From positions 195,501-259,500 of the forward strand of contig JACQJH010000001.1 in NCBI GenBank assembly GCA_016205145.1: 64,000 nucleotides of DNA. The letters run 5' to 3'. Positions 1 through 64,000 of the stretch are shown here, piece after piece. The notes below the pieces were generated by a model that was not told the origin of the DNA, made no database searches, and worked only from the letters and a program-made list of their open reading frames with translations. How positions within the stretch are numbered: position 1 is the stretch's first letter; each line of letters begins with the position of its first letter. The stretch is from Candidatus Iainarchaeum sp. (lineage in GTDB: Archaea; Iainarchaeota; Iainarchaeia; Iainarchaeales; JACQJH01). A program made the position numbers and the translations under genes.

Positions 1-193
1 ACCTTTCAGGGCTCTTCGAATATTCGACTATCTCGATTTTTTTTCCAAGCCTTTCGGAGAGCCTTTTCACGTTCTGGGCGCCCTTGCCGATTGCCCTGCC
101 CACATCTTTTCCCCAGACAAGGAAAGAGACAGTGGAACCGTCAACAATGCAGTCCCTTGCCCCGACACCCGAAATTTTTTCAAGCGCGTTCAT
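1..193 (-). CDS. nusA: NusA-like KH-domain transcription elongation factor, N-terminal part only (gene runs off the window start)
   Basis: Reverse-complement translation from an ATG at 193 gives MNALEKISGVGARDCIVDGSTVSFLVWGKDVGRAIGKGAQNVKRLSERLGKKIEIVEYS, typical of the archaeal NusA KH domain. Its position downstream of L30e matches the conserved rpo operon order. Confidence 0.6.
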   Translation of the reverse strand, partial: MNALEKISGVGARDCIVDGSTVSFLVWGKDVGRAIGKGAQNVKRLSERLGKKIEIVEYSKSPER

Positions 194-229
194 CAGCATT
201 ATCTCCTCTAAGCCAAGCTTCATCCAATG

Positions 230-538
230 TCACTTTGCAATTATGTCCAAGACCCTGCTCTTGCCCGTTTCTTCCACGGTGAGAGTTGAAATCACAAAAG
301 GCTTTCCGCAGACCGAACCGAGCGAAAGCCCCGTTCCTTCGAACTCGAAAACCGGGACGTTGCAGGTTTTTCCGAGATTCCGGATTTTTTCCTTGACCGT
401 CACGGGCGAGTCGAGGCTCACTACGACAAGCGCGCCTTTTCCGCCTAGCACGCTTTTCTCGCTCTGCCTCACGCCGAAAACAACCTTTCCGGTGTCCACG
501 GCCCTGCGTATTTCCCTTTTCGCGTCAACTTCTGCCAT
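230..538 (-). CDS. rpl30e: 50S ribosomal protein L30e
   Basis: 102-aa ORF (AEVDAKREIRRAVDTGKVVFGVRQSEKSVLGGKGALVVVS...). Conserved placement between rpoA'' and nusA in archaea. Confidence 0.85.
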   Translation of the reverse strand: MAEVDAKREIRRAVDTGKVVFGVRQSEKSVLGGKGALVVVSLDSPVTVKEKIRNLGKTCNVPVFEFEGTGLSLGSVCGKPFVISTLTVEETGKSRVLDIIAK

Positions 539-663
539 GCAGTATCACTGAACAAAATTGCACAGCCGGAACGAAAAAAACAGAAGGATTCAAAAGAAGC
601 GCCTTCTCATTTTTTACTCCAGCGCAATAAGACCTGTCCGGGCAAGCATTTTAAAAAGCAATC

Positions 664-774
664 CCCGGCGATTTCGTCCGCCGGGTTCGACGACGGGTAT
701 TCTTCGCAAACCATTGGTTTGCGACGTGCCCAGAATCTTCGGATTCTGGAGCATCGCTTCGCTCAATACCCCTC
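664..774 (+). repeat. Intergenic composite element: D/E hairpins with module B inserted in the second hairpin loop (L30e-rpoA'' spacer)
   Basis: CGGCGATTTCGTCCGCCG GGTTCGACGAC GGGTATTCTTCGC [AAACCATTGGTTTGCGACGTGCCCAGAATCTTCGGATTCTGGAGCATCGC] TTCGCTCAATACCC. The bracketed 50 nt are module B. Confidence 0.75.
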
Positions 775-794
775 TGTCCGCCTTTAAATCTCTT

Positions 795-2060
795 TCACTT
801 GCCCCCCTTCATCACCAATTCGACTATTCCCGTGCCGACTTTTATCGGCTGGCCGACGATTATGTTTTCAACGACGCCTTCAAGGTTTTCGACTTCGCCC
901 TTGAATGCCGCGTCAAGCAGATGCTTTATTGTTTCCTCGAACGCGGCTCTCGCGAACGGCGAGCTTTTCTCGCGCGTTATTCCCGTCCTGACTATGCCCT
1001 TGATGTCGCCGCTGTAAGTCATCATGTCCGCAAGCAAAATGATGTGCCTGACGTCGACGGCGATTCCGTTGTCGTCAAGCGTCTTCTTGAGTTCCTTGAC
1101 AATCATGGCTCTCGCAGCCTCTATTCCGAAAACCTTGCTGATTTCCATGACATCGTTTGTCGTGGTCCTCGCGGGATCGATTTCCTTGAGCTTCAAAACG
1201 CTTTTCATGTTGCTGCCGGAAGTCTTGATGACGAACTCGCCTTTTTCCTCGACAAGAAGCGTCTTTGTTATGCCCTTCACGCCCTGCACCCTTGAATTCA
1301 GCAGCTTCAGCAAGTGCTTCCTTATTTTCAGCAGGGATTCCTTTTTTGAAAACGAGAATTCGACGACGTTCTTGCGCTGCCTCGCCTCGCCAAGCTTTAG
1401 GCCGGTCTTGATTTTGTCGACAAGGTCTTTTTCGTCGACGTTTCTCGCCTCGGCCTTGGCTTCGTCGATTTCTATCTGCAGCACGTTGTTGGCAAAGTTT
1501 TCCTTCACGCTGACAACGTCGGAAATCCTGACGTCCAAGAGAGATTTGGCAAACTTGTCGGCTTCCTTGCCGTTTTTTCCAAGCCCGCCGTCCAGATAAA
1601 TCGTCATTGTCGGATACTTGGCTTTGCTCCTGCCGTCGACTATCTCTTCAACCCTCTGGATTCCCGAGCCGACTGAAACTTCCGCTGCGCCCGCATAGTG
1701 CTTTGTCCTCAAAGTAAGCTGGGTTGCCGGCTCGCCAAGCGACTGCGCGGCGACAATGCCGACAGCTTCGCCCGGTTCAACGACAAGGTTTTCATAGCGC
1801 TCCTTTATTTTTTCCGCCAGAATGCCCGCTTTTTCCCTGCTCATGTTCTTTTTTTCCGCAAACAAGACGATTTCGTCAAGCACTTTTTTCGGCAGTTCGA
1901 CTTTTTCCCAGGAGCGGAGCTCTATTTTCGGGATTTCACGGTCCTTCCTGCTTTTTTCCTCGGCCTCTTCGGCAACTTCTTCAGCTTCTTCTTCGGCCTC
2001 TTCGCTGTCCTCAAGGGCTTCGTCTTTTTTTTCCGGGGTTTTCTTTTTCTTTGCCGCCAT
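795..2060 (-). CDS. rpoA2: DNA-directed RNA polymerase subunit A'' (C-terminal part of the split largest subunit)
   Basis: 421 aa with an acidic/basic N-terminal tail, then motifs conserved in RpoA'' (VVEPGEAVGIVAAQSLGEPATQLTLRTKHYAGAAEVSVGSGIQRVEEIVDG). Confidence 0.9.
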   Translation of the reverse strand: MAAKKKKTPEKKDEALEDSEEAEEEAEEVAEEAEEKSRKDREIPKIELRSWEKVELPKKVLDEIVLFAEKKNMSREKAGILAEKIKERYENLVVEPGEAVGIVAAQSLGEPATQLTLRTKHYAGAAEVSVGSGIQRVEEIVDGRSKAKYPTMTIYLDGGLGKNGKEADKFAKSLLDVRISDVVSVKENFANNVLQIEIDEAKAEARNVDEKDLVDKIKTGLKLGEARQRKNVVEFSFSKKESLLKIRKHLLKLLNSRVQGVKGITKTLLVEEKGEFVIKTSGSNMKSVLKLKEIDPARTTTNDVMEISKVFGIEAARAMIVKELKKTLDDNGIAVDVRHIILLADMMTYSGDIKGIVRTGITREKSSPFARAAFEETIKHLLDAAFKGEVENLEGVVENIIVGQPIKVGTGIVELVMKGGK

Positions 2061-2069
2061 TTTTTCACA

Positions 2070-4682
2070 TCAGTTTTCGATTTTCTTTATTTCCTCTTCA
2101 ACGTCAATCGTCTTGCCCCTGCGGGTTTTGCGCGGGAACACTCCGTCCTCGCCGTAAACGAACTGCACGACATTCCTGTTGGCCGTCCTTACGGTTGCGT
2201 CGTTCCACACGGTCAGGTCCTTGAGGCTGTTGGCAAGGCGCCTGTACAGGTAGCCTGAAACCTTTGTCGAAACGCCCGTGTCGACTTCACCCTGCCTTCC
2301 GCCCATTGCGTGGTAGAAATATTCCTTCGGGTGCATTCCCTCGAGGAAATTCTGCTGGATGAAGCCGCCCGCCAGCGCTCCAACGTCGCCTTTCTTGTTG
2401 TGGGTTATGAGCCTTTTGTCAAAGCCCTTTTTCGGCCTTCCTTCCCTTACAGAGGCCTGGCCCCAGAAGCCTGAAATGTTCATGAGGTTCGTGCTCGAAC
2501 CGCGGCTGCCCGAAATTATCATCACGGTCGTGTTGAGTTTCGGGTTTTCCGTGAGAACATCCTGCTGGAGCTTTTCCTTCAAAATTTCCTTTTCGACCTT
2601 CGCCTTGACTTCCGAGCCCAGCCTCATCATGCTGATTTCAAAGCTCTCGTCCAGGGTCCTGCCCGGAATGATGTGCAGGGTTCCCTTATTGTACTTGTCG
2701 ACCAGCTCCCTGCCCTTTTCAAGCTCTTCCTGGATTGCCCTGTCCTTGGCCCTCTTTATGGTGTCGCTTACCTCGTATTCGTCCAGGCCGACTGTCATGC
2801 CCTTCTTTGTCAGCAGATCGCCTATGATGCGGCTGATCCTGTAATAGAATTCCTCAAGCACTTCGCTCGGATAATTCCTTGCCAGCGCATCCGCAATCCT
2901 TCCCCTGCCCTCGCCCAGGCCGGCTTCGTCTATGACACCGGAAACGAGCTTTCCGTTTTTTATGCGCACGAAAGCGTCAAACCTGTCATATTCTTCGACG
3001 GTCTTCTCCTTCACAAGGCCCGCGTCCTCAAGCAGCTTGCACATGTTCGACTTGAATTCGAGGTTCAAATCCTGCGGCAGCATCAATGAAAAGATCAGCT
3101 TTCCGGAATACCTTTTGCCTAAGTCGGGCTTGGGCATTTCAGTGAGGCCGATTTCGTAAAAGTATTTCATCGCCTCTTCCCTTGAAAACGTCGTCGATTT
3201 CATTGTGAGCGCGAACGCGCCTGAAATGCCGTCCTCGTCCATGATTATGACCGGTGCGCCGTACCTCGGCGAAACTATCTGGTCCCTGACAAGCATCAAT
3301 TGCCTTGCCTCGGTCTTGCCTTCCTCTGTCTGCGGCACATGCATGTTCATTTCGTCGCCGTCGAAGTCCGCGTTGTAAGGCTTGCAGACAATCGGATTGA
3401 TCCTGAACGTTCGGCCCGGCATTACCCTGACAAAGTGCGCCATCATTGAAAGCCTGTGCAGTGAGGGCTGCCTGTTGAACAAGACAATGTCGCCGTCCTG
3501 CAGCTTCCTTTCAACCCTGAAGCCGATGTCCAGTTCCGCAAGGATCTCTTCCTTCATTTCCTCGGAAACCTTCTTGCGCGTTCCGTTCGGCCTGATGATG
3601 TAGCTGATTTCGTCGCCGTGCTTTATCATCTTCTCGATTTCCTTCTTGTTGTATTCGGTAACCGCTTCCGGCACTGTAAGTTCGTCGGCGATTTCCTTCG
3701 GCACGCCGAGCTCGCTTATCTTGATGTAAGGGTCCGGCGTTATCGTCGAGCGCGCGGCAAAGTTGACGCGCTTTCCCGTCAAATTGTGGCGGAACCTTCC
3801 CTTCTTTCCCTTGAGCCTCTGAACAAGAGTGCGCAAGGCCCTTCCGCTTCTGTGCTTTGCCGGCGGCACGCCCGCCGTTTCATTGTCAAAATAAGTGGTA
3901 ACGTGGTATTGCAGCAGGTCCCACAAATCCTCGATTATGAGCTGCGGCGCGCCCGCATCGATGTTGTCCTTCAATCTCAGATTTATCCTGATGATGTCGA
4001 CAAGCTTGTGCGTCAGGTCGTCCTCGGACTTTATGCCCGACTCGAGTGTTATGGACGGCCTGATTGTTATCGGCGGAACCGGAAGAACCGTTATTATGAA
4101 CCATTCCGGCTTGATTATTTCCGGATTGTAGCCGAAAAGCTTAAGGTCATCGACTGAAATCTTTTCAACCCATTCCCTTATCTGAGTGGGATAGATGCGG
4201 TCCTTGTCCAAATAGAAGTTTGTCGGCTTGTCCAGTGAAACCGCGCCCCTGTCAGCATTGCAGTGCGGGCATTTCCTTGACTTCTTCGCTTTCGCAACAA
4301 CTGTCTTGCTCAAATCCTTTCCGGGCACGTGGCCGTCGCGCACTTCCTTGAGCTTGTCGTCCTTGATTGAAATTTTGCCGCAGCTCTGGCAGGTCGCGTT
4401 CATCAGACTTTCAAGCTTCCTTCCGAATTCGGGATGGATTATCGGCCTGACAAGCTCCATGCTGCCGAAGTGGCCGGGGCACTGCTTCATTTTCTGGCCG
4501 CATGTCTTGCACCTAAGGCCCGGGTTTATGACTCCGAGATGCGGGTCCATGAGGCCGCCTTCCATCGGATAACCGTCCTTGTCGTACGTTTCCGGAGTCT
4601 TGATTTCAATCGCAGACATTTTCCTTATCTGCGAAGGGTTCAGCATAAGAAACTGCACGCTTTCAATCCTTTTTGCCAGCAT
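2070..4682 (-). CDS. rpoA1: DNA-directed RNA polymerase subunit A'
   Basis: 870 aa containing the zinc-binding N-terminus (CKTCGQKMKQCPGHFG), the NADFDGDEMN catalytic motif and other Rpb1-like blocks. Confidence 0.95.
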   Translation of the reverse strand: MLAKRIESVQFLMLNPSQIRKMSAIEIKTPETYDKDGYPMEGGLMDPHLGVINPGLRCKTCGQKMKQCPGHFGSMELVRPIIHPEFGRKLESLMNATCQSCGKISIKDDKLKEVRDGHVPGKDLSKTVVAKAKKSRKCPHCNADRGAVSLDKPTNFYLDKDRIYPTQIREWVEKISVDDLKLFGYNPEIIKPEWFIITVLPVPPITIRPSITLESGIKSEDDLTHKLVDIIRINLRLKDNIDAGAPQLIIEDLWDLLQYHVTTYFDNETAGVPPAKHRSGRALRTLVQRLKGKKGRFRHNLTGKRVNFAARSTITPDPYIKISELGVPKEIADELTVPEAVTEYNKKEIEKMIKHGDEISYIIRPNGTRKKVSEEMKEEILAELDIGFRVERKLQDGDIVLFNRQPSLHRLSMMAHFVRVMPGRTFRINPIVCKPYNADFDGDEMNMHVPQTEEGKTEARQLMLVRDQIVSPRYGAPVIIMDEDGISGAFALTMKSTTFSREEAMKYFYEIGLTEMPKPDLGKRYSGKLIFSLMLPQDLNLEFKSNMCKLLEDAGLVKEKTVEEYDRFDAFVRIKNGKLVSGVIDEAGLGEGRGRIADALARNYPSEVLEEFYYRISRIIGDLLTKKGMTVGLDEYEVSDTIKRAKDRAIQEELEKGRELVDKYNKGTLHIIPGRTLDESFEISMMRLGSEVKAKVEKEILKEKLQQDVLTENPKLNTTVMIISGSRGSSTNLMNISGFWGQASVREGRPKKGFDKRLITHNKKGDVGALAGGFIQQNFLEGMHPKEYFYHAMGGRQGEVDTGVSTKVSGYLYRRLANSLKDLTVWNDATVRTANRNVVQFVYGEDGVFPRKTRRGKTIDVEEEIKKIEN

Positions 4683-4749
4683 TCCATTCCACCTTTTCGT
4701 CCAGCCAGTCTTTCATTTCTACGGTTGTTCGGCCTTCAATCCCGAATCC

Positions 4750-6567
4750 TCAAACCTTGTCCTTTATGATGAGCTTGGGGAAAACTCCCAAAGCCTTCAG
4801 CTCGTCAAGCAATAATTTGAAACTGTAACTCATTTCAATCGGATAAATGCGCGCGCTGTCGCACAAAGGGCAGAAACGCTTGTTCCTGATGACGTCGTTG
4901 ACTGCCAGCACGCCGCACCTTTCGCAGACGTATTCGACGGTCTTGTCCGAGCTTTCAATGAGCTTTTCCTGCAGCAGCATGGCCGCGCCATGCCCAACCA
5001 GTGTTTCGGCTTCCATTTCGCCGAAGCGCAGGCCGCCTTCCTTCTCTTTCCCTTCTGTCGGCTGCCTTGTCAGAATCTGCACTGGCCCGCGCGACCTGGA
5101 CTGCATCTTGTGCGCGACCATGTGGAACAGCCTCCTGTAACCGCATACGCCCACAAAAATTTCGCCTTCAAGCCTTTCGCCTGAAACCCCGTCGTAAAAC
5201 ACTTCCTTGCCGTCGCTCCTGAAACCGTAATCCGACAGCATTCCTTCAAGCGCTTCCAAAGGGGTTTCATTGAACGCAGTGCCATCAATCGCTTTCGACT
5301 TCAATGAGCCGGCCTTGCCTGCAATCATTTCCAGCAAATGCCCGATCGTCATCCTTGAAGGAATCGAATGCGGGTTAATTATCAGATCCGGCTTTATGCC
5401 TTCGGCAGTGAACGGCATGTCTGCTTCAGGTATGACCCCGCCGATGACGCCTTTCTGGCCGTGCCTGCTTGAAAACTTGTCACCGCGCTCCGGAGACATT
5501 TCGGTCCTCACCTTGACCTTGATCAATTTGTTGCCGTCCTCGCTTTCAGTCACGATAACTTTGTCAACATATCCCGGCTTGCCCTTGCGCGTTATCACGG
5601 AGCTTTCCCTTCTCTTTTCCTTGACAACGCCGAACTCGGATATTTCCTCCAAAAACCTTGGAGGCGAGGTTCTTCCGACGATTATTTCCTTTTCCTTGAC
5701 TTCTGCCTCAACTCTCACAAGGCCGTCCTCTCCAAGATTCTTGTAGGCATCCTCTCCAAGATAGCCTTCGACGTCTTCCGCCGGAATCTCAAGCTTGTCC
5801 TTCTGCCCGCCCGGATACCTGTTCTCGGTTCCGTCGTACGTCCTGTAATATGCGGCCCTTCCGAGGCCCCTTTCAACCGAGCCCTCGTTCAGCACAAGAG
5901 CGTCCAAGACATTGAAACTGTAAAACGGCATGATCGCAACGACAAAGTTCTGGTTCTGCGGCCTCTTGTCCACGCCGATGAAATCCATGACTTTCGTTTT
6001 CACAAGATGCGACTGAGGATAGTAAAGCAAAAAGCCCTCGGTGTCCGTGCGCAAATTCATGTTGATTGCCGGAATGCCAAGCGCCTGCTTGAACATTTTT
6101 GCGCCGTGCAATGCCTTGCCCGCCATGTTATGCGTAAGGTACGGGATCATGGAAGTGATGAGCGAAAAAACCGCGGAAGCGTCAATCTCAAGATGCGTGT
6201 GCTCGTTCGAAAGCTCGTCCTCGGAAACCGCGACAAAAGCGTTTTCCTCCTCTTCGGAGTCAAGGTACTCTATTATGCCCTTGCTTATCAGGTCGTTCCA
6301 CGAAAACTTGCCTTCCTTCGCCATGCGCACGTGCTCGTCCGTCAGCAACGGCCTGCCGTTCTCAACAATAATGAGGGGCCTCTGCACCCTTCCGGAATCG
6401 GTGTTGATGTAAACCTCGTTCGTCTGCCTGTTCAAGGCAACATTCACGAGATGCGAGATTTTTCCGGAACGCCTCGACTTTATGAGCTCCTGCGTCAGTT
6501 TCTCAGGGCTCTCATGGAAACCAATGAGCCTTCCGTTGATGTAAACCTTTCCGATTTCCGCCATCAT
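4750..6567 (-). CDS. rpoB1: DNA-directed RNA polymerase subunit B' (C-terminal half of split subunit B)
   Basis: 605 aa with Rpb2 C-terminal motifs (GQKGVIG, SRMTIGHLLE, zinc ribbon CERCG...CPLC). Confidence 0.9.
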   Translation of the reverse strand: MMAEIGKVYINGRLIGFHESPEKLTQELIKSRRSGKISHLVNVALNRQTNEVYINTDSGRVQRPLIIVENGRPLLTDEHVRMAKEGKFSWNDLISKGIIEYLDSEEEENAFVAVSEDELSNEHTHLEIDASAVFSLITSMIPYLTHNMAGKALHGAKMFKQALGIPAINMNLRTDTEGFLLYYPQSHLVKTKVMDFIGVDKRPQNQNFVVAIMPFYSFNVLDALVLNEGSVERGLGRAAYYRTYDGTENRYPGGQKDKLEIPAEDVEGYLGEDAYKNLGEDGLVRVEAEVKEKEIIVGRTSPPRFLEEISEFGVVKEKRRESSVITRKGKPGYVDKVIVTESEDGNKLIKVKVRTEMSPERGDKFSSRHGQKGVIGGVIPEADMPFTAEGIKPDLIINPHSIPSRMTIGHLLEMIAGKAGSLKSKAIDGTAFNETPLEALEGMLSDYGFRSDGKEVFYDGVSGERLEGEIFVGVCGYRRLFHMVAHKMQSRSRGPVQILTRQPTEGKEKEGGLRFGEMEAETLVGHGAAMLLQEKLIESSDKTVEYVCERCGVLAVNDVIRNKRFCPLCDSARIYPIEMSYSFKLLLDELKALGVFPKLIIKDKV

Positions 6568-6604
6568 TCACACCTTTTTTGCCCCATTTCCCCTTTGCAA
6601 AAAT

Positions 6605-8071
6605 TCACAGCTTTTTCAGCTTGACGCCTCTGCCGTACAGGAACTCTTCAATCGGCTTTTCGTCAGTCTCGGTCGTGACTTCAACCATCAGCGAGAGGTT
6701 CTTCACCAAACCGCATTGAGGGCCGTCCGGCGTCTCAATGCCGTCAAGCCTGCCCCAGTGCGTGCCATGCACGTCGCGCGCTTCATACAGTTCGCGGTTC
6801 TTGTTCAGGGGACTCTTGACTTTCCTCAAATCCGTGAGAGGCGACAGGAAGTTGACCCTGTCCATGAACTTTGAAACGCCCGTCGACCTGCCGATCCAGT
6901 TGCCCGTCGACATGGCAAACCTGACGCGCTCTGTCACTGCGCCCGGCCTGACAATCGTTGAAATGTTGAGTTTCCTTCTCCTTGTAATAGTGCGGTCGAT
7001 CTGGAACCTCAAATCCTTTATGAAATACTTGAAAGAATACCTGAACAAATGTTCCATGAGCTTGCCCGACAATTCAAGGCGCTTGTTGGCATAATGGTCC
7101 TTGTCGTCCTCGCCGCGCAAATTGTAAGTCCTTTCAACTGCTTTTTCGGCCATCATGACAAGGTAATAAGCTTTCGCAAGCCTCGACTCCTTTGCCTGCC
7201 CGATGTGCGGCAAAAGGAAAGCGTCGATGACTTCCTGCGCCCTCTTCAGCCTGTAATCGATGACCTGTCCGGGCGCGACATACTTTCCGATCTTGTCCAA
7301 AGCCTCTTTCTCGTCGGTTATCTCGCAGTTCTCAAGGTTCAACAGCACGTCGTTCTGGATTTCAACGCCGTCGGAGAACGCGCTTGAAATTTCCTTGTCG
7401 GACTTGAGGCCAAGCGCCCTCAAAAGCACGAACAGCTTCAGCTTCCTCGGCGAAGCGGGGAATGTTACTGACAGCAACCCATCAGGTTTCCTTGAAATCC
7501 TGACCCTGCCCTTGAACGCCCCCTTCGTCGAAATGACTTCCGAAATGACGCCTTTCACGCTTTCGGATATCATGACCCTGTCTGACGCGAGCACTTCCTG
7601 CGTCATCAAAGCCTTCTCGGAACCGTTGATGATGAAATAGCCGCCGAAATCCATGGGGTCCTCGCCCATTTCAACCAATTCATCCTCGCTCTTGTCCTTG
7701 AGCCAGCAGAGGTTCGACTTCAACATTATCGGCATTTCGCCGATGTAAGTGCGCTTGACATCCTGTTCAACGTCCCTTCTGAGCAGCCTCATTGTAATGT
7801 ACAGCGGACCGGAATAGGTGCGGTTCCTGATCCTGGCCTCCATTGGATAAAATTGCAGTCTCGGGCTTCCGTCAGCTTCGACTATGCGCGGCTTCAAGAC
7901 TTCTATGTCCGACAATTCGATTTTGACTTCCTCTATCTTCGGGATGATTTCGCCGTTTTCCGACACGATTTCCGGAAGCTTCTTTTCAATGAACTGGTTG
8001 AAAGAGTCGACTTCCATCTTGGCGATGCTTCTGTTCAGAAAATAAGAGTCGATTAGGGGCCATTTATCCAT
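6605..8071 (-). CDS. rpoB2: DNA-directed RNA polymerase subunit B'' (N-terminal half of split subunit B)
   Basis: 488 aa with an Rpb2 N-terminal (protrusion/lobe) sequence. Lies immediately upstream of rpoB' in the operon. Confidence 0.9.
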   Translation of the reverse strand: MDKWPLIDSYFLNRSIAKMEVDSFNQFIEKKLPEIVSENGEIIPKIEEVKIELSDIEVLKPRIVEADGSPRLQFYPMEARIRNRTYSGPLYITMRLLRRDVEQDVKRTYIGEMPIMLKSNLCWLKDKSEDELVEMGEDPMDFGGYFIINGSEKALMTQEVLASDRVMISESVKGVISEVISTKGAFKGRVRISRKPDGLLSVTFPASPRKLKLFVLLRALGLKSDKEISSAFSDGVEIQNDVLLNLENCEITDEKEALDKIGKYVAPGQVIDYRLKRAQEVIDAFLLPHIGQAKESRLAKAYYLVMMAEKAVERTYNLRGEDDKDHYANKRLELSGKLMEHLFRYSFKYFIKDLRFQIDRTITRRRKLNISTIVRPGAVTERVRFAMSTGNWIGRSTGVSKFMDRVNFLSPLTDLRKVKSPLNKNRELYEARDVHGTHWGRLDGIETPDGPQCGLVKNLSLMVEVTTETDEKPIEEFLYGRGVKLKKL

Positions 8072-8194
8072 GATTCACACCATTCACAACTGAAACACTT
8101 TTTTTTCCGCAATCGCGGCTGCTTTTTTTATGGCTTGTTTTTTTTATGGTTTTATGGTAATGGCCGCCCAAACGTGCCGGCGGCTGAAATGCGG

Positions 8195-8425
8195 TCAAAC
8201 AACTTTCCTGTAATAAACCGCCTGTCCCGCGGTCGGGGAATTCCTTATTATCTTGATAATGTCGCCCTTTCTGGGCTTGAGGTTTTTCACTGCCGGATCG
8301 GTTTTGCTGATCTGCGGCAGGTTTTCGGCCTGGGTTCCGAGCCTGGCAAGCAGCCTGTCCACGTCTTCCGCAGGCAGGATGAAGTGTTCCGGAACCAGAA
8401 AATGTCTTACAGGCTCAAATGACAA
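8195..8425 (-). CDS. rpoH: DNA-directed RNA polymerase subunit H (Rpb5-like)
   Basis: The C-terminal 70 aa of the track ORF 8195..8539 (VRHFLVPEHFILPAEDVDRLLARLGTQAENLPQISKTDPAVKNLKPRKGDIIKIIRNSPTAGQAVYYRKVV) match RpoH. The upstream 40 codons are non-homologous read-through. The likely true start is the TTG at 8425. Confidence 0.75.
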   Translation of the reverse strand: MSFEPVRHFLVPEHFILPAEDVDRLLARLGTQAENLPQISKTDPAVKNLKPRKGDIIKIIRNSPTAGQAVYYRKVV

Positions 8426-8639
8426 TTGGTTTCCCCCCGGGAAAAGCGGCCTTTTTTCGCTGCAGGGAATTGGGCGCGCTTTTGGCTGGCAATCAATGCA
8501 CTGCACCAAAAACGGTTGTGTCCAAACCTGAAACCCCAAGCAAGCGGAAAAAAATCGCCACGTATAAGTATATGTGCGAGAATTTTACTTATTTACAGAC
8601 GGAAAGAAATAAAAAGGTTTGTAAATTGGTTTGTCTTAT

Positions 8640-9740
8640 ATGGCATTGGACGCTTTTGCGGTGCTTTTGCAGTTTTCCTCCGGTTTCTTCAGCCGGGAGT
8701 ATTTCGGCAATGCGATTTCCCAGTACGTTGTCTTCCTGGCAATAGTCGGAATCTCGGTCCTTGTGGCGAAGGCCGCCGATTACCTGATCAAAAACTGGTT
8801 CCGCAGGCTTGCCGACAAAAGCTCGAACAAGTTCGACGATCTTGTTCTCGACGTCATTGAAAAGCCGCTTGTGCTGGCGATAGTCATTGCGGGCATTTTC
8901 ATCGGCTACCATTTCCTTTCGTTTCCAGACGCGATTGACGGCATTTTCCGGAACATAATCCAGATTCTTTACATCCTCGTCGGCGCATGGCTTGCCATGC
9001 GGTTTGTCGACGCGCTCATAAAGGAATACCTCGAGCCGCTTTCCGCCAAAACAGAGTCAAAGCTTGACGACCAGCTCATCCCGATTCTGCGCAAGGTCGT
9101 CAAGGCGGCAATACTGACAATCGCGTTCATAATCATCCTGAGCAATTTCGGTTACGATGTCACCGCGCTCATAGCCGGCCTTGGAATAGGCGGCCTGGCA
9201 GTCGCGTTTGCCGCGCAGGCGACCATTGCCGATGCTTTCGGCGGCCTGTCCATTTTCACGTCAAAGCCGTTCCTTGTCGGAGACATAGTGAAAACTCCCG
9301 ATGCGTTCGGCACAGTGGAGGAAGTCGGCCTGAGGTACACGCGCATCAGGACATTCGACAAGAGGATTGTGGTGGTTCCGAACAGCAAGGTCGCAGGCGG
9401 GGTCATTGAAAACGTTTCCTCCGAGCCGGCCCGCAGGATACAGCTGCACCTCGGCCTGACTTACGCGACGCCGGCAAAAAAAATCAGGCAGGCAAAGGAA
9501 ATAATACTCAAAATAATCAAAAGCAACCCCGGCTGTTCAAAAGGCGCGGAACTTGCGCCGCAAGTCACATTCTCGGAATTCAAGGACTACAGTCTTGACC
9601 TCTGGGCAATCTATTTTGTTGACAAGGACAACTGGATTGAAGTGCAGGGCCAGGTCAACGAGGCGATAAGGGAAGAGTTCGAAGATGCGAAAATCGAGTT
9701 CGCGTTCCCGACTCAGACAATCCACTTGGCGAAAAAGTAG
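8640..9740 (+). CDS. mscS: Small-conductance mechanosensitive channel (MscS family)
   Basis: N-terminal TM helices followed by the MscS beta-domain signature (FLVGDIVKTPDAFGTVEEVGLRYTRIRTFDKRIVVVPNSKVAGGVIEN). Start is the ATG at 8640, or the TTG at 8631 used by the track. Confidence 0.85.
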   Translation: MALDAFAVLLQFSSGFFSREYFGNAISQYVVFLAIVGISVLVAKAADYLIKNWFRRLADKSSNKFDDLVLDVIEKPLVLAIVIAGIFIGYHFLSFPDAIDGIFRNIIQILYILVGAWLAMRFVDALIKEYLEPLSAKTESKLDDQLIPILRKVVKAAILTIAFIIILSNFGYDVTALIAGLGIGGLAVAFAAQATIADAFGGLSIFTSKPFLVGDIVKTPDAFGTVEEVGLRYTRIRTFDKRIVVVPNSKVAGGVIENVSSEPARRIQLHLGLTYATPAKKIRQAKEIILKIIKSNPGCSKGAELAPQVTFSEFKDYSLDLWAIYFVDKDNWIEVQGQVNEAIREEFEDAKIEFAFPTQTIHLAKK

Positions 9741-9742
9741 TG

Positions 9743-10045
9743 CTATTTTTTCGCGGCCCTTTTTCTTTTGAATGAGCGATAGTCAGCAGCTTCCTTAATG
9801 TGGGAAATCAAATAAGCATTTTTGCCTATTTTTTTATAGCTTTTTTCTTGTGCTTCCTTGAATTTTACTATAACAAAAAGCAGTAATGTTGCAGCGAGGA
9901 TAGTCAACCAGACATGTACTGAATTGGTACTATAATAGCGATTTGGGTCTGCTATAATTTGATTCAAATTTAATTCCCATAAATAATTAGCAACAATGTT
10001 CGTTAAGATGCCAACACTAACGCCAATAATAAAAATGTTCCTCAT
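9743..10045 (-). CDS. Small hypothetical membrane protein (AT-rich segment)
   Basis: 100-aa ORF with two predicted TM helices and a basic C-terminus. The local GC is clearly lower than its surroundings. Confidence 0.4.
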   Translation of the reverse strand: MRNIFIIGVSVGILTNIVANYLWELNLNQIIADPNRYYSTNSVHVWLTILAATLLLFVIVKFKEAQEKSYKKIGKNAYLISHIKEAADYRSFKRKRAAKK

Positions 10046-10151
10046 TTTTATTTGAGGCTCTTCGCTTTGGTTGTTTTTTCCAATTCTTTAATCAACTTTT
10101 TTTCTTCTCGTGTTAGATTCTGGTCACCAAAGTCAGAATTTTTGCCTATGC

Positions 10152-10469
10152 TCATTTTATCGCCTTTCCCGTCGCCACCGCCTCGCTGACGATGCCTATC
10201 CGCCTGGCTTTTTCCTCGAATTCTTCGGGCGTATAGCACAGGCTTTCAAGCTGCTGTTTTTCGTTCCAGTAATCGTACATTTTTTCCATTCTGCTGAAAA
10301 AATTGGTCCCCTCAAACTTCTTGCTGACGATTATGAAATCATAGTCGGATTCTTCCAAAGCCCCGCCTTTGGCCCTTGAACCGAAAAGGATTATTCTGGC
10401 GTCCGAGAAATCCTTTTTGACTTTGTGCGCGAATGCAGCGATTATTTGCTTATCTGTTTTTCCGCCCAT
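10152..10469 (-). CDS. Nucleotidyltransferase (MNT) domain protein, antitoxin-like partner of HEPN
   Basis: 105 aa with a minimal nucleotidyltransferase motif (IILFGSRAKGGALEESDYDFIIVS). Confidence 0.8.
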   Translation of the reverse strand: MGGKTDKQIIAAFAHKVKKDFSDARIILFGSRAKGGALEESDYDFIIVSKKFEGTNFFSRMEKMYDYWNEKQQLESLCYTPEEFEEKARRIGIVSEAVATGKAIK

Positions 10470-10825
10470 TCAAAAACCTCTTTTGCGTTTTCAAGCAGTT
10501 CTTCCGCCATTTCGTCGCTGTAAGCGTCTTTTGGAATCGCGTTTGCGGCATCCGGATAGCGTGTTTGCACGTAGTGCGGATTGATTTTCCTGCAAGCTGA
10601 AACGATTTTTTCCGGCGCTTCAAGCTCTTCGGCCAATGCAATAATATTGTGCAGTGTCGTGCCCTTGTTCTTTTGCAGGATAAAAATAGCTTTCAAGGCC
10701 TTTTCAGCCGCCTGCTGGCAGTAAAACGCGCATGCGTAATAGACATCCTGCGAAAAAAGGATTTTTGCTGTTTCGAGGTCGTCTTCCGCCGCGTTAAGCC
10801 AGTCTAGGACTTCCTTGCGCATCAT
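10442..10825 (-). CDS. HEPN domain protein (toxin-like partner of MNT)
   Basis: 127-aa all-alpha protein (YYACAFYCQQAAEKALKAIF...). It overlaps the MNT gene by about 28 nt, which is the typical HEPN/MNT two-gene arrangement. Confidence 0.8.
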   Translation of the reverse strand: MMRKEVLDWLNAAEDDLETAKILFSQDVYYACAFYCQQAAEKALKAIFILQKNKGTTLHNIIALAEELEAPEKIVSACRKINPHYVQTRYPDAANAIPKDAYSDEMAEELLENAKEVFEWAEKQISK

Positions 10826-10917
10826 AAGGATTTGCCGGCTAAACCCATTTATTTATATGCCGCTTTCAAGGCATTTCTGATGCAAAGGGAGTTTTTTTAT
10901 AACTACTAAGCACTTAG

Positions 10918-11577
10918 GTGGTTTATGGCATTTTTTTCCGCCCCGCAAAAGTTTTCTCTTCCCCGACCACGGTAACCCTTCTGGCTTCAAACATTTTCAC
11001 AATCTTTCTCGCATTGACCGAAGGCTGGTCGCTGGCATTGGTTTTGTGGGTTTACTGGCTGCAAAGCGTAATTATCGGCTTTTTCCAGTTCCTCAAAATC
11101 CTTTCATTGGAAGAGTTTTCCTCCGACGGCGTTTCATTCAACGGCGTGCCGGTGCAGCCCACCACAAGGACAAAAATTTCCGTGGCATTCTTTTTTGCCC
11201 TGCACTACGGTTTTTTCCACCTTGTTTACGCGGTTTTTCTGGCATCCTTTTTTCTTTTCCAGGATTTTTCCGGAAGTTCCGCGCAGGCGCAATCCCAGGA
11301 CCTGTTTTTCTTTTTTCTTGCCGCGGCTGCCTTTTTCATAAACCATTTATTTTCGTTCCTGCATTTCAGGAACGCAGCCTCCGCTGAAAAGCCTAACATC
11401 GGCGCGGTGATGTTCGCGCCGTATGCGAGAATCATTCCGATGCATTTGACAATAATTTTCGGCGGGGTTTTGATTGCAACCGGCCAGGCCAAAAGCGCCC
11501 TGCTCCTTTTCCTGCTGTTGAAAACCGGGGCGGATTTGGCAATGCACCTGTTTGAGCACAAATCGCAATCGGTTTAG
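10918..11577 (+). CDS. Hypothetical polytopic membrane protein
   Basis: 219-aa ORF with 5-6 hydrophobic helices. No recognisable motif. Confidence 0.5.
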   Translation: MVYGIFFRPAKVFSSPTTVTLLASNIFTIFLALTEGWSLALVLWVYWLQSVIIGFFQFLKILSLEEFSSDGVSFNGVPVQPTTRTKISVAFFFALHYGFFHLVYAVFLASFFLFQDFSGSSAQAQSQDLFFFFLAAAAFFINHLFSFLHFRNAASAEKPNIGAVMFAPYARIIPMHLTIIFGGVLIATGQAKSALLLFLLLKTGADLAMHLFEHKSQSV

Positions 11578-12557
11578 CCCGCGAGAAAGTTTTTTTCTCC
11601 GCTTTGCGCCTGCCTTGCATTGAACAGCACCAGGCCGAGCAGGCCGAGCGCGAGGTTTGTTGCCAGCACTCCGAGCGAGAACGAGATTGCCTGCTGTGCG
11701 GGAATGCCGGCAAATGACAGGAAAAATATGAGGATTGCCTCCCTTGTGCCCAGGCCGGAAAAGGAAATGGGCAAAGATTCAAGCAGGAAAGCCGCAGGCA
11801 GGACCATGAGCAGGAAAAAATAGGAAACGTTTATGTGCACGGCCAACGCTATTATGTAGTATTGCCCTATTGCCGCAAGCCATGTTATGATTGTCAGCAA
11901 TGCAACAAACAGCGTGACCTGCTTTTCCCTGCCGAAACTTTTCATTCCTTCGTAGAAGTCGTGAAAACTTTCCCTGAATGTCGCCTTGAATTTTTCGGGC
12001 ACCAAGAACCCGAAGAACGGCTTTGCAACCTTCGCCATGAACTTTTTCCTTGAAATGAAAAATATTGCGCACACAAATGCAATGAACCCCGCACCGAGCG
12101 CTGCGAAAGCCGCGTTTCCGGCATTGTAAGCCAGGGAAAAAGCCGCGAGCCCGGCAAAAGCCATCAAAAAAAGCGTTGCCATGTCAAGCAATCTTTCAAC
12201 GAACACCGCGGAAAGGCATTGGCCCCTGCTTGCGCGCGGTGTTTCCTTGTTCAAATAAACCGCGCGCAGGAAATCCCCGACCTTGCCAGGGCTCAGCAAT
12301 CCGAAAAAGAATCCGATTGCCCAGATTTCAGCCGACTTGGCGAGGGAAATTTTTCCTTTCACCGGCTTCAAAAGCAGTTGCGCCTTCAAGGCCTTCAAAA
12401 AAAGCAGTGGCAGCAAGGCCAGCACGCCCAAGGCGAACAGCAGAAGGTTTGTCCTGAGCAGGCTTGCAATGATTTTCTGCGGGTCGAAGTAAAGGACAAT
12501 TCCCGCAAACAGCGCCACGCCGACCAAGCCGAGGTATTTTGAAAGGCCTTTCATCAA
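11574..12557 (-). CDS. Flippase-like / lysylphosphatidylglycerol-synthase TM-domain family membrane protein (UPF0104)
   Basis: 327 aa with about 8 TM helices. The N-terminal pattern (KYLGLVGVALFAGIVLYFDPQKIIASL...LKPVKGKISLAKSAEIWAIGFFFGLLSPGKVGDF) is typical of the TIGR00374 family. Confidence 0.65.
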   Translation of the reverse strand: MMKGLSKYLGLVGVALFAGIVLYFDPQKIIASLLRTNLLLFALGVLALLPLLFLKALKAQLLLKPVKGKISLAKSAEIWAIGFFFGLLSPGKVGDFLRAVYLNKETPRASRGQCLSAVFVERLLDMATLFLMAFAGLAAFSLAYNAGNAAFAALGAGFIAFVCAIFFISRKKFMAKVAKPFFGFLVPEKFKATFRESFHDFYEGMKSFGREKQVTLFVALLTIITWLAAIGQYYIIALAVHINVSYFFLLMVLPAAFLLESLPISFSGLGTREAILIFFLSFAGIPAQQAISFSLGVLATNLALGLLGLVLFNARQAQSGEKNFLAG

Positions 12558-12602
12558 AAAAACCGTTCAAAAATTTAGGCCGGCAATTGTTTTAAAGCTT
12601 GC

Positions 12603-12722
12603 CTCGCCGTCATCGCCCGGCGGGTGCGAAACCAAGGCCTTCGTTGCAAAATCTTGGATTTTGCGACGTGCCCAGAATCTTTGGATTCTGGGGCATCACT
12701 GTTGTGAAAGACCGAGTGAGCT
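12603..12722 (+). repeat. Intergenic H1'-H2 element with module B in the H2 loop
   Basis: CGCCGTCATCGCCCGGCGGG TGCGAAACCAAGGCCTTCG [TTGCAAAATCTTGGATTTTGCGACGTGCCCAGAATCTTTGGATTCTGGGGCATCAC] TGTTGTGAAAGACCGAGTGAGC. Confidence 0.75.
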
Positions 12723-12762
12723 AATTTTCAATATTACTGTGCGAAAAGAATTTTTTTTTGTT

Positions 12763-15160
12763 TCAGCTTGCCAGCCTTCCGAAAATGCCGAACAGGTTGT
12801 TGAAATTATTGCTCTCTTCTCCGAGGCTTTTTATCTGCTCGTCAAGCAGTGCAATCGTTTCCTTGTCGGCTGAGCCGCTTGCCTCAAGCTTTGCCTTGAT
12901 TTCATTCAGCTTTTCCGATCTTTCCTTCAGTTTTGCCGCATAATCGCCGTTGCCAACAAGCTTGTCAACAAACCCAAGCTTCTCCTTGTCCTGCACGGTC
13001 ATGTCGGCAGTGGCGCCAAGCTGGTTTGCAAGCGCGGGATCGGATTCCGCCCATTTGGATGCAATCTTGTAAAGGTCTTCCTGAACTCCAATTTTGGCTT
13101 CCCCGCCGTATGCAACGCCGAACTTCCTGCACATGTTATCGACTACAAGCCTTGCTGTCTGATCGGGGTTCCTTTCGGCATTAAGGCATTGCTTTGCCGC
13201 CTGCTTTTTGGCTTCGCACCTCAAGGCAGCTTCCGCCTTGCATTTTGCCGCCTCAAGCCTCATCCTGTCCAAACCGGCTGAAACCTGGCTGCCGGCCTGC
13301 CTGCACATTGAAGTAGCCTGCGCTTCACTTGGGAAAAACCTTGTCATGTTCTGCGCGTCGCCCAAAAACTGTTCGACTATTTCATCATCGGTCATTTCGC
13401 ACAATTCTTCAGGCGACGGTCCCGGTCCCATGGGTCCGCCGAAACCGCCTTGCGGTCCTTGCGGCCCGAAACCCTGGCCGCCAAAGCCCTGTCCTTGTCC
13501 GCCCTGCATTCCGCCAGGTCCGACACCCGGCCTTATACAGTTGCCCTGCTTGCTTGGGTCAGGATATTCGCCTGGCGGGCATTGCCCTTGCCCCTGCTGG
13601 TTCGGTCCGCCGAATGGCCCGCCCTGTCCGAATCCTTGTCCCTGCTGCTGCATAGGCTGGCCTATTCCCTGATTGGGGAACGGTCCCTGGTTTGGAGAAT
13701 TCGGCAGCATGAGGCCGTTCGGCCCCTGTTGCATTCCGAATCCGAAATTGTTAAGCACGTCGTTTGTCTGCATGACCGGCTGGCCATTCTGCATTTGCTG
13801 CGGCTGGACGTTTTGCTCTGCAACCTGCTGCTGTTCAGCCTGTGGAGCCTGCACTATTTCTTCAGCGCTTTGGCTCAGGCTTTCATCCGCTTTCTGCTCG
13901 GCTTCCTGGAGCCTTGCAAGGATTGCAAGCATTGTCGGCGAAGAAATTGAAATTTCATCCGAAGCGGTTGCACCGCCATCGGTTGGCGCGGGTGCTGGTT
14001 CTGGTGCCGGGGCAGGTGCGGGTTCAGGCGCTGGAGCCGGTTCTGGCTGCGGAGCAGGCTGCTGCTGTTCCACCTGCGGTTGCTGCTCGCCTTGAGGCTG
14101 TTGTTGCTGCTGGTCTTGCGGCGGCACGTATCCAGGCGGAGGAGAATTGCACTGGTAGCTTCCGGTATTGCAGTTCCATCCGAACTCACATTGTGGCGGC
14201 TGTCCCTGGCATCCGTTTGGTCCGGGTCCCTGTTGCGGTGGACCGAATCCCTGCGGTTCGGACCTTTGCTGTTCCCAGCCGCGCTGTTCAAATCCCGGTC
14301 CTTGGTTGCGATATTGAGAGTTAATGCATCCGCCCCTTCCATCCGGTTCAGAGCCTTCGCCACATGGCATTTGCTGGTTTCCGCCCTGTCCCGGTCCGCG
14401 CGGCCCGAAATTTGTCGGCAACTGCGGTCCGAATCCTTCCTGGCCCTCGAATTCTTTCATTTTTGAGCATTCGTCTCTGAACTTTGAAATCTGCTGCCTT
14501 ATCTTTTCCTTCTGCTTTTCAAGCTGCCCGGCGATTTTTTCCTTTTCCTTGTTCAGCCTGGCAAGGCAAACATTTTGAATCAGTTCGGGTGTCATGTCCT
14601 TCAAAGTCAGGCTGTCAGGGTCATAGCCTGCGTCCCTCATGTCCTTTTTCTTGTCAGCAGGAATTGGCATTTTTCCTTCGCTGATCTGGCTACAGAACAA
14701 CTGCGAATCAGAATCGCACGAGCTTGACTCCGCGTCTATTGTGCCGCACGCGGTTGGAGCATCCTCTTTTATCGCGCCGACAATTTCGTTTGTCAAAGCG
14801 TCCCTGTCGGTTTTGCAGCCCTCAATGAACTTTGCGCTGTTTGATGCAACCCAAGTGTAGGCGGTCGTCATTGCCTTTGTGACGTCCTCTTCAGCCACGT
14901 ATTGCGAGTCGGCAAAGCTTGATGAAACATAGCTGTCTATTCCCATGCCGGAATCAAAGCCGAATCCGCCAAATCCCTGCTCGTCTTGCTGTCCGCCGAA
15001 GCCTTGCTGCTGGCCGAAACCCTGCTGGAAACCCTGGCCTTGGCCCTGCTGCGGAAACTGTCCCTGCTGCGGAAACTGCGCAAACGCCAAGCCGGCAAAA
15101 ACCGCGAACGCGAAAAGCAATGCGATTATTCCAATGCCTTTTTTCTGCAAATTGACCACT
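12763..15160 (-). CDS. Secreted low-complexity Q/G/P-rich, Cys-rich protein (cell-surface candidate)
   Basis: Signal peptide (KKGIGIIALLFAFAVFAGLAFAQ) followed by QGQGFQQGFGQQQGFGG tracts, PEPAPAPEPAPAPAPEPAPAP repeats, many Cys, and a coiled-coil-like C-terminus. The track ORF runs on to 15585, but its first ~140 codons cross the intergenic hairpin repeat, so the likely start is a GTG/TTG near 15160. Confidence 0.6.
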
Positions 15161-15213
15161 GTCAAAGCAAAGTTTAATCCCCTATTTAAGCTTTGCTTTT
15201 TAGCTTTTCGAAC

Positions 15214-15273
15214 CGGCGGTTTCGTCCGCCGGGTCCGAAACCAAGGCGTATTGCTGATGCAATACGCCGAGTA
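15214..15273 (+). repeat. Intergenic H1-H2 element without insertion
   Basis: CGGCGGTTTCGTCCGCCGGG TCCGAAACCAAGGCGTATTGCTGATGCAATACGCCGAGTA. The first 40 nt are identical to the tRNA-Lys trailer. Confidence 0.8.
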
Positions 15274-15341
15274 TGCCAGCATATGATGCAAAAGTGCACA
15301 CTTGGCTTGTATTTGTGCCTGCAACCGGAATCGTTTTTCTT

Positions 15342-16523
15342 TTACCAGCCGTAGCTTTTCGCGCGCGAATACTGCAGGGCTGAGAAAACGCGGATTGTTT
15401 TGAGCTTTGGCAGTTTTGGGTTTGCCAGCAGCCTCAATCCGACAAGCAGCTTGTCCGAAAACGTCAGGCTTGTCAGGTTTTCCGGCATTATGCCGCCCAT
15501 TTCGTTCAGCTTTTTCTCGTCGAAAGTGTAAAGGCTTTTCTTTCCGCCGATAATGGAACCGTAATTGGGGAACTCCTTTCTCCATTTTTCAGAGTATTCC
15601 GCGAAAGCCTTTTCCGAAAAATCGTTTTGCTTCGCCGCCTTCGCAATCGTTTCCGCGCAAAGCCTGCCTGACATGAGTGAAAGAGCCGTGCCGCCTTCAA
15701 ACATCGGGGACGTAAAACCTGCCGCATCTCCGACCAAGGCAAACCTTTCCCCGCACGTTTTCGAAACCGGCCCGGATTCCGGTATGAGCCCGCCGAAAGT
15801 TTTTGTCACCTTCTTGTCCTCGAGCCGCATTTCCCTGATGAAACCGTCAAGGAATGCCTTTGCTTTTCCCTTTTCATTCGTAACTATTCCGACATTCGCC
15901 CTGTTCCCGCTTTTCGGGATAATCCAGGCATAACCGTGCGGCGCGAATTTGGTGGAAAAAAAGAAGTCGATTAAATCCTGGTCGACCAGGCCGTGCATTT
16001 CAACCTGCACGCCAATCACTGTTTCAGGTTTCCTGTTGATTCCGGTTTTCTGCGAAAAAACCGACGTCGGGCCGGAAGCATCGACAACGGTTTTGGCAAT
16101 GAATGTTCCGCCGCTGGTCTGTATGCGCCATCCTTCCGTGTCTTTCACGAACTGTTCCGCCCGCGTGTTCAAAAAGATTTTTGCGCCGGCTGCCTGCGCC
16201 TCGCCCACAATGAACCTTTCAAACTTGTGCTTTTCGAGCACAAAGCCTTTTTCGCGCACAACGGAATTCTTTCCGTTCGGAAAAATCACGCGGATGCCTT
16301 CAACGCGCTTTGAAATCACGCTGTCGGGCAGCTTCAGGCCGATCCTGTCAACCGCCAGTTCGGAAAGGCATTCGCCGCAGTGCACGGGTTCGCCAACCGC
16401 GGGGTGCTCTTCAATCACGCAAACACTGAGGCCGAGCCTGGCGCAATGCAATGCAGTTGAGCCTCCGGCCGGGCCCGAGCCTATGACCGCGACATCAAAA
16501 ACGTTTTCAGCCAAGCAAAACAA
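15342..16523 (-). CDS. Geranylgeranyl reductase family FAD-dependent oxidoreductase (digeranylgeranylglycerophospholipid reductase-like)
   Basis: N-terminal FAD-binding fold (DVAVIGSGPAGGSTALHCARLGLSVCVIEEH). Length (393 aa) and motifs fit GGR. Confidence 0.85.
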   Translation of the reverse strand: MFCLAENVFDVAVIGSGPAGGSTALHCARLGLSVCVIEEHPAVGEPVHCGECLSELAVDRIGLKLPDSVISKRVEGIRVIFPNGKNSVVREKGFVLEKHKFERFIVGEAQAAGAKIFLNTRAEQFVKDTEGWRIQTSGGTFIAKTVVDASGPTSVFSQKTGINRKPETVIGVQVEMHGLVDQDLIDFFFSTKFAPHGYAWIIPKSGNRANVGIVTNEKGKAKAFLDGFIREMRLEDKKVTKTFGGLIPESGPVSKTCGERFALVGDAAGFTSPMFEGGTALSLMSGRLCAETIAKAAKQNDFSEKAFAEYSEKWRKEFPNYGSIIGGKKSLYTFDEKKLNEMGGIMPENLTSLTFSDKLLVGLRLLANPKLPKLKTIRVFSALQYSRAKSYGW

Positions 16524-16643
16524 CCTTTAAGATAGAAGCCAGAAGCCCTTTTTATTATTTGTTCCAAAACGTGTTTTCGGCGCATGGCCGAAAACAAGGC
16601 ATCCGCTTCATGAGGCGTCAGGTATGCCTGTTGGCTATTGGCT

Positions 16644-18176
16644 TTAAGACCAGCAGTTTTTCACAGTGTATTCAAGCGAAGCGCTTGAGTCCGCTTCAAC
16701 GGGCACGGAGAACTCGAACGTGTACGCGTCCTTTTTCACGTACTCGAAGTTCGCCTTTGTTATCTGCGCGTTGCCGCCCGCGTTCTCGATTGCCTTCACT
16801 GTAATCTTCTCTTTCTTGTGGTTCCTTATGTCGACCTTGTACGATTGCACCGAGCAGGCCGGAAGGTTCTGCTGTTCAACCGTGGTTTTTTGCGCGGCAA
16901 TGTCGAATGCATAGCCGACAAACAGCTTCCTTTCCTCGTCTTTCGGAGTATGAGTTATGCTGTCTTCGCCCAGGAACTGCGCATTGCTTCCGTCGGCCTT
17001 GTAAACCCTCACAGTGCCGGCAGGCAATGGCATTCCGAGACTGCTTTTTTCGTCGTTCTTGAAGTTGACCATGACTTTAACGCTGTTCGCGCCATCCGAA
17101 TCGCTGCCCGTATAATAGTAGCGGTTGCCCTCGAAGACGAATTCCTTCTGCACTGCAACGCTTTTCGCGCGCAGCAGGGAAATCTGCTTCGACTCCTTGT
17201 CCAAAACGTCGGTTTTCCGGTCAAGCGTGTAAGTATGGTATTCGAAAGCGTTGGCCTGCGAAAAGCCTGGCGCGCTTCCCCCTGCGGCATCCGCTGCCTT
17301 GGATTCTGCCAGCATGGGCACAGGGTAGGCGTTTCTGCCCTGCAGATTCAGTTGTCCGGCAAGCAATGTGAGCGAGGCATTCCTGAAATCAATGCCGGTG
17401 CTGTTTGAAACAGTCACGTTTCCAGAAAAGTCCATTGCGGTCTCGTCATCATTGAGCTTTGCAACGTAGTCCGCGCTCCAGCCGAGGCCGCCGGTCAGAT
17501 AGCTGACATTGACTTTCCTGTTGCCGGAGCTTTCCGCGAAAACTTTGAGCACAAGCGTGGGCTTTGTCAGCAAACCGGGTTTCTGCCCGAACGAAACCGT
17601 TGAAACGTTCTGCAATGAAACTATGCCGTCCTGAGTTTCAAGGACTATGCCGTCGGAATGGCTCAGCAGCTTTCCGGTGTATGATTTCGCTTCCGCGCCG
17701 CCCTGCACTTCAACTGTTATGGTTTCGCCGACAAATTTTTCCAGCAAAGCCTGCCTTGACGCGGTATCATAATCGTAATTCTGTTCCGCTACGAAAGTTT
17801 CAGGGAACATGAGATCATTGAACAAAACCGTGCCCGTGTCGATGAGCTGTGAAACGTCGCTGAAGTTCACTAGATTCAGGCCCTTTTCAAGGGAAATCTC
17901 CCTTGTCTCGTTCACCAGGCCGAGATTGCCCTGGTAGATTGTAAGCGCGAGGCCTGCATTGTCCGGCAGGCTCTGGACTTCCTGTGCAAACGCCTGCAGG
18001 TAGGCTTTCGGCCTTTCCGAGGAAACGACCTTCGAATACTCGCCTATCCTGTACTGCGGTGTTTCCTTCATTCCGGGGTTGAACAGCAATGCAACCACTC
18101 CGACAATGAAAATGACCGCGATGACCGCCAGCAGCTTTTTCGCAAAACCATTTTCCAGAAAATCCTTTCCAACCAT
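16644..18176 (-). CDS. Hypothetical membrane-anchored extracellular protein (possibly DUF4139-like)
   Basis: 510 aa with an N-terminal TM anchor and a long beta-rich ectodomain. The family assignment is tentative. Confidence 0.45.
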   Translation of the reverse strand: MVGKDFLENGFAKKLLAVIAVIFIVGVVALLFNPGMKETPQYRIGEYSKVVSSERPKAYLQAFAQEVQSLPDNAGLALTIYQGNLGLVNETREISLEKGLNLVNFSDVSQLIDTGTVLFNDLMFPETFVAEQNYDYDTASRQALLEKFVGETITVEVQGGAEAKSYTGKLLSHSDGIVLETQDGIVSLQNVSTVSFGQKPGLLTKPTLVLKVFAESSGNRKVNVSYLTGGLGWSADYVAKLNDDETAMDFSGNVTVSNSTGIDFRNASLTLLAGQLNLQGRNAYPVPMLAESKAADAAGGSAPGFSQANAFEYHTYTLDRKTDVLDKESKQISLLRAKSVAVQKEFVFEGNRYYYTGSDSDGANSVKVMVNFKNDEKSSLGMPLPAGTVRVYKADGSNAQFLGEDSITHTPKDEERKLFVGYAFDIAAQKTTVEQQNLPACSVQSYKVDIRNHKKEKITVKAIENAGGNAQITKANFEYVKKDAYTFEFSVPVEADSSASLEYTVKNCWS

Positions 18177-18260
18177 TCTTTCTCACCACAAAACTCTTTT
18201 CCGCTAACACAATAAACGCGCGACTTTTATAAATCATTTTGCTTTTGTTTAGGCGAAAGG

Positions 18261-19349
18261 CTAACCGCCCAACGCTTTGAAATCGATGTTCCTGCAGACC
18301 GCGGCTTTTTTGCCGAAAAAGAATGCGTGCAGCTTTTCCTTTCCCGACAGCTTTTCCTCTATCCTTTTTTTCATTGCAAGCTGTTCTTCCTGGCCAAACT
18401 TTCCGCGCAAAACAACCTTTCCAGTGCCCAGCCTTTGGAGCGCGGGCACAAGCGCGCTTTCATCCGCGTTTTCCAGCGTTTCAAGCACCCTGAACCTGTT
18501 TTTGAAAAACGCGCTTGCAAGCTCTTCGTCTGCGGACAAAAACTTTTCGTTGAAACCCCATGCTTTTCCGCCCAGAGCTTCCAGCAGTTTTTCCTTCAGG
18601 CCTGCCTTTCCGACAATTTCATCCAGTTCGAACAGGAAACCGCCGAGCTTTTCATCCGGGGCAGAGTTTTGCGCGCCATCGCCTTCAATCCTTTCGCCTT
18701 CAGGCAAAACGACCGCGGAAACCACCGCTTTTTTGAGCTTGCCAAAATAAAGGCTTACGCAGTTCGGCTCGTGCTCCAATGAAACGAATTCCTTTTCACA
18801 GTCAGCAGGCAAATCCTTCAATGCAAGCTCATGCGAAACCTCAACGCAAACGATTTCCACCCCGGCTTTCTTCGCAAACTCTATGAGTTCGCGGGTGTCC
18901 GGCTGTGTCTTGTGCAAATCCTTTTCCCTTCTCTCCGCGCTTCTCCTTGAAGGATCGGCGAAGACGACTTCCGCTTTCAGCGCCTTCAGGTCGGCTTTCC
19001 TGTAATCCGCGCGGATGAATTCAATGTTTCTGCACCCGTATGCTTTGGCATTCATTTTTGCGCACTCTATTGCCTCGGCATCGTTGTCGAAAGCGAAAAC
19101 CCTTTTGCAGTTTTTAGCCAAGGCAATCGCGTCCATGCCGATGCCGCAGCACAAATCAACGCCAATCCCTGCCTTCAGCCTGCCTGCGCGATAGAACGCG
19201 ACCTTTTCCGGCGTCGCCTGCTCCAATGCGGCTTTTGAAGGGAAAAACATTTCCCTGGCCCTTGAAAACTTTTTCTTTGCGAAAAAGCGCAACTCCTTGA
19301 GTTCCTGCTTTGAAATTTCCGGCATGCAAGAATGCTTGTGGAGAAACAA
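18261..19349 (-). CDS. Class I SAM-dependent methyltransferase (Tgs1/Methyltransf_15-like, probable RNA methyltransferase)
   Basis: SAM-binding motif I (GIGVDLCCGIGMDAIALAKNCKRVFAFDND) and post-I acidic residues. 362 aa. Confidence 0.7.
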   Translation of the reverse strand: MFLHKHSCMPEISKQELKELRFFAKKKFSRAREMFFPSKAALEQATPEKVAFYRAGRLKAGIGVDLCCGIGMDAIALAKNCKRVFAFDNDAEAIECAKMNAKAYGCRNIEFIRADYRKADLKALKAEVVFADPSRRSAERREKDLHKTQPDTRELIEFAKKAGVEIVCVEVSHELALKDLPADCEKEFVSLEHEPNCVSLYFGKLKKAVVSAVVLPEGERIEGDGAQNSAPDEKLGGFLFELDEIVGKAGLKEKLLEALGGKAWGFNEKFLSADEELASAFFKNRFRVLETLENADESALVPALQRLGTGKVVLRGKFGQEEQLAMKKRIEEKLSGKEKLHAFFFGKKAAVCRNIDFKALGG

Positions 19350-19408
19350 TTTAAAACGCGCCCAGCCGGCAACAGCCTTTTATTCACAAAAAGCAATTCT
19401 TTTTTTTC

Positions 19409-20002
19409 ATGCGCAAAATTTCACGGCCCGGAATGATTGCAATAATCCTGCTTGCCTTGGGCCTGCTGCTTTTGGGCTGTGTTTCCCCGCCTTCGACTGC
19501 GCCTCCCTCCGGCGTGCCACCGCCGGACCGCATTCCCACAAAAGAAGAGCGCGCCGCTTCGAAGTGCGTTCTCACAAATTATGGGCACATTGTTCCCGGA
19601 GAAACGGAATGCGAATTGCTTTGGGGCTATCCTTCGTACAAGCCGGTTGCCGCGGCCTGCGCCAACCTTGAAGCGCCGGATATTCCATCAGATATTGCCG
19701 GTCCGCCTGGAACAGGCAACCTTGTTGAATGCACTGATGAAGGGTTGGCGCACAAGGACTGCTGTGATTCCCTGAAAATAGTCTGGCCTGACTGGACCTG
19801 CTCGGCCGGCAGGCTGTACTGCCTTGGCTCACATGGCCTTGCGCAGCAAAAGCGCCTCTCCGGTCACAGCGCGCGCTGCGCAACGTGCGAGGACATGTGC
19901 CCGCCCAGCTTCGGCACGTGCAAGAATGGCGTGTGCTACGCGAAAAACCAGCCCGGCAACTGGACTCAGCGCGTGGACTGCAAAACCCTAAAACCGAAAT
20001 GA
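19409..20002 (+). CDS. Cys-rich secreted lipoprotein, hypothetical
   Basis: Signal peptide with a lipobox-like LLGC and a Pro-rich linker, then a 16-Cys domain. Confidence 0.5.
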   Translation: MRKISRPGMIAIILLALGLLLLGCVSPPSTAPPSGVPPPDRIPTKEERAASKCVLTNYGHIVPGETECELLWGYPSYKPVAAACANLEAPDIPSDIAGPPGTGNLVECTDEGLAHKDCCDSLKIVWPDWTCSAGRLYCLGSHGLAQQKRLSGHSARCATCEDMCPPSFGTCKNGVCYAKNQPGNWTQRVDCKTLKPK

Positions 20003-20081
20003 AATCCGGCTTCTTTGCTTCTTCGTTTACTGACGAAAACAGCAAACATATTTAAGAACGGCCGAGCCAAATTATTTACCG

Positions 20082-20312
20082 GTGATTTGTTTGGCGAGAA
20101 AGTTCACTGTTGTCGTTGAAAAGGACCAAGACGGCGTTTTTGTAGCATCGGTTCCGGAACTACCCGGATGCCATACGCAGGCAGACTCCCTGAAAGAGCT
20201 TAAGGCAAACATAAAGGAAGCGATTGAAGCCTATTTGGAATCCATGGAAAAGGATGAGCTTCCAACAACTAAATTCGTCGGAATCAGGGAAGTCGAGGTT
20301 GCGGCAAAGTGA
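20082..20312 (+). CDS. hicB: HicB-family antitoxin (UPF0150)
   Basis: 76 aa (VVEKDQDGVFVASVPELPGCHTQADSLKELKANIKEAIEAYLES), the classic HicB N-terminal domain. Its stop overlaps the start of hicA. Confidence 0.75.
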   Translation: MICLARKFTVVVEKDQDGVFVASVPELPGCHTQADSLKELKANIKEAIEAYLESMEKDELPTTKFVGIREVEVAAK

Positions 20313-20536
20313 CAGCGCTCAGGCCAGTGAAGCCTGAGCAAATACTGAAAGTCGCCAAGCTGCTCGGCTTTGAACTTGTGCATGTCAGAGGCTCCCACCA
20401 CGTTTTCAAAAACGCGGCTGGCAAGCGGATAACTATTCCGGTCCACAAAGGCAAGCTTATTGGCAAGGGCCTGCTGTTGAAAATAATCAGGGAAGACTTC
20501 GGTCTGACGAAAGAAGAATTCGAACGCTTGTTGTGA
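20309..20536 (+). CDS. hicA: HicA-family mRNA interferase toxin (YcfA-like)
   Basis: 75 aa (KVAKLLGFELVHVRGSHHVFKNAAGKRITIPVHKGKLIGKGLLLKIIREDFGL), the HicA dsRBD-like fold motif. Confidence 0.8.
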   Translation: MTALRPVKPEQILKVAKLLGFELVHVRGSHHVFKNAAGKRITIPVHKGKLIGKGLLLKIIREDFGLTKEEFERLL

Positions 20537-20608
20537 ATGTGCAAAATAATCATCTCATTACTGCTCACGCTTGAAATGAAGTGAAAATTTTTATTCTGCG
20601 CCGGCGTT

Positions 20609-21097
20609 GTGGTTTGCATGAACAGGCAAACGCTTTTCAGGCTCGCTGCTTCAATCGCAATCTGCGGGCTTGCCGGCGCAGTCGGCTCAATCTTCACGTT
20701 TCCCGCAATCGCTTCGTGGTATGCGTCAATCAACAAGCCTTACTTCACTCCGCCGAACTGGGTTTTCGGCCCGGTTTGGACAGCGCTTTTCCTGCTCATG
20801 GGCATAGCGCTTTTCCTTGTGTGGGAAAAAGGCTTTCAGGAAAAGGAAAACAAGTTCGCGGTAAAGGTTTTCGGCGCACAGCTCGCCTTGAACGTTTTGT
20901 GGTCACTGCTTTTCTTCGGCCTGCACAACCCTTTCCTAGCAATGATTGAAATCGTTGCGCTCTGGCTGGCGATTGCCGCGACAACCATTCTGTTCAGCCG
21001 CATCGACAGGCGCGCGGCTTTGCTGCTGCTGCCTTACCTTGCGTGGGTTTCATTTGCGGCGTTCCTCAACTATTCGGTCTGGCTTTTGAACGCCTGA
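20609..21097 (+). CDS. tspO: TspO/MBR family tryptophan-rich sensory protein
   Basis: 162 aa with five TM helices and conserved Trp-rich blocks (PNWVFGPVWTALFLLMG...LAWVSFAAFLNYSVW). Confidence 0.85.
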   Translation: MVCMNRQTLFRLAASIAICGLAGAVGSIFTFPAIASWYASINKPYFTPPNWVFGPVWTALFLLMGIALFLVWEKGFQEKENKFAVKVFGAQLALNVLWSLLFFGLHNPFLAMIEIVALWLAIAATTILFSRIDRRAALLLLPYLAWVSFAAFLNYSVWLLNA

Positions 21098-21126
21098 AAA
21101 AAGCAGGTTTACTCGGCGTGTCGCGC

Positions 21127-21463
21127 AGCGGCACGCCTTAATCCCGACGCAGGGGGCTCCGCCCCCTTGCAAACCCCTGAAACATTTACCGCTACTTACT
21201 CGGCGGTTCACAACGTGAACCGCCTTGGTTTCGGCACACGCGCCCGAAAGCGCGTTGTCCTTTGTTAATGCAAAAGCAGATGGGTACGGCGCAACAGCGA
21301 AATATCCGTCGTCGAGCCCGCTTGTGAAATCATCGCCATCAGGCGCAGCGCTATGCGAGCAAAGCGAGCGCAGGGGTTGCACCCCTTGCGAACCCTGCAA
21401 AGCATGCGTGGTGTTCCGCAGCAGCGCGAACACCACAAAGCGCACCAGCCGGGCGTGACGGCT
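21127..21463 (-). repeat. tRNA-Asp 3' trailer: two consecutive hairpin cassettes (about 340 nt)
   Basis: First unit: AAGCCGTCACGCCCGGCTGG ... GGGGTGCAACCCC TGCG ... GGGCTCGACGACGGATATTTCGCTG...GTACCC. Second unit: CCGAAACCAAGGCGGTTCACGTTGTGAACCGCCGAGTAAG ... GGGGGCGGAGCCCCC TGCG TCGGGATTAAGGCGTGCCGCTGCGCGACACGCCGAGTAAACC. Confidence 0.75.
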
Positions 21464-21625
21464 TCGCCCGCACCGGGAGTCGGACCCGGCCCACGGCCTC
21501 GCTGCATTGCAGTACTCCATAAAAGAAACTTTTCTTTCTTTTTGGGGTAAAGCACTTTTTCTTTCTTCGCAAGAAAGAAAAAGGGCTTCGACAGGGCCGT
21601 ATCCTAGCCGATAGACCATACGGGC
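21464..21625 (-). tRNA. tRNA-Asp(GTC) with a ~90-nt intron at the canonical 37/38 position (introns 21499..21588)
   Basis: The minus-strand 5' exon GCCCGTATGGTCTATCGGCTAGGATACGGCCCTGTCG runs through acceptor, D-arm and anticodon stem CGGCC with loop CTGTCG. The 3' exon A-GGCCG-TGGG-CCGGG-TCCGACT-CCCGG-TGCGGGC-G pairs perfectly in the anticodon and acceptor stems. The D-stem has two G-U pairs and the T-loop has C at position 55, so it may be diverged. Confidence 0.55.
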
Positions 21626-21696
21626 TTTTTGCCGAAGTTATTTTGTCCGGCGTTTTGTTTTTATTTGTTGCGCGGCCATTTTTGCCGGACCTTTGT

Positions 21697-22536
21697 TCAG
21701 AAGTTCAATGCAATCAGGCCCAGGACAAGCAGTGCGATTGCGGCATACTTTCTCGCTTCAAGCTTTTCGTTCAGGAAGACTGCGGCGAAGACTGCCGTCG
21801 TTATGGGCAGGCCCGCGCTGATGGACGCTGTTATTGCGAGGCCGGTTTTTTGCATTAGCAGGTTGAAGGCAAGGCTGAGGTCGACTATTGCAAGCCCCCC
21901 GCCCAGCAGGAAAAAAGAATTTTGCCGCGTTGGCAGTTCGATTTTTCTTTTTGAAAGCAGAACGTATGCGAGTATGATTAATCCGATGAGCGCCTGCGAG
22001 TAGAATGCGGTGTTGTAGGGGCCGAGGCTTTTCGTCAAAAACTTCAGCATTATGTAGTAGATCGTCCAGCCTGTTGCGGTTATTGCTATGAATTTTGCGC
22101 CGTCGACGATTTTGTATCGCAATAATGATTTTTTTGCCGCGATGACCGCCGAGGACAGCAGTATTGCCGTTGCCCCAACTGCCTGCATTGCGCCCAGGCT
22201 TTCATTCAGGAACAGGGCGGAGATTGCGATTATCATGAGAACGTAGATGTTTGCAAGCGGCTGGGCTATCGCGGTTTCCATCTTGTGGTATGATTTGAGC
22301 AGTGCGACGATTGCGATTGCGCCCGCAATGCCGGCAACAATAAGCGCAATTATGTCCGCCAAGCCCGGAATTTTCGGTTCGGAGAAAAGAAAAACGCCTG
22401 CCAGCAGGAACGGAGCTGACACGGCATAGAAATAAACGAGCGCCCATTCCTCGGCCATTGACTGCATTGCCTTCTTGCTTGCAATCGGCGCAAGGCCGCC
22501 GAAAAGCAGGAGCAATGCCAGGACAAAAGTTTCCAT
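21697..22536 (-). CDS. EamA/DMT-family transporter
   Basis: 279 aa with 10 TM helices arranged as a duplicated EamA-like domain. Confidence 0.8.
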   Translation of the reverse strand: METFVLALLLLFGGLAPIASKKAMQSMAEEWALVYFYAVSAPFLLAGVFLFSEPKIPGLADIIALIVAGIAGAIAIVALLKSYHKMETAIAQPLANIYVLMIIAISALFLNESLGAMQAVGATAILLSSAVIAAKKSLLRYKIVDGAKFIAITATGWTIYYIMLKFLTKSLGPYNTAFYSQALIGLIILAYVLLSKRKIELPTRQNSFFLLGGGLAIVDLSLAFNLLMQKTGLAITASISAGLPITTAVFAAVFLNEKLEARKYAAIALLVLGLIALNF

Positions 22537-22591
22537 GCTTGAGTATTGTCGTTTGACGCTTTTTTATTTTGTTTGCAGGCAATCATTAATT

Positions 22592-23323
22592 ATGCAAGTT
22601 GTGCACGGCAAACGGATTTTTCAGGCCCTTTGCGTTTTGCTCGTCGTCTTGTCTTTTGCAGTGGGCTTTTTTGCTCTGCCTTTCCTGCCTGCAAAGGCGC
22701 CGATCCACTGGAACATTGAAGGCAAGGCTGACGGCTTCGGCCCGGCCTGGATGGCGGCATTCCTTGTTCCAATAATGATTGCATTCCTCGCCGGACTGTT
22801 TTTCGTGATTCCGAAAATCGAGGTGCGCAAGGACAACATCAAAAAATTCGAGTCAAGCTACTGGCTGCTCGCGTCCGGCTTGTGCGTGGCGTTGTTCGCG
22901 ATTTTCCTTTTATCGCTTGCCTCGAATTTCGGCTACAATTTCGACATGACGTTTGCGGTTTTAGGCATAATCGCATTGCTGTTTGTCTTCATGGGCCTGC
23001 TAATGCCTTCGTTCAAGCAGAATTATTTTGTCGGTGTGAGGACGCCCTGGGCTTTGGCCGATGAAAGGGTGTGGGTTGCAACGCACAAATTTTCGTCAAA
23101 AGTTTTCATTGCTTCAGGCATTCTTTTCGGTTTATGTGCTTTGCTGCCGAAACATTTCTTTTGGCTCATTCTTGCGGCAATCCTGCTGATGGTTTTCGGC
23201 ACGTTCGGCTATTCGTATTGGATTTACCGAAAACTGCACAATGCGCAGGCAAAAGACAAACTGCCTGAAAAAAGCAAGCCTCCCGCAAAAGGCATAAACT
23301 CCGCCAAAAAAGGCAAAAAATAG
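22592..23323 (+). CDS. SdpI/YhfL-family (DUF1648) membrane protein
   Basis: Conserved GVRTPWALADERVW motif (GIRTPWTL in SdpI) and 6 TM helices. The track start at 22475 overlaps the EamA gene, so the internal ATG at 22592 is preferred. Confidence 0.65.
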   Translation: MQVVHGKRIFQALCVLLVVLSFAVGFFALPFLPAKAPIHWNIEGKADGFGPAWMAAFLVPIMIAFLAGLFFVIPKIEVRKDNIKKFESSYWLLASGLCVALFAIFLLSLASNFGYNFDMTFAVLGIIALLFVFMGLLMPSFKQNYFVGVRTPWALADERVWVATHKFSSKVFIASGILFGLCALLPKHFFWLILAAILLMVFGTFGYSYWIYRKLHNAQAKDKLPEKSKPPAKGINSAKKGKK

Positions 23324-23412
23324 CGTTCTGAAAAACTCTTTTATTTTAAGAAACAGAGTTTTTCCTTTTTGGTTTTGCGGTTTGCTTTGTTGAGCTATTT
23401 TTTTATGCTTGA

Positions 23413-23817
23413 ATGCAGTTTCTAATCATTATGCCCTTGTTCGAGGATTTTGTCGGCATCTACGAATTCTTTTTCATGGCCCTGATTTACATTTCAATCG
23501 GCCTGCATTTTTTGGCCGCCAAGGGATGGTTCAACAAGCTCAAGCTTGTCATTGCGGTCATCGGCTTTTTCTTTTTGGTTGGAACAATCCCTTTCTTTTA
23601 CGCTTTTGTCTTCATTCTCGCATGGCTTGTCCTAATGGGCATTCCACTGATGGTTGACAGGACAACCGCTCTAATCCTGCTTGTGGTTGCGGCAATAATC
23701 GGGCCAAGGAACCCGTTTTTCCTGTTCCTCTCCCTGGGCCTTTACGCGATCATAAACTTCTGGTTCATCTATTCGGCTTTTGAAACTCTTGAAAAGAAGC
23801 CCGCCGGAAGGCAGTGA
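23413..23817 (+). CDS. Hypothetical small membrane protein (4 TM)
   Basis: 134-aa hydrophobic ORF with no motif. Lies upstream of the ABC permease on the opposite strand. Confidence 0.4.
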   Translation: MQFLIIMPLFEDFVGIYEFFFMALIYISIGLHFLAAKGWFNKLKLVIAVIGFFFLVGTIPFFYAFVFILAWLVLMGIPLMVDRTTALILLVVAAIIGPRNPFFLFLSLGLYAIINFWFIYSAFETLEKKPAGRQ

Positions 23818-23855
23818 AACTTGCCGGGCGTTTTTGGCCTCGCCGGAATGGTTGC

Positions 23856-24680
23856 CTATTCTTCTATCCTGCTGAACAGGTATGCGGCGATTGCGACTGT
23901 TGCAAGCATGAACGCGGCCGTAACCGGCAGGCTCAACGCTATGCTTATGTATGACTCTCCGAACAGCGCGAATCTCATTGTTTCAACCGCGTACGTGAAG
24001 GGGTTGAATGCCGCAATTGTCCGCAGTATTGCCGGAGAACTCTCCAACGGAAAGAGCGCACCGCTCAGGAAAAACAGCGGCATTATGACCAGGTTTGAAA
24101 TTATCGGAAAGCCCTGCATGTCCTCCATCACAGAGCCGAACATCATGCCGATTGAAACGATCGAGATTGAGATTATTATGACCGCGACTGCGAGCGCAGG
24201 CAAAGCCAGCAAATTTATGTGCACGCCCAGCAGGATGGTCACTGCAAGCATCACGGCTGCCTTGAACAGCGCGTCGGTTGCCCCGCCCAGCGCCTTTCCA
24301 ATCACTATTGCCGGCCTGCTCACCGGGGCAATCAGCGTTTCTTTCAGGAAACCGAACTGCCTGTCGATGAGTATTCCCATTCCTGAAAAGAACGAGCCGA
24401 AAAGTATGGTCATCAGGATTATGCCGGGTGCCATGAATTCAAGATAGTTTGTGCCGGCGCCGCTCACGGCAAACGCCCCGTTGAGGCCGGTTCCGAGTAT
24501 CAGAAAAAACAGCAGCGGCATGCCGAACTGCGAAATCATCCTGCTTTTGGAACGCCGCATCCTCAGCATTTCCCTTTTCCACAGGAAAAAAACCGCCCTT
24601 AATTCGTTGCCCAAAACCATTCCCTTCGCCTCAGCCCCAATTGCCATTCCGCTTTTCATTTCCGCGTGCTCTTGTGCCAT
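23856..24680 (-). CDS. ABC-2 type transporter permease
   Basis: 274 aa with 6 TM helices and ABC-2 permease topology. Overlaps the upstream ATPase gene by 25 nt, so the two are translationally coupled. Confidence 0.8.
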   Translation of the reverse strand: MAQEHAEMKSGMAIGAEAKGMVLGNELRAVFFLWKREMLRMRRSKSRMISQFGMPLLFFLILGTGLNGAFAVSGAGTNYLEFMAPGIILMTILFGSFFSGMGILIDRQFGFLKETLIAPVSRPAIVIGKALGGATDALFKAAVMLAVTILLGVHINLLALPALAVAVIIISISIVSIGMMFGSVMEDMQGFPIISNLVIMPLFFLSGALFPLESSPAILRTIAAFNPFTYAVETMRFALFGESYISIALSLPVTAAFMLATVAIAAYLFSRIEE

Positions 24681-25666
24681 GCCTTCCGCAGTATCCTCAT
24701 GGAGTCCTTCGCGCTTCCTTCCTCTTCCCTTATCGTCCTGCCCGTGAAATGCAGGAACACGTCGTCAAGCGTGGGCTTCCGCACGCTGATGGAATTGACT
24801 TCAACGCCGGACTTTTCGCATTCCCGGAGAATCTGCGGAACCTTCTTGTCGGCTTCTTCCACGGAAATGTCAACGCGTCCGTCGTGGCAGGTCACGCTTT
24901 TTACCCAGGGATATGCTTCAAGCGCCGCCTTCACTTTCGCGCATTCGGGCGTTTCGATTGAAACAGAGTCGCCGCCAAGCGCGCTTTTCAGCCTTTCAGG
25001 CGAATCAAGCGCGATTATCCTCCCCTTGTCCATGATTGCAACCCTGTCGCACACCCCGTCCGCCTCGTCAAGGTAATGCGTCGTCAAAACGATTGTCACG
25101 TTGTTCTCTTTTTTCAGCCTTTTCACATATTCCCAGATTCGCTTTCTTGTCTGCGGGTCCAGGCCGACTGTCGGCTCATCCAAAAACAGGACTTTCGGAA
25201 AATGCATGAGGCCGCGCGCGATTTCAAGCCTTCTCCTCATTCCGCCGGAAAAAGTCTTGACCTCGTCTTTGAGCCGGTCCTCCAATTCAACCATGCCCGC
25301 GGTTTCCCTTATGCGGCGGCTCCTGTCATCCTTTCCGAGGCCGTACATTGCGGCGTGCAGTTCAAGGTTTTCGAATGCCGTCAGGTCTTCATCAAGGCTC
25401 GGGTCCTGGAAAACAATGCCGATGCTTTTCCTCACGGAATCCGCGTTTTGGACAACGTCAAAGCCGTTGACCTCGGCTTTTCCATCCGAAGGCCTTTTCA
25501 TTGTGACAAGCATTGAAATGAGCGTCGTCTTGCCCGCGCCGTTCGGCCCGAGCAGACCGAAAATCTCGCCTTCACTGACGGAGAACGAAACGCCGTCCAC
25601 GGCCGCAAGGCCGCCGAATTTTTTCGTCAACGCGCTGATTTCAATGGCATTCAAACGCTTCACCAA
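24656..25666 (-). CDS. ABC transporter ATP-binding protein
   Basis: Walker A (GPNGAGKTT), signature LSGGMRRRLEIARGL, Walker B (VLFLDEPTVGLD), H-loop, plus a C-terminal extension. Confidence 0.9.
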   Translation of the reverse strand: MVKRLNAIEISALTKKFGGLAAVDGVSFSVSEGEIFGLLGPNGAGKTTLISMLVTMKRPSDGKAEVNGFDVVQNADSVRKSIGIVFQDPSLDEDLTAFENLELHAAMYGLGKDDRSRRIRETAGMVELEDRLKDEVKTFSGGMRRRLEIARGLMHFPKVLFLDEPTVGLDPQTRKRIWEYVKRLKKENNVTIVLTTHYLDEADGVCDRVAIMDKGRIIALDSPERLKSALGGDSVSIETPECAKVKAALEAYPWVKSVTCHDGRVDISVEEADKKVPQILRECEKSGVEVNSISVRKPTLDDVFLHFTGRTIREEEGSAKDSMRILRKAWHKSTRK

Positions 25667-25741
25667 ATCTGCTGAAAAAAAGAACCAGTATAGAAAGAAG
25701 AAGTGGTGTTAATGGTTTAAATTAGTTTTCCCAGTTTGCAT

Positions 25742-26275
25742 TCAGTCAAGCCCGGCAAAGCTTTTTTCCGCGTTCACGGCCGAAGCCTCGACAAAGGCGT
25801 TCTGCCGCTCGATGATGCAGGCTTTCATTTTTGCGAGCGCCTTTTCGCCCGGGCCAAGCGCATCCAAGTCGCAGTTCGTGCAGTTTTCGACCTTCACGTT
25901 TTCGCTCTGGCGCAGGCTGACTTTCTCGGCCTTTTCCGCGCCGGCGTTTTCGATTTCCACGACAACCTGCGAGTACTGCGGGCACGGCAGGAGCCTTCCC
26001 TCAACGGGCCTTGCCTTCAGCGCGGTCCGCCCGAGGACCTCGAAAGAAATCTGCGCGGAAACAGCCGTTGTTTTCGCCGAAGTTCCTTCCTGCGCGGAGT
26101 CTGCGCCTTTTTCGCCTGCGCTGTCCGCGGTCTTTCCGTTTGCGCTTTTCGCCGCAAGCGAAAGGAAGCCGCTCGGATTGTTCAACGCAAAAAACGCGCC
26201 CACAAAAACCAATGCGATTGCGAGCAATGCGATGCCTGAAGTTTTTGCATTTGCAGGCGAAACTTTCAGATTCAT
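25742..26275 (-). CDS. Hypothetical membrane-anchored protein (operonic with ABC transporter)
   Basis: 177 aa with an N-terminal TM anchor, an Ala/Ser/Lys-rich linker and a small Cys-containing domain. Confidence 0.45.
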   Translation of the reverse strand: MNLKVSPANAKTSGIALLAIALVFVGAFFALNNPSGFLSLAAKSANGKTADSAGEKGADSAQEGTSAKTTAVSAQISFEVLGRTALKARPVEGRLLPCPQYSQVVVEIENAGAEKAEKVSLRQSENVKVENCTNCDLDALGPGEKALAKMKACIIERQNAFVEASAVNAEKSFAGLD

Positions 26276-27840
26276 TCAAACCCCACTGTGGCCTCAAGGC
26301 TTGCCTCTTCCGACAGCAGTTGCGCGGAGTCCGCGGTTTCAATGCTGTCCGTTATGGTGTCGCTGGAAATCACTGCCTTGACGGAATAGCTGCCAAGGCC
26401 CTGGATTTTCGCGAAGATTTCCGCATTCTTGGTTTCGCCTTTCTTTATCGAGTCGAAAAACGTTGTCGAAGTGCCGCTGATGATCCAGCTTGCCGGAATC
26501 CCGTCCAGCGAAACGCTCACGTTTTTCGCGTCAACCCTGCCGACGTTCTTTATTGACACGATGAATTTGACTGTCGAGTTCAGGCCGACGGTCCCTTCGT
26601 TCCTGCCGCCGCTTGGAGCCTGCACGCTCAAAGGAAAAGTTTTTTTGTCCAATGCGATTGCCGCCAAAGCCGTGTCAATGGCATTTGACGAATTGCTTTG
26701 CCTGCCGAAACTGCCGTCGGCGTTCGCCTTTGTTTTCAGGCAGTCCAGTGCCTTGTCGGCTTTTTCCGTTTCATTGAATGCCCTGAATGCAATGCTGCCG
26801 AGCGCGGTCCTGAAACCGTCGCTTATGCACCCGTCGGAGTCCTGCTTTGCCGCGAGCCAGTCGATGCTTTTCTGCGCAACGCTTTTTCCTTCGCCGGCGG
26901 CACCCAACGCTATTATCGCTTCTTCCGTGAAATCAACGCTTTCCGTTTCATCCCCTGAGTTGTAGCCGAAACTGCCGTTGGAATGCATTGCGGAAACAAG
27001 GTAATCGGCGGGAGTTTCACCGCCATTTTCAGGCATGCTTTCTCCGGCCTGCGCAAACGCAACAACCGCCCAGGCTGTGGTGTCGACGTCGCTTTCACCG
27101 CTTCCGCTCTTGAAACCGCCGTCGCCCTGCTGTGAATCCTTCAGCAAATCAATCGTCGTCCTGCCGTTTTTTTCGAATGAGTTCAGGTCCTCGCCGGCCG
27201 AAATGAGCGCCATCGCCGCAAGCGCGGTGTTCAAAGAATCCCCGAAGCTTGCGTCGCTTTGCTGCTGTGCTATGATGTAGCTTTTCGCATTTCCCGGAAC
27301 TGCTGAAGCGAGCGCAATGTTGTTGTCCCGGCCCATGCCGAGGCCCATCATTCCGAACGAGTGCTGGAACAAATTCGCGCCAATCCTGCCGCCTGTTTCC
27401 TGCGAATCCGCAAGCCATTCAACTGCGTCAGCGCCCGCACCATCCAAGTAATCGAGTGAAACTGTGCCGTTGTCGTTCGGAACTGCGGCGCTTATGCCTG
27501 TCATTGAAGGCAGGTTGTTTTCGCCGAACTGCCAGTATTTCGAAAAATCGCTTGAAGCGCCCAGGCCGTTGACTGAATTGACGAACGCCGATTCCTTCAC
27601 CCCATCGCCGTCGAAATCGTAGTATGCGATGTCGAGTGCAACGCTTTTTTCCTGTGCCGCCTGCACGAACGCCGTGAATGCATTCGCGTCATCCGCAACG
27701 TTCACGCTTGCGCTCGTGTCGGCCGAAGCGTTTGCGTACGGAAAGTTGAATTTCACGTTCACGGTTTTCGCCTGCGCCGCTTGCGCGAACACGAAAAGCA
27801 GAACAAAGAACAAAAAGCCGATTTTTCTCATTTCCCCCAC
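26272..27840 (-). CDS. Secreted surface protein with prenyltransferase/terpene-cyclase-like alpha-alpha repeats and a C-terminal CARDB-like domain
   Basis: Signal peptide (FLFFVLLFVFAQAAQA). Repeated motifs TALAAMALISAG, TTAWAVVAFAQAG and TALAAIALDK are typical of PF00432-like repeats. The C-terminal beta domain (VGLNSTVKFIVSIKNVGRVDAKNVSVSLDG) is CARDB-like. Confidence 0.55.
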   Translation of the reverse strand: MGEMRKIGFLFFVLLFVFAQAAQAKTVNVKFNFPYANASADTSASVNVADDANAFTAFVQAAQEKSVALDIAYYDFDGDGVKESAFVNSVNGLGASSDFSKYWQFGENNLPSMTGISAAVPNDNGTVSLDYLDGAGADAVEWLADSQETGGRIGANLFQHSFGMMGLGMGRDNNIALASAVPGNAKSYIIAQQQSDASFGDSLNTALAAMALISAGEDLNSFEKNGRTTIDLLKDSQQGDGGFKSGSGESDVDTTAWAVVAFAQAGESMPENGGETPADYLVSAMHSNGSFGYNSGDETESVDFTEEAIIALGAAGEGKSVAQKSIDWLAAKQDSDGCISDGFRTALGSIAFRAFNETEKADKALDCLKTKANADGSFGRQSNSSNAIDTALAAIALDKKTFPLSVQAPSGGRNEGTVGLNSTVKFIVSIKNVGRVDAKNVSVSLDGIPASWIISGTSTTFFDSIKKGETKNAEIFAKIQGLGSYSVKAVISSDTITDSIETADSAQLLSEEASLEATVGFE

Positions 27841-27954
27841 CGCCCGCAGATGTTTTTTTTCTTGCGTTCAGAATCAGTGCCGAAGCCTTTTAAGCAGTTC
27901 CATTTAGGATAATTATCATTAGCATTCATGGTAACGTTAGCACGCTATTAGCAC

Positions 27955-28506
27955 TTGGTTTATCATGGTGGTTTGTTGGACATACTGAAGGCTTTGGCCA
28001 ACTCCAACCGGCGCAACATGGTCCAGATTCTCCTCAAAAAGGAAACCCACATTGCCGCGCTCGCAAGGGAATTGAACATTTCCAATCCGGTTGCATTGAA
28101 GCACGCGCGCATTCTTGAGGATAACGGCCTGATTGAACGGGAAAAAGCGGGGAACACGCACATACTGCACATCCGCAAGGACGCGCTCAAGAAAATACGG
28201 CTGGCATCGGAGCTTTTTGAAAAGCCAATTTCTTTCAGCGTCGCGAAAGGCACTTTGCTTTTGGACGCGCTTTCAAAGGTCGATGGCCTCGAGATCGAGA
28301 ACACGAAACAGGGCGCGTTCATCAAGGCAATTGACGGCAAGGAAGGCTACTTTGTCTTTGAAATCAACGGCAAGTTTCCGACAAAGCCGATCGAGGAAAT
28401 CGAAATTTCCGGCAGGACGGAAATCGAGTTGAAGCGCCTTCTGCCCGTCATCGGAAAAAAAATCGTTTTCGAAACAGCCGGTTCCGTCCGGCTGGTCCGG
28501 GACTAA
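27955..28506 (+). CDS. ArsR-family winged-helix transcriptional regulator with C-terminal extension
   Basis: HTH region MVQILLKKETHIAALARELNISNPVALKHARILEDNGLIEREKAGNTHIL. Confidence 0.7.
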   Translation: MVYHGGLLDILKALANSNRRNMVQILLKKETHIAALARELNISNPVALKHARILEDNGLIEREKAGNTHILHIRKDALKKIRLASELFEKPISFSVAKGTLLLDALSKVDGLEIENTKQGAFIKAIDGKEGYFVFEINGKFPTKPIEEIEISGRTEIELKRLLPVIGKKIVFETAGSVRLVRD

Positions 28507-28638
28507 GGCGTATCGTTGCAAAATCTTGGATTTTGCGACGTGCCCAGAATCTGTGGATTCTGGTGCATGCTTACGCAATACGCCGAGTAATTCTATTCCG
28601 CATTTCGGGGTTTTACGCGGGGGTGTCCCATGTGTTCA
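28503..28638 (+). repeat. Intergenic H2 element with module B in the loop, plus a degenerate spacer-H3
   Basis: AAGGCGTATCG [TTGCAAAATCTTGGATTTTGCGACGTGCCCAGAATCTGTGGATTCTGGTGCATGC] TTACGCAATACGCCGAGTAATTCTATTCCGCATTTCGGGGTTTTACGCGGGGGTGTCCC. Lies between the convergent ArsR and PLP-enzyme genes. Confidence 0.75.
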
Positions 28639-29793
28639 CGCCTTTTCCAGCGCCTGCTTTAAGTCTTCAACCAAGTCGTCCGCGCTTTCCAAACCAACGG
28701 ACAAACGCACCATTGTCTCGGTTATGCCCGCTTTCCTGCGCTCGCTCTCCGGCAAAGCGCCGTGCGTCATCGCCCAAGGATATTCTATGAGGGATTCGAC
28801 CCCGCCAAGGCTCACTCCGAGAGTGAACAGATTGGTTGCAGCAAGAAACTTCTTCGCTGCAGCTGCGTTTCCTTTGAGTTCAATCGTTATTATGCCGCCA
28901 GTGCCTTTCATCTGCTTTTGCGCAAGGCCTTTCTGCGCAAAGCTTTTCAGGCCGGGATAAATGACGCGCTTCACTTTCGGATGCCTTTCAAGGAACTCCG
29001 CGATTGCCTGCGCGTTTTTTTCATGCTGCAGCATTCTCTGCTTCAAGGTCTTTATCCCGCGCAGGACAAGAAAGCAGTCCAAGGGCGAAGGCGTAGGGCC
29101 GAAGGCATTCTGCAAAAACTTCAGTTGCCTGTAAATCTTTTCGTCGTTGCATGCAATCGCGCCGCCGATGATGTCGGAATGGCCGTTGATGTACTTTGTC
29201 GTGCTGTGTATGACAATGTCGGCACCCAGGTCAAGCGGATTCTGGAAAACCGGTGACAGGAAAGTGTTGTCCACCGCCACAATCAGGCCTTTTTTGTGCG
29301 CGAGCCTTGAAATTTCCGCGATGTCAACAAGCTTCAGCAAAGGGTTTGTCGGGCTTTCAAGGTAAACCATTCCGGTGTTCGGCTTCAACGCCTTTTCAAG
29401 GCTTTCCGGTTCAGTCAGGTCCGCAAGCGAGTAATCAATGCCGAACTGCCTTTTGAATGTTTCCAGCAGCCTGAAAGTTCCGCCGTAAACATTGTCCACT
29501 GCAACAATGTGCCCGCCGCTTTTAAGCAGGCTCAGGCAGACCATTTCCGCGCCAAGGCCGGACGAGAACGCGAGGCCAAAGCGCGCGTTTTCAAGCGAGG
29601 CAACGCTTTTTTCCAGGGCATCCCTTGTCGGGTTTCCCGATCGCGAATAATCGTATCCCCGGTTTTTGTCAACCGAATCCTGTCTGAATGTTGACGACAG
29701 GTAAACTGGCGTCATGACCGCGCCGGTCAGGGGATCTGCGCCCGCTTCGTGGATCGCCCTGGTTTCGAAATCAAGCCGTTTGCCTTTAGCCAT
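28636..29793 (-). CDS. PLP-dependent cystathionine gamma-synthase / beta-lyase family enzyme (Cys/Met metabolism)
   Basis: 385 aa with the full-length Cys/Met-metabolism PLP enzyme pattern (RAIHEAGADPLTGAVMTPVYLSSTF...GNPTRDALE...SFAFSSGLGA; PLP-Lys context STTKYINGHSD). Confidence 0.9.
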   Translation of the reverse strand: MAKGKRLDFETRAIHEAGADPLTGAVMTPVYLSSTFRQDSVDKNRGYDYSRSGNPTRDALEKSVASLENARFGLAFSSGLGAEMVCLSLLKSGGHIVAVDNVYGGTFRLLETFKRQFGIDYSLADLTEPESLEKALKPNTGMVYLESPTNPLLKLVDIAEISRLAHKKGLIVAVDNTFLSPVFQNPLDLGADIVIHSTTKYINGHSDIIGGAIACNDEKIYRQLKFLQNAFGPTPSPLDCFLVLRGIKTLKQRMLQHEKNAQAIAEFLERHPKVKRVIYPGLKSFAQKGLAQKQMKGTGGIITIELKGNAAAAKKFLAATNLFTLGVSLGGVESLIEYPWAMTHGALPESERRKAGITETMVRLSVGLESADDLVEDLKQALEKA

Positions 29794-29840
29794 GGTACCA
29801 AAACCTTGTCGCTTGTTATTTAAAAAATACGCCCGACAGT

Positions 29841-30437
29841 TTAAACGTCGATTTTCTGCCTGCTTTCCATGCTTAGCAGCAGGGCTGCGCCCCTCAGCAG
29901 CAGAACAAGCAGTATGAACGCCATCGCGATCTGCCCGGTCAGCCTTGACAGGAAAACCCCGTTTTCGAGCAGGAGGATGTGCAGCAAAAGCATTGCCATT
30001 GCGACATAGCCGGTTCTCTGCAGGTTTTTCCAGTTTTCATAGCCGAGCTTTTGCACCCACTCCGCAGTCGACGTGAACGCCATGAGCGTGAAAATCATGA
30101 ACGCTATCGCCGCGACCGCCAGTGACATCACGTCCGCAAAAGAAATTTCCCGCCTTTCGGAAAGCAGGACAATGGCCGCCAATGCGACGTGCAATGCCGC
30201 AAGCGAAAAACCCCACAACCCGAACGCCTTCCTGTGCACGAGAAAGCGGTCAAAGAATTTGACGAAGCGCGCGAGCGGGCCCAAAAAGAATGCCAAGCCG
30301 AGGATGATCACTGCGGAGAACGCAACAATGGCATTCGCAAAGCCGATGCTTAAAGGCATCGCCCTGAAAACAAGATAGTACCACGCGAACGTCCCGATCA
30401 CAAGCAGGGAAACGATGTGCGGCAATTTCCTGTCCAT
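29841..30437 (-). CDS. Hypothetical polytopic membrane protein
   Basis: 198 aa with about 6 TM helices. No catalytic motif recognised. Confidence 0.5.
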   Translation of the reverse strand: MDRKLPHIVSLLVIGTFAWYYLVFRAMPLSIGFANAIVAFSAVIILGLAFFLGPLARFVKFFDRFLVHRKAFGLWGFSLAALHVALAAIVLLSERREISFADVMSLAVAAIAFMIFTLMAFTSTAEWVQKLGYENWKNLQRTGYVAMAMLLLHILLLENGVFLSRLTGQIAMAFILLVLLLRGAALLLSMESRQKIDV

Positions 30438-30509
30438 GCACTACAACAACGACTTTCCGCTTTAAAAATTTTTCCGGCCTCCATCTTAGCGCTTGGCTTT
30501 GGTGGCTTG

Positions 30510-31130
30510 ATGCGCGCTTTCGGCTTTGACAAAAAAGAACTGGCGGTTTTCAGGCGCCTTGACTCCGCGCAAAAAATCCAGGACTTTCTGGACAAAAAAC
30601 TTTCGTACAACCTTGAGGAAAAAGGCGAAACCTGCTATTCGCCGAGGCTTGTCCTCCGGCACAGAAAGGCGCACTGTTTCGAAGGCGCTGCCTTCGCTGC
30701 CGCGGCCCTGGCCGTGCACGGCCACCCGCCCCTGCTAATGGACTTCCGGGCAGTGAGGGACGAGGACCATGTCGTTGCCGTCTACAAAATCAACGGCTTG
30801 TGGGGTGCGATCGGCCAGTCCAAGTTTTCCGGCCTCAAATACCGCGACCCCGTTTTTGCAAGCGTGCGCGAACTCGCAATGTCCTATTTCGACCATTACT
30901 TCAATTTGCGCGGCGAAAAGACCTTGCGCGAGTTCTCCGCGCCCGTCAACCTTTTCCGGTTCGGAAAGGCCTGGCTTGTTTCCGAACGGCCAATTGGCTT
31001 CCTTCCAGACGGAGTTGAAAAGGCAAGGCACTTCAAAATCCTGCCTTCCGCGGAACAGGAAAAGCTGCTGAAAAGCGCTTCAAGGCAGCGCATCAAGGCG
31101 GAACAGGCAGTGGTCAAACAAAAGAAATGA
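30510..31130 (+). CDS. Transglutaminase-like superfamily protein (putative Cys-His-Asp peptidase/amidase)
   Basis: Candidate catalytic triad context (RKAHCFEGAAFAAAAL ... HGHPPLLMDF ... DHVVAV). Start is the internal ATG, because the track start at 30417 overlaps the divergent membrane gene. Confidence 0.5.
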   Translation: MRAFGFDKKELAVFRRLDSAQKIQDFLDKKLSYNLEEKGETCYSPRLVLRHRKAHCFEGAAFAAAALAVHGHPPLLMDFRAVRDEDHVVAVYKINGLWGAIGQSKFSGLKYRDPVFASVRELAMSYFDHYFNLRGEKTLREFSAPVNLFRFGKAWLVSERPIGFLPDGVEKARHFKILPSAEQEKLLKSASRQRIKAEQAVVKQKK

Positions 31131-31256
31131 CCAAACAGCTTTTTCTCCGGCCTTGCGGCTGGGATTTGAAAAATAAAACAAAAAATAGAACAAAAAAAAC
31201 TTTTTGGGAAAAAATGCTTTTCCCAAACTGAAACCTTTAAACAGCCAATTTTTCAA

Positions 31257-31415
31257 TCAGTTGTTGTCGGATTTTCTTTTCTGATAGCAGTCCCTGCAGT
31301 AAACGGGCCTTTTGCCATCAGGCTTGAATGGAACCTTTGTTTCAGCTCCGCAGTCAGCGCATACCGCATCGTATAGCTGCCTTGGGCCGCCAAAGTCCCT
31401 GTTGCCGTAAGCCAT
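31257..31415 (-). CDS. Small zinc-ribbon protein (CxxC...CxxC), 52 aa
   Basis: My own translation gives MAYGNRDFGGPRQLYDAVCADCGAETKVPFKPDGKRPVYCRDCYQKRKSDNN. It is below the track length cutoff. The overlapping 72-aa track ORF 31253..31471 is in another frame and lacks any motif. Confidence 0.5.
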   Translation of the reverse strand: MAYGNRDFGGPRQLYDAVCADCGAETKVPFKPDGKRPVYCRDCYQKRKSDNN

Positions 31416-31490
31416 TTGTTTTTTTCACCTTTTTTTCTTTTAGTTTTGCGCGCAAACTCTCGCCTGCGCACACATTCTTTTTCACACGCT

Positions 31491-31504
31491 AAACCTTAAA
31501 AGCC
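31491..31504 (+). promoter_or_regulatory. BRE/TATA-like motif AAACCTTAAAAGCC (first copy)
   Basis: A- and T-rich octamer preceded by a purine-rich BRE-like AAACC. The same motif repeats 60 nt downstream. Confidence 0.4.
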
Positions 31505-31553
31505 CGCAGGTTTGCCTTTTTTTTGCCTTTTTTTCCCGGTTTTTTGCCCGCCT

Positions 31554-31569
31554 GAAACCTTTAAAAGCC
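31554..31569 (+). promoter_or_regulatory. BRE/TATA-like motif GAAACCTTTAAAAGCC (second copy) upstream of the DEAD-box helicase gene
   Basis: Lies about 150 nt upstream of the TTG start at 31717. If the first copy is also active, there are tandem promoters, or a short ncRNA or long leader. Confidence 0.4.
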
Positions 31570-31716
31570 TTTGTTGGCAGAACCTTCTACAGAGATTAAA
31601 GGAATAAGAACCCTATTTTTTTCTTAACTGAAAAACTTCGCTGCCCGGGCGGTTTCCGCTTTTGCAGGATAGTGTTTTTTTTGCCTTTTTCTTCTAAAAC
31701 CAAGGAGAGGTACACA

Positions 31717-32823
31717 TTGAAATTTGAAGAATTAAACATCAGCGACAGCCTGAAAAAGGCCATCAAAAGCAAGGGCTTTGAAAAGCCATCCGAAGTGCAG
31801 GAACAGGTAATTCCGGCAGCGCTTTCGGGAAAAGATTTGGTCGGAAAATCGAAAACCGGCACCGGCAAGACAGCCGCCTTCGCAATCCCATTGATTGAAA
31901 TGGTTCAGCAGGGCAAGCCGTTTTCCGCGCTCGTGGTTGTTCCGACAAGGGAGCTTTGCGTGCAGGTGAAAGACGAAATCGCTTCCATTGCCCAGGGCAG
32001 CCGCATCAACACTTTTGCGGTTTTCGGCGGGCAAAGCATTTCAGGCCAGGCAACTGGTTTGAGGAGAAAGCCGGAAATAATCGTCGGCACCCCCGGCAGA
32101 TTGCTTGACTTGCTGTCAAGGCGCATGCTCTCGTTTTCGCAGGCACAATTCCTGGTGCTGGACGAAGCCGACAAAATGTTCGACATGGGTTTCAGGTTCG
32201 ACATCGAGCGCATAGTCTCGTATTTCCCGAAATACAGGCAGACAATGCTGTTCTCGGCAACAATGCCGAAGGAAATCCTTGCGCTAGTGGAAAAGCACAT
32301 GAAGCATGACAAAATTGTTTTCGATTTGAGCGAGGACAACGCGCCCGTCGAATCGATTGAGCAGTTTTACGTCAAGGTCAGCCAGAAACAGAAGGTTGAC
32401 ACGCTGTGCAGCATTCTTGCAAAGGAAAAGGACTCGAAAAACCTTGTTTTCTGCAGGACAAAGCGCACGGTCGACTGGCTTGAAAAACTGCTTGCAAGGC
32501 ACGGAATCAGGGTTTTCGCGATTCACGGCGACAGGCAGCAGAATTCGAGAAAGCGCACGATCGACGAGTTCACGCGCTCCGAAAAAGGAATACTGCTTGC
32601 AACTGACATTGTCGCGCGCGGCATACACGTTGACGACATCGACAACGTCATAAACTTTGACTTGCCGACCGAAGCCGAAACCTACATCCACAGGATTGGC
32701 AGGACTGCAAGGCAGGGCAAGAAAGGCAGGGCAATAAGCTTTTGCACGAACCCGATGGACGTGCATGACCTGTCACAGGTTGCTGCTTACAACAACAGCC
32801 ACATCGCGGAATGGCGCTTCTGA
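31717..32823 (+). CDS. DEAD-box ATP-dependent RNA helicase
   Basis: Q-motif, Walker A (GKSKTGTGKT), PTRELC, DEAD (VLDEAD), SAT, HRIGRTAR. The probable start is the TTG at 31717, preceded by AGGAGAGGT. The track begins at the ATG at 31672. Confidence 0.9.
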   Translation: MKFEELNISDSLKKAIKSKGFEKPSEVQEQVIPAALSGKDLVGKSKTGTGKTAAFAIPLIEMVQQGKPFSALVVVPTRELCVQVKDEIASIAQGSRINTFAVFGGQSISGQATGLRRKPEIIVGTPGRLLDLLSRRMLSFSQAQFLVLDEADKMFDMGFRFDIERIVSYFPKYRQTMLFSATMPKEILALVEKHMKHDKIVFDLSEDNAPVESIEQFYVKVSQKQKVDTLCSILAKEKDSKNLVFCRTKRTVDWLEKLLARHGIRVFAIHGDRQQNSRKRTIDEFTRSEKGILLATDIVARGIHVDDIDNVINFDLPTEAETYIHRIGRTARQGKKGRAISFCTNPMDVHDLSQVAAYNNSHIAEWRF

Positions 32824-32865
32824 AAAAAGCGCCTCATTTCCTTCTTTTCTTTTTCTTTGCTTTTT

Positions 32866-33816
32866 TTAATTTGCGCTTGGCTTAAGGCTTTTTTTTGCGG
32901 CTTTTTTGCCTGGAAGCAGGCATTCTTTGTACTGGTTTATGTATGCTTTGTAGAGGTATTTGACGAACGGGCTTTCCTTTTTTTTCGCGTCGACTTCCCT
33001 CAGCATCAGGTAATACAGCATTTTTTCGGAGTTGAAAATGTTCAGCAAAGGATAATTGTTTTTGAACAGCAGATGGTTCATCGCCAGCCTTGAAATCCTG
33101 CCGTTCCCGTCCATGAACGGGTGGATTCTCACGATTTTCAAATGGGCCAATGCAGCGGTTTCAAAGGGGTGCAGGGTTTGTCCGGCCTGCTTAATCCATG
33201 AGAAAAATTTGTCCAGTTCCGGCTGGACCTGTTCCGGTTTCGGCGGCAGATAGTTTCCGACAATGTTCTGCCTCGTCCTGATTCTGCCTGCTTCGGGATG
33301 GATGCCATTCATTTCGATTGCATGGAGTTTAAGCAACAGGCTTTGGTCGAATTTGCCGTTGTAACCAAACAGGAAATCAATGCATTCTTTCATGTTTTCG
33401 ACTTCCCGGACGTCGCGCTTCGCATGCCTTGCCACAGGCTTCCCTTCAAGGATATTTTTCGTTTCCTCATAGCTCAGGGAATTGCCCTCGATTGCGTTGG
33501 TGTTGTAAATGAAGCTTATTATCTGCTCTTTTTCGGTTTTCCACAGGCCTTTGCCTATTTTGCGGGTTTTCAGGTAATTTTCCCTGAGCAGGTCGATTAT
33601 TTTCATCTGCTTCAGCGTCAAAATCCTCCCGATCGGCTGGGCAAGTTCAAGCTCCTTTTCGGCCTGGGCAAGGTTCGACAGGTCGGTTCCGACATATTTG
33701 CTTATTTTTTTCCACTTGTTTTTGGAGACACGGATGTTTTTCATCAGGTAAAAATACCCGCGGCCGCCGATTTTCTTTTTCTCGATATATGGCATGGTAA
33801 AAATTAGGGGGCACAA
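32866..33816 (-). CDS. Fic/DOC family protein (putative AMPylator)
   Basis: Canonical Fic motif HPFMDGNGRISRLAMNHLL in a 316-aa protein. Confidence 0.85.
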   Translation of the reverse strand: MCPLIFTMPYIEKKKIGGRGYFYLMKNIRVSKNKWKKISKYVGTDLSNLAQAEKELELAQPIGRILTLKQMKIIDLLRENYLKTRKIGKGLWKTEKEQIISFIYNTNAIEGNSLSYEETKNILEGKPVARHAKRDVREVENMKECIDFLFGYNGKFDQSLLLKLHAIEMNGIHPEAGRIRTRQNIVGNYLPPKPEQVQPELDKFFSWIKQAGQTLHPFETAALAHLKIVRIHPFMDGNGRISRLAMNHLLFKNNYPLLNIFNSEKMLYYLMLREVDAKKKESPFVKYLYKAYINQYKECLLPGKKAAKKSLKPSAN

Positions 33817-34140
33817 AATTTAAAAGCATATATTAGGGGGCACAATTTAAAAATTGTGTAATAATTCCCTCCTCCCTGATTTGCACAGGGGATCTCACCG
33901 TTGCCGCTTTTTTCGCGGCGCAACAGCGTTCTTTCGAACCTGCTGCCCAGCCATTCAAGGCAGTGCACAAGAGCGTGCACGAAAATCTACAGCGGTGCGT
34001 GTTAGCTACTACACCAAGGAGGGCTCGGCATGCTGCCGAGCGTGCAGCCTTGTGGTATCGCTGACGCGATACCACGCGTGCCCGCCCAAAACAGTTCCTG
34101 CCGGCTAATTATTTGTTTCACTCAATCGTTTTAAATGTTT

Positions 34141-35016
34141 TCAGGCGAGTTTTTCCGCCAAAACCGGCTGAATCAGGGAAATCCACAGGCCCGCAATGAA
34201 GAATGCTGCGGCTTTCAGGTAATAGTCTGTTATCACAAACTGGCCCGCGCCGAGCAGTGCGCCTAAAACAATGAGGCCAATAACGCTTTTGGGCACAAAA
34301 GCTTTGGCGGATTGCGTTTTTCCAAGCTCTTTCCATGCAAAGAAGCCCGCGTAAAAGCCGAGAAACGTTGTTCCCAAGGAAACGGTTTCCGAATCGCCGA
34401 GGACAATGATTGCTATTACCGCCAGAACGACCGCCGCAACAAGGCCCAATTCTTCTTCTGGCTTCGTCAGCCTGAAACCGTGTTTGAGCCACTGTTTCCT
34501 GCTCCAGGCATTGATTGTGCCAATGCAGAGGCCGAGGATAATGCCGCCCAGGACATCTGTCAGGAAATGCACGCCAAGATACATTCTTGAAACTGCCACG
34601 GCTATAACCGCGAATGCCAGGAGAAGTTTTTTCTGCCTGTCAAGGAAGCCGCGCGTGTAAGCGAAAACCGATGCAATGGTTGTGGCGTGCCCGCTTGGAA
34701 AAGACGCGGTATTGTAAGTGTCCTGCGCCACCACGCGGAAAACGCCCTGGTCCGGCCTCGGCCTTGCAACAAAAATTTTTATTATGCCTGCTGCAAGCGC
34801 GGCAAACATGACCGCATTCATCAGGAAGAACGCGTGGTTTTCCTTTCCCTTCCAGTAAACCAATGCGGCAACCATTATCCAGACAACCGGGTGGCCGAGA
34901 AGAGTGATGCCTTTCATTGCAATGTCAAGCAATCCCGAGGAAAAAGTTGCCTGCAGTGCGTGCAGGAACCACTCGTCAAAAGCCTGGATTGCAGCGGGAA
35001 AAAGCACGTTCATCAA
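34141..35016 (-). CDS. PAP2-family (phosphatidic acid phosphatase type 2) membrane phosphatase
   Basis: PAP2 signature blocks (KIFVARPRP ... PSGH ... SRMYLGVHFLTDVLGG) on a 6-TM core, plus a C-terminal TM extension. Confidence 0.75.
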   Translation of the reverse strand: MMNVLFPAAIQAFDEWFLHALQATFSSGLLDIAMKGITLLGHPVVWIMVAALVYWKGKENHAFFLMNAVMFAALAAGIIKIFVARPRPDQGVFRVVAQDTYNTASFPSGHATTIASVFAYTRGFLDRQKKLLLAFAVIAVAVSRMYLGVHFLTDVLGGIILGLCIGTINAWSRKQWLKHGFRLTKPEEELGLVAAVVLAVIAIIVLGDSETVSLGTTFLGFYAGFFAWKELGKTQSAKAFVPKSVIGLIVLGALLGAGQFVITDYYLKAAAFFIAGLWISLIQPVLAEKLA

Positions 35017-35042
35017 ACCAAAAACATTTCAGCTTTCCGCCT

Positions 35043-35483
35043 TTAAACCTTTGTTTTCATTACGCGTTTCATGCCGGGAATTTCCACGCTTGAATAGTCG
35101 ACGCTCAGTCCTGCTTTTCCAAGCGCTTTTTTGAGCGCGTAAACCTTGCAAAACCCCGCCAACTCTTTCTGCTCGTTTTTCTGCAGGCTTTCGACTGCGG
35201 TTATCTCGTTTATCACGCCGTTGACTTTTCCGGAGGACGCTGCCTTCAGGATTTCCGCGATTTCGGCTTCCGATTTTCCGGCCGGCAGTTCGGCCAGCAT
35301 TGCGTCAAGCTTTTTCAAATCCACAAGCTTTCCGAGGTTCTGCTCCACTTTCTTGTCCACGCTTATCGTCAGGCTTGCCAGGAATTCCATTACCGTGCGC
35401 GGGTCGGTTTTCTCCTCTATCTTGAGTTTCTTGATTGCGACCCAGTCATCGTAGTTTGCGATTAATTGAATGCTCTTGTCCAC
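35043..35483 (-). CDS. Hypothetical soluble protein
   Basis: 146-aa ORF with a coiled-coil-like pattern and no motif. Confidence 0.4.
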   Translation of the reverse strand: MDKSIQLIANYDDWVAIKKLKIEEKTDPRTVMEFLASLTISVDKKVEQNLGKLVDLKKLDAMLAELPAGKSEAEIAEILKAASSGKVNGVINEITAVESLQKNEQKELAGFCKVYALKKALGKAGLSVDYSSVEIPGMKRVMKTKV

Positions 35484-35529
35484 GCTCTCACCTTGTAAAA
35501 ATAAGTTTCTGGTGGTTAAAAATCCACAT

Positions 35530-35660
35530 GCTTACTCGGCGTTTCACAACGCAGGGGCCTTTGCCCCTTGCAAACCCCCGAAATATTTGTTGTGTCCTAC
35601 TCGGCGTGTCGCATCAGCGGCACGCCTTGGTTTCGGACCCGGCGGACGAAACCGCCGAGA
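35530..35660 (-). repeat. tRNA-Lys 3' trailer: modular GC-rich hairpin cassette (H1-H2-spacer-H3-TGCG-H4)
   Basis: Reads on the minus strand directly after the discriminator: H1 CGGCGGTTTCGTCCGCCG; H2 TCCGAAACCAAGGCGTG...CACGCCGAGTAGG; spacer ACAACAAATATTTCGGGGG; H3 GGGGCAAAGGCCCC; then TGCG and a half-H4 ending GCCGAGTAAGC. Confidence 0.8.
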
Positions 35661-35734
35661 CGAGCCCGGAGGGATTTGAACCCTCGACACGCGGATTAAG
35701 AGTCCGCTGCTCTACCAGGCTGAGCTACGGGCCC
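35661..35734 (-). tRNA. tRNA-Lys(CTT)
   Basis: Minus strand GGGCCCGTAGCTCAGCCTGGTAGAGCAGCGGACTCTTAATCCGCGTGTCGAGGGTTCAAATCCCTCCGGGCTCG folds into a perfect cloverleaf with anticodon loop CTCTTAA. Confidence 0.9.
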
Positions 35735-35912
35735 AATTAGGGCGGTTAAATTTCGCTGGTCATTAAACTTGTTATTAATTCACTTATGCCCACTGATTTT
35801 AAACTTTTGTCAATGGGCTATTGGTCTTTTGGGGTTCGTGTTGGGCATGTGCGGTATCGGCGGTAGCGAAGATACCACAAACAGCACTGGCTTTTGCGTG
35901 ATGGCTTGCCCG

Positions 35913-36084
35913 GCGTATTGCGATACGCAATACGCCTTGGTTCCGCACGCAGGGGGCTCTGCCCCCTCGCACGCCCCCGAAACATTTACTACGATCACTC
36001 GGCGTATTGCGATTAGCAATACGCCTTTGTTCGCACCAGCCGGGCGTTCGGCTATGCCCACTGATTTTAAACTTTGCAGTGCCA
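35913..36084 (-). repeat. tRNA-Thr(TGT) 3' trailer: full hairpin cassette, same architecture
   Basis: H1 AGCCGAACGCCCGGCT; H2 TGCGAACAAAGGCGTATTGCTAATCGCAATACGCCGAGTG; spacer GTAGTAAATGTTTCGGGGGC; H3 GGGGGCAGAGCCCCC; TGCG; H4 TGCGGAACCAAGGCGTATTGCGTATCGCAATACGCCGGGCAAGCC. A 25-nt block (CCCACTGATTTTAAACTTT) is shared with the region upstream of tRNA-Lys, so the two tRNA-plus-trailer units look like a tandem duplication. Confidence 0.8.
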
Positions 36085-36158
36085 AGCCTTGGGAGGGATT
36101 TGAACCCTCGACCAGCAGTTTACAAAACTGCGGCTCTACCAGGCTGAGCTACCAAGGC
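36085..36158 (-). tRNA. tRNA-Thr(TGT)
   Basis: Minus strand GCCTTGGTAGCTCAGCCTGGTAGAGCCGCAGTTTTGTAAACTGCTGGTCGAGGGTTCAAATCCCTCCCAAGGCT forms a cloverleaf with anticodon loop TTTGTAA. Confidence 0.9.
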
Positions 36159-36183
36159 GGCTGTAGAATTGTTGTTTGGGCAA

Positions 36184-36194
36184 TTTATTAAAAG
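36184..36194 (-). promoter_or_regulatory. TATA-box-like element upstream of tRNA-Thr(TGT)
   Basis: CTTTTAATAAATTG on the minus strand, centred about 30 nt upstream of the tRNA 5' end. Confidence 0.5.
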
Positions 36195-36241
36195 ATTGTC
36201 GGGGTTGCCCTAGCGCATTTTGTTTGCTTGTTTTGGCCGTT

Positions 36242-36790
36242 TCAGAATGACAGTTTTTCGCGCTTTCTTTTTTCGCCTATCAGGCCGAAAATGAGTTCCT
36301 GCGTTCCTTCCGGGTCGGGAACCGCAAGCAATGAGCCTTCGGCGCCGAACCTGTTGTTGTATGTTATCTGGCCGGCAAGGCTTTGGATGTGCACGCTTCC
36401 GAAGCCGAAAATGCTTTCTGCAAAGGAGCGCGAGATTATGGCGTCTGAAATCCTTTCAAGCGGAATGGAGTTTACCTTGTAGCCTATGAAGCCGCTTTTC
36501 TGGATTATTCTCTTATTGGTTATCCAATAGTGCTGCTTGTTGTAGCGCCAGAATGCTCCAAGCAACGGTATGAGGATAATGCCAACAAAGCCCAGGGAGA
36601 AAACCGTCCACAGCAGTCCGCCGGGCGAGCCCGAAAAAATGCCTCCGAATATAAGCGGAGTGAAGAAAATTCCTATTAAGAGGAACAGGATTATTCCTGG
36701 CACGAGCCAATACCAGAGCAGGCCGCCCACAGGCTTGATTTCCTTGATTATTTTTTCGCCTTCCTGCAAATTGAACGGCCGGTTTTCCAT
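36242..36790 (-). CDS. Bacterial-type PH-domain (bPH_2/YdbS-like) membrane protein
   Basis: N-terminal PH-like segment (EGEKIIKEIKPVGGLLWYWLV), two TM helices, then the YdbS-like C-terminal region. Confidence 0.65.
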   Translation of the reverse strand: MENRPFNLQEGEKIIKEIKPVGGLLWYWLVPGIILFLLIGIFFTPLIFGGIFSGSPGGLLWTVFSLGFVGIILIPLLGAFWRYNKQHYWITNKRIIQKSGFIGYKVNSIPLERISDAIISRSFAESIFGFGSVHIQSLAGQITYNNRFGAEGSLLAVPDPEGTQELIFGLIGEKRKREKLSF

Positions 36791-36882
36791 AATTTAATTT
36801 ACTGCTTGTTTTGGTTTAAAAGGTGTCGTTTTTCGGCTTTGGCGTTGTTTTTTCTTTTTTTCCACACACGTAAAATATCATT

Positions 36883-38304
36883 ATGTATTATCGCCCGCGT
36901 GAGTCTTTGCTGCAGAAGCTGGTTTCACGGCTGAACGGCTTTTCTTTCGAGCGCAAGTTCCTGCTCGTTTCGGCAATCGTTTTCATTGCATTGTATTTGT
37001 TTTTTTACCCGCCTTTTTTCACTTCGATTGACGAGAGCCAGTTTGTCAAGCAGGCGTGGCTGTTCCTGCACGGAAAAATAGGCGAGCAGGATCCATTGCA
37101 GGCATTCGACCTTTTCTGGAACGGCTCGTTTTTCGTTCCGCGCTATCCGCCGCTTGCGGCGTTTTTGCTTGTGCCATTCCTTTTTTTCGGCTGGCAGTTT
37201 TCCTTTCTGCTGAACCTGCTCATGCATCTCGCCGGATTTTCCGTTTTCTATCTGCTGCTGAAACGTTTGCGCATCAATCCGGCGTTTGCGGTCTTGTATC
37301 TTTTCTTTCCGGCTTCGGCTTTGTTTTCGCGTTTTGCCGTCAGCGAACCGTTGTCCTCGCTTTTGGTGCTTTTGGCAGCGTATTTTTACCTCTCGGATGA
37401 GGGTCAGGGCATTGGCTCGAAAGGCCATTTTTTGGCGGGCGCGTTTTTCGGCCTCTCCTTGCTGGCGCGCTACACTAACGTTCTCGCTTTCGCGCCCTTC
37501 CTCTTGTTCGCATTTTTTGACAGCAGGGAAAAGCTTGCAAGGCTTGTAGTCGGCGCATTGCCGTTCATTGCGCTTCTGCTTTTGTTCAACAATGCGGCTT
37601 TCGGCGGGTTTCTGGAAACCGGCTACTCCATTACCGGGGAACGCCTGAAGTTCGAATTCGGAACAGTCTTCGCGGCCAAGCTTTTCTCTTATGTTCTGGT
37701 TTTGCTTGCAGTGTTTCCGGCAATGCTTGCAGTCGTTTTCGTTGAGCGCACAAGGCTGTTCCACGAAACGGTTCTGGCTTCGGCATTGTTCCTGCTGTTT
37801 TTTTCCGCGTACTTCTGGAGCGCGAACATTCTCGGCCTTTCCGATGTGCTGACCAAGGCGAGGTTTTTTTTGCCGATAACCGGGTTGCTGCTCGTCCCGT
37901 ACGCTTCATTCCTTTCACGCATGGCCTCGAAATTTTCCGTGCCGGAAAAACCTTTTCTTTTCGGGATTCTTGCAGTGCTTGCCATCGCAACGCTTTTTGT
38001 TTTCTCCGCGCATTCCAACGCCGGCCGGGAAAAGCTTGCGTTGTTTGAAAAACTGCAGTCCTCGGTTCCGGACGGCTCGCTTGCCATTACGCAGGCAAAC
38101 TGCCTCACTTTGAAAGACCAGGCCGAGCATTCGGATTTGGGAATGTTTTTCGGCGGAATGTTCAACCAAACAAAGTCAATCAACGCTTCGCGTGGTTTTG
38201 AAAAATACGTGCCGGAATTCAGGACTGTTTTTTTGGTGAACCGCAACTGCGTTCCGGGCAACGAACCCCTGGCTATTGAACGGTTTGTTCCGAAACAGTC
38301 ATGA
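36883..38304 (+). CDS. GT-C fold membrane glycosyltransferase (ArnT/PMT-like family 39)
   Basis: 473 aa with about 11 TM helices. The first periplasmic-loop pattern (FFTSIDESQFVKQAW) resembles ArnT/PMT-family transferases. Confidence 0.55.
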   Translation: MYYRPRESLLQKLVSRLNGFSFERKFLLVSAIVFIALYLFFYPPFFTSIDESQFVKQAWLFLHGKIGEQDPLQAFDLFWNGSFFVPRYPPLAAFLLVPFLFFGWQFSFLLNLLMHLAGFSVFYLLLKRLRINPAFAVLYLFFPASALFSRFAVSEPLSSLLVLLAAYFYLSDEGQGIGSKGHFLAGAFFGLSLLARYTNVLAFAPFLLFAFFDSREKLARLVVGALPFIALLLLFNNAAFGGFLETGYSITGERLKFEFGTVFAAKLFSYVLVLLAVFPAMLAVVFVERTRLFHETVLASALFLLFFSAYFWSANILGLSDVLTKARFFLPITGLLLVPYASFLSRMASKFSVPEKPFLFGILAVLAIATLFVFSAHSNAGREKLALFEKLQSSVPDGSLAITQANCLTLKDQAEHSDLGMFFGGMFNQTKSINASRGFEKYVPEFRTVFLVNRNCVPGNEPLAIERFVPKQS

Positions 38305-39154
38305 GGAATGCGAGTTCAACCAGCTTTTGCGCTTCGACCGCCATCTCGAATTCCGTTGCAGCCTGCCTGAATTTTTGTTTGCGCAATCCGATGAATTCAA
38401 GCATCTGGCTGTCGAGCCTTTCCCTTATTTTTTCCGCGTCCACGTTCAGGTTTTTCGCCGCATCCTCTCTTAATTCCCTGCCCGCAAAGTCGGTCACAGT
38501 TATTGTTTCCGCGGCCAGGCCTGCGCCGTCAATGGTTGCGGCCATTGCATTGGCGTCGGACAGGTTCACTGACATGCCGTCCAGTGCCACAATGTTGAGT
38601 TCCAAGACGTAGGCTGCGGTTATTGTGAGCGCGGCCTCTTCCTCAACAAGGCTTTTCGTTTCCGGGACTGTTTTTGCGGAAACGATTTTGCCATAGTTCG
38701 CCTGTTCTTTTTCCGCAAGCCATTGCATGTCTTCAACCATTGATTTCTGGAATTCTGTGAGCGTGGCCTGCGCTATTTTGTCGTCTGAAACCGGCAGTTG
38801 CACCTGGTTTGCCTTCTGCACAAGGCCCTGGACCCTTGAATGCGAATCGTTTGCGAACGCAAGATAGAATTCTTTTTCCTGGCCCGCGGGAATGCCGTTT
38901 GCCGCCGGAGCGGACCGTGACACTTTTATCGCGACGAATGCCGCGAAAAGAAGAATGCTGATCGTTGCAAGTATCACGGCCGTCTTGTTTTCCTTCAGGG
39001 TTTGGCGAAGGCTTTTCTGCGCATGGGCGGGGCTTTTCTTCGCACCGCCGGCCTTTTCTTCGCGGCCTGGCTTTTCGGTTTTTTGGCGGGGCCAGCTTTT
39101 TTTTGCCGCCGGCTTGTGCCCATCCGCCTTTTCCCCGCGTTTTTTTCCATCCAT
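38273..39154 (-). CDS. Hypothetical single-pass membrane protein with basic N-terminal tail
   Basis: K/R/G-rich cytoplasmic tail, a TM anchor (AVILATISILLFAAFVAIKV), then an alpha-helical ectodomain. The track start at 39343 is probably too far upstream; the ATG at 39154 is preferred. Confidence 0.45.
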   Translation of the reverse strand: MDGKKRGEKADGHKPAAKKSWPRQKTEKPGREEKAGGAKKSPAHAQKSLRQTLKENKTAVILATISILLFAAFVAIKVSRSAPAANGIPAGQEKEFYLAFANDSHSRVQGLVQKANQVQLPVSDDKIAQATLTEFQKSMVEDMQWLAEKEQANYGKIVSAKTVPETKSLVEEEAALTITAAYVLELNIVALDGMSVNLSDANAMAATIDGAGLAAETITVTDFAGRELREDAAKNLNVDAEKIRERLDSQMLEFIGLRKQKFRQAATEFEMAVEAQKLVELAFLMTVSEQTVQ

Positions 39155-39210
39155 CCGAAAACCTGTTTTCGCGTTAGTTTTTAAAGGATAACCTACAAAA
39201 ACGGGTCTTA

Positions 39211-41271
39211 ATGGCATTCGAATTTTCGTTGTTTCACGTATTTTTGATGAGTTTATTGTCGCTTGTCTTCGTAGCCGTGCTTGTCCGCTACGTGCTAAGG
39301 AAGGACACCGGCACTGCGCAGATGCGCCAGGTTTCCGATGCAATCAAGGAAGGCGCCAACGCTTTCATGAAGCGCCAGTACACCACGATTGCAATACTGT
39401 CAATTGTGCTTGCAATACTGCTTTACGGCCTCTACCTGTTTTTGGGCAAGAGCCAGACCATTGCAATGATGACCGCCGGCTCTTTCATTCTCGGCGCGTT
39501 CTTTTCCGCTTTGGCGGGCTTCATCGGCATGTGGGTTGCGGTCAGGGCGAATATCCGCACTGCGTCTGCGGCAAAGAGAAGCCTTGGCGAGGCCCTTCTG
39601 GTTTCGTTCCGCGGCGGCGCGGTTTCAGGCATAACAATTGTTGCGTTGTCGCTTTTGGGCGTCAGCCTGATTTACTTTTTGTTCGGCGGCATTGAGCATC
39701 CGACTGAAGTGCCGTTCCTGATTGTAGGATTCGGTTTCGGGGCAAGCTTTGTGGCATTGTTTGCGCAGCTCGGCGGAGGCATTTACACCAAGGCGGCGGA
39801 TGTGGGCGCCGACCTTGTGGGGAAAATCGAGGCCGGCATTCCGGAGGACGATCCGAGAAACCCGGCGGTTATCGCAGACTTGGTCGGCGACAATGTCGGC
39901 GACTGCGCCGGGCGCGGCGCGGACCTGTTTGAAAGCACTGCGGCTGAAAACATCGGTGCAATGATTCTTGGAGTCGCCTTGTATCCTGTTTTCGGAGTCA
40001 ACGGCATACTCTTTCCCCTTGTGGCAAGGTCCTTCGGCCTGCTTGCAAGCATTGTCGGCATTCTTTCGGTGAAAAGCCTCGGCAACGAGGATCCCATGAA
40101 GAGCCTGAACAGGGGCTATTACGTTGCCACGATTCTCGCGGCAATCGCGTTTTATTTTGTCACAATGGCAATGCTCAAGAACATCTGGTTCTTTTATGCA
40201 GGGCTGGTCGGCATAGCCGCAAGCATTCTTTTCGTGTGGATTACAATCTATTACACTGAGCAGGCTTTCGATCCCGTGCGCAGCATTGCCAAGGCATCCG
40301 AAACCGGCCATGCAACGAACATCATCCAGGGCTTTGCGGTTGCGTTGGAGACAACGGTTGTCCCGGTCCTGGTGCTTTCGGCTTCGCTTATCCTGACATA
40401 CAATTTCGGCGTGTGGAGCGGAGTTCCGAACGGCGGATTGTATGGCACGGCGATTGCGACAATGGGAATGCTGAGCACTGCGGCTTTCATTCTTGCAATG
40501 GACACTTTCGGCCCCATAACAGACAATGCCGGCGGCATAATCCAGATGTCGAATGCGCCTGAATCGGTCAGGCGCATCACTGACAGGCTTGATGCTGTGG
40601 GCAACACGACAAAGGCTTTGACCAAAGGCTATGCAATCGGTTCGGCCGCTTTGGCGGCATTCCTGCTTTTCGCGGCTTACATGGATGAAGTGGCGCTTAT
40701 CACGGGCAAGGTTCTGGTCATTGACCTGGCGCAGGTGACGATTTTTGTCGGCGCATTCCTGGGCGCAATGCTCGTGTTTGCGTTTTCTTCCCTTGCAATC
40801 AGGGCTGTGGGCCAGACCGCTTCAACCGTTGTTGAAGAAGTCAGGAGGCAGTTCAAGGAAATCAAGGGCATAATGTCGGGAAAGGCAAAGCCGGATTATG
40901 CGACGTGCGTTGACATCTGCGCAAGAAATTCCCTTGCAGCAATGGTTGCGCCCGGACTCCTGGTCGTTTTCATGACTATCGCTGTCGGCATTCTTTTGAA
41001 GGCCGCGGCTGTTGCCGCTTTTCTGATGGTCGGCACAATCACCGGGATCCTCATGGCCCTGGTTTTGAACACTGGCGGAGGGGCCTGGGACAACGCCAAA
41101 AAATACATTGAGGATGGCGCGCACGGCGGAAAAGGCAGCGAAGCCCACAAGGCAGCCATTACCGGCGACACTTTGGGCGACCCGTTCAAGGATACTGCAG
41201 GGCCGAGCCTGCATGTCCTGGTGAAGCTTTTAGGCACGATAACGCTTGTGCTGGCTCCATTGTTCATCTAA
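39211..41271 (+). CDS. hppA: Membrane-bound H+/Na+-translocating pyrophosphatase
   Basis: 686 aa with the diagnostic motifs GGIYTKAADVGADLVGK, DNVGDCAGRGADLFES and GDTLGDPFKDTAGPS. Confidence 0.95.
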   Translation: MAFEFSLFHVFLMSLLSLVFVAVLVRYVLRKDTGTAQMRQVSDAIKEGANAFMKRQYTTIAILSIVLAILLYGLYLFLGKSQTIAMMTAGSFILGAFFSALAGFIGMWVAVRANIRTASAAKRSLGEALLVSFRGGAVSGITIVALSLLGVSLIYFLFGGIEHPTEVPFLIVGFGFGASFVALFAQLGGGIYTKAADVGADLVGKIEAGIPEDDPRNPAVIADLVGDNVGDCAGRGADLFESTAAENIGAMILGVALYPVFGVNGILFPLVARSFGLLASIVGILSVKSLGNEDPMKSLNRGYYVATILAAIAFYFVTMAMLKNIWFFYAGLVGIAASILFVWITIYYTEQAFDPVRSIAKASETGHATNIIQGFAVALETTVVPVLVLSASLILTYNFGVWSGVPNGGLYGTAIATMGMLSTAAFILAMDTFGPITDNAGGIIQMSNAPESVRRITDRLDAVGNTTKALTKGYAIGSAALAAFLLFAAYMDEVALITGKVLVIDLAQVTIFVGAFLGAMLVFAFSSLAIRAVGQTASTVVEEVRRQFKEIKGIMSGKAKPDYATCVDICARNSLAAMVAPGLLVVFMTIAVGILLKAAAVAAFLMVGTITGILMALVLNTGGGAWDNAKKYIEDGAHGGKGSEAHKAAITGDTLGDPFKDTAGPSLHVLVKLLGTITLVLAPLFI

Positions 41272-41276
41272 ATCGC

Positions 41277-41420
41277 CGTCATCGCCCGGAGCCGTCACGT
41301 CCGGCTGATACGTGCGGCACGTAAAGTGCCGCTGCCTCGCTGTTGCTCGGAACCGGCGGGTGCGACGTTGAGGATTCTCACTGCATTCGAATCCTCTGCC
41401 TGCTTAATTAGTTTTTTTGC
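41277..41420 (+). repeat. Variant nested hairpin element downstream of hppA
   Basis: TCGCCGTCATCGCCCGG [AGCCGTCACGTCCGGCTG ATACGTGCGGCACGTAAAGTGCCGC ...] CGGCGGGTGCGAC GTTGAGGATTCTCACTGCATTCGAATCCTC: an H1' hairpin split by an inserted H1-like hairpin, followed by a B-like hairpin. Confidence 0.6.
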
Positions 41421-41590
41421 TCGTAGAATTTGTGGAACTTTGTGTGCAGAATGCCTTCGCCTTGTTCAGTCTTTCAGTCATTCCGGTTCAATTCCTGATG
41501 GCAATGGGCCTTTTGCAGTTCGCCACAGCCATGCCTGGCGCAACAATCGCGTTCCCGGTTTACTTTCCCAGAAACGCAAAAAATTAGGAA

Positions 41591-41736
41591 TGCCCCGGCC
41601 GGGATTCGAACCCGGGTCGCGGCCTCACCCCGCTCTTGAATTTTTTGGAAAATCCTTGAGAGGGCCGAGTGCTTTCGGCAACAGCTGCTTTTTTTTATAA
41701 AAACAAACCGTTTTAGCCGGACTACACCACCGGGGC
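41591..41736 (-). tRNA. tRNA-Glu(CTC) carrying two introns (about 40 nt in the D-loop plus about 31 nt at 37/38)
   Basis: Exon 1 GCCCCGGTGGTGTAGTCCGGCTAAA, exon 2 CACTCGGCCCTCTCA, exon 3 AGGCCGCGACCCGGGTTCGAATCCCGGCCGGGGCA. Once spliced it matches the archaeal tRNA-Glu/Gln scaffold (D-arm GTGTAGTCCGGC, T-arm CCGGGTTCGAATCCCGG). The anticodon stem CGGCC/GGCCG is perfect. Confidence 0.65.
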
Positions 41737-42498
41737 ACTGCAGAATTTTTTGAACCTGTTTATGTGCTTTTTGTTGCTGAACCCGATTTCAGTGAAATAA
41801 CGCAGGACTTCTTTAGAATCTCCCATTGAGCACTGCATTGTATTCCTGTCCTTCTTTTGGGTCCATTTAGATACTCTGTAGCCCAATATTTTAAATGCCT
41901 TTGTTATGCTGCTTTGGATTGTAGGCGATGCCGTGGCGAACCAGATTGTGGGCGTTTTGTGCCTGCGCGTTTTCGGGTAAACGCTTCCGTCAGTGTCAAT
42001 CAATCCCCTGACACAGGCTTTAAGGTAACCGCTTTTTCCAAGAACCCAGCAGGGAATTGCCGCGCCATTCGTGGTTTTATTGCCGTTTTTTATGCCAAAA
42101 TGCATCAGCGTGTGCACCAAATTTTTGCTTTGCTTGAATATGACGACAGCGTTTCCGGTTTTTGGAAATTTTATGCTGAATTCGGTTCCAAACACTTTTT
42201 TGAACAGGCCCGAAGTATAATTTGTCAGATAATCAAAATCGTTCCCGCGATGGCCTATAATTCTTATTTGGTAAATGCTTTTTTCTTTTATAACCTGGCA
42301 GTTTCCGTCGCCAAGCATTATGCCGATAATTTCCGCAAGCTCCGCGCTTTTCTTTTTTGCAAGCAATTTCGGTTTCATCGGCAAGAATTTGCCGTTCTTC
42401 CGCGGCTGCAGCCGGCAATTACCCATAATGTACTGTTGTTTTTGTGGACAAAAGGGGTTTGCCAAGTGGCTTTCCCCTGATTCTTGATTTGGCCTCAC
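41722..42498 (-). CDS. Free-standing LAGLIDADG-family homing endonuclease (two LAGLIDADG motifs)
   Basis: Motif 1 AEIIGIMLGDGN and motif 2 RGLIDTDGSV are separated by about 100 aa, the arrangement of single-chain LAGLIDADG enzymes. The 3' end overlaps the 5' end of tRNA-Glu by about 15 nt. Confidence 0.75.
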   Translation of the reverse strand: MRPNQESGESHLANPFCPQKQQYIMGNCRLQPRKNGKFLPMKPKLLAKKKSAELAEIIGIMLGDGNCQVIKEKSIYQIRIIGHRGNDFDYLTNYTSGLFKKVFGTEFSIKFPKTGNAVVIFKQSKNLVHTLMHFGIKNGNKTTNGAAIPCWVLGKSGYLKACVRGLIDTDGSVYPKTRRHKTPTIWFATASPTIQSSITKAFKILGYRVSKWTQKKDRNTMQCSMGDSKEVLRYFTEIGFSNKKHINRFKKFCSAPVV

Positions 42499-44882
42499 AC
42501 CGCCTTTTCATAGCTTGCGCGCGTGAACGGCATGTCCGCAAAGCCTTTTCCACCGCCAAGCTTTTCCTTGACGGATGCGATGATTTTTTCCGCGTCTTCG
42601 CCTGAAACGCTGCCAACATCGACCCTGACAACATCGGCAATCGCTTCGAGCTTTTCAAGCTCCGGAACCATGTTCATCGCCATAGGATTGTAGAGGTGCG
42701 TGCGCTCGCTTTCATCCAGTTCAACAGCATATTTCCACTTGTTCCTGTCGATGAGAGTATACCTGCCTTTTTTTGGCAATATTTTGGTTTCGATTATCAT
42801 TATTTCCGGAAGTTCGAATGCGACAAGCTCAATCTTTGCGTCCGTGCGTTTCCGTGTAGCGGAAAGCTGTTTGAGCGTCAGTTCCCCTGACGGCAAAATC
42901 CTTTCGACCTGCGGGTTTTTGGCGAAAAAGTTTGCGGCAATGGAATTGAACACGTTCAAGTTTTTGCCGATGATGATTTTTTCAAAGCCCTGCCCCGCAA
43001 GCCAGTGATAGAGGCCGAGGTTGTTGCATTCGATTGCCGCGCCCGCAAGCTCCGCGCTTTTGCCTTTCACTGTTTCCGACAGCTTTTTGGCGAGCGCTGC
43101 AAGCTCATGGTCCTTCATTATCACGGGCGTTGAAAGCACAAGCTGCATTGCGTGCTCGGAGCAGATTTTTTGCGCTTCAAGCAATGTTTTTTTGTCCGCG
43201 TTTTCCGGGAACGAAACCGCGCAGGGCTTTGCCTGCAGGAAAGCATTCAACTGCTTGAGCGAGGAAACCTTGACTGAGATGGCGGCCTTTCTGCCTTTTT
43301 CATGCCCCGCGTCCTTCAGCAGTTCTTTTTTCCGTTCCTCGAATTTTTTAGCATCAACGTTTTTCCTGAAACCTTCAAGCTTTTTTTTGGTGAACGCGTC
43401 GATGGCTTTCCTGCGCAGGTCGTTGAGCTTGCTGAACGGAACCATGAGGCCCTCGTCGACCTTGACGCTGATGCTTTTCAATTCAAACAATGTTTCGCCG
43501 GTCTTTGAAAGCTTTTCCTCGGCAACCTTTTCTCCGAGCGGGATTTTTTCGGCTTTTTTCGGCGTGAAATCCGAGACGACTTCCGCGGAGGTTTGCCCGT
43601 CAAAAGCCCTTATCCTGAATTCTTTGTGTGAAATTTTCGCTTCAAGGTTCACTTCCGGCTTTTTCATGGTCTTGATTGACGAGTAAGCAAGGTCGGTGAG
43701 CTGTTTGGACTGCACCTTGAAGATTGTCCACCCTTTTTTGATTTCGTGCGGAACCTCGATTTCGACTATTTCGTTTGCAAACGCGTGTTCCATTTCCTTT
43801 CCGTTTTTCAGGATTTTTTTGGCAAAAAAGTCCACTCTCTCGTCGCCCAGCTTGTGCGACAATTTGTCCCATTTCCTGACGCGCTCGAACAATTGGACCT
43901 TTATCTTGCCGTCGGCGTATTCAAGCACTTTCGCGACGCGTATTCCGACCTTTCCCGGATAATCCTTTTTTATGATGTCGTCGTTCTTGCCGTTGAAGTG
44001 CCCTGCCGAAAAGTCGCGGTTGTAGGCTATGCGCAGCTGCTTTATCTCGTCTTCCGAAACCGCTTCTTTTCCGCCGAACGCGTTATCGATTGCTTTCCTG
44101 TAAACCCTTGTCGCAATTGCAACATATTCAGTGCCCTTTTTCCTTCCCTCGATTTTGAATGCCGAAACGCCTGCTTCGGCAAGCTGTTTTATCATGGGCA
44201 CCGCGAAAAGGTCCTTCTGCGACAGCAGATAGCCTTCGTCAATCCTTTTCCCGCCTTCTTCCAAATCGTAAAACAGGCGGCAGTTCTGCGCGCACCTTCC
44301 GCGGTTGCCGGAGCGCTTGAACGAAACGCTGCTCGCAAAGCACTGCCCCGAATATGCTACACACATCGCGCCATGCACAAAGCACTCAACCTCTATTCCG
44401 GTCCCAACCCGTGATTTCATTTCATGGATTTCTTCAACCGAGTTTTCCCTTGCCAGCACCGCGCGCTTGATGCCAAGATCTTTTGCAAACAGCAGTCCTT
44501 CGGTGTTGTGGATTGTCATCTGCGTGCTTGCATGCAATCTCAGCCCGGGCAAAAGCTCGTGCAGGCTGTGCGCCAGGCCGACGTCCTGCACGATTACAGC
44601 GTCAATGCCATGCTCGTACGCACTCTTCGCCATGTCGATTGCCGCGCCGATCTCGAACTCGTTGAGCAGAATGTTCAATGTAAGGTAGGCTTTCCTGCCG
44701 TGCAAATGCAAATAGTCGATTGCTTCTTTCACCTGCTCAGGCGAAAAGTTTTGCGCGCCGATCCTTGCATTGAACGCCTGGTAGCCGAAGTAAACAGCGT
44801 CCGCGCCGTTTGCGACCGCAGCTTTCATGTGCTCAAAGCTGCCCGCCGGGGCGACAAGCTCCGGTTTGATTTGTTTCACCAT
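42495..44882 (-). CDS. Peptidase U32 family protein (collagenase-like; RlhA/TrhP-type), long form
   Basis: N-terminal U32 catalytic region (ELVAPAGSFEHMKAAVANGADAVYFGYQAFNARIG...YLTLNIL...E). 795 aa with a long C-terminal extension. Confidence 0.85.
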   Translation of the reverse strand: MVKQIKPELVAPAGSFEHMKAAVANGADAVYFGYQAFNARIGAQNFSPEQVKEAIDYLHLHGRKAYLTLNILLNEFEIGAAIDMAKSAYEHGIDAVIVQDVGLAHSLHELLPGLRLHASTQMTIHNTEGLLFAKDLGIKRAVLARENSVEEIHEMKSRVGTGIEVECFVHGAMCVAYSGQCFASSVSFKRSGNRGRCAQNCRLFYDLEEGGKRIDEGYLLSQKDLFAVPMIKQLAEAGVSAFKIEGRKKGTEYVAIATRVYRKAIDNAFGGKEAVSEDEIKQLRIAYNRDFSAGHFNGKNDDIIKKDYPGKVGIRVAKVLEYADGKIKVQLFERVRKWDKLSHKLGDERVDFFAKKILKNGKEMEHAFANEIVEIEVPHEIKKGWTIFKVQSKQLTDLAYSSIKTMKKPEVNLEAKISHKEFRIRAFDGQTSAEVVSDFTPKKAEKIPLGEKVAEEKLSKTGETLFELKSISVKVDEGLMVPFSKLNDLRRKAIDAFTKKKLEGFRKNVDAKKFEERKKELLKDAGHEKGRKAAISVKVSSLKQLNAFLQAKPCAVSFPENADKKTLLEAQKICSEHAMQLVLSTPVIMKDHELAALAKKLSETVKGKSAELAGAAIECNNLGLYHWLAGQGFEKIIIGKNLNVFNSIAANFFAKNPQVERILPSGELTLKQLSATRKRTDAKIELVAFELPEIMIIETKILPKKGRYTLIDRNKWKYAVELDESERTHLYNPMAMNMVPELEKLEAIADVVRVDVGSVSGEDAEKIIASVKEKLGGGKGFADMPFTRASYEKAV

Positions 44883-44909
44883 AAGAATCTCTTTTTCAAA
44901 ATCAGGGTT

Positions 44910-45134
44910 TTATTCTGTTTTTCCGCTTGCCGGCAGGGATATGCGCGTGGATTTTTTTGAGTCAAACCGTTTCTCAAAGTTCAGAATGGTATACCCGACT
45001 GTTTTGCCGCTTTTGGCGTCTTTTCTTTCCAGTATGTCCTCTCCAATTTCCCCGCAGACCGCTTTTTTCGGCTTTCCGATGACTATCTCAAGTATGTCGC
45101 CTTCCTTGTCGTAGTGCAGGCTTATTTTTTCCAA
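44910..45134 (-). CDS. DUF2283-like small protein (antitoxin-like)
   Basis: 74 aa beginning MEKISLHYDKEGDILEIVIGKP, matching the DUF2283 N-terminal pattern. Overlaps the upstream gene by 13 nt. Confidence 0.5.
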   Translation of the reverse strand: MEKISLHYDKEGDILEIVIGKPKKAVCGEIGEDILERKDAKSGKTVGYTILNFEKRFDSKKSTRISLPASGKTE

Positions 45135-45427
45135 CTCGTTTCACCTGGTTTTTCAGTCTTTGAATAATATCCGGCCAGTACAAACCCGCTGTTTTCATGC
45201 GTCTTTATAACAATTATTAGTAGCCTGCCGTTTTTAACCTTTTTATGGTACAGCTCAACTTTGCCGTCAAGCCTGCTTTTTTTGATGAAGTCCGGGTTGC
45301 AGACAGTTTCCTCGATTTCCTTGAATTTGCCTTCAAGTTCCGGCCTGAACATCGTCATGTGCGAATACCTTTCAGCCGTCAGGGAAATTTTCCTTCCCAG
45401 CGGATCAGTGGCGCGGAACAGTTCCAT
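45122..45427 (-). CDS. Hypothetical 101-aa protein, possible DUF4258-type toxin partner of DUF2283
   Basis: Placement is operonic with the DUF2283-like ORF. There is no strong motif, so the assignment rests on the known DUF4258/DUF2283 pairing. Confidence 0.35.
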   Translation of the reverse strand: MELFRATDPLGRKISLTAERYSHMTMFRPELEGKFKEIEETVCNPDFIKKSRLDGKVELYHKKVKNGRLLIIVIKTHENSGFVLAGYYSKTEKPGETSWKK

Positions 45428-45504
45428 GCTTTTCCAAAAAGCCCCGGCTGGGAAAATTTAATAACTGTTCGAGGTTTTAGTCAATAAACGAAGGCCGATG
45501 ATGA

Positions 45505-45625
45505 CCAGGCTGAGATTTGAGAGCCGCTTTCGTCCGGCTGGTTCGACGCCCCATGCCAATTTCATTCGCATGGGGCTGCGCGCTGTTGCGCGGGAACTGC
45601 CTGAAAGCGCTTGATGAAGAATCGT
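45505..45625. repeat. Variant D/E-like hairpin element between DUF4258-like gene and asd
   Basis: AGCCGCTTTCGTCCGGCTGG TTCGACG CCCCATGCCAATTTCATTCGCATGGGG CTGCGCGCTGTTGCGCGGG. Confidence 0.55.
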
Positions 45626-45703
45626 TATGAGTGCCGAGGCTTTCGCTTTATTGGCGGTTTGAATGGTTCATTGGCCTGCAAGACATGATATTTTTCTTCT
45701 GAC

Positions 45704-46786
45704 TCAGCCAAGAAAGCCCTTTGCCTTAAGCAATTCCGCGTTCAGGATTCCGCCGCCGGCAGCGCCCCTGCCCGTGTTATGCGACAATCCGACGAACCTG
45801 AAGTCGAAGACCTTGCATTCGCGCAGCCTGCCGACCGAAACAGCCATGCCTTTTTCGGCATCCCTGTCCTTGCGCGGCTGCGGCCTGTTTTCCTCGAACC
45901 TGTAAATGATGGGCTGTTTGGGCGCGAAAGGCAATTTCAATTCCTGCGGCTCCGCCTTGAAATCCTGCCAGATCTTGATTATCTGTTCCTTCGAGGGCTT
46001 CTTGTCCTTGAATTCGATGCTCACGCAAGCAGTGTGCCCGTCGATTACGGGAACGCGGTTGCAGTGCGCGGAAATTTTGATGCTCTTGTCGTAAACGAAT
46101 TTGCCGTTTTCAATCTTTCCCAGAATCTTTTCAGGCTCGCACTCCGATTTTTCCTCTTCCCCGCCGATATAGGGAACGACATTGTCAATCAGGTCAAGCG
46201 ACGGCACGCCGGGATAGCCCGCGCCTGACGCTGCCTGCATTGTAGTGATAATCATTTTGCTTGCCTTGAACCCCGCTTGCTGCAACGCATGCACCGGCGT
46301 GAGATAGCTTTGCAGGGAACAATTTGGTTTGACCGCAATGAACCCCTTCACGAATCCGCGGTTTTTCTTCTGCACCGGAATTATTTTTATGTGCTCCGCA
46401 TTGATTTCCGGAATGAGCATTGGAATGTCGTCGGTATGTCTGTGCGCGCTCGCATTCGAAACAACGGGGATGTCGTGCCTCGCATACTCTATTTCAAGCG
46501 CCTTTGTCATGTCCTTGTCCATTTCAAGCGCGGAAAAAACGAAGTCGGCGTCGCATTCCTCGACTTTGTTCGCGTCCCTTACAACAAGGCCTTTCACGTG
46601 TTTCGGAATGTCTTCCTGCATCTGCCATCTTCCCGCAACAGCTTCGGCATAGCTTTTGCCAGCCGAAGAGGGCGAGGCCGCCACGCATGACACTTCAAAC
46701 CATGGATGATTCTCCAAAAGCCTTATGTAATTCTGGCCAACCATTCCGGTTGCGCCCAAAACCCCGACCTTCAGTTTCTGCATCAA
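45704..46786 (-). CDS. asd: Aspartate-semialdehyde dehydrogenase
   Basis: NAD(P)-binding N-terminus VGVLGATGMVGQ, catalytic Cys context (SNASAHRHTD...) and length of 360 aa. Confidence 0.9.
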   Translation of the reverse strand: MMQKLKVGVLGATGMVGQNYIRLLENHPWFEVSCVAASPSSAGKSYAEAVAGRWQMQEDIPKHVKGLVVRDANKVEECDADFVFSALEMDKDMTKALEIEYARHDIPVVSNASAHRHTDDIPMLIPEINAEHIKIIPVQKKNRGFVKGFIAVKPNCSLQSYLTPVHALQQAGFKASKMIITTMQAASGAGYPGVPSLDLIDNVVPYIGGEEEKSECEPEKILGKIENGKFVYDKSIKISAHCNRVPVIDGHTACVSIEFKDKKPSKEQIIKIWQDFKAEPQELKLPFAPKQPIIYRFEENRPQPRKDRDAEKGMAVSVGRLRECKVFDFRFVGLSHNTGRGAAGGGILNAELLKAKGFLG

Positions 46787-46932
46787 AAAACACTCTCCAT
46801 GAAAACGAATTTATGCCGATTCGGCATTTTTGCCTGTCTAAAAGCAGTAAAAACTCCTCTACGAAACCCATTAAAAAACTAACTAAAAATTACGAAAAAC
46901 GTATGGACCGTTTTGCCTTAAAAAAGAAAATT

Positions 46933-47041
46933 TGCCGGTGGCGAGATATGAACTCGCGGCCTCTTGATTATGAGTTTCGCCCCGCAACACAAAAAAGCTG
47001 AATTGCAGTCAAGCGCTCTAACCAGGCTGAGCTACACCGGC
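46933..47041 (-). tRNA. tRNA-Cys(GCA) with ~34-nt intron at 37/38 (intron 46969..47002)
   Basis: The 5' exon GCCGGTGTAGCTCAGCCTGGTTAGAGCGCTTGACTGCAA and the 3' exon ATCAAGAGGCCGCGAGTTCATATCTCGCCACCGGCA give perfect acceptor and anticodon stems. The T-loop TTCATAT is slightly atypical. A TATA-like CTTTTAAAAGCC sits about 35 nt upstream. Confidence 0.6.
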
Positions 47042-47070
47042 AAACTCAATTCGGTTAGGCTATGATTTTT

Positions 47071-47081
47071 GCCTGTTAAAG
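47071..47081 (-). promoter_or_regulatory. BRE/TATA-like element upstream of tRNA-Cys
   Basis: CTTTTAAAAGCC on the minus strand, about 35 nt upstream of the tRNA-Cys 5' end. It matches the AAACCTTTAAAAG motif seen elsewhere in the window. Confidence 0.5.
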
Positions 47082-47113
47082 GCTTTTAAAAGTTGTTTTC
47101 GGCGGTTTCGGTC

Positions 47114-47848
47114 TCAGATGGTGAAAAACCCTTTTTCGCCCAGGACTTCGGCTTCCTTCGACTGTTTGGTGTAGTCGAGCCTGCTTTTCACTTCGATGTG
47201 GCCGTTGTGCAATAGCATCCTGTCCGCATAGCCTATGAACAGGCCGGTTTCAAGCACGCCCGGAATCTCCTTTGCCTGGAATTCCAAGTCTTCAAGCGAA
47301 TAAATCCTGTCGACCAGCACTTCCGTGAGATAGTTGTTCGACTCGGTTTTCGCCGGCTTTCCGTCGCGCAAAACGATGTTTGCCCTGCCGAGCTTTTCAA
47401 GCTGTGCGACCGTGCGCTTCCAGCCGAAAATGGCGATTTCAAACGGGATTTTTCCATGCAATCTTGCGACAAGGTTTTTCCTTTCAGTGATGATTATGAG
47501 CTCTGCCGCGCTCTGCGCTATCATCTTGTCCCTCACAAGCGAATGCGAGTCGCGCTTGATGAAATTGAAAAAATTGTCAGCTTGGTCGACAAACTCGACT
47601 GCAACGTCTATTTCGATGTCGTTCAGCGAAACCACTTCAAGGCCCAGTTCGGTGAGCATTCCCGCCATTTTTGCGGAAGTGGGAACGACCGAAAACGACA
47701 GCTTTTCCTCCTCCGCCTTCAATGCGACCTTTTTGAGGAAGATTTCGGCCATCTCGCTTGTGCCGAACGACAGCACTTCGCCTTTTTTTATGTACTTGTC
47801 GACAAGCAGTTCAACCAGATTTTCGCTCAAAGCCATTGTAATGCCCAT
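47114..47848 (-). CDS. rpiA: Ribose-5-phosphate isomerase A
   Basis: 244 aa with RpiA blocks (VLSFGTSEMAE ... GIEVVSLNDIEIDVAVEFVDQAD ... LETGLF). Confidence 0.85.
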   Translation of the reverse strand: MGITMALSENLVELLVDKYIKKGEVLSFGTSEMAEIFLKKVALKAEEEKLSFSVVPTSAKMAGMLTELGLEVVSLNDIEIDVAVEFVDQADNFFNFIKRDSHSLVRDKMIAQSAAELIIITERKNLVARLHGKIPFEIAIFGWKRTVAQLEKLGRANIVLRDGKPAKTESNNYLTEVLVDRIYSLEDLEFQAKEIPGVLETGLFIGYADRMLLHNGHIEVKSRLDYTKQSKEAEVLGEKGFFTI

Positions 47849-47940
47849 AATAGATTGATTCTGCTGTTTTTATTTTTTTGTCCTGCTGGCAGGGATTCCT
47901 GCGGCTTTTTTATTTTTTTTGCTGGAAAACCATTTTTCCC

Positions 47941-49056
47941 ATGATGTACCACATCATCACGACCCCGGACTGCAACCTTTGCTGCAGCTACTGTGCGGGC
48001 AAGGCCTTCGACGAGCCGGAGGACGCGAGCAACAACATGCAGTTTGAATCCCTGCCCATGAAAATCTCGTATTCGATGCAGGACCTCAATTCTTTCCTTG
48101 CCAAGGACAGGGAAAAGAAGGGCCTGATTTTTTACGGCGGCGAGCCTCTTGTAGCCCTGCAGTCAGTCAAGCAGGTAATGGATTCAGTGCAAGCCGACTA
48201 TTTCATGATGCAGACAAACGGCATTTTGCTCAACCTTTTGCCGAAAGAGTATGCAAACCGCTTTCACACAATCCTGGTTTCCATTGACGGCGGAAAGGAA
48301 AGGACTAACGCAAACAGGGGCGAGGGAACATTTGAACGCGTTGTCTCCAACCTCAAATTGCTCGGGCAAAACGGCTTCAAGGGCGAAATAATCGCGAGAA
48401 TGACTGTCGAGGAGCCCACAAACTTTTTTGACGACATCATGGCACTGCTCCACAACACTGATTTTGCGTTCTCTTCCGTTCACTGGCAGCTTGACGCAAA
48501 CATGTGGCACGATTACGAAAAAAGAAACTTCTCAAAATGGAGCAAAGCCTATAATCAAGACATTTCAAGGCTCGCGGATTACTGGCTTGCCGAGCTTGAA
48601 AAAGGAAACGTTTTGCGCCTTTATCCTTTCCTCGGCCTGCTTGACGCAATCCTCAATGGAACACAATACAATCTGCCATGCGGTTCCGGCACAGGCAACT
48701 TTTCAATCCTGACAAACGGCGAAATCAGCGCGTGCCCGATCATGGCGGGAGTGAAAGACAAATACGTTGGCAACATCCGCGATTCAAATCCGGAAGACCT
48801 GCCGTTCAAGATAACCGTCGGCGGGCCATGCGTTTCCTGCGAGGTTTTCAGCTATTGCGGAGGCAGGTGCCTTTATTCAAACATCGCAAAGCCCTGGCCG
48901 GAAAAAGGCTTCAAGGAAGTCTGCGGAACCGTAAAGCATTTGGTCAAGGAAATGCAGAGAATTCGCCCAAAAGTTAAGGCCTTGCTTGACAATGGAACAA
49001 TCGAATGGGAACAGCTTGCCTTCGTCAAATACAACAGCGCGGAAATTATCCCCTGA
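47941..49056 (+). CDS. Radical SAM protein with C-terminal SPASM/twitch domain (peptide- or protein-modifying maturase-like)
   Basis: Radical SAM core CNLCCSYC (Cx3Cx2C) near the N-terminus and a C-terminal Cys cluster CPIMAG...GGPCVSCEVFSYCGGRC, typical of SPASM domains. Confidence 0.8.
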   Translation: MMYHIITTPDCNLCCSYCAGKAFDEPEDASNNMQFESLPMKISYSMQDLNSFLAKDREKKGLIFYGGEPLVALQSVKQVMDSVQADYFMMQTNGILLNLLPKEYANRFHTILVSIDGGKERTNANRGEGTFERVVSNLKLLGQNGFKGEIIARMTVEEPTNFFDDIMALLHNTDFAFSSVHWQLDANMWHDYEKRNFSKWSKAYNQDISRLADYWLAELEKGNVLRLYPFLGLLDAILNGTQYNLPCGSGTGNFSILTNGEISACPIMAGVKDKYVGNIRDSNPEDLPFKITVGGPCVSCEVFSYCGGRCLYSNIAKPWPEKGFKEVCGTVKHLVKEMQRIRPKVKALLDNGTIEWEQLAFVKYNSAEIIP

Positions 49057-49096
49057 AAACACTGTTTTTAACTTTTTTCAAGGCAAACTTTCATTC

Positions 49097-50518
49097 ATGC
49101 AGGAAAAACAAAACGCCTTCCGCACCGAAAAGGACTCGCTCGGCGAAAAAAACGTGCCTCTTGAAGCCAATTTCGGCATTTTTACCCAGCGCGCTTTCGA
49201 AAACTTCCGGATCAGCGGCCTGAAAGCGCCGAAAGAACTGCTGAAAGCCTACATTTCAATCAAGCTGTGCGCCAGCCAAACCAACGCGCAATTGGGCGTG
49301 CTTGAAAAAGACAAGGCTGATGCCATTGTGCGGGCGTGCAGGGAACTGCTTGCAAAGCCTTTGCATGAGGATTTTCCGCTTGACGTTTTCCAGGCCGGAG
49401 CCGGAACACCCTACAACATGAACGCAAACGAAGTCATTGCGAACAAGGCAACGGAACTGCTTGGCGGAAGGAAAGGCGAATACCTAGTGCACCCGAACGA
49501 CCATGTAAACCTCTCGCAGTCAAGCAACGACGTTTCGCCGACGGCAATACGCATCGCAGCATTATGGCAACTGCAAAACCTCGACAAGAACCTGGCGCAA
49601 TTGCAGGCCGCATTTGAAGGAAAAAGCCATGACTTTGCGGATTTGCTTAAAGCGGGGAGAACGCACCTGCAGGACGCATTGCCCATAACTCTCGGCCAGG
49701 AATTCTCGGCTTTCGCAAAAGCCGTTGAAAAAAGCAGGAAACGCATCAGGCAAAGCGAGGAAAATTTGCGAATTCTTGGCATCGGAGCAACCGCGCTTGG
49801 CACCGGCTCGAACGCGCCGAAAGAATACCAGAAACTCATGGTTGAAAACCTCGCAAAAGAAACCGGCCTCGAACTCAAACCGGCCGACAACCTGTTCGAA
49901 AAAACCGCTTTTGCCTCCGATTACCTTGAAACCGCGCACGCACTATCCGAATTTGCTGTCGATTTGAACAAGATTTGCAATGATTTGCGCCTGCTATCCT
50001 CAGGCCCGAACACTGGTTTTGCGGAAATCGTTTTGCCTGGCGTGCAACCCGGCAGCAGCATAATGCCCGGCAAGGTCAATCCAAGCATATCCGAAATGGC
50101 GAACATGGTCTGCTATCAGGTGCAAGGCAACACAAAAACAATCGAACTGGCGGCAATGAACGGCGAACTGCAGTTGAACGTGTTCACGCCGGTCATCGCG
50201 CACAACCTGTTGCAGTCAATCGACATTTTGGCAAACGCCTGCTCCGCCTTGAACGAAAAATGCGTTTCCGGCATCCAGGCGAACGAAAAAAAGCTGAAAG
50301 AAAACTTCGACAAAAACCTGGCAACGGCAACGCTTCTCTCTCCGTTAATCGGCTACGCAAAGACAGCAGAGCTCGTCAAAGAAGCGCTACGCGAAAACAA
50401 AAGCCTGATTGAGATAGTGAAAGAGAAAAAACTGCTATCCGAAGAAAAGCTGTCCAAACTGCTTTCGAAAGAAGTTCTGACGATGGCTAATTTGGAAGAA
50501 TTAAATAAATTGAAGTAG
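49097..50518 (+). CDS. Class II fumarate hydratase / aspartate ammonia-lyase family enzyme
   Basis: Signature GSSIMPGKVNPS and N-terminal block EKDSLGEKNVP. I cannot separate FumC from AspA by eye. Start is the internal ATG at 49097; the track begins at 48986. Confidence 0.85.
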   Translation: MQEKQNAFRTEKDSLGEKNVPLEANFGIFTQRAFENFRISGLKAPKELLKAYISIKLCASQTNAQLGVLEKDKADAIVRACRELLAKPLHEDFPLDVFQAGAGTPYNMNANEVIANKATELLGGRKGEYLVHPNDHVNLSQSSNDVSPTAIRIAALWQLQNLDKNLAQLQAAFEGKSHDFADLLKAGRTHLQDALPITLGQEFSAFAKAVEKSRKRIRQSEENLRILGIGATALGTGSNAPKEYQKLMVENLAKETGLELKPADNLFEKTAFASDYLETAHALSEFAVDLNKICNDLRLLSSGPNTGFAEIVLPGVQPGSSIMPGKVNPSISEMANMVCYQVQGNTKTIELAAMNGELQLNVFTPVIAHNLLQSIDILANACSALNEKCVSGIQANEKKLKENFDKNLATATLLSPLIGYAKTAELVKEALRENKSLIEIVKEKKLLSEEKLSKLLSKEVLTMANLEELNKLK

Positions 50519-50538
50519 GTAACATAATTAGTGATTTA

Positions 50539-51747
50539 ATGTTCCGCTGGCTCAAAAACCTGTTCAGGCCGTCAAGAGGCCCGCACTATTTGATTGAATT
50601 CAGGTTTCATGGTTACACAAAAAAGTATCTGAAGGAAACCATTTTTGACGTCTCGAAAAAGTTCCGCGTTTCAGGCGTTACCAAAAAGCACGTTGTTCCG
50701 CATATAAGCTTGGTTGGGCCGTTTCAAACAAGAAACCAAAGAGAAGTCGTGTCCAAGTTTGTGAACGTGTCCAAAAAATATGGGCGCATAAACTTCAAGT
50801 TGTCAGGATTCCGCCACTTTGACGATCGGGTGGTTTTCGTTGATGTCGAGTCTTCCTCTGAACTGGCCAAATACCGGCAAGACCTGTTCAAAAGCTTGGA
50901 GCCAGTCATTTACACGACCGACACCGACTACCTTGAACCATTCGCGTTCCATTCTACAGTCGCCTTCAAAGACATCCAACACAAATTTGACAGGATTTTC
51001 TCCTATTTGGATAAACAAAAGCCTAAACAAATAAACCAAACCCTGCTCAGGGCCACGTTGTTAAAAGGCGGAAAAATTCTATGCGAATACGATTTCATTC
51101 AAAAAAGGCTGCTCAAACGGAAAGAGGCACTAGACAAAAAACTAATGAAAAAGACGATTGGCATATTGAAGGAAACCAAAAACGCGGACATCACAAAAAT
51201 ACCTGAATTTACGGCCAAAGAAAGCGAAGGAAAACGCACTTTTCTTATAAGCGACCTCCACTTGGACCATGCCAATATTATAAAATTCTGCAAAAGGCCA
51301 TTCAAGAATGTCGAAGAAATGAACCGCGCACTAGTTGATAATTGGAACAAAACTGTCTCTAAAAACGACACGGTTTATTTTTTGGGTGATATGGCATATG
51401 GCAAAAACAGCAGGTCGGCAAAATACTGGCTTTCCAAACTAAACGGCAAAATAGTGTTCATTGAAGGCAATCATGAGGATATTGGCAACATGAAATCATA
51501 CACGCAAATAATACTAAATTTTGGGCAAGAACGATTTCTCTTAATTCATGATCCAGCGCTCAAACCAGCCGACTGGCAAGGATGGGTTATCCACGGGCAC
51601 AAACACAACAACGATTTGTCTGGTTACCCATACATTAACAAAAAAAACAAAACAATCAACGTAAGCGCAGAATTGGTAAATTACACCCCAAAACGGTTAG
51701 ATGAGGTTTGCAAAGAAATTGGGGTGTTTGAATTCAAGATTCTTTAG
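50539..51747 (+). CDS. Fusion protein: N-terminal 2H phosphoesterase (LigT/2'-5' RNA ligase-like) + C-terminal calcineurin-like metallophosphoesterase
   Basis: Two H-x-S/T-x motifs (HISLV, HSTVA) about 85 aa apart in the N-terminal half. Metallophosphatase motifs (LISDLHLD ... GDMAYG ... GNHED ... GHKH) in the C-terminal half. Confidence 0.7.
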   Translation: MFRWLKNLFRPSRGPHYLIEFRFHGYTKKYLKETIFDVSKKFRVSGVTKKHVVPHISLVGPFQTRNQREVVSKFVNVSKKYGRINFKLSGFRHFDDRVVFVDVESSSELAKYRQDLFKSLEPVIYTTDTDYLEPFAFHSTVAFKDIQHKFDRIFSYLDKQKPKQINQTLLRATLLKGGKILCEYDFIQKRLLKRKEALDKKLMKKTIGILKETKNADITKIPEFTAKESEGKRTFLISDLHLDHANIIKFCKRPFKNVEEMNRALVDNWNKTVSKNDTVYFLGDMAYGKNSRSAKYWLSKLNGKIVFIEGNHEDIGNMKSYTQIILNFGQERFLLIHDPALKPADWQGWVIHGHKHNNDLSGYPYINKKNKTINVSAELVNYTPKRLDEVCKEIGVFEFKIL

Positions 51748-51761
51748 AAAATATCGGAGAA

Positions 51762-51992
51762 TTGGTTGAAAAGGTTTCATTTTATAAACCGCGACTTGAT
51801 TTCAATGATCGTGCACTTCTTGCAGTTGTTTCTTTTTTTGGTTGTATAATTTCTTCATTAATTTTTTTGTCTGGTATCACTTTCGGTAAACTTAATTTCT
51901 TATCTTTTGCTATGGGATTTGCATTGTTGGGGATAGGCTCATCCTTAATTCTTCTTGTTAGTTGGTTTCTTTTCAACAAAGAAAATGAATGA
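51762..51992 (+). CDS. Small hypothetical membrane protein in AT-rich segment
   Basis: 76-aa ORF with two TM helices. Local GC is markedly low over 51750..52140. Confidence 0.3.
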   Translation: MVEKVSFYKPRLDFNDRALLAVVSFFGCIISSLIFLSGITFGKLNFLSFAMGFALLGIGSSLILLVSWFLFNKENE

Positions 51993-52172
51993 TAGTTATA
52001 TGGGAATTTCTGTCTAACATTGTCAGACTTTTCCCACTAATATCATCGCCTCCATTTCGTCGAATTTTTTCTTGCGACTTGTGCGCCGCTCGGCTTAAAC
52101 CTTCGTCTGCTCGGCAAAAATTAAGCTAAAAATAGTCTTCTGGATTTGCTTTTTTTGCAGGCTTTTTTTAAA

Positions 52173-52244
52173 AGCCTCTGGCGGGAATTGAACCCGCGAC
52201 CCCGTCCTTACCAAGGACGTGCTCTACCACTGAGCCACAGAGGC
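52173..52244 (-). tRNA. tRNA-Thr(GGT)
   Basis: Minus strand GCCTCTGTGGCTCAGTGGTAGAGCACGTCCTTGGTAAGGACGGGGTCGCGGGTTCAATTCCCGCCAGAGGCT forms a canonical cloverleaf. Confidence 0.9.
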
Positions 52245-52280
52245 GATGAAAAGCCTAAATTTTCCTTCCCGCAAGCTTTT

Positions 52281-53555
52281 TTATTCCAAATCCCAAAGCT
52301 CTTTGAGCGCGTCAAGCCTGACTGTTTTCTGTTCGCCGGTTTCAAGGTTTTTGACTGCAAGCTCTTTTTTCTGCAGTTCGTCTTCGCCGGCAATAATCGC
52401 GAATTTGATACCCTGCTTGCTTGCGAATTCAAGGTTTTTTGAAATGCCCCTTCCAACCAAATCAATGTCAGTGTTCAGGCCCAGCCTTCTCATTTCCTGC
52501 ACGATTTTAAGGCATTCTTTTTGCGTTTTTCCGATCGGAATGACAAAGAATTTCACCGGGTTTTCTACGCCGAGCTTTTCTTCGACGACATCAAGGAGCC
52601 TGTCGATTCCAAAAGAAATGCCGATTGCCGGTGTAGGCGAACCGCCATAGCTTTCAATGAGATTGTCATATCGGCCGCCCCCGCCGCAGGAAATTCCCGC
52701 ACTTGAAACCTCGAAAACGTTTCCAGTGTAATATTCCAATCCGCGTGCCAGGCTAAGGTCGACTTTTACTTTTTTTGACAGGCCGTTTTCTTCAAGCAAA
52801 TCCAATAGTTCTTTGAGTTCCTTGAACCCGTCTTTTTCTTTCACGTCCTTGGGCAGGCCTTCGAAATCGTTTTTCTTGAGCGTTTCAATGATCTTGTCGG
52901 AAATGCCTTTTTGTTCCAATTCCTTCCTGACTTCTTCTTCGCCGATTTTTTCCAGTTTGTCCAGGCTCCTGAAACAGTCCTTGATTTGGCGTTCTTCCAC
53001 GCCATTCGCCTGCGCGACGGCTTCGAGCAGTTTTCTGTTATTCAGCCTTATGTAGAAATCAACGTTTATTTCTGAAAAAAATTCGGCTGCAAGCGCAATC
53101 AGTTCAAAGTCAGCGAAAACGCTTTTCACTCCGATGATGTCGGCATCCGCCTGTGTAAACTCGCGATACCTTTTTGCGCCCGGCCTGTCATACCGGTAAA
53201 CCCTTTCGATCTGGTAGCGCTTGAACGGTTTCGGCAGCTGCGGGTTTGTTGCTATGACACGTGCCAATGGAACCGTCAGGTCGAAGCGCAGGCCAAGCTC
53301 TCTCTCGGACTTGTCCTTGAAGTAGTAGATTTCTTCCTTGATTGCCTCGCCGCCAGAGCCTTTCTTTGCAAGCAAGGCGAAGTCTTCCACGACGGGCGTC
53401 TGCATTGGCTGGAAACCGTATTTTTCAAAGATGCGCCTGGCTAAACCTTCGAGGAAAAGTTTTTTGCGCGCCTGTTCGGGCAGGATGTCGCGCATTCCCC
53501 TTATCGCCTGGAATTTTTCTTCAGCCATGCAATTCACTTTCAGATTTCCTGTCAA
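52281..53555 (-). CDS. hisS: Histidyl-tRNA synthetase
   Basis: Class II aaRS motifs and HisRS-specific blocks (FQAIRGMRDILP, FKRYQIERVYRYDRP, GGGRYDNL). Confidence 0.9.
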   Translation of the reverse strand: MTGNLKVNCMAEEKFQAIRGMRDILPEQARKKLFLEGLARRIFEKYGFQPMQTPVVEDFALLAKKGSGGEAIKEEIYYFKDKSERELGLRFDLTVPLARVIATNPQLPKPFKRYQIERVYRYDRPGAKRYREFTQADADIIGVKSVFADFELIALAAEFFSEINVDFYIRLNNRKLLEAVAQANGVEERQIKDCFRSLDKLEKIGEEEVRKELEQKGISDKIIETLKKNDFEGLPKDVKEKDGFKELKELLDLLEENGLSKKVKVDLSLARGLEYYTGNVFEVSSAGISCGGGGRYDNLIESYGGSPTPAIGISFGIDRLLDVVEEKLGVENPVKFFVIPIGKTQKECLKIVQEMRRLGLNTDIDLVGRGISKNLEFASKQGIKFAIIAGEDELQKKELAVKNLETGEQKTVRLDALKELWDLE

Positions 53556-53617
53556 AATCCCATAAAAGGGCTATGGTTTATAGCCGCCCGCTTCATTCCG
53601 TGGCATTGTCCAAACTT

Positions 53618-54265
53618 TTATTCCGAACGCGCTGGCTTTCTGACGTGGAATACTCTTGTCGGATAAGTTCCCGGAATAGGTTTTGTGTTTTCCGTGATTA
53701 TTTCAAATCCTGCGGCTTTGAGTTCGCTATGCCAGGTGTTTATCTCTTTTTGTCCGCCTATTTGGATGAGCATGTTGAATTTGGCTTCCCCGCCCGGCCT
53801 GAGTATTCGGTATAATTCGGCAAAGGCTGTGCTTTTGGGCGTTGCGTGTGCTATGCCGAAATGCGAGTAAACAAAGTCGAAGTAATTGTCTGGGCGGCGC
53901 GTGTTGTGCGCGTGCGCAACATGCCATAAAACGTTTTCTTGTCCGCGCCATTCCGGGGCGCGCTTTAAGCTGAGGCCATGTGCTTCCATTTCGGGGTATT
54001 CTCTGGCAAGTTGCATGATGCTTGTTCCTTCTTTACAGCCTAAATCAAGGACCCTGATTTTTCTGTCAGGCGTTGCTTGGTGAATCCTTCTTATGTCCTC
54101 GATATTAAACCCCAGATTTTGGTAAATTGTTGGCAGGCCGGTTTTGCTCACCGACCACCTGCACAGGGGCCTGTTTCCTTCGTAAAGTTTGATTATGTCT
54201 CTGAGTCTTCGGCCCACTTTTGCCCTATCTTCAGGGGATTCGGGTTTTCTATGGCCCGGTTCCAA
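53618..54265 (-). CDS. Class I SAM-dependent methyltransferase (Methyltransf_11-like)
   Basis: Motif I VLDLGCKEGTS and motif II/III spacing in a 215-aa protein. Confidence 0.75.
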   Translation of the reverse strand: MEPGHRKPESPEDRAKVGRRLRDIIKLYEGNRPLCRWSVSKTGLPTIYQNLGFNIEDIRRIHQATPDRKIRVLDLGCKEGTSIMQLAREYPEMEAHGLSLKRAPEWRGQENVLWHVAHAHNTRRPDNYFDFVYSHFGIAHATPKSTAFAELYRILRPGGEAKFNMLIQIGGQKEINTWHSELKAAGFEIITENTKPIPGTYPTRVFHVRKPARSE

Positions 54266-54333
54266 AAAGACACCTCATTCCAAATCCCACCGCTCTTTTA
54301 GTTCGTCGAGTTTGACTGTTTTTTGTTCGCCAT

Positions 54334-54716
54334 TTACTTTTTTGCTTTTTTTGCCTCATTCATTTTCGCTTTTGCTTTAAGGATTTGCCCTATCTCCGCG
54401 GCCGGCGCTTTTTGGTCGAACCTGATTTGAATGGTTTTTTTTCCGGTCACATAACCTTTTTCTTCGAGCGCTTTGCGGTCTTTACTTTGAAGCGCGAACG
54501 CCAGGCCGAAGCCGGCGTGGCTCTTGAATGCGGCAAACCCGGCAAGAAGGCCCTGGTATTTGTAGAATGGCACGCCCCAGCTGATGCTTTCCTCCGCCTT
54601 TGGCACGGCTGATTTGATTATTTTCCTGATTTCCTTGAGCGTCGGCTGCGCTTCTATGCCTGCGCCGGCAATGTACTCGTCGACGTTTTTTGCGCTGTAA
54701 TTTTTCACTATTCCAC
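54334..54716 (-). CDS. DUF1801 (YdhG/YjbR-like) domain protein
   Basis: C-terminal 125 aa of track ORF 54334..54993 ([16 protein letters not shown]...[28 protein letters not shown]). The upstream part of that ORF overlaps hisG in another frame. The likely start is a GTG near 54716. Confidence 0.5.
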
Positions 54717-55604
54717 GACCTTGTTCAAGGGAAACTCGACTATGCCTTCCGCGCCGGCACCCTTCAGTTTCGGAATGAGCGTCCTGACGTCGTCTATTTT
54801 GACGATTGTGAGAACGTCGAACCAGCCTTCCTTGGAAAGCTTTGAAACCGTTGGATTGTTCAATGATGGCAGGACTTTGAGGACTTTTTGCAGGTTTTTT
54901 TCCTGCACGTTCATCATCAACCCCGCAAGGGTTTGCGCCGCGATTGCGCCTTTGAGCAGGGTTGCGATTTCGTCGATTTTCTTTCTCTTCCACAAATCCT
55001 TTGCCGCGCCTTTGTTTGCAATCAGTTTCGTGTTGCTTTCCATGAGCGTTTCGACAATGCGCAGGCCGTTCGCGCGCAAACTGCTTCCGGTTTCAGTCAC
55101 TTCAACGATTGCGTCGGCAAGCGTCGGCGGCTTGACTTCGGTTGCGCCCCATGAAAATTCCACTTCGGCTTTGACGTTGTTTTTTGCAAGCCATTCCTTT
55201 GTGAATCCCACAAGTTCGGTTGCGATCCTCTTTCCCTGCAGGTCCTTCACGCCTTTGATTTTCGAGTCGTTCGGCACAGCCAGAACCCATTTGACCCTTC
55301 CAAGGCCGGATTTTGCGTAAACAAGGTCCGCGATTTCGTCAACGCTTGACTTGTTTTCAAGAATCCAGTCCTTTCCCGTCAAGCCAAGGTCGATTGCGCC
55401 CTGTTCGACGTAACGCGACATTTCCTGCGCCCTGATGAGCACGCACTCTATTTCATCGTCGTTTATTTTCGGGTAATACGAGCGCTCTTCCGCGCGGATG
55501 TCATAACCGGCTTTCTTGAACAATTCTATTGTCGAATTCTGCAGGCTTCCCTTGGGGATGCCAAGCTTGAGTTTTTTGCCGCTTCCATCTTCTTTGCCTT
55601 TCAT
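54708..55604 (-). CDS. hisG: ATP phosphoribosyltransferase (long form with regulatory domain)
   Basis: 298 aa ([23 protein letters not shown] ... [13 protein letters not shown]) plus a C-terminal ACT-like region. Confidence 0.9.
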
Positions 55605-56650
55605 TTCAATTCCTCCGCTTTCCTGAAAAAACAGCTCCTCTTGCCCGTGTGACAGGCAACATTGCCTTCCTGCTTCACTTTAAGAAGAATCGCGTCGTTG
55701 TCGCAGTCAAATCTCACTTCCCTGACAATCTGGAAGTTTCCGGAAGTTTCGCCTTTCACCCATAATTTTTGCCTGCTTCTGCTCCAATAGCAGGCCTTTC
55801 CTTCTTTCAGGGTGCGGCGAAGGCTTTCCCTGTTCATGTATGCAAGCATAAGCACTTCTCCCGTATTCCAGTCCTGTGCGATTGCAGGCAGCAGGCCGTT
55901 TCCCTTTTCAAAGTCAAGTTCATCGGGCAGGATGTCGGATAATTTTATCTTGCTAGTGTACAATGACATGCCCAATGCGCAGTCCACGCCGATGCCTTCA
56001 AGCCTGCGCGCCTCTTCAAGCGAGGCAATCCCGCCGGCGGCAATGATGCGGTTTTTCGTTGCCTTGCGAAGCCTTTGCACCGCTTCAAAGTCGATGCCTT
56101 TCATGAGGCCCTCTTTTTCCACGCACGTGAACAGGAATGCAGAGCACAGGCCTTCAAATTCTTTCGCCTTTTGCAAATAATCCGCCCCGGTTTTTTCCTG
56201 CCAGCCTTTCACAACAACCTCGCCTTTCCATGAATCCAATGCAACAATGATTTTTTCCTTTCCAATTTGCGCGCCAAGCTTTTGCAGGAATTCCTTGTTT
56301 GCGGCACTGCCGATGATGACGCGCTTTGCGCCAGCGCCGATGAGCGCTTTGGCTTTTTCCACGCTGTCGATTCCGCCGCCGGTGTTTGCATTCACGACAG
56401 AGCAGATTTTTTTGACGGTTGCGAGATTTGAGCCTATGCGTTTTGCCGCGTCCAAATCAATGACCTGCACTTCCCTGAAAGCGGAGAATTTTTCCGCGAA
56501 TTTTTCGGGAGCAGACGCTATGCGAATCTTCTCGGTTTTGCCCTGCTGCAGCTGGACAACTTTTCTGCCTTTCAAGTCAATGCTTGGCAACAACATTTTC
56601 ATTCCCTCACTACAATTCCCTTTTCTTTCAGGTATGCCTTGACTTTCCAC
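55601..56650 (-). CDS. hisA-hisI: Bifunctional fusion: ProFAR isomerase (HisA) + phosphoribosyl-AMP cyclohydrolase (HisI)
   Basis: The N-terminal ~240 aa are a HisA TIM barrel ([15 protein letters not shown] ... GGGIDS ... IAAGGIAS). The C-terminal ~105 aa are HisI ([50 protein letters not shown] ... [11 protein letters not shown] ... ACHTG). Confidence 0.8.
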
Positions 56651-57378
56651 ACCGGAAACTCGTTGAAATGGAAAATGCTTGCGGCAAGCGCGGCATCGGC
56701 CTTTCCTGTTTCAAATACATCCACAAAGCTTTCAAGGTTTCCCCCGCCCCCGCTTGCAATGACTGGAACGTTAACGCTTTCCGAAACCGCTTTTGTCAGT
56801 TCGAGGTCGAAGCCCTCTTTTGTTCCGTCGCGGTCCATGCTTGTCAGGAGGATTTCGCCTGCGCCAAGTTCAACCGCTTCTTTCGCCCATTCGAGGGCGT
56901 TTTTTCCCGTGAATTTGCGGCCGCCGTATTTCGAGCACTCCCACCAGACTTTTCCTTTCTCTTCCCTTTTTTTCGCGTCAATCGCCAGCACGACTGCCTG
57001 GTTGCCATACGCTTTTGCAATCTCCGAAATGAGGCGAGGCCTTTCCAGCGCGGCAGTGTTTATGCTTACCTTGTCCGCGCCTGCTTCGAACACACTTTTT
57101 GCGTCCGCCAGTGAGCGTATTCCGCCCCCGACAGTTAACGGCACGAAAACTTCCTGCGCGGTTTTTTCGATTACGTCAACCATTGTTTCTCTTCTCTCGG
57201 AACTTGCGGTGATGTCCAGAAAGACGATTTCGTCAGCGCCCTGCGCGTAATACGCTTCGGCCTGCTCCCACGGCACGCCGGCGTATTTTATTTCCTTGAA
57301 CTGGACTCCTTTGACGACTCTTCCTTGCGCGACCGAAAGGTCGCAGTCCAGACAGGGAATGATTCGTTTTGCGAGCAT
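56599..57378 (-). CDS. hisF: Imidazole glycerol phosphate synthase cyclase subunit
   Basis: 259 aa beginning [16 protein letters not shown], with HisF barrel motifs ([11 protein letters not shown] ... GGGIRS). Confidence 0.9.
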
Positions 57379-57390
57379 TTGAAACCAGTT

Positions 57391-57795
57391 TTATTCTCTA
57401 TTCATTAATTCAGTTTGAACGCGGGTGTACATTGTAATTAATCCATTTGCAATAATGTCCGTTGTGTGTTCGGGCTGTTCTGTCGTGCGTTCGTGTTCTA
57501 TTTCAATGAACCGGTTTATCCTTTCCATTGTGCTTTCAAGGACTTCCGTGGGAATGCTTGTGAGCGGCCTATTGCGTTCAACCAATCTTAGTGTCAGCCT
57601 TTCGAGTTGCTGGTCTGGGCCCAATCCGGTTTCCAGCAATTTTTGCAGTTCCGGAATCACATGTTGCTGGGCCGGCATATCCGTTCCGGGGACGGTATGT
57701 GTCGATTCTCTCACATCTTGCCCAAAATAACCCTGCGCTATATTCCGGAAACGTTCTTTAAGCCCTTCCGGGTGCGCCTCATGTCGTCTCTCCAT
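57391..57795 (-). CDS. Hypothetical 134-aa protein embedded in the his operon
   Basis: ORF between hisF and hisH on the same strand with short spacers. No similarity to HisE that I can recognise. Confidence 0.4.
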   Translation of the reverse strand: MERRHEAHPEGLKERFRNIAQGYFGQDVRESTHTVPGTDMPAQQHVIPELQKLLETGLGPDQQLERLTLRLVERNRPLTSIPTEVLESTMERINRFIEIEHERTTEQPEHTTDIIANGLITMYTRVQTELMNRE

Positions 57796-57804
57796 AGTAT
57801 CACC

Positions 57805-58407
57805 TCAAATTTCAACAAAATTCTCCAGCACCTTAAGTCCAGCGGCTCCGCTTTTTTCCGGGTGGAATTGCACGGCAAAAACGTTGTCTTTTTCAACAGC
57901 GGAACAGTATTTTCCGCCGTAATCGGTTTCGCCAGAGACGATGTCCTTGTCGAACGGCTTGGCATAATAGCCGTGCACGAAATAAAAGAACGAATTGTCG
58001 GGAACATCCTCGAGCAGCGCGCTTTCCTTTGCCTTTTCGACCTGGTTCCAGCCGATCTGGGGAACTTTCAGGTTTTTTCCTTCAAATTTTTCAACCGTGC
58101 CCTGCAAAACTTTCAGGCCTTCGCTTTCAGGGCTTTCCGCGCTTTCCTCGAACAGCGCCTGGAGGCCGATGCAGATGCCGAGGAAAGGCTTTCCTTCCTC
58201 GATTGCCCATTCGATTGCGTAGTCCAGTTTTTTTTCGCGCAGTTCGCGCATTGCCTCGCCGAAATTGCCCACGCCGGGAAAAACGACCTTGCTCGCTTTT
58301 CCCACCTGTTCAGGAGTTTTCGCAATGACTGCCTTTTCGCCGATTTTTCGGAAGGCGTTGCGGACGCTCTGCAAATTGCCCCTGCCATAATCAATGATTG
58401 CAATCAT
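57805..58407 (-). CDS. hisH: Imidazole glycerol phosphate synthase glutaminase subunit
   Basis: Class I GATase triad context (GICIGLQ ... HPE) in a 200-aa protein. Confidence 0.9.
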   Translation of the reverse strand: MIAIIDYGRGNLQSVRNAFRKIGEKAVIAKTPEQVGKASKVVFPGVGNFGEAMRELREKKLDYAIEWAIEEGKPFLGICIGLQALFEESAESPESEGLKVLQGTVEKFEGKNLKVPQIGWNQVEKAKESALLEDVPDNSFFYFVHGYYAKPFDKDIVSGETDYGGKYCSAVEKDNVFAVQFHPEKSGAAGLKVLENFVEI

Positions 58408-59036
58408 AGCATTCCCTTGGTGCTCGGCAAAAACTTCTGCCGCCTGTCAAATTCAACCGCGCAACGCAACGCGCGCGCGAAAGCCTTGAACAGCGCTTCA
58501 ACCAGGTGGTGTGCATTCTTTCCGTAAACAACTTTGACGTGGATGTTTGCCTTCAGCTCGTTTGCCACTGCCTGGAAGAATTCTTCCACAAGCTCGGTCG
58601 GAAACCCGCCGATGCGGTCGAGCGGAAACTTTGCGTCGAACACAAGCTTTGGCCTGCCGCTCAAATCAATCGCGCAGAACGCAAGGCTTTCATCCATTGG
58701 CACGTATTCCCAGCCGTACCTTGCAATGCCCTTTTTGTCGCCAAGCGCTTTAGCTATTGCCTGTCCGAGGACAATGCCGGTATCCTCGACAGTGTGGTGC
58801 AAATCCACTTCCAAGTCGCCTTTTGCCTCAAGCGAAACGTCGATGAGGCTGTGCTTGGAGAAAAGTTCGAGCATGTGGTTGAAGAACCCGATTCCGGTTT
58901 CAATTTCATACCTGCCTTCGCCGTCAAGGTTTACCGAGGCTTTGATTTTGGTTTCAGTGGTGTTCCGTTCAATCTCCGCTTTCCTCACGAATGATTTCGC
59001 CTTTTTTTCGTTTGCCTTTCCTTTGCCTTCGCTCAT
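58404..59036 (-). CDS. hisB: Imidazoleglycerol-phosphate dehydratase (monofunctional)
   Basis: IGPD motifs (GIGFFNHMLE ... DLHHTVEDTGI). Confidence 0.9.
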   Translation of the reverse strand: MSEGKGKANEKKAKSFVRKAEIERNTTETKIKASVNLDGEGRYEIETGIGFFNHMLELFSKHSLIDVSLEAKGDLEVDLHHTVEDTGIVLGQAIAKALGDKKGIARYGWEYVPMDESLAFCAIDLSGRPKLVFDAKFPLDRIGGFPTELVEEFFQAVANELKANIHVKVVYGKNAHHLVEALFKAFARALRCAVEFDRRQKFLPSTKGML

Positions 59037-60124
59037 TTCGTTTCACCCAAAACCTTTTCCAGCGCGGAGCAGAATTTTTTCATCTGTTCTGGCGTGCCGA
59101 TGCTGATGCGGATGCAGCCTTCCAGTCTCTCATAACCGCTCCTGTCCCTTACAAGGAAGCCTTTTTCCTTAAGCTTTTCGGCGATTGCTTTGGCGTTTTT
59201 GCCAAAGCGTGCGACGAGAAAATTCGACTTGCTCGGAAAGCGCTTCACGCCTTTTTCGTCAAGGAACTTTTCAAGAATTGCGCGCCCCGCTTCAACCTGT
59301 TTCACATAATCCTGCATGTAAGCCGGGTCCTTCAGCGCTTCCGTTGCCGCGAGCGCGCTCAAAGCGGTGATGCTGTAAGGCGACTTCGCCTTTTTCAGCG
59401 TTGAAATGATTTTTTCGTTTCCCAGAGCGTATCCGATGCGCATTCCGCCGAGGCCCATTGCCTTTGAAAAGGTTTTGAGCACGACAAGGTTGTCGAACTC
59501 TCCAATCCTGCCGGCAACGGTTTCTTTCGTGAATTCCGAGTATGCTTCGTCGACGATTGCCAGGCAGCCTTCCGCCCGCGCGGCCCTGATGATTTCGATG
59601 AGGTCTTTTTCCGGAATTTCGGTGGCAGTCGGATTGTTGGGGTTGCAGAGAATGACTGCCCGGCTGCCCTTGATTTCCGCGAGCACTTTTTGCGTCGGAA
59701 ATGAGAGGTCTTCATTGTACAGCGGCTTTGCAATTTTCGCCCCTTGCAGTTCAGCGTAAAAGTAAAACATGGCAAAGCTCGGAGTCGGAATCACGATCTT
59801 TCCGTTGCCCACAAAGCATTCAATGCATCCGCGGATGGCCTCATCCGAGCCGTTGAAGGGCACGGCGTTTTCCGGCTTCGCGTTGTTGTAATCCGCAATC
59901 GCTTTTGTCAGCTCCGAGTATTCCGGATACGCGGACAGCCTTTCCGCTGAAACGTTTTTGATTGCCGTGAGAACGCGCGGGCTTGGGCCGAGAGTGTTTT
60001 CGTTGAAGTCAAGCCTCATTTTGCCCAGCCTGCTGGCTGTCGGAGGATTGTACGGCTTGAGCTTTTTCACATTGCCGGTTTCGGAAATCATTTCATTCAC
60101 TTCCCGCATGCTCCGGCTTTCCAA
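59033..60124 (-). CDS. hisC: Histidinol-phosphate aminotransferase
   Basis: Class II aminotransferase, 363 aa, with the PLP-Lys context FSKAMGLGGMRIGY. Confidence 0.9.
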   Translation of the reverse strand: MESRSMREVNEMISETGNVKKLKPYNPPTASRLGKMRLDFNENTLGPSPRVLTAIKNVSAERLSAYPEYSELTKAIADYNNAKPENAVPFNGSDEAIRGCIECFVGNGKIVIPTPSFAMFYFYAELQGAKIAKPLYNEDLSFPTQKVLAEIKGSRAVILCNPNNPTATEIPEKDLIEIIRAARAEGCLAIVDEAYSEFTKETVAGRIGEFDNLVVLKTFSKAMGLGGMRIGYALGNEKIISTLKKAKSPYSITALSALAATEALKDPAYMQDYVKQVEAGRAILEKFLDEKGVKRFPSKSNFLVARFGKNAKAIAEKLKEKGFLVRDRSGYERLEGCIRISIGTPEQMKKFCSALEKVLGETK

Positions 60125-62303
60125 AAAGCTTTGGCAGTTCGTTTATGTCTTTCAACACGGCGTCCGCGCCTTTTTCCAAATAAAATTTTTTGCCCGGCGA
60201 GAACGCGCCCGTCAAAACCATTGCGCAAAAATTGCCTTTCAGCGGGCCGCCCGCGTTTTTCACCATTTCAAGGTCGTCAATCATGTCACCCACATACAAA
60301 ACCTTTTCGGCATTGAGCCTTTTTTTCATCCATTCCAGCGGCGCGGCGTTTGGTTTCAACTTTCCGCCGGTTTCGCTTGCGGTTTCATCCGAAAAAATGT
60401 TTTCTTTTGCAATCGCCGCTGCAAGGCCGCATCTTTCAAGGCAAAGCATTGCTTCGTTGAACGTGCGCCCGGTTATCACGCCGAGCTTTTTGCCGTTGTT
60501 TTTCAGCCACTCGACGGTTTTCCTTGAAACAATCATTTTTTCGTTTTCGCAAAGCCCTTTTTTCACGCCCAATCTTGCCGGTTTGCCGAAAAACTCCGTG
60601 AAACGCCTTTCGCCGAGGTATAGTTCCTCGAACGCGTCCATGATTTTTTCGCGGTCGTATTCGCGTGCAATGCTTTCCCACTTTTGGCCGGCAATCTGCC
60701 TTGCAGCCCTTTCTGCGCCTTCAAAGCCTTTGTCCAAGCCGATTTTCGGGGCGAATTCTTCCCCGCTTACGCGAAAGCCGTTTTTTTGCAGCAACGCAAC
60801 CAGGCTTAAAGCATAGGCAACGTGCCAGTCGTTGTTGAATCCCCCCAAGCGCTTGAACAAAGCGGTTTTCTGCACCGGAAACCTTTTTCCGTACAAAACT
60901 TCGACCGCTTTCACTGTTGCAATCCTGTAAGTGTTGCTTACATCTGCCAGCACGCCGTCAATGTCCAAAACAATCGCGTCAACGCCAGAAAACCCGCTTC
61001 CGGGCGCGCTTTTTCCGCGGTCCAAGCGTATTTCAACGCTTTTTTTGTGCGCTTCAAGGCCCTCGGAATCAGCCATTGCACCAATCGTTTTTTGCAGGCC
61101 TTTCAGGCCTTTTTCAGAGATTTTCTGGAACGCGATGACCTTGACAAAGTCCCTTGCCGACAGGCCAGCGCGTTGTTTTGCCGTTCCGCCGGTTGGCAGG
61201 ACGTGATTTGTGCCGGAACAGTAGTCTCCCGCGGCTACCGGGCTGAAGTCTCCGAGAAAAACGCTTCCAGCCGCGCTTATTTGCGGCAGAAGCCTTTCCG
61301 CCCTGCCGAAAAGCACCAAGTGTTCCGGGCCGATTTGGTTCACGATGCCCGCGCAGTCCTGCAGATCCCTTGCAATGACAACAGCCGAATTGGTTTCAAG
61401 CGCCCTGCGTGCTGTTTCGGCATTCTTTGCTGTTTCAAGCTGAACCGAAAGCGCGGCTTTGGCTTTTTCTGCGAGCGCCCTGTCCGGCGTGACAAGAATG
61501 CAGACGCTGTTTGAGTCGTGCTCGGCCTGCGTCAAAAGCTCGGCCGCAACGATTTTCGCGTCGGCTTTCGAGTCCGCTACAACGCACACCTCGCTCGGCC
61601 CGGCAACAAAATCAATGGAAACCTGGCCGAAAACAAGCCTTTTCGCGGTTGCGACAAAAACGTTTCCCGGCCCGGCAATCTTTTGCACGCGCGGCACGGT
61701 TTTGGTGCCGAATGCCATTGCGGCAATTGCCTGGCTTCCGCCCAGAGTGAAAATCCTGTCCACGCCGGCGATGTCGGCTGCGACAAGCACGAGCGGGTTA
61801 GTGCCATCCTTTTTCGGCGGAGTGCACATCACAATCTCTTTCACGCCCGCGGCTTTCGCAGGCAAGGCATTCATCAAAACGCTTGAAGGCAAAGGATACC
61901 TGCCCGCTGGAACATAAATGCCGACAACGTCCAATGGCCTGACAATTTCCCCAACAACCACGCCTTGCGCATTTTCAGTTTTCCATTCTTTCGGCAGCTG
62001 CCTTTTTGCAAAAGCAAGAATGTTTTTTTTCGCGAGCTTCAAGGCTTCAACCTGTGCCTTCGAAACTTTGGAATAAGCCGCCTTAATCTCCGCACTGCTC
62101 ACTTCCATGCTTTCAGGGGAAAGCCGCACGCCATCGAATTTTTCCGAAAACGCAATCAGCGCGGAATCGCCTTTTTCCCTGACTTCCGCGATAATGCTTC
62201 GGACGGTTTCTTCGACATTCTTGTCCGGCGCCTCCAGCCCGGCAAGGAACGCTTCAAGCTCTCCGGGTTTTTCGGCGGTTATTTCTTTCAGCATGTAGAC
62301 CAC
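60093..62303 (-). CDS. hisD: Fusion: histidinol dehydrogenase (HisD) + C-terminal HAD-superfamily phosphatase domain (candidate histidinol-phosphatase)
   Basis: The N-terminal ~430 aa are HisD (zinc/NAD motifs QAEHDS ... DYCSGTNHVLPT). The C-terminal ~300 aa carry HAD motifs I (VLDIDGVLAD), II (VITGR) and III/IV (YVGDMIDDLEMV). Confidence 0.85.
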   Translation of the reverse strand: MVYMLKEITAEKPGELEAFLAGLEAPDKNVEETVRSIIAEVREKGDSALIAFSEKFDGVRLSPESMEVSSAEIKAAYSKVSKAQVEALKLAKKNILAFAKRQLPKEWKTENAQGVVVGEIVRPLDVVGIYVPAGRYPLPSSVLMNALPAKAAGVKEIVMCTPPKKDGTNPLVLVAADIAGVDRIFTLGGSQAIAAMAFGTKTVPRVQKIAGPGNVFVATAKRLVFGQVSIDFVAGPSEVCVVADSKADAKIVAAELLTQAEHDSNSVCILVTPDRALAEKAKAALSVQLETAKNAETARRALETNSAVVIARDLQDCAGIVNQIGPEHLVLFGRAERLLPQISAAGSVFLGDFSPVAAGDYCSGTNHVLPTGGTAKQRAGLSARDFVKVIAFQKISEKGLKGLQKTIGAMADSEGLEAHKKSVEIRLDRGKSAPGSGFSGVDAIVLDIDGVLADVSNTYRIATVKAVEVLYGKRFPVQKTALFKRLGGFNNDWHVAYALSLVALLQKNGFRVSGEEFAPKIGLDKGFEGAERAARQIAGQKWESIAREYDREKIMDAFEELYLGERRFTEFFGKPARLGVKKGLCENEKMIVSRKTVEWLKNNGKKLGVITGRTFNEAMLCLERCGLAAAIAKENIFSDETASETGGKLKPNAAPLEWMKKRLNAEKVLYVGDMIDDLEMVKNAGGPLKGNFCAMVLTGAFSPGKKFYLEKGADAVLKDINELPKLFGKPEHAGSE

Positions 62304-62305
62304 GT

Positions 62306-62368
62306 GCCAAGTAAAGGCTTACTTGGCATATTGCGCAGCAATATGCCTTGGTTTCGCACCCGCCGGGC
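62306..62368 (-). repeat. tRNA-His 3' trailer: H1'-H2 hairpins between tRNA-His and the hisD start
   Basis: CGCCGTCATCGCCCGGCGGG TGCGAAACCAAGGCATATTGCTGCGCAATATGCCAAGTAAG. The same 35-nt start CTCGCCGTCATCGCCCGGCGGGTGCGAAACCAAGGC recurs at 12601..12636 on the plus strand. Confidence 0.75.
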
Positions 62369-62604
62369 GATGACGGCGAGGCCTGTGCCGGGAATCGAGC
62401 CCGGGCCGGGGGATAACTGCAACCATGCGGTTTTTCGCAAACCTTTTTGGAAAAGGTTTCTTGCGGTTTTTCGCAAACCTTTTTGGAAAAGGTTTCTTGC
62501 GGTTTTTCGCAAACCTTTTTGGAAAAGGTTTCTTGCGGTTTTTCGCAAACCTTTTTCCAAAAGGTTTCCACAGTCCCCAATGCTGCCACTACACCACACA
62601 AGCC
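62369..62604 (-). tRNA. tRNA-His(GTG) with encoded G-1 and a 164-nt intron at 37/38 (intron 62404..62567)
   Basis: The 5' exon is G-1 plus GCTTGTGTGGTGTAGTGGCAGCATTGGGGACTGTGG. The 3' exon ATCCCCCGGCCCGGGCTCGATTCCCGGCACAGGCC gives a perfect anticodon stem GGGGA/TCCCC, and the acceptor stem has one G-U. The discriminator is C73, as expected for tRNA-His. Intron flanks AAACC...GGTT can pair as in BHB motifs. Confidence 0.75.
62416..62559 (-). repeat. Four tandem 36-nt palindromic repeats making up most of the tRNA-His intron
   Basis: Three copies of GCGGTTTTTCGCAAACCTTTTTGGAAAAGGTTTCTT plus one variant; each unit contains an AAACC...GGTTT inverted repeat. The track ORFs 62254..62601(-) and 62425..62778(+) are periodic-translation artefacts of this array. 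Confidence 0.9.
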
Positions 62605-62670
62605 ATTCGGCGGTTTCGTCCGCCGGGTTCGACGACGGGTACTTCGCTGCGCTCAGTACCCATCTGTTCT
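62605..62670 (-). repeat. tRNA-His 5' leader hairpins (module D/E)
   Basis: Plus strand CGGCGGTTTCGTCCGCCG GGTTCGACGAC GGGTACTTCGCTGCGCTCAGTACCC. Near-identical copies lie at 664..706 (plus) and 21307..21350. Confidence 0.7.
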
Positions 62671-62880
62671 TTTTCGTATTATCCTCTGCCGCTAAAAGGT
62701 TTTCCGCCGCGAATCCAGCCTGAGGGCTGGGTTGCGTTGAAAACAGGCTTTCAGAGTTACTTCTATTCAAGAATTTAAGAGAATTTTCATACGATGTGAA
62801 GTAACTCACTTTTCATTCTGAAAACCTGAAATAATCTGCCTATGCAAGGTTTAAATACCTATGCGGCGGCGGGAATTCGT

Positions 62881-63029
62881 GCTTACTCGGCCATTGCAAC
62901 GCAATGGCCTTGGTTCCGAACGCAGGGGGCTTCGCCCCCTCACCCGTCCCCAATCATTTACTACTGCTTACTCGGCGTATTGCGCTGGCAATACGCCTTG
63001 GTTCCGAACCAGCCGGACGGAACCGGCTT
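62881..63029 (-). repeat. tRNA-Leu 3' trailer: full hairpin cassette
   Basis: H1 AAGCCGGTTCCGTCCGGCTGG; H2 TTCGGAACCAAGGCGTATTGCCAGCGCAATACGCCGAGTAAG; spacer CAGTAGTAAATGATTGGGGACGGGTGA; H3 GGGGGCGAAGCCCCC; TGCG; H4 TTCGGAACCAAGGCCATTGCGTTGCAATGGCCGAGTAAGCAC. Confidence 0.8.
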
Positions 63030-63113
63030 TGCAGGAGGGCGGATTCGAACCGCCGAACGCACTAAGCGACAAGGCCCTGAACCTTGCGGGTTTGGCCGCT
63101 TCCCTACCCCTGC
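63030..63113 (-). tRNA. tRNA-Leu(CAG), class II with long variable arm
   Basis: Minus strand GCAGGGGTAGGGAAGCGGCCAAACCCGCAAGGTTCAGGGCCTTGTCGCTTAGTGCGTTCGGCGGTTCGAATCCGCCCTCCTGCA. Anticodon loop TTCAGGG, T-arm GGCGG-TTCGAAT-CCGCC. Confidence 0.85.
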
Positions 63114-63178
63114 ATTATGCTAGTATTTGTTTTGGGTTTGTTTTAAGAATATTTTTTTTTGCGCGCCGGAACGCGCTT

Positions 63179-63252
63179 CGACCCCAAGGGGATTTGAACC
63201 CCTGCCAGAGGCTCCGCAAGCCCCCGTGCTGTCCAGGCTACACCATGGGGCC
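63179..63252 (-). tRNA. tRNA-Arg(GCG)
   Basis: Minus strand GGCCCCATGGTGTAGCCTGGACAGCACGGGGGCTTGCGGAGCCTCTGGCAGGGGTTCAAATCCCCTTGGGGTCG. The cloverleaf has two G-U pairs and anticodon loop TTGCGGA. Confidence 0.85.
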
Positions 63253-63337
63253 AGAACTGTCCGGGCAATTTTGCCAGAAGCAATTGTGCTGAAAAAGTCT
63301 TTTTATGGCTTGTGTTGGATTGCCATAATAAAAGCGC

Positions 63338-64000
63338 TTATTCGCGGAACAGTATGAATGCGATTACCGCGAAGAGCGCGGGCAATAGCAGCAGGTTTGT
63401 TTCGGGAATGTTGGTTGCGCTTGTCCGCTTTGACACGCTGAAATAGGCTTCCCTTGAATCGTTGTTCGGATTGGAGTTTGCCGGTGGCGCAAGAGGGTCA
63501 ACTGGCACTATGCTTTTGAGTGTTATTTGCACTTTATAACTGTCTTTGTTTGCAGCAAGTCCCCCCGGCGGATTGTATGAATAGCTGCCGATTGTCAGTT
63601 CAGATTGGTTGGCCGGAACGTTTGAGAATGCGAGCAGGCCCGTGGCACTAATGCTGCCAACCGGCGTTGCCGATGGGCCGGGCGTGAAGGTTCCGCCGGT
63701 TAACGGGGTTCCACTGGTGTCAAAAAATTTGTATTCGGTTTGGAGGTTCACCGGCCCGGAATTGTTATTGTACACGCTGAGTTTTACTGTTATTGGATTG
63801 CCTTCAAAAATGCTTGGCGCCTTCACGTCAATCAGTGCGACGTCGTTGGCGCTGACTGGAACGCAGTGGCCGAGATTGACGCACACGTACAATTCGCTTA
63901 GGGTCAGCTTGCACGTTCCGTTGTCGCAGTGGAAGTTTATTTCGCAGTCCGCGGAGCTTGTGCAGCTTGCCGCGTTTCCTGTGCCGGGCGCCTTTCCGCC
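63338..64000 (-). CDS. Secreted beta-rich surface protein with C-terminal TM anchor, 5'-truncated by window end
   Basis: The ORF stays open through 63892 to the window edge. It is G/T/S/P/N-rich, predicted beta-rich, and ends in the hydrophobic anchor LLLLPALFAVIAFILFRE, which resembles archaeal C-terminal sorting signals. Confidence 0.5.
   Translation of the reverse strand, partial: GGKAPGTGNAASCTSSADCEINFHCDNGTCKLTLSELYVCVNLGHCVPVSANDVALIDVKAPSIFEGNPITVKLSVYNNNSGPVNLQTEYKFFDTSGTPLTGGTFTPGPSATPVGSISATGLLAFSNVPANQSELTIGSYSYNPPGGLAANKDSYKVQITLKSIVPVDPLAPPANSNPNNDSREAYFSVSKRTSATNIPETNLLLLPALFAVIAFILFRE

Follow-up and report, generated by a model that had tools for sequence, protein, structure and literature searches.

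The 64-kb stretch of DNA analyzed here (hereafter, the window) carries a tRNA-His(GTG) gene on its minus strand, at positions 62380–62604, whose two exons are separated by an intron between tRNA positions 37 and 38. Intron-aware ARAGORN (ARAGORN -i) places this gene at c[62378,62604] and gives it an intron of 153 nt at 37/38 and a spliced length of 72–74 nt (72 nt for the bounds used here), whereas the gene goes unreported both by default ARAGORN and by the Rfam tRNA model, be it at the gathering score or at E ≤ 1. The 5′ exon, GGCTTGTGTGGTGTAGTGGCAGCATTGGGGACTGTGG (62568–62604, minus strand), consists of G-1 (62604) and positions 1–37, with the GTG anticodon at 62569–62571, and the 3′ exon, ATCCCCCGGCCCGGGCTCGATTCCCGGCACAGGCC (62380–62414, minus strand), covers positions 38–73, C73 being position 62380. 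According to ARAGORN -i, the anticodon stem (GGGGA/TCCCC) is perfect and the encoded G-1 pairs with C73; no CCA is encoded, and the spliced tRNA aligns end to end with intronless orthologues. It is the only tRNA-His found in the window. An earlier note on this DNA, made by reading the sequence, had named the isotype, the anticodon, the G-1/C73 pair, and the canonical intron position, all of which were recovered by the kind of intron-detecting tRNA finder it had proposed as a check, yet some of its particulars have to be amended: the intron is 153 nt long (62415–62567) rather than 164 nt, the gene ends at C73 rather than at 62369 (a boundary taking in 11 nt of the 3′ trailer), and the coding strand is the minus one. 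The archaeal host that the note had assumed agrees with the lineage of the organism (Archaea; Nanobdellati (DPANN); Iainarchaeota), with window proteins named Candidatus Diapherotrites, and with RNA polymerase subunits that are split in the archaeal manner.

The intron is made almost entirely of a tandem repeat, which begins at the first intron base and spans 142 of the 153 bases, so that three full 36-nt copies and one 34-nt copy are followed by an 11-nt tail (all minus strand). Unit 1, AAACCTTTTGGAAAAAGGTTTGCGAAAAACCGCAAG (62532–62567), has a GG variant of the hairpin loop, units 2 and 3 (62496–62531 and 62460–62495) are identical 36-mers with a CC loop, and the 34-nt unit 4 (62426–62459) matches them over its length; units 2–4 are thus identical, and unit 1 differs from them by two adjacent bases (GG vs. 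CC). TRF reports a single array at 62426–62568 (period 36, 4.0 copies, 98% matches, score 272), which stands far ahead of all other tandem repeats of the window (scores ≤70), and the 34-nt unit core has four matches against 0.00 expected from shuffles, both of which bear out the fourfold 36-nt palindromic array described in the earlier note. Every unit holds a palindrome with 9-bp arms (AAACCTTTT/AAAAGGTTT) and folds into two hairpins, one of 9 bp (AAACCUUUU/AAAAGGUUU) and, after it, a small one with a GCG/CGC stem; neighbouring units can also pair in alternative registers. The units are joined strictly head to tail without spacers; a CRISPR array was ruled out, as there are no unique spacers between the repeats. 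The unique tail, TGGTTGCAGTT (62415–62425), supplies the 3′ strands of an outer helix (GGTT, 62421–62424) and of a central bulge–helix–bulge (BHB) helix (GCAG, 62417–62420), along with two bulge bases. Arithmetically, one unit and the tail make 45 nt, and 45 + 3 × 36 makes 153 nt.

Together with the exons, the intron ends can, by sequence, form an hBHBh′ motif. Its 5′ half (62563–62578, minus strand) comprises the anticodon-stem strand GGGGA (62574–62578), the central strand CUGU of tRNA positions 32–35 (62570–62573), the 3-nt bulge G36 G37^A (62567–62569), and the outer strand AACC (62563–62566), and the 3′ bulge UU^A38 (62414–62416) and the anticodon-stem 3′ strand UCCCC (62409–62413) occupy 62409–62416 on the same strand. 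C32 U33 G34 U35 pair with GCAG (intron positions 148–151) in the 4-bp central helix, AACC (intron positions 2–5) pairs by sequence with GGUU (positions 144–147) in the 4-bp outer helix h′, and the 5-bp anticodon stem serves as the flanking helix h, the 5′ bulge being made of G36, G37, and the first intron base, and the 3′ bulge of the last two intron bases and A38. All 13 pairs are Watson–Crick or G-U at the positions required by the motif, and the chance of a random insert satisfying the eight intron-dependent pairs is ~4e-4. Two 3-nt bulges around a 4-bp helix with symmetric cleavage sites, the criterion of an archaeal BHB intron, are therefore found here, and the BHB-forming intron ends suspected in the earlier note have stood up to the junction fold that it called for, the central helix being part of the minimum free energy (MFE) structure (P ~0.54). 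The motif-constrained fold (−85.6 kcal/mol) lies 1.9 kcal/mol above the MFE (−87.5 kcal/mol), and the ensemble probability of the outer helix AACC/GGUU is as low as ~0.008, both of its strands finding better partners in the repeats and in a local AACC-GCAU-GGUU hairpin; judging by these folds, an endonuclease needing a strict pre-formed hBHBh′ might cut poorly here.

In each bulge of such a precursor, the archaeal splicing endonuclease (EndA) would cleave behind the second base; the exons would then be ligated by an enzyme of the RtcB type, which would probably also close the intron into a circle, RNase P would leave the encoded G-1, and CCA, since none is encoded, would be added after transcription. 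These steps follow established knowledge of archaeal splicing (PMC7714728, PMC4090602), from which we infer that the intron is spliced out and probably circularised. Neither a splicing endonuclease nor an RtcB-type ligase is among the 10 window proteins scanned, and the presence of at least three other intron-containing tRNA genes in the window implies that the splicing machinery must be active in the host. ARAGORN -i finds ten tRNA genes in the window, of which up to five, tRNA-His included, are interrupted, the remainder of these (all on the minus strand) being a tRNA-Asp(GTC) with an 89-nt intron of A/T-rich hairpins at 37/38 (21465–21625), which is missed by both default ARAGORN and Rfam; a 158-nt candidate of uncertain identity that ARAGORN calls a second Asp (33866–34023); a tRNA-Trp of 146–148 nt (41590–41737), which Rfam matches to its 71-position tRNA model over 146 nt; and a tRNA-Cys of 109–111 nt with a 34-nt intron by ARAGORN (46932–47042), which is also seen by Rfam. 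Long tRNA introns are thus usual for this host. A 402-aa protein with a 2′-5′ RNA ligase (2H phosphoesterase) superfamily domain is encoded at 50539–51747 on the plus strand, ~0.5 kb from hisS; proteins of the 2′-5′ RNA ligase class handle the cyclic-phosphate RNA ends made by splicing endonucleases.

Several other identities and sources of the intron were considered and rejected. Transposition from the Asp, Cys, Trp, or 33866-candidate introns is disfavoured by alignment scores not above those of dinucleotide shuffles (the best, to Asp in global mode, was reached by 74 of 2000 shuffles, uncorrected for 8 tests). The 11-mer TTTTCCAAAAA shared with the tRNA-Trp intron probably reflects chance (2 matches outside the array vs. 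0.72 expected), and an origin from flanking sequence was dismissed, as only 9–10-mers are shared with the tRNA leader, at an uncorrected shuffle p of ~0.01–0.05, and were judged compositional. A self-splicing group I intron was likewise rejected: such introns have a conserved ribozyme core and are typically >200 nt, whereas 153 nt of tandem hairpins are present here, with no Rfam intron family at E ≤ 1. Further copies of the unit were sought by mismatch pattern searches and blastn-short, which returned nothing beyond chance-level ≤13-mers in the masked window, and none were found in 18 related loci or in IMG/VR. No target-site duplication is seen at the ...GTGG|AAACC ... GCAGTT|ATCC... junctions, and, with dispersed copies lacking from the 64-kb window, the related loci, and IMG/VR, an inserted MITE or other mobile element was rejected as well. 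Neither a C box (RUGAUGA) nor a D box (CUGA) occurs on either strand of the intron, no snoRNA/sRNA family of Rfam matches it at E ≤ 1, and Rfam at E ≤ 1 over 62200–63000 yields nothing but miRNA-like hairpin noise far below gathering scores; with no C/D boxes and no Rfam family, the embedded small RNA suggested in the earlier note finds no support.

The locus was compared across a set of five syntenic loci, consisting of the window; L006 (ENA), which has the same sequence as L008 (JGI); L010 (GCA_964540145.1); L014 (ENA); and L018, an ENA scaffold from another study, metagenome, and assembly, which was found via a spurious ORF called over the locus. L006 (HisD 85% identical at the aa level) and L008 show tRNA-Leu(CAG), the same leader, an intronless 72-nt tRNA-His, and hisD, and L010 and L014 (HisD ~52–53% identical) have an intronless tRNA-His immediately upstream of hisD and share the promoter and the leader motif with the window. 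When aligned, L006, L010, and L014 lack the intron at exactly the 37/38 point, whereas L018 has a homologous intron of 135 nt at the same site and with the same ends. The leader of L018 is 92% identical to that of the window, its exons are alike but for one base, and over the first 460 nt of hisD it is 85.5% identical to the window at the nucleotide level, vs. 79.7% for L006. Its intron opens with a GG-type unit 1 and ends ...AAAAAGGTTTGCGAAAAAACGCATGGTTGCAGTC, a tail that matches the one in the window except for the last bulge base (T to C) and leaves the splice motif intact (central helix P ~0.70; motif fold 2.7 kcal/mol above the MFE). The interior is different: the comparison of 36-mer copy number among relatives, as proposed in the earlier note, gave one intact unit and a second one split by a ~50-nt insert of other hairpins in L018, with no tandem array by TRF, so that the intron ends are conserved and the interior is variable. 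The window flanks on both sides of the tRNA are collinear with L006 and L018. Spliced, the window tRNA-His differs from its L006 orthologue at five positions, two of which make up a compensatory change of the acceptor pair 2:71 (C:G in the window, U:A in L006), and the exons therefore remain under tRNA constraint. A genome-collection scan with HisD gave only Methanothrix (~50% identity, no tRNA-His nearby), and a metagenome scan with the 5′-exon pattern led to L008 alone, which comes from the same organism as L006.

All six reading frames are open across the repeat. A coding role was rejected, these frames being repeat-derived pseudo-ORFs, and exact look-ups of the ORFs covering the repeat gave no matches, the proteins being on record solely as the spurious calls P0130 and P0131, two pseudo-proteins that sit in public protein collections. 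Gene callers put a spurious ORF of 149–173 aa across the leader, tRNA-His, and intron in the window (62288–62809, minus strand), where the repeat reads as the peptide repeat NLFQKGLRKTAR, and a matching spurious ORF is found in L006 (813–1262) and L018 (56–562).

The tRNA-His gene stands at the head of a histidine “supra-operon” running along one strand of the window (52281–62857, minus strand), the linkage of which was compared with L006, L010, L014, and L018. The order in the window is a TATA-like box, AGGTAT(T/A)TAAACC (62850–62857, minus strand), conserved in all five loci; the leader; tRNA-His; a hisD-HAD fusion; hisC; hisB; hisH; an ORF of unknown function; hisA; hisF/I; hisG; two small genes; and hisS, which closes the cluster (52281–53555, minus strand). 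The his genes run through hisG in the window and L010 and, elsewhere, as far as the contig reaches, and hisS ends the cluster in the window and L010, the contigs of the other three loci stopping before that point. The distance from tRNA-His to hisD downstream of it is 85–185 nt across all five related loci (85 nt in the window); no report of a tRNA-His/his-operon linkage in archaea was found in the literature, an absence that is not proof. The hisD-HAD fusion (60093–62294, minus strand; 733 aa) joins histidinol dehydrogenase to a HAD-family hydrolase at its C-terminus (presumably the histidinol-phosphate phosphatase) and is also seen in L006 (730 aa), the HAD domain being a separate gene after hisD in L010/L014 and fused to hisC in L009.

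The leader itself has some conserved features. The sequence ATGAA.(A/G)GTGA.TTACTTCAC begins 22–33 nt downstream of the TATA-like box in all five loci and opens a mini-ORF (window 62787–62816, minus strand; L010 5652–5711; L014 939–998; L006 806–850; L018 49–78), which, given this short distance, would possibly be leaderless. In L010 and L014, it has 19 codons and encodes a Cys-rich M(N/K)G(D/E)LLHGCDGCPGCGPPQ*, and all nine nucleotide differences between the two fall at third codon positions, which suggests that it is translated there; of the peptide, only MKSELLH is kept in the window, L018, and L006. TTACTTCAC, which holds the single His codon of the mini-ORF, is invariant in all five loci; the element could be an operator located where transcription starts, or else a leader peptide or something like an attenuator. 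The tRNA-His leader also holds a perfect inverted repeat of 10 bp (minus strand), GAAGTAACTC (62754–62763) lying 34 nt downstream of GAGTTACTTC (62798–62807); the GAGTTACTTC arm overlaps the mini-ORF, and an A-to-G change in L006 keeps a G-U pair. Between tRNA-His and hisD, 31 nt upstream of the hisD ATG, there is a 23-bp perfect palindrome, GGCATATTGC-TGC-GCAATATGCC (62325–62347). At this place L006 and L018 read GGCGTATCGC-TGT-TGCGACACGCC, which amounts to one mismatch and two double changes of the compensatory kind, and the palindrome could either fold into an RNA hairpin or be bound by a dimeric regulator.

The explanation that we hold with considerable confidence is that a Diapherotrites (DPANN) archaeon has, at this locus, a functional tRNA-His gene with a canonical protein-spliced intron, which was gained in one small lineage and of which only the splice-motif ends are conserved. 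The gain would have taken place in the common ancestor of the window lineage and L018, once this ancestor had diverged from the intronless lineage of L006; a single gain is the simplest history by parsimony over the five loci and their pairwise identities. Fast restructuring of the interior would have followed and, in the window lineage, a very recent threefold tandem duplication, in which replication slippage or unequal recombination, favoured by the hairpins, would have amplified one 36-nt hairpin unit; the identity of units 2–4, with unit 1 off by two bases, points to a very recent amplification. Selection would act only on the splice-motif ends, leaving the interior as a fast-changing string of A/U-rich hairpins, and the array itself, being discarded, is most likely functionless and selectively neutral. 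Of the suggestions made in the earlier note, it is replication slippage that the comparison favours, L018 having kept the intron ends and not the array, and the fourfold array is probably a neutral slippage expansion specific to the window.

How many copies there truly are is a question of its own, as the four-copy figure rests on one short-read MAG assembly. It is unlikely, though by no means negligibly so, that the intron is real while the figure is an assembly artefact, the true array being shorter, longer, or polymorphic in the population. Three identical 36-mers (a ~124-nt exact repeat) come near the span limit of 150-nt reads, the array is not spanned by any independent contig, and Logan contigs end at 62374 and inside the tRNA-Leu/Arg region; the assembly graph would seem to branch close to the locus, the assemblies of two runs both breaking at 62374. 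A chimeric join, on the other hand, is spoken against by the collinear flanks, the array is anchored by the distinguishable unit 1 and the unique tail, and L018 independently shows the unit already duplicated in this intron family. The two contigs in question (L001 and L002, from SRR12113383 and SRR12113384) match the window at 100% identity and both end exactly at 62374, 6 nt downstream of C73, a shared stop that suggests, besides the branch, possible strain heterogeneity at the locus.

We consider it quite improbable that the tandem hairpin array is itself functional, whether as a small (circular) RNA that is released, as a platform for multivalent protein binding, or as a device setting when tRNA-His matures with respect to the his operon that directly follows. 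The stable 9-bp hairpins, four in number and evenly spaced, within the strongest tandem repeat of 64 kb would suit such a role, as would the 85 nt to hisD without an intervening T-run of ≥5, and archaeal introns are known to circularise, the tRNA-Trp intron of Haloferax volcanii even carrying a guide RNA (PMC7714728). In L018, the closest intron-bearing relative, the interior is different, however (one intact and one interrupted unit, other hairpins), which means that the array is not conserved even at ~85–92% flanking identity; the intron has no C/D or other boxes and no Rfam match beyond the miRNA-like noise, and no further unit copy exists in the window, the 18 related loci, or IMG/VR. The protein-binding array of the earlier note thereby loses the conservation of its arrangement and is left as a possible role of small probability. 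Fuller still is the reading, to which we would give slender odds, of a single histidine “supra-operon” transcript made of the promoter, the His-codon mini-ORF, tRNA-His, hisD to hisG, and hisS, with the intron array as a lineage-specific cis element whose folding or splicing would modulate leader processing and so couple tRNA-His supply to his-operon expression; such a device, if real, would parallel attenuation or T-box logic in an archaeon.

A dead tRNA-His gene, its anticodon loop hit by a repeat or mobile-element insertion while another copy elsewhere serves translation, would be in keeping with standard tRNA finders not calling it, and is nonetheless highly improbable: the insertion lies exactly at 37/38 with ends complementary to its own anticodon loop, shows neither a target-site duplication nor other copies in the window or the related loci, and sits in a gene that occupies the conserved syntenic slot of intronless tRNA-His genes, bears a compensatory acceptor-stem change, and is kept, interrupted and with intact exons, in a second lineage (L018). 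Least probable of all is a DNA-level array of four 21-bp palindromic operator sites at 36-bp spacing, through which a dimeric regulator would control tRNA-His and/or the his operon, as the perfect palindromes (9-bp arms, 3-bp spacer) at fixed spacing 130–270 bp upstream of hisD are predicted equally well by RNA hairpins, and the sites are missing from L006, L010, and L014, which share the operon and leader, are not kept as an array in L018, and have no counterpart elsewhere in the window.

As a canonical intron of a functional gene, the insert resembles the 37/38 introns of H. volcanii (tRNA-Trp, 103 nt; tRNA-Met, 75 nt; tRNA-Gln, 31 nt) in its position, its two 3-nt bulges, its 4-bp helix with anticodon-loop bases, and in the EndA and ligase processing with a circular intron product, which would be expected here as well (PMC7714728). 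It differs from them in being longer (153 vs. ≤103 nt), in being built of a tandem minisatellite rather than of unique sequence, in lacking the box C/D guide of the tRNA-Trp intron, and in being limited to a very narrow lineage, unlike those classic examples; no report of a tandem-repeat-built (minisatellite) archaeal tRNA intron was found in the literature, which, again, does not prove that none exists. Recent intron gain and heterogeneity in archaeal populations have been described for the tRNA-Thr of Caldiarchaeum subterraneum (PMC3293823), as has a proliferation of tRNA introns in the Thermoproteales (reviewed in PMC4090602 and PMC4033280), and, as in those cases, close relatives differ here in intron presence at an orthologous tRNA, and the interior turns over rapidly. 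Unlike in those cases, the tRNA-His locus has no adjacent recombinase or mobile element, the intron position is canonical, and there is no significant similarity to other window introns and no sign of transposition.

Within the DPANN, the tRNA-His of Nanoarchaeum equitans is split, being broken at 37/38, and its halves would be joined via a BHB-type motif. The isotype, the break point, and the superphylum are thus the same as here, whereas the halves of the present gene are contiguous on one transcript, 153 nt apart, and need no trans-splicing. Split tRNAs have been reviewed elsewhere (PMC4033280), and incomplete tRNA sets of DPANN genomes have been linked to undetected disrupted genes (PMC5829648), a situation resembled by the present gene in its being missed by default ARAGORN and the Rfam model, albeit because of the intron length at a canonical site and not of a non-canonical position or a relaxed motif.

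The finding of the earlier note is therefore real and its interpretation correct, the canonical BHB intron mechanism being known and ordinary, and the size, the repeat composition, and the recent origin of the intron being what is unusual. In practical terms, default tRNA finders are blind to the interrupted gene, so that MAGs of this group would be wrongly scored as lacking tRNA-His, and gene callers add to the problem by laying spurious ORFs (P0130 and P0131) over it. Archaeal tRNA introns are rarely caught young, and here five syntenic loci bracket one gain, providing a natural series on intron origin and growth (intronless, 135 nt, and 153 nt, with a 45-nt one-copy form deduced by arithmetic), in which constraint is seen only at the splice-motif ends, the interior being altered by duplicated units and by insertions. 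With its 153 nt and with repeats that compete against the outer helix of its own splice motif, the intron is, moreover, a natural stress test of the substrate tolerance of the DPANN splicing endonuclease.
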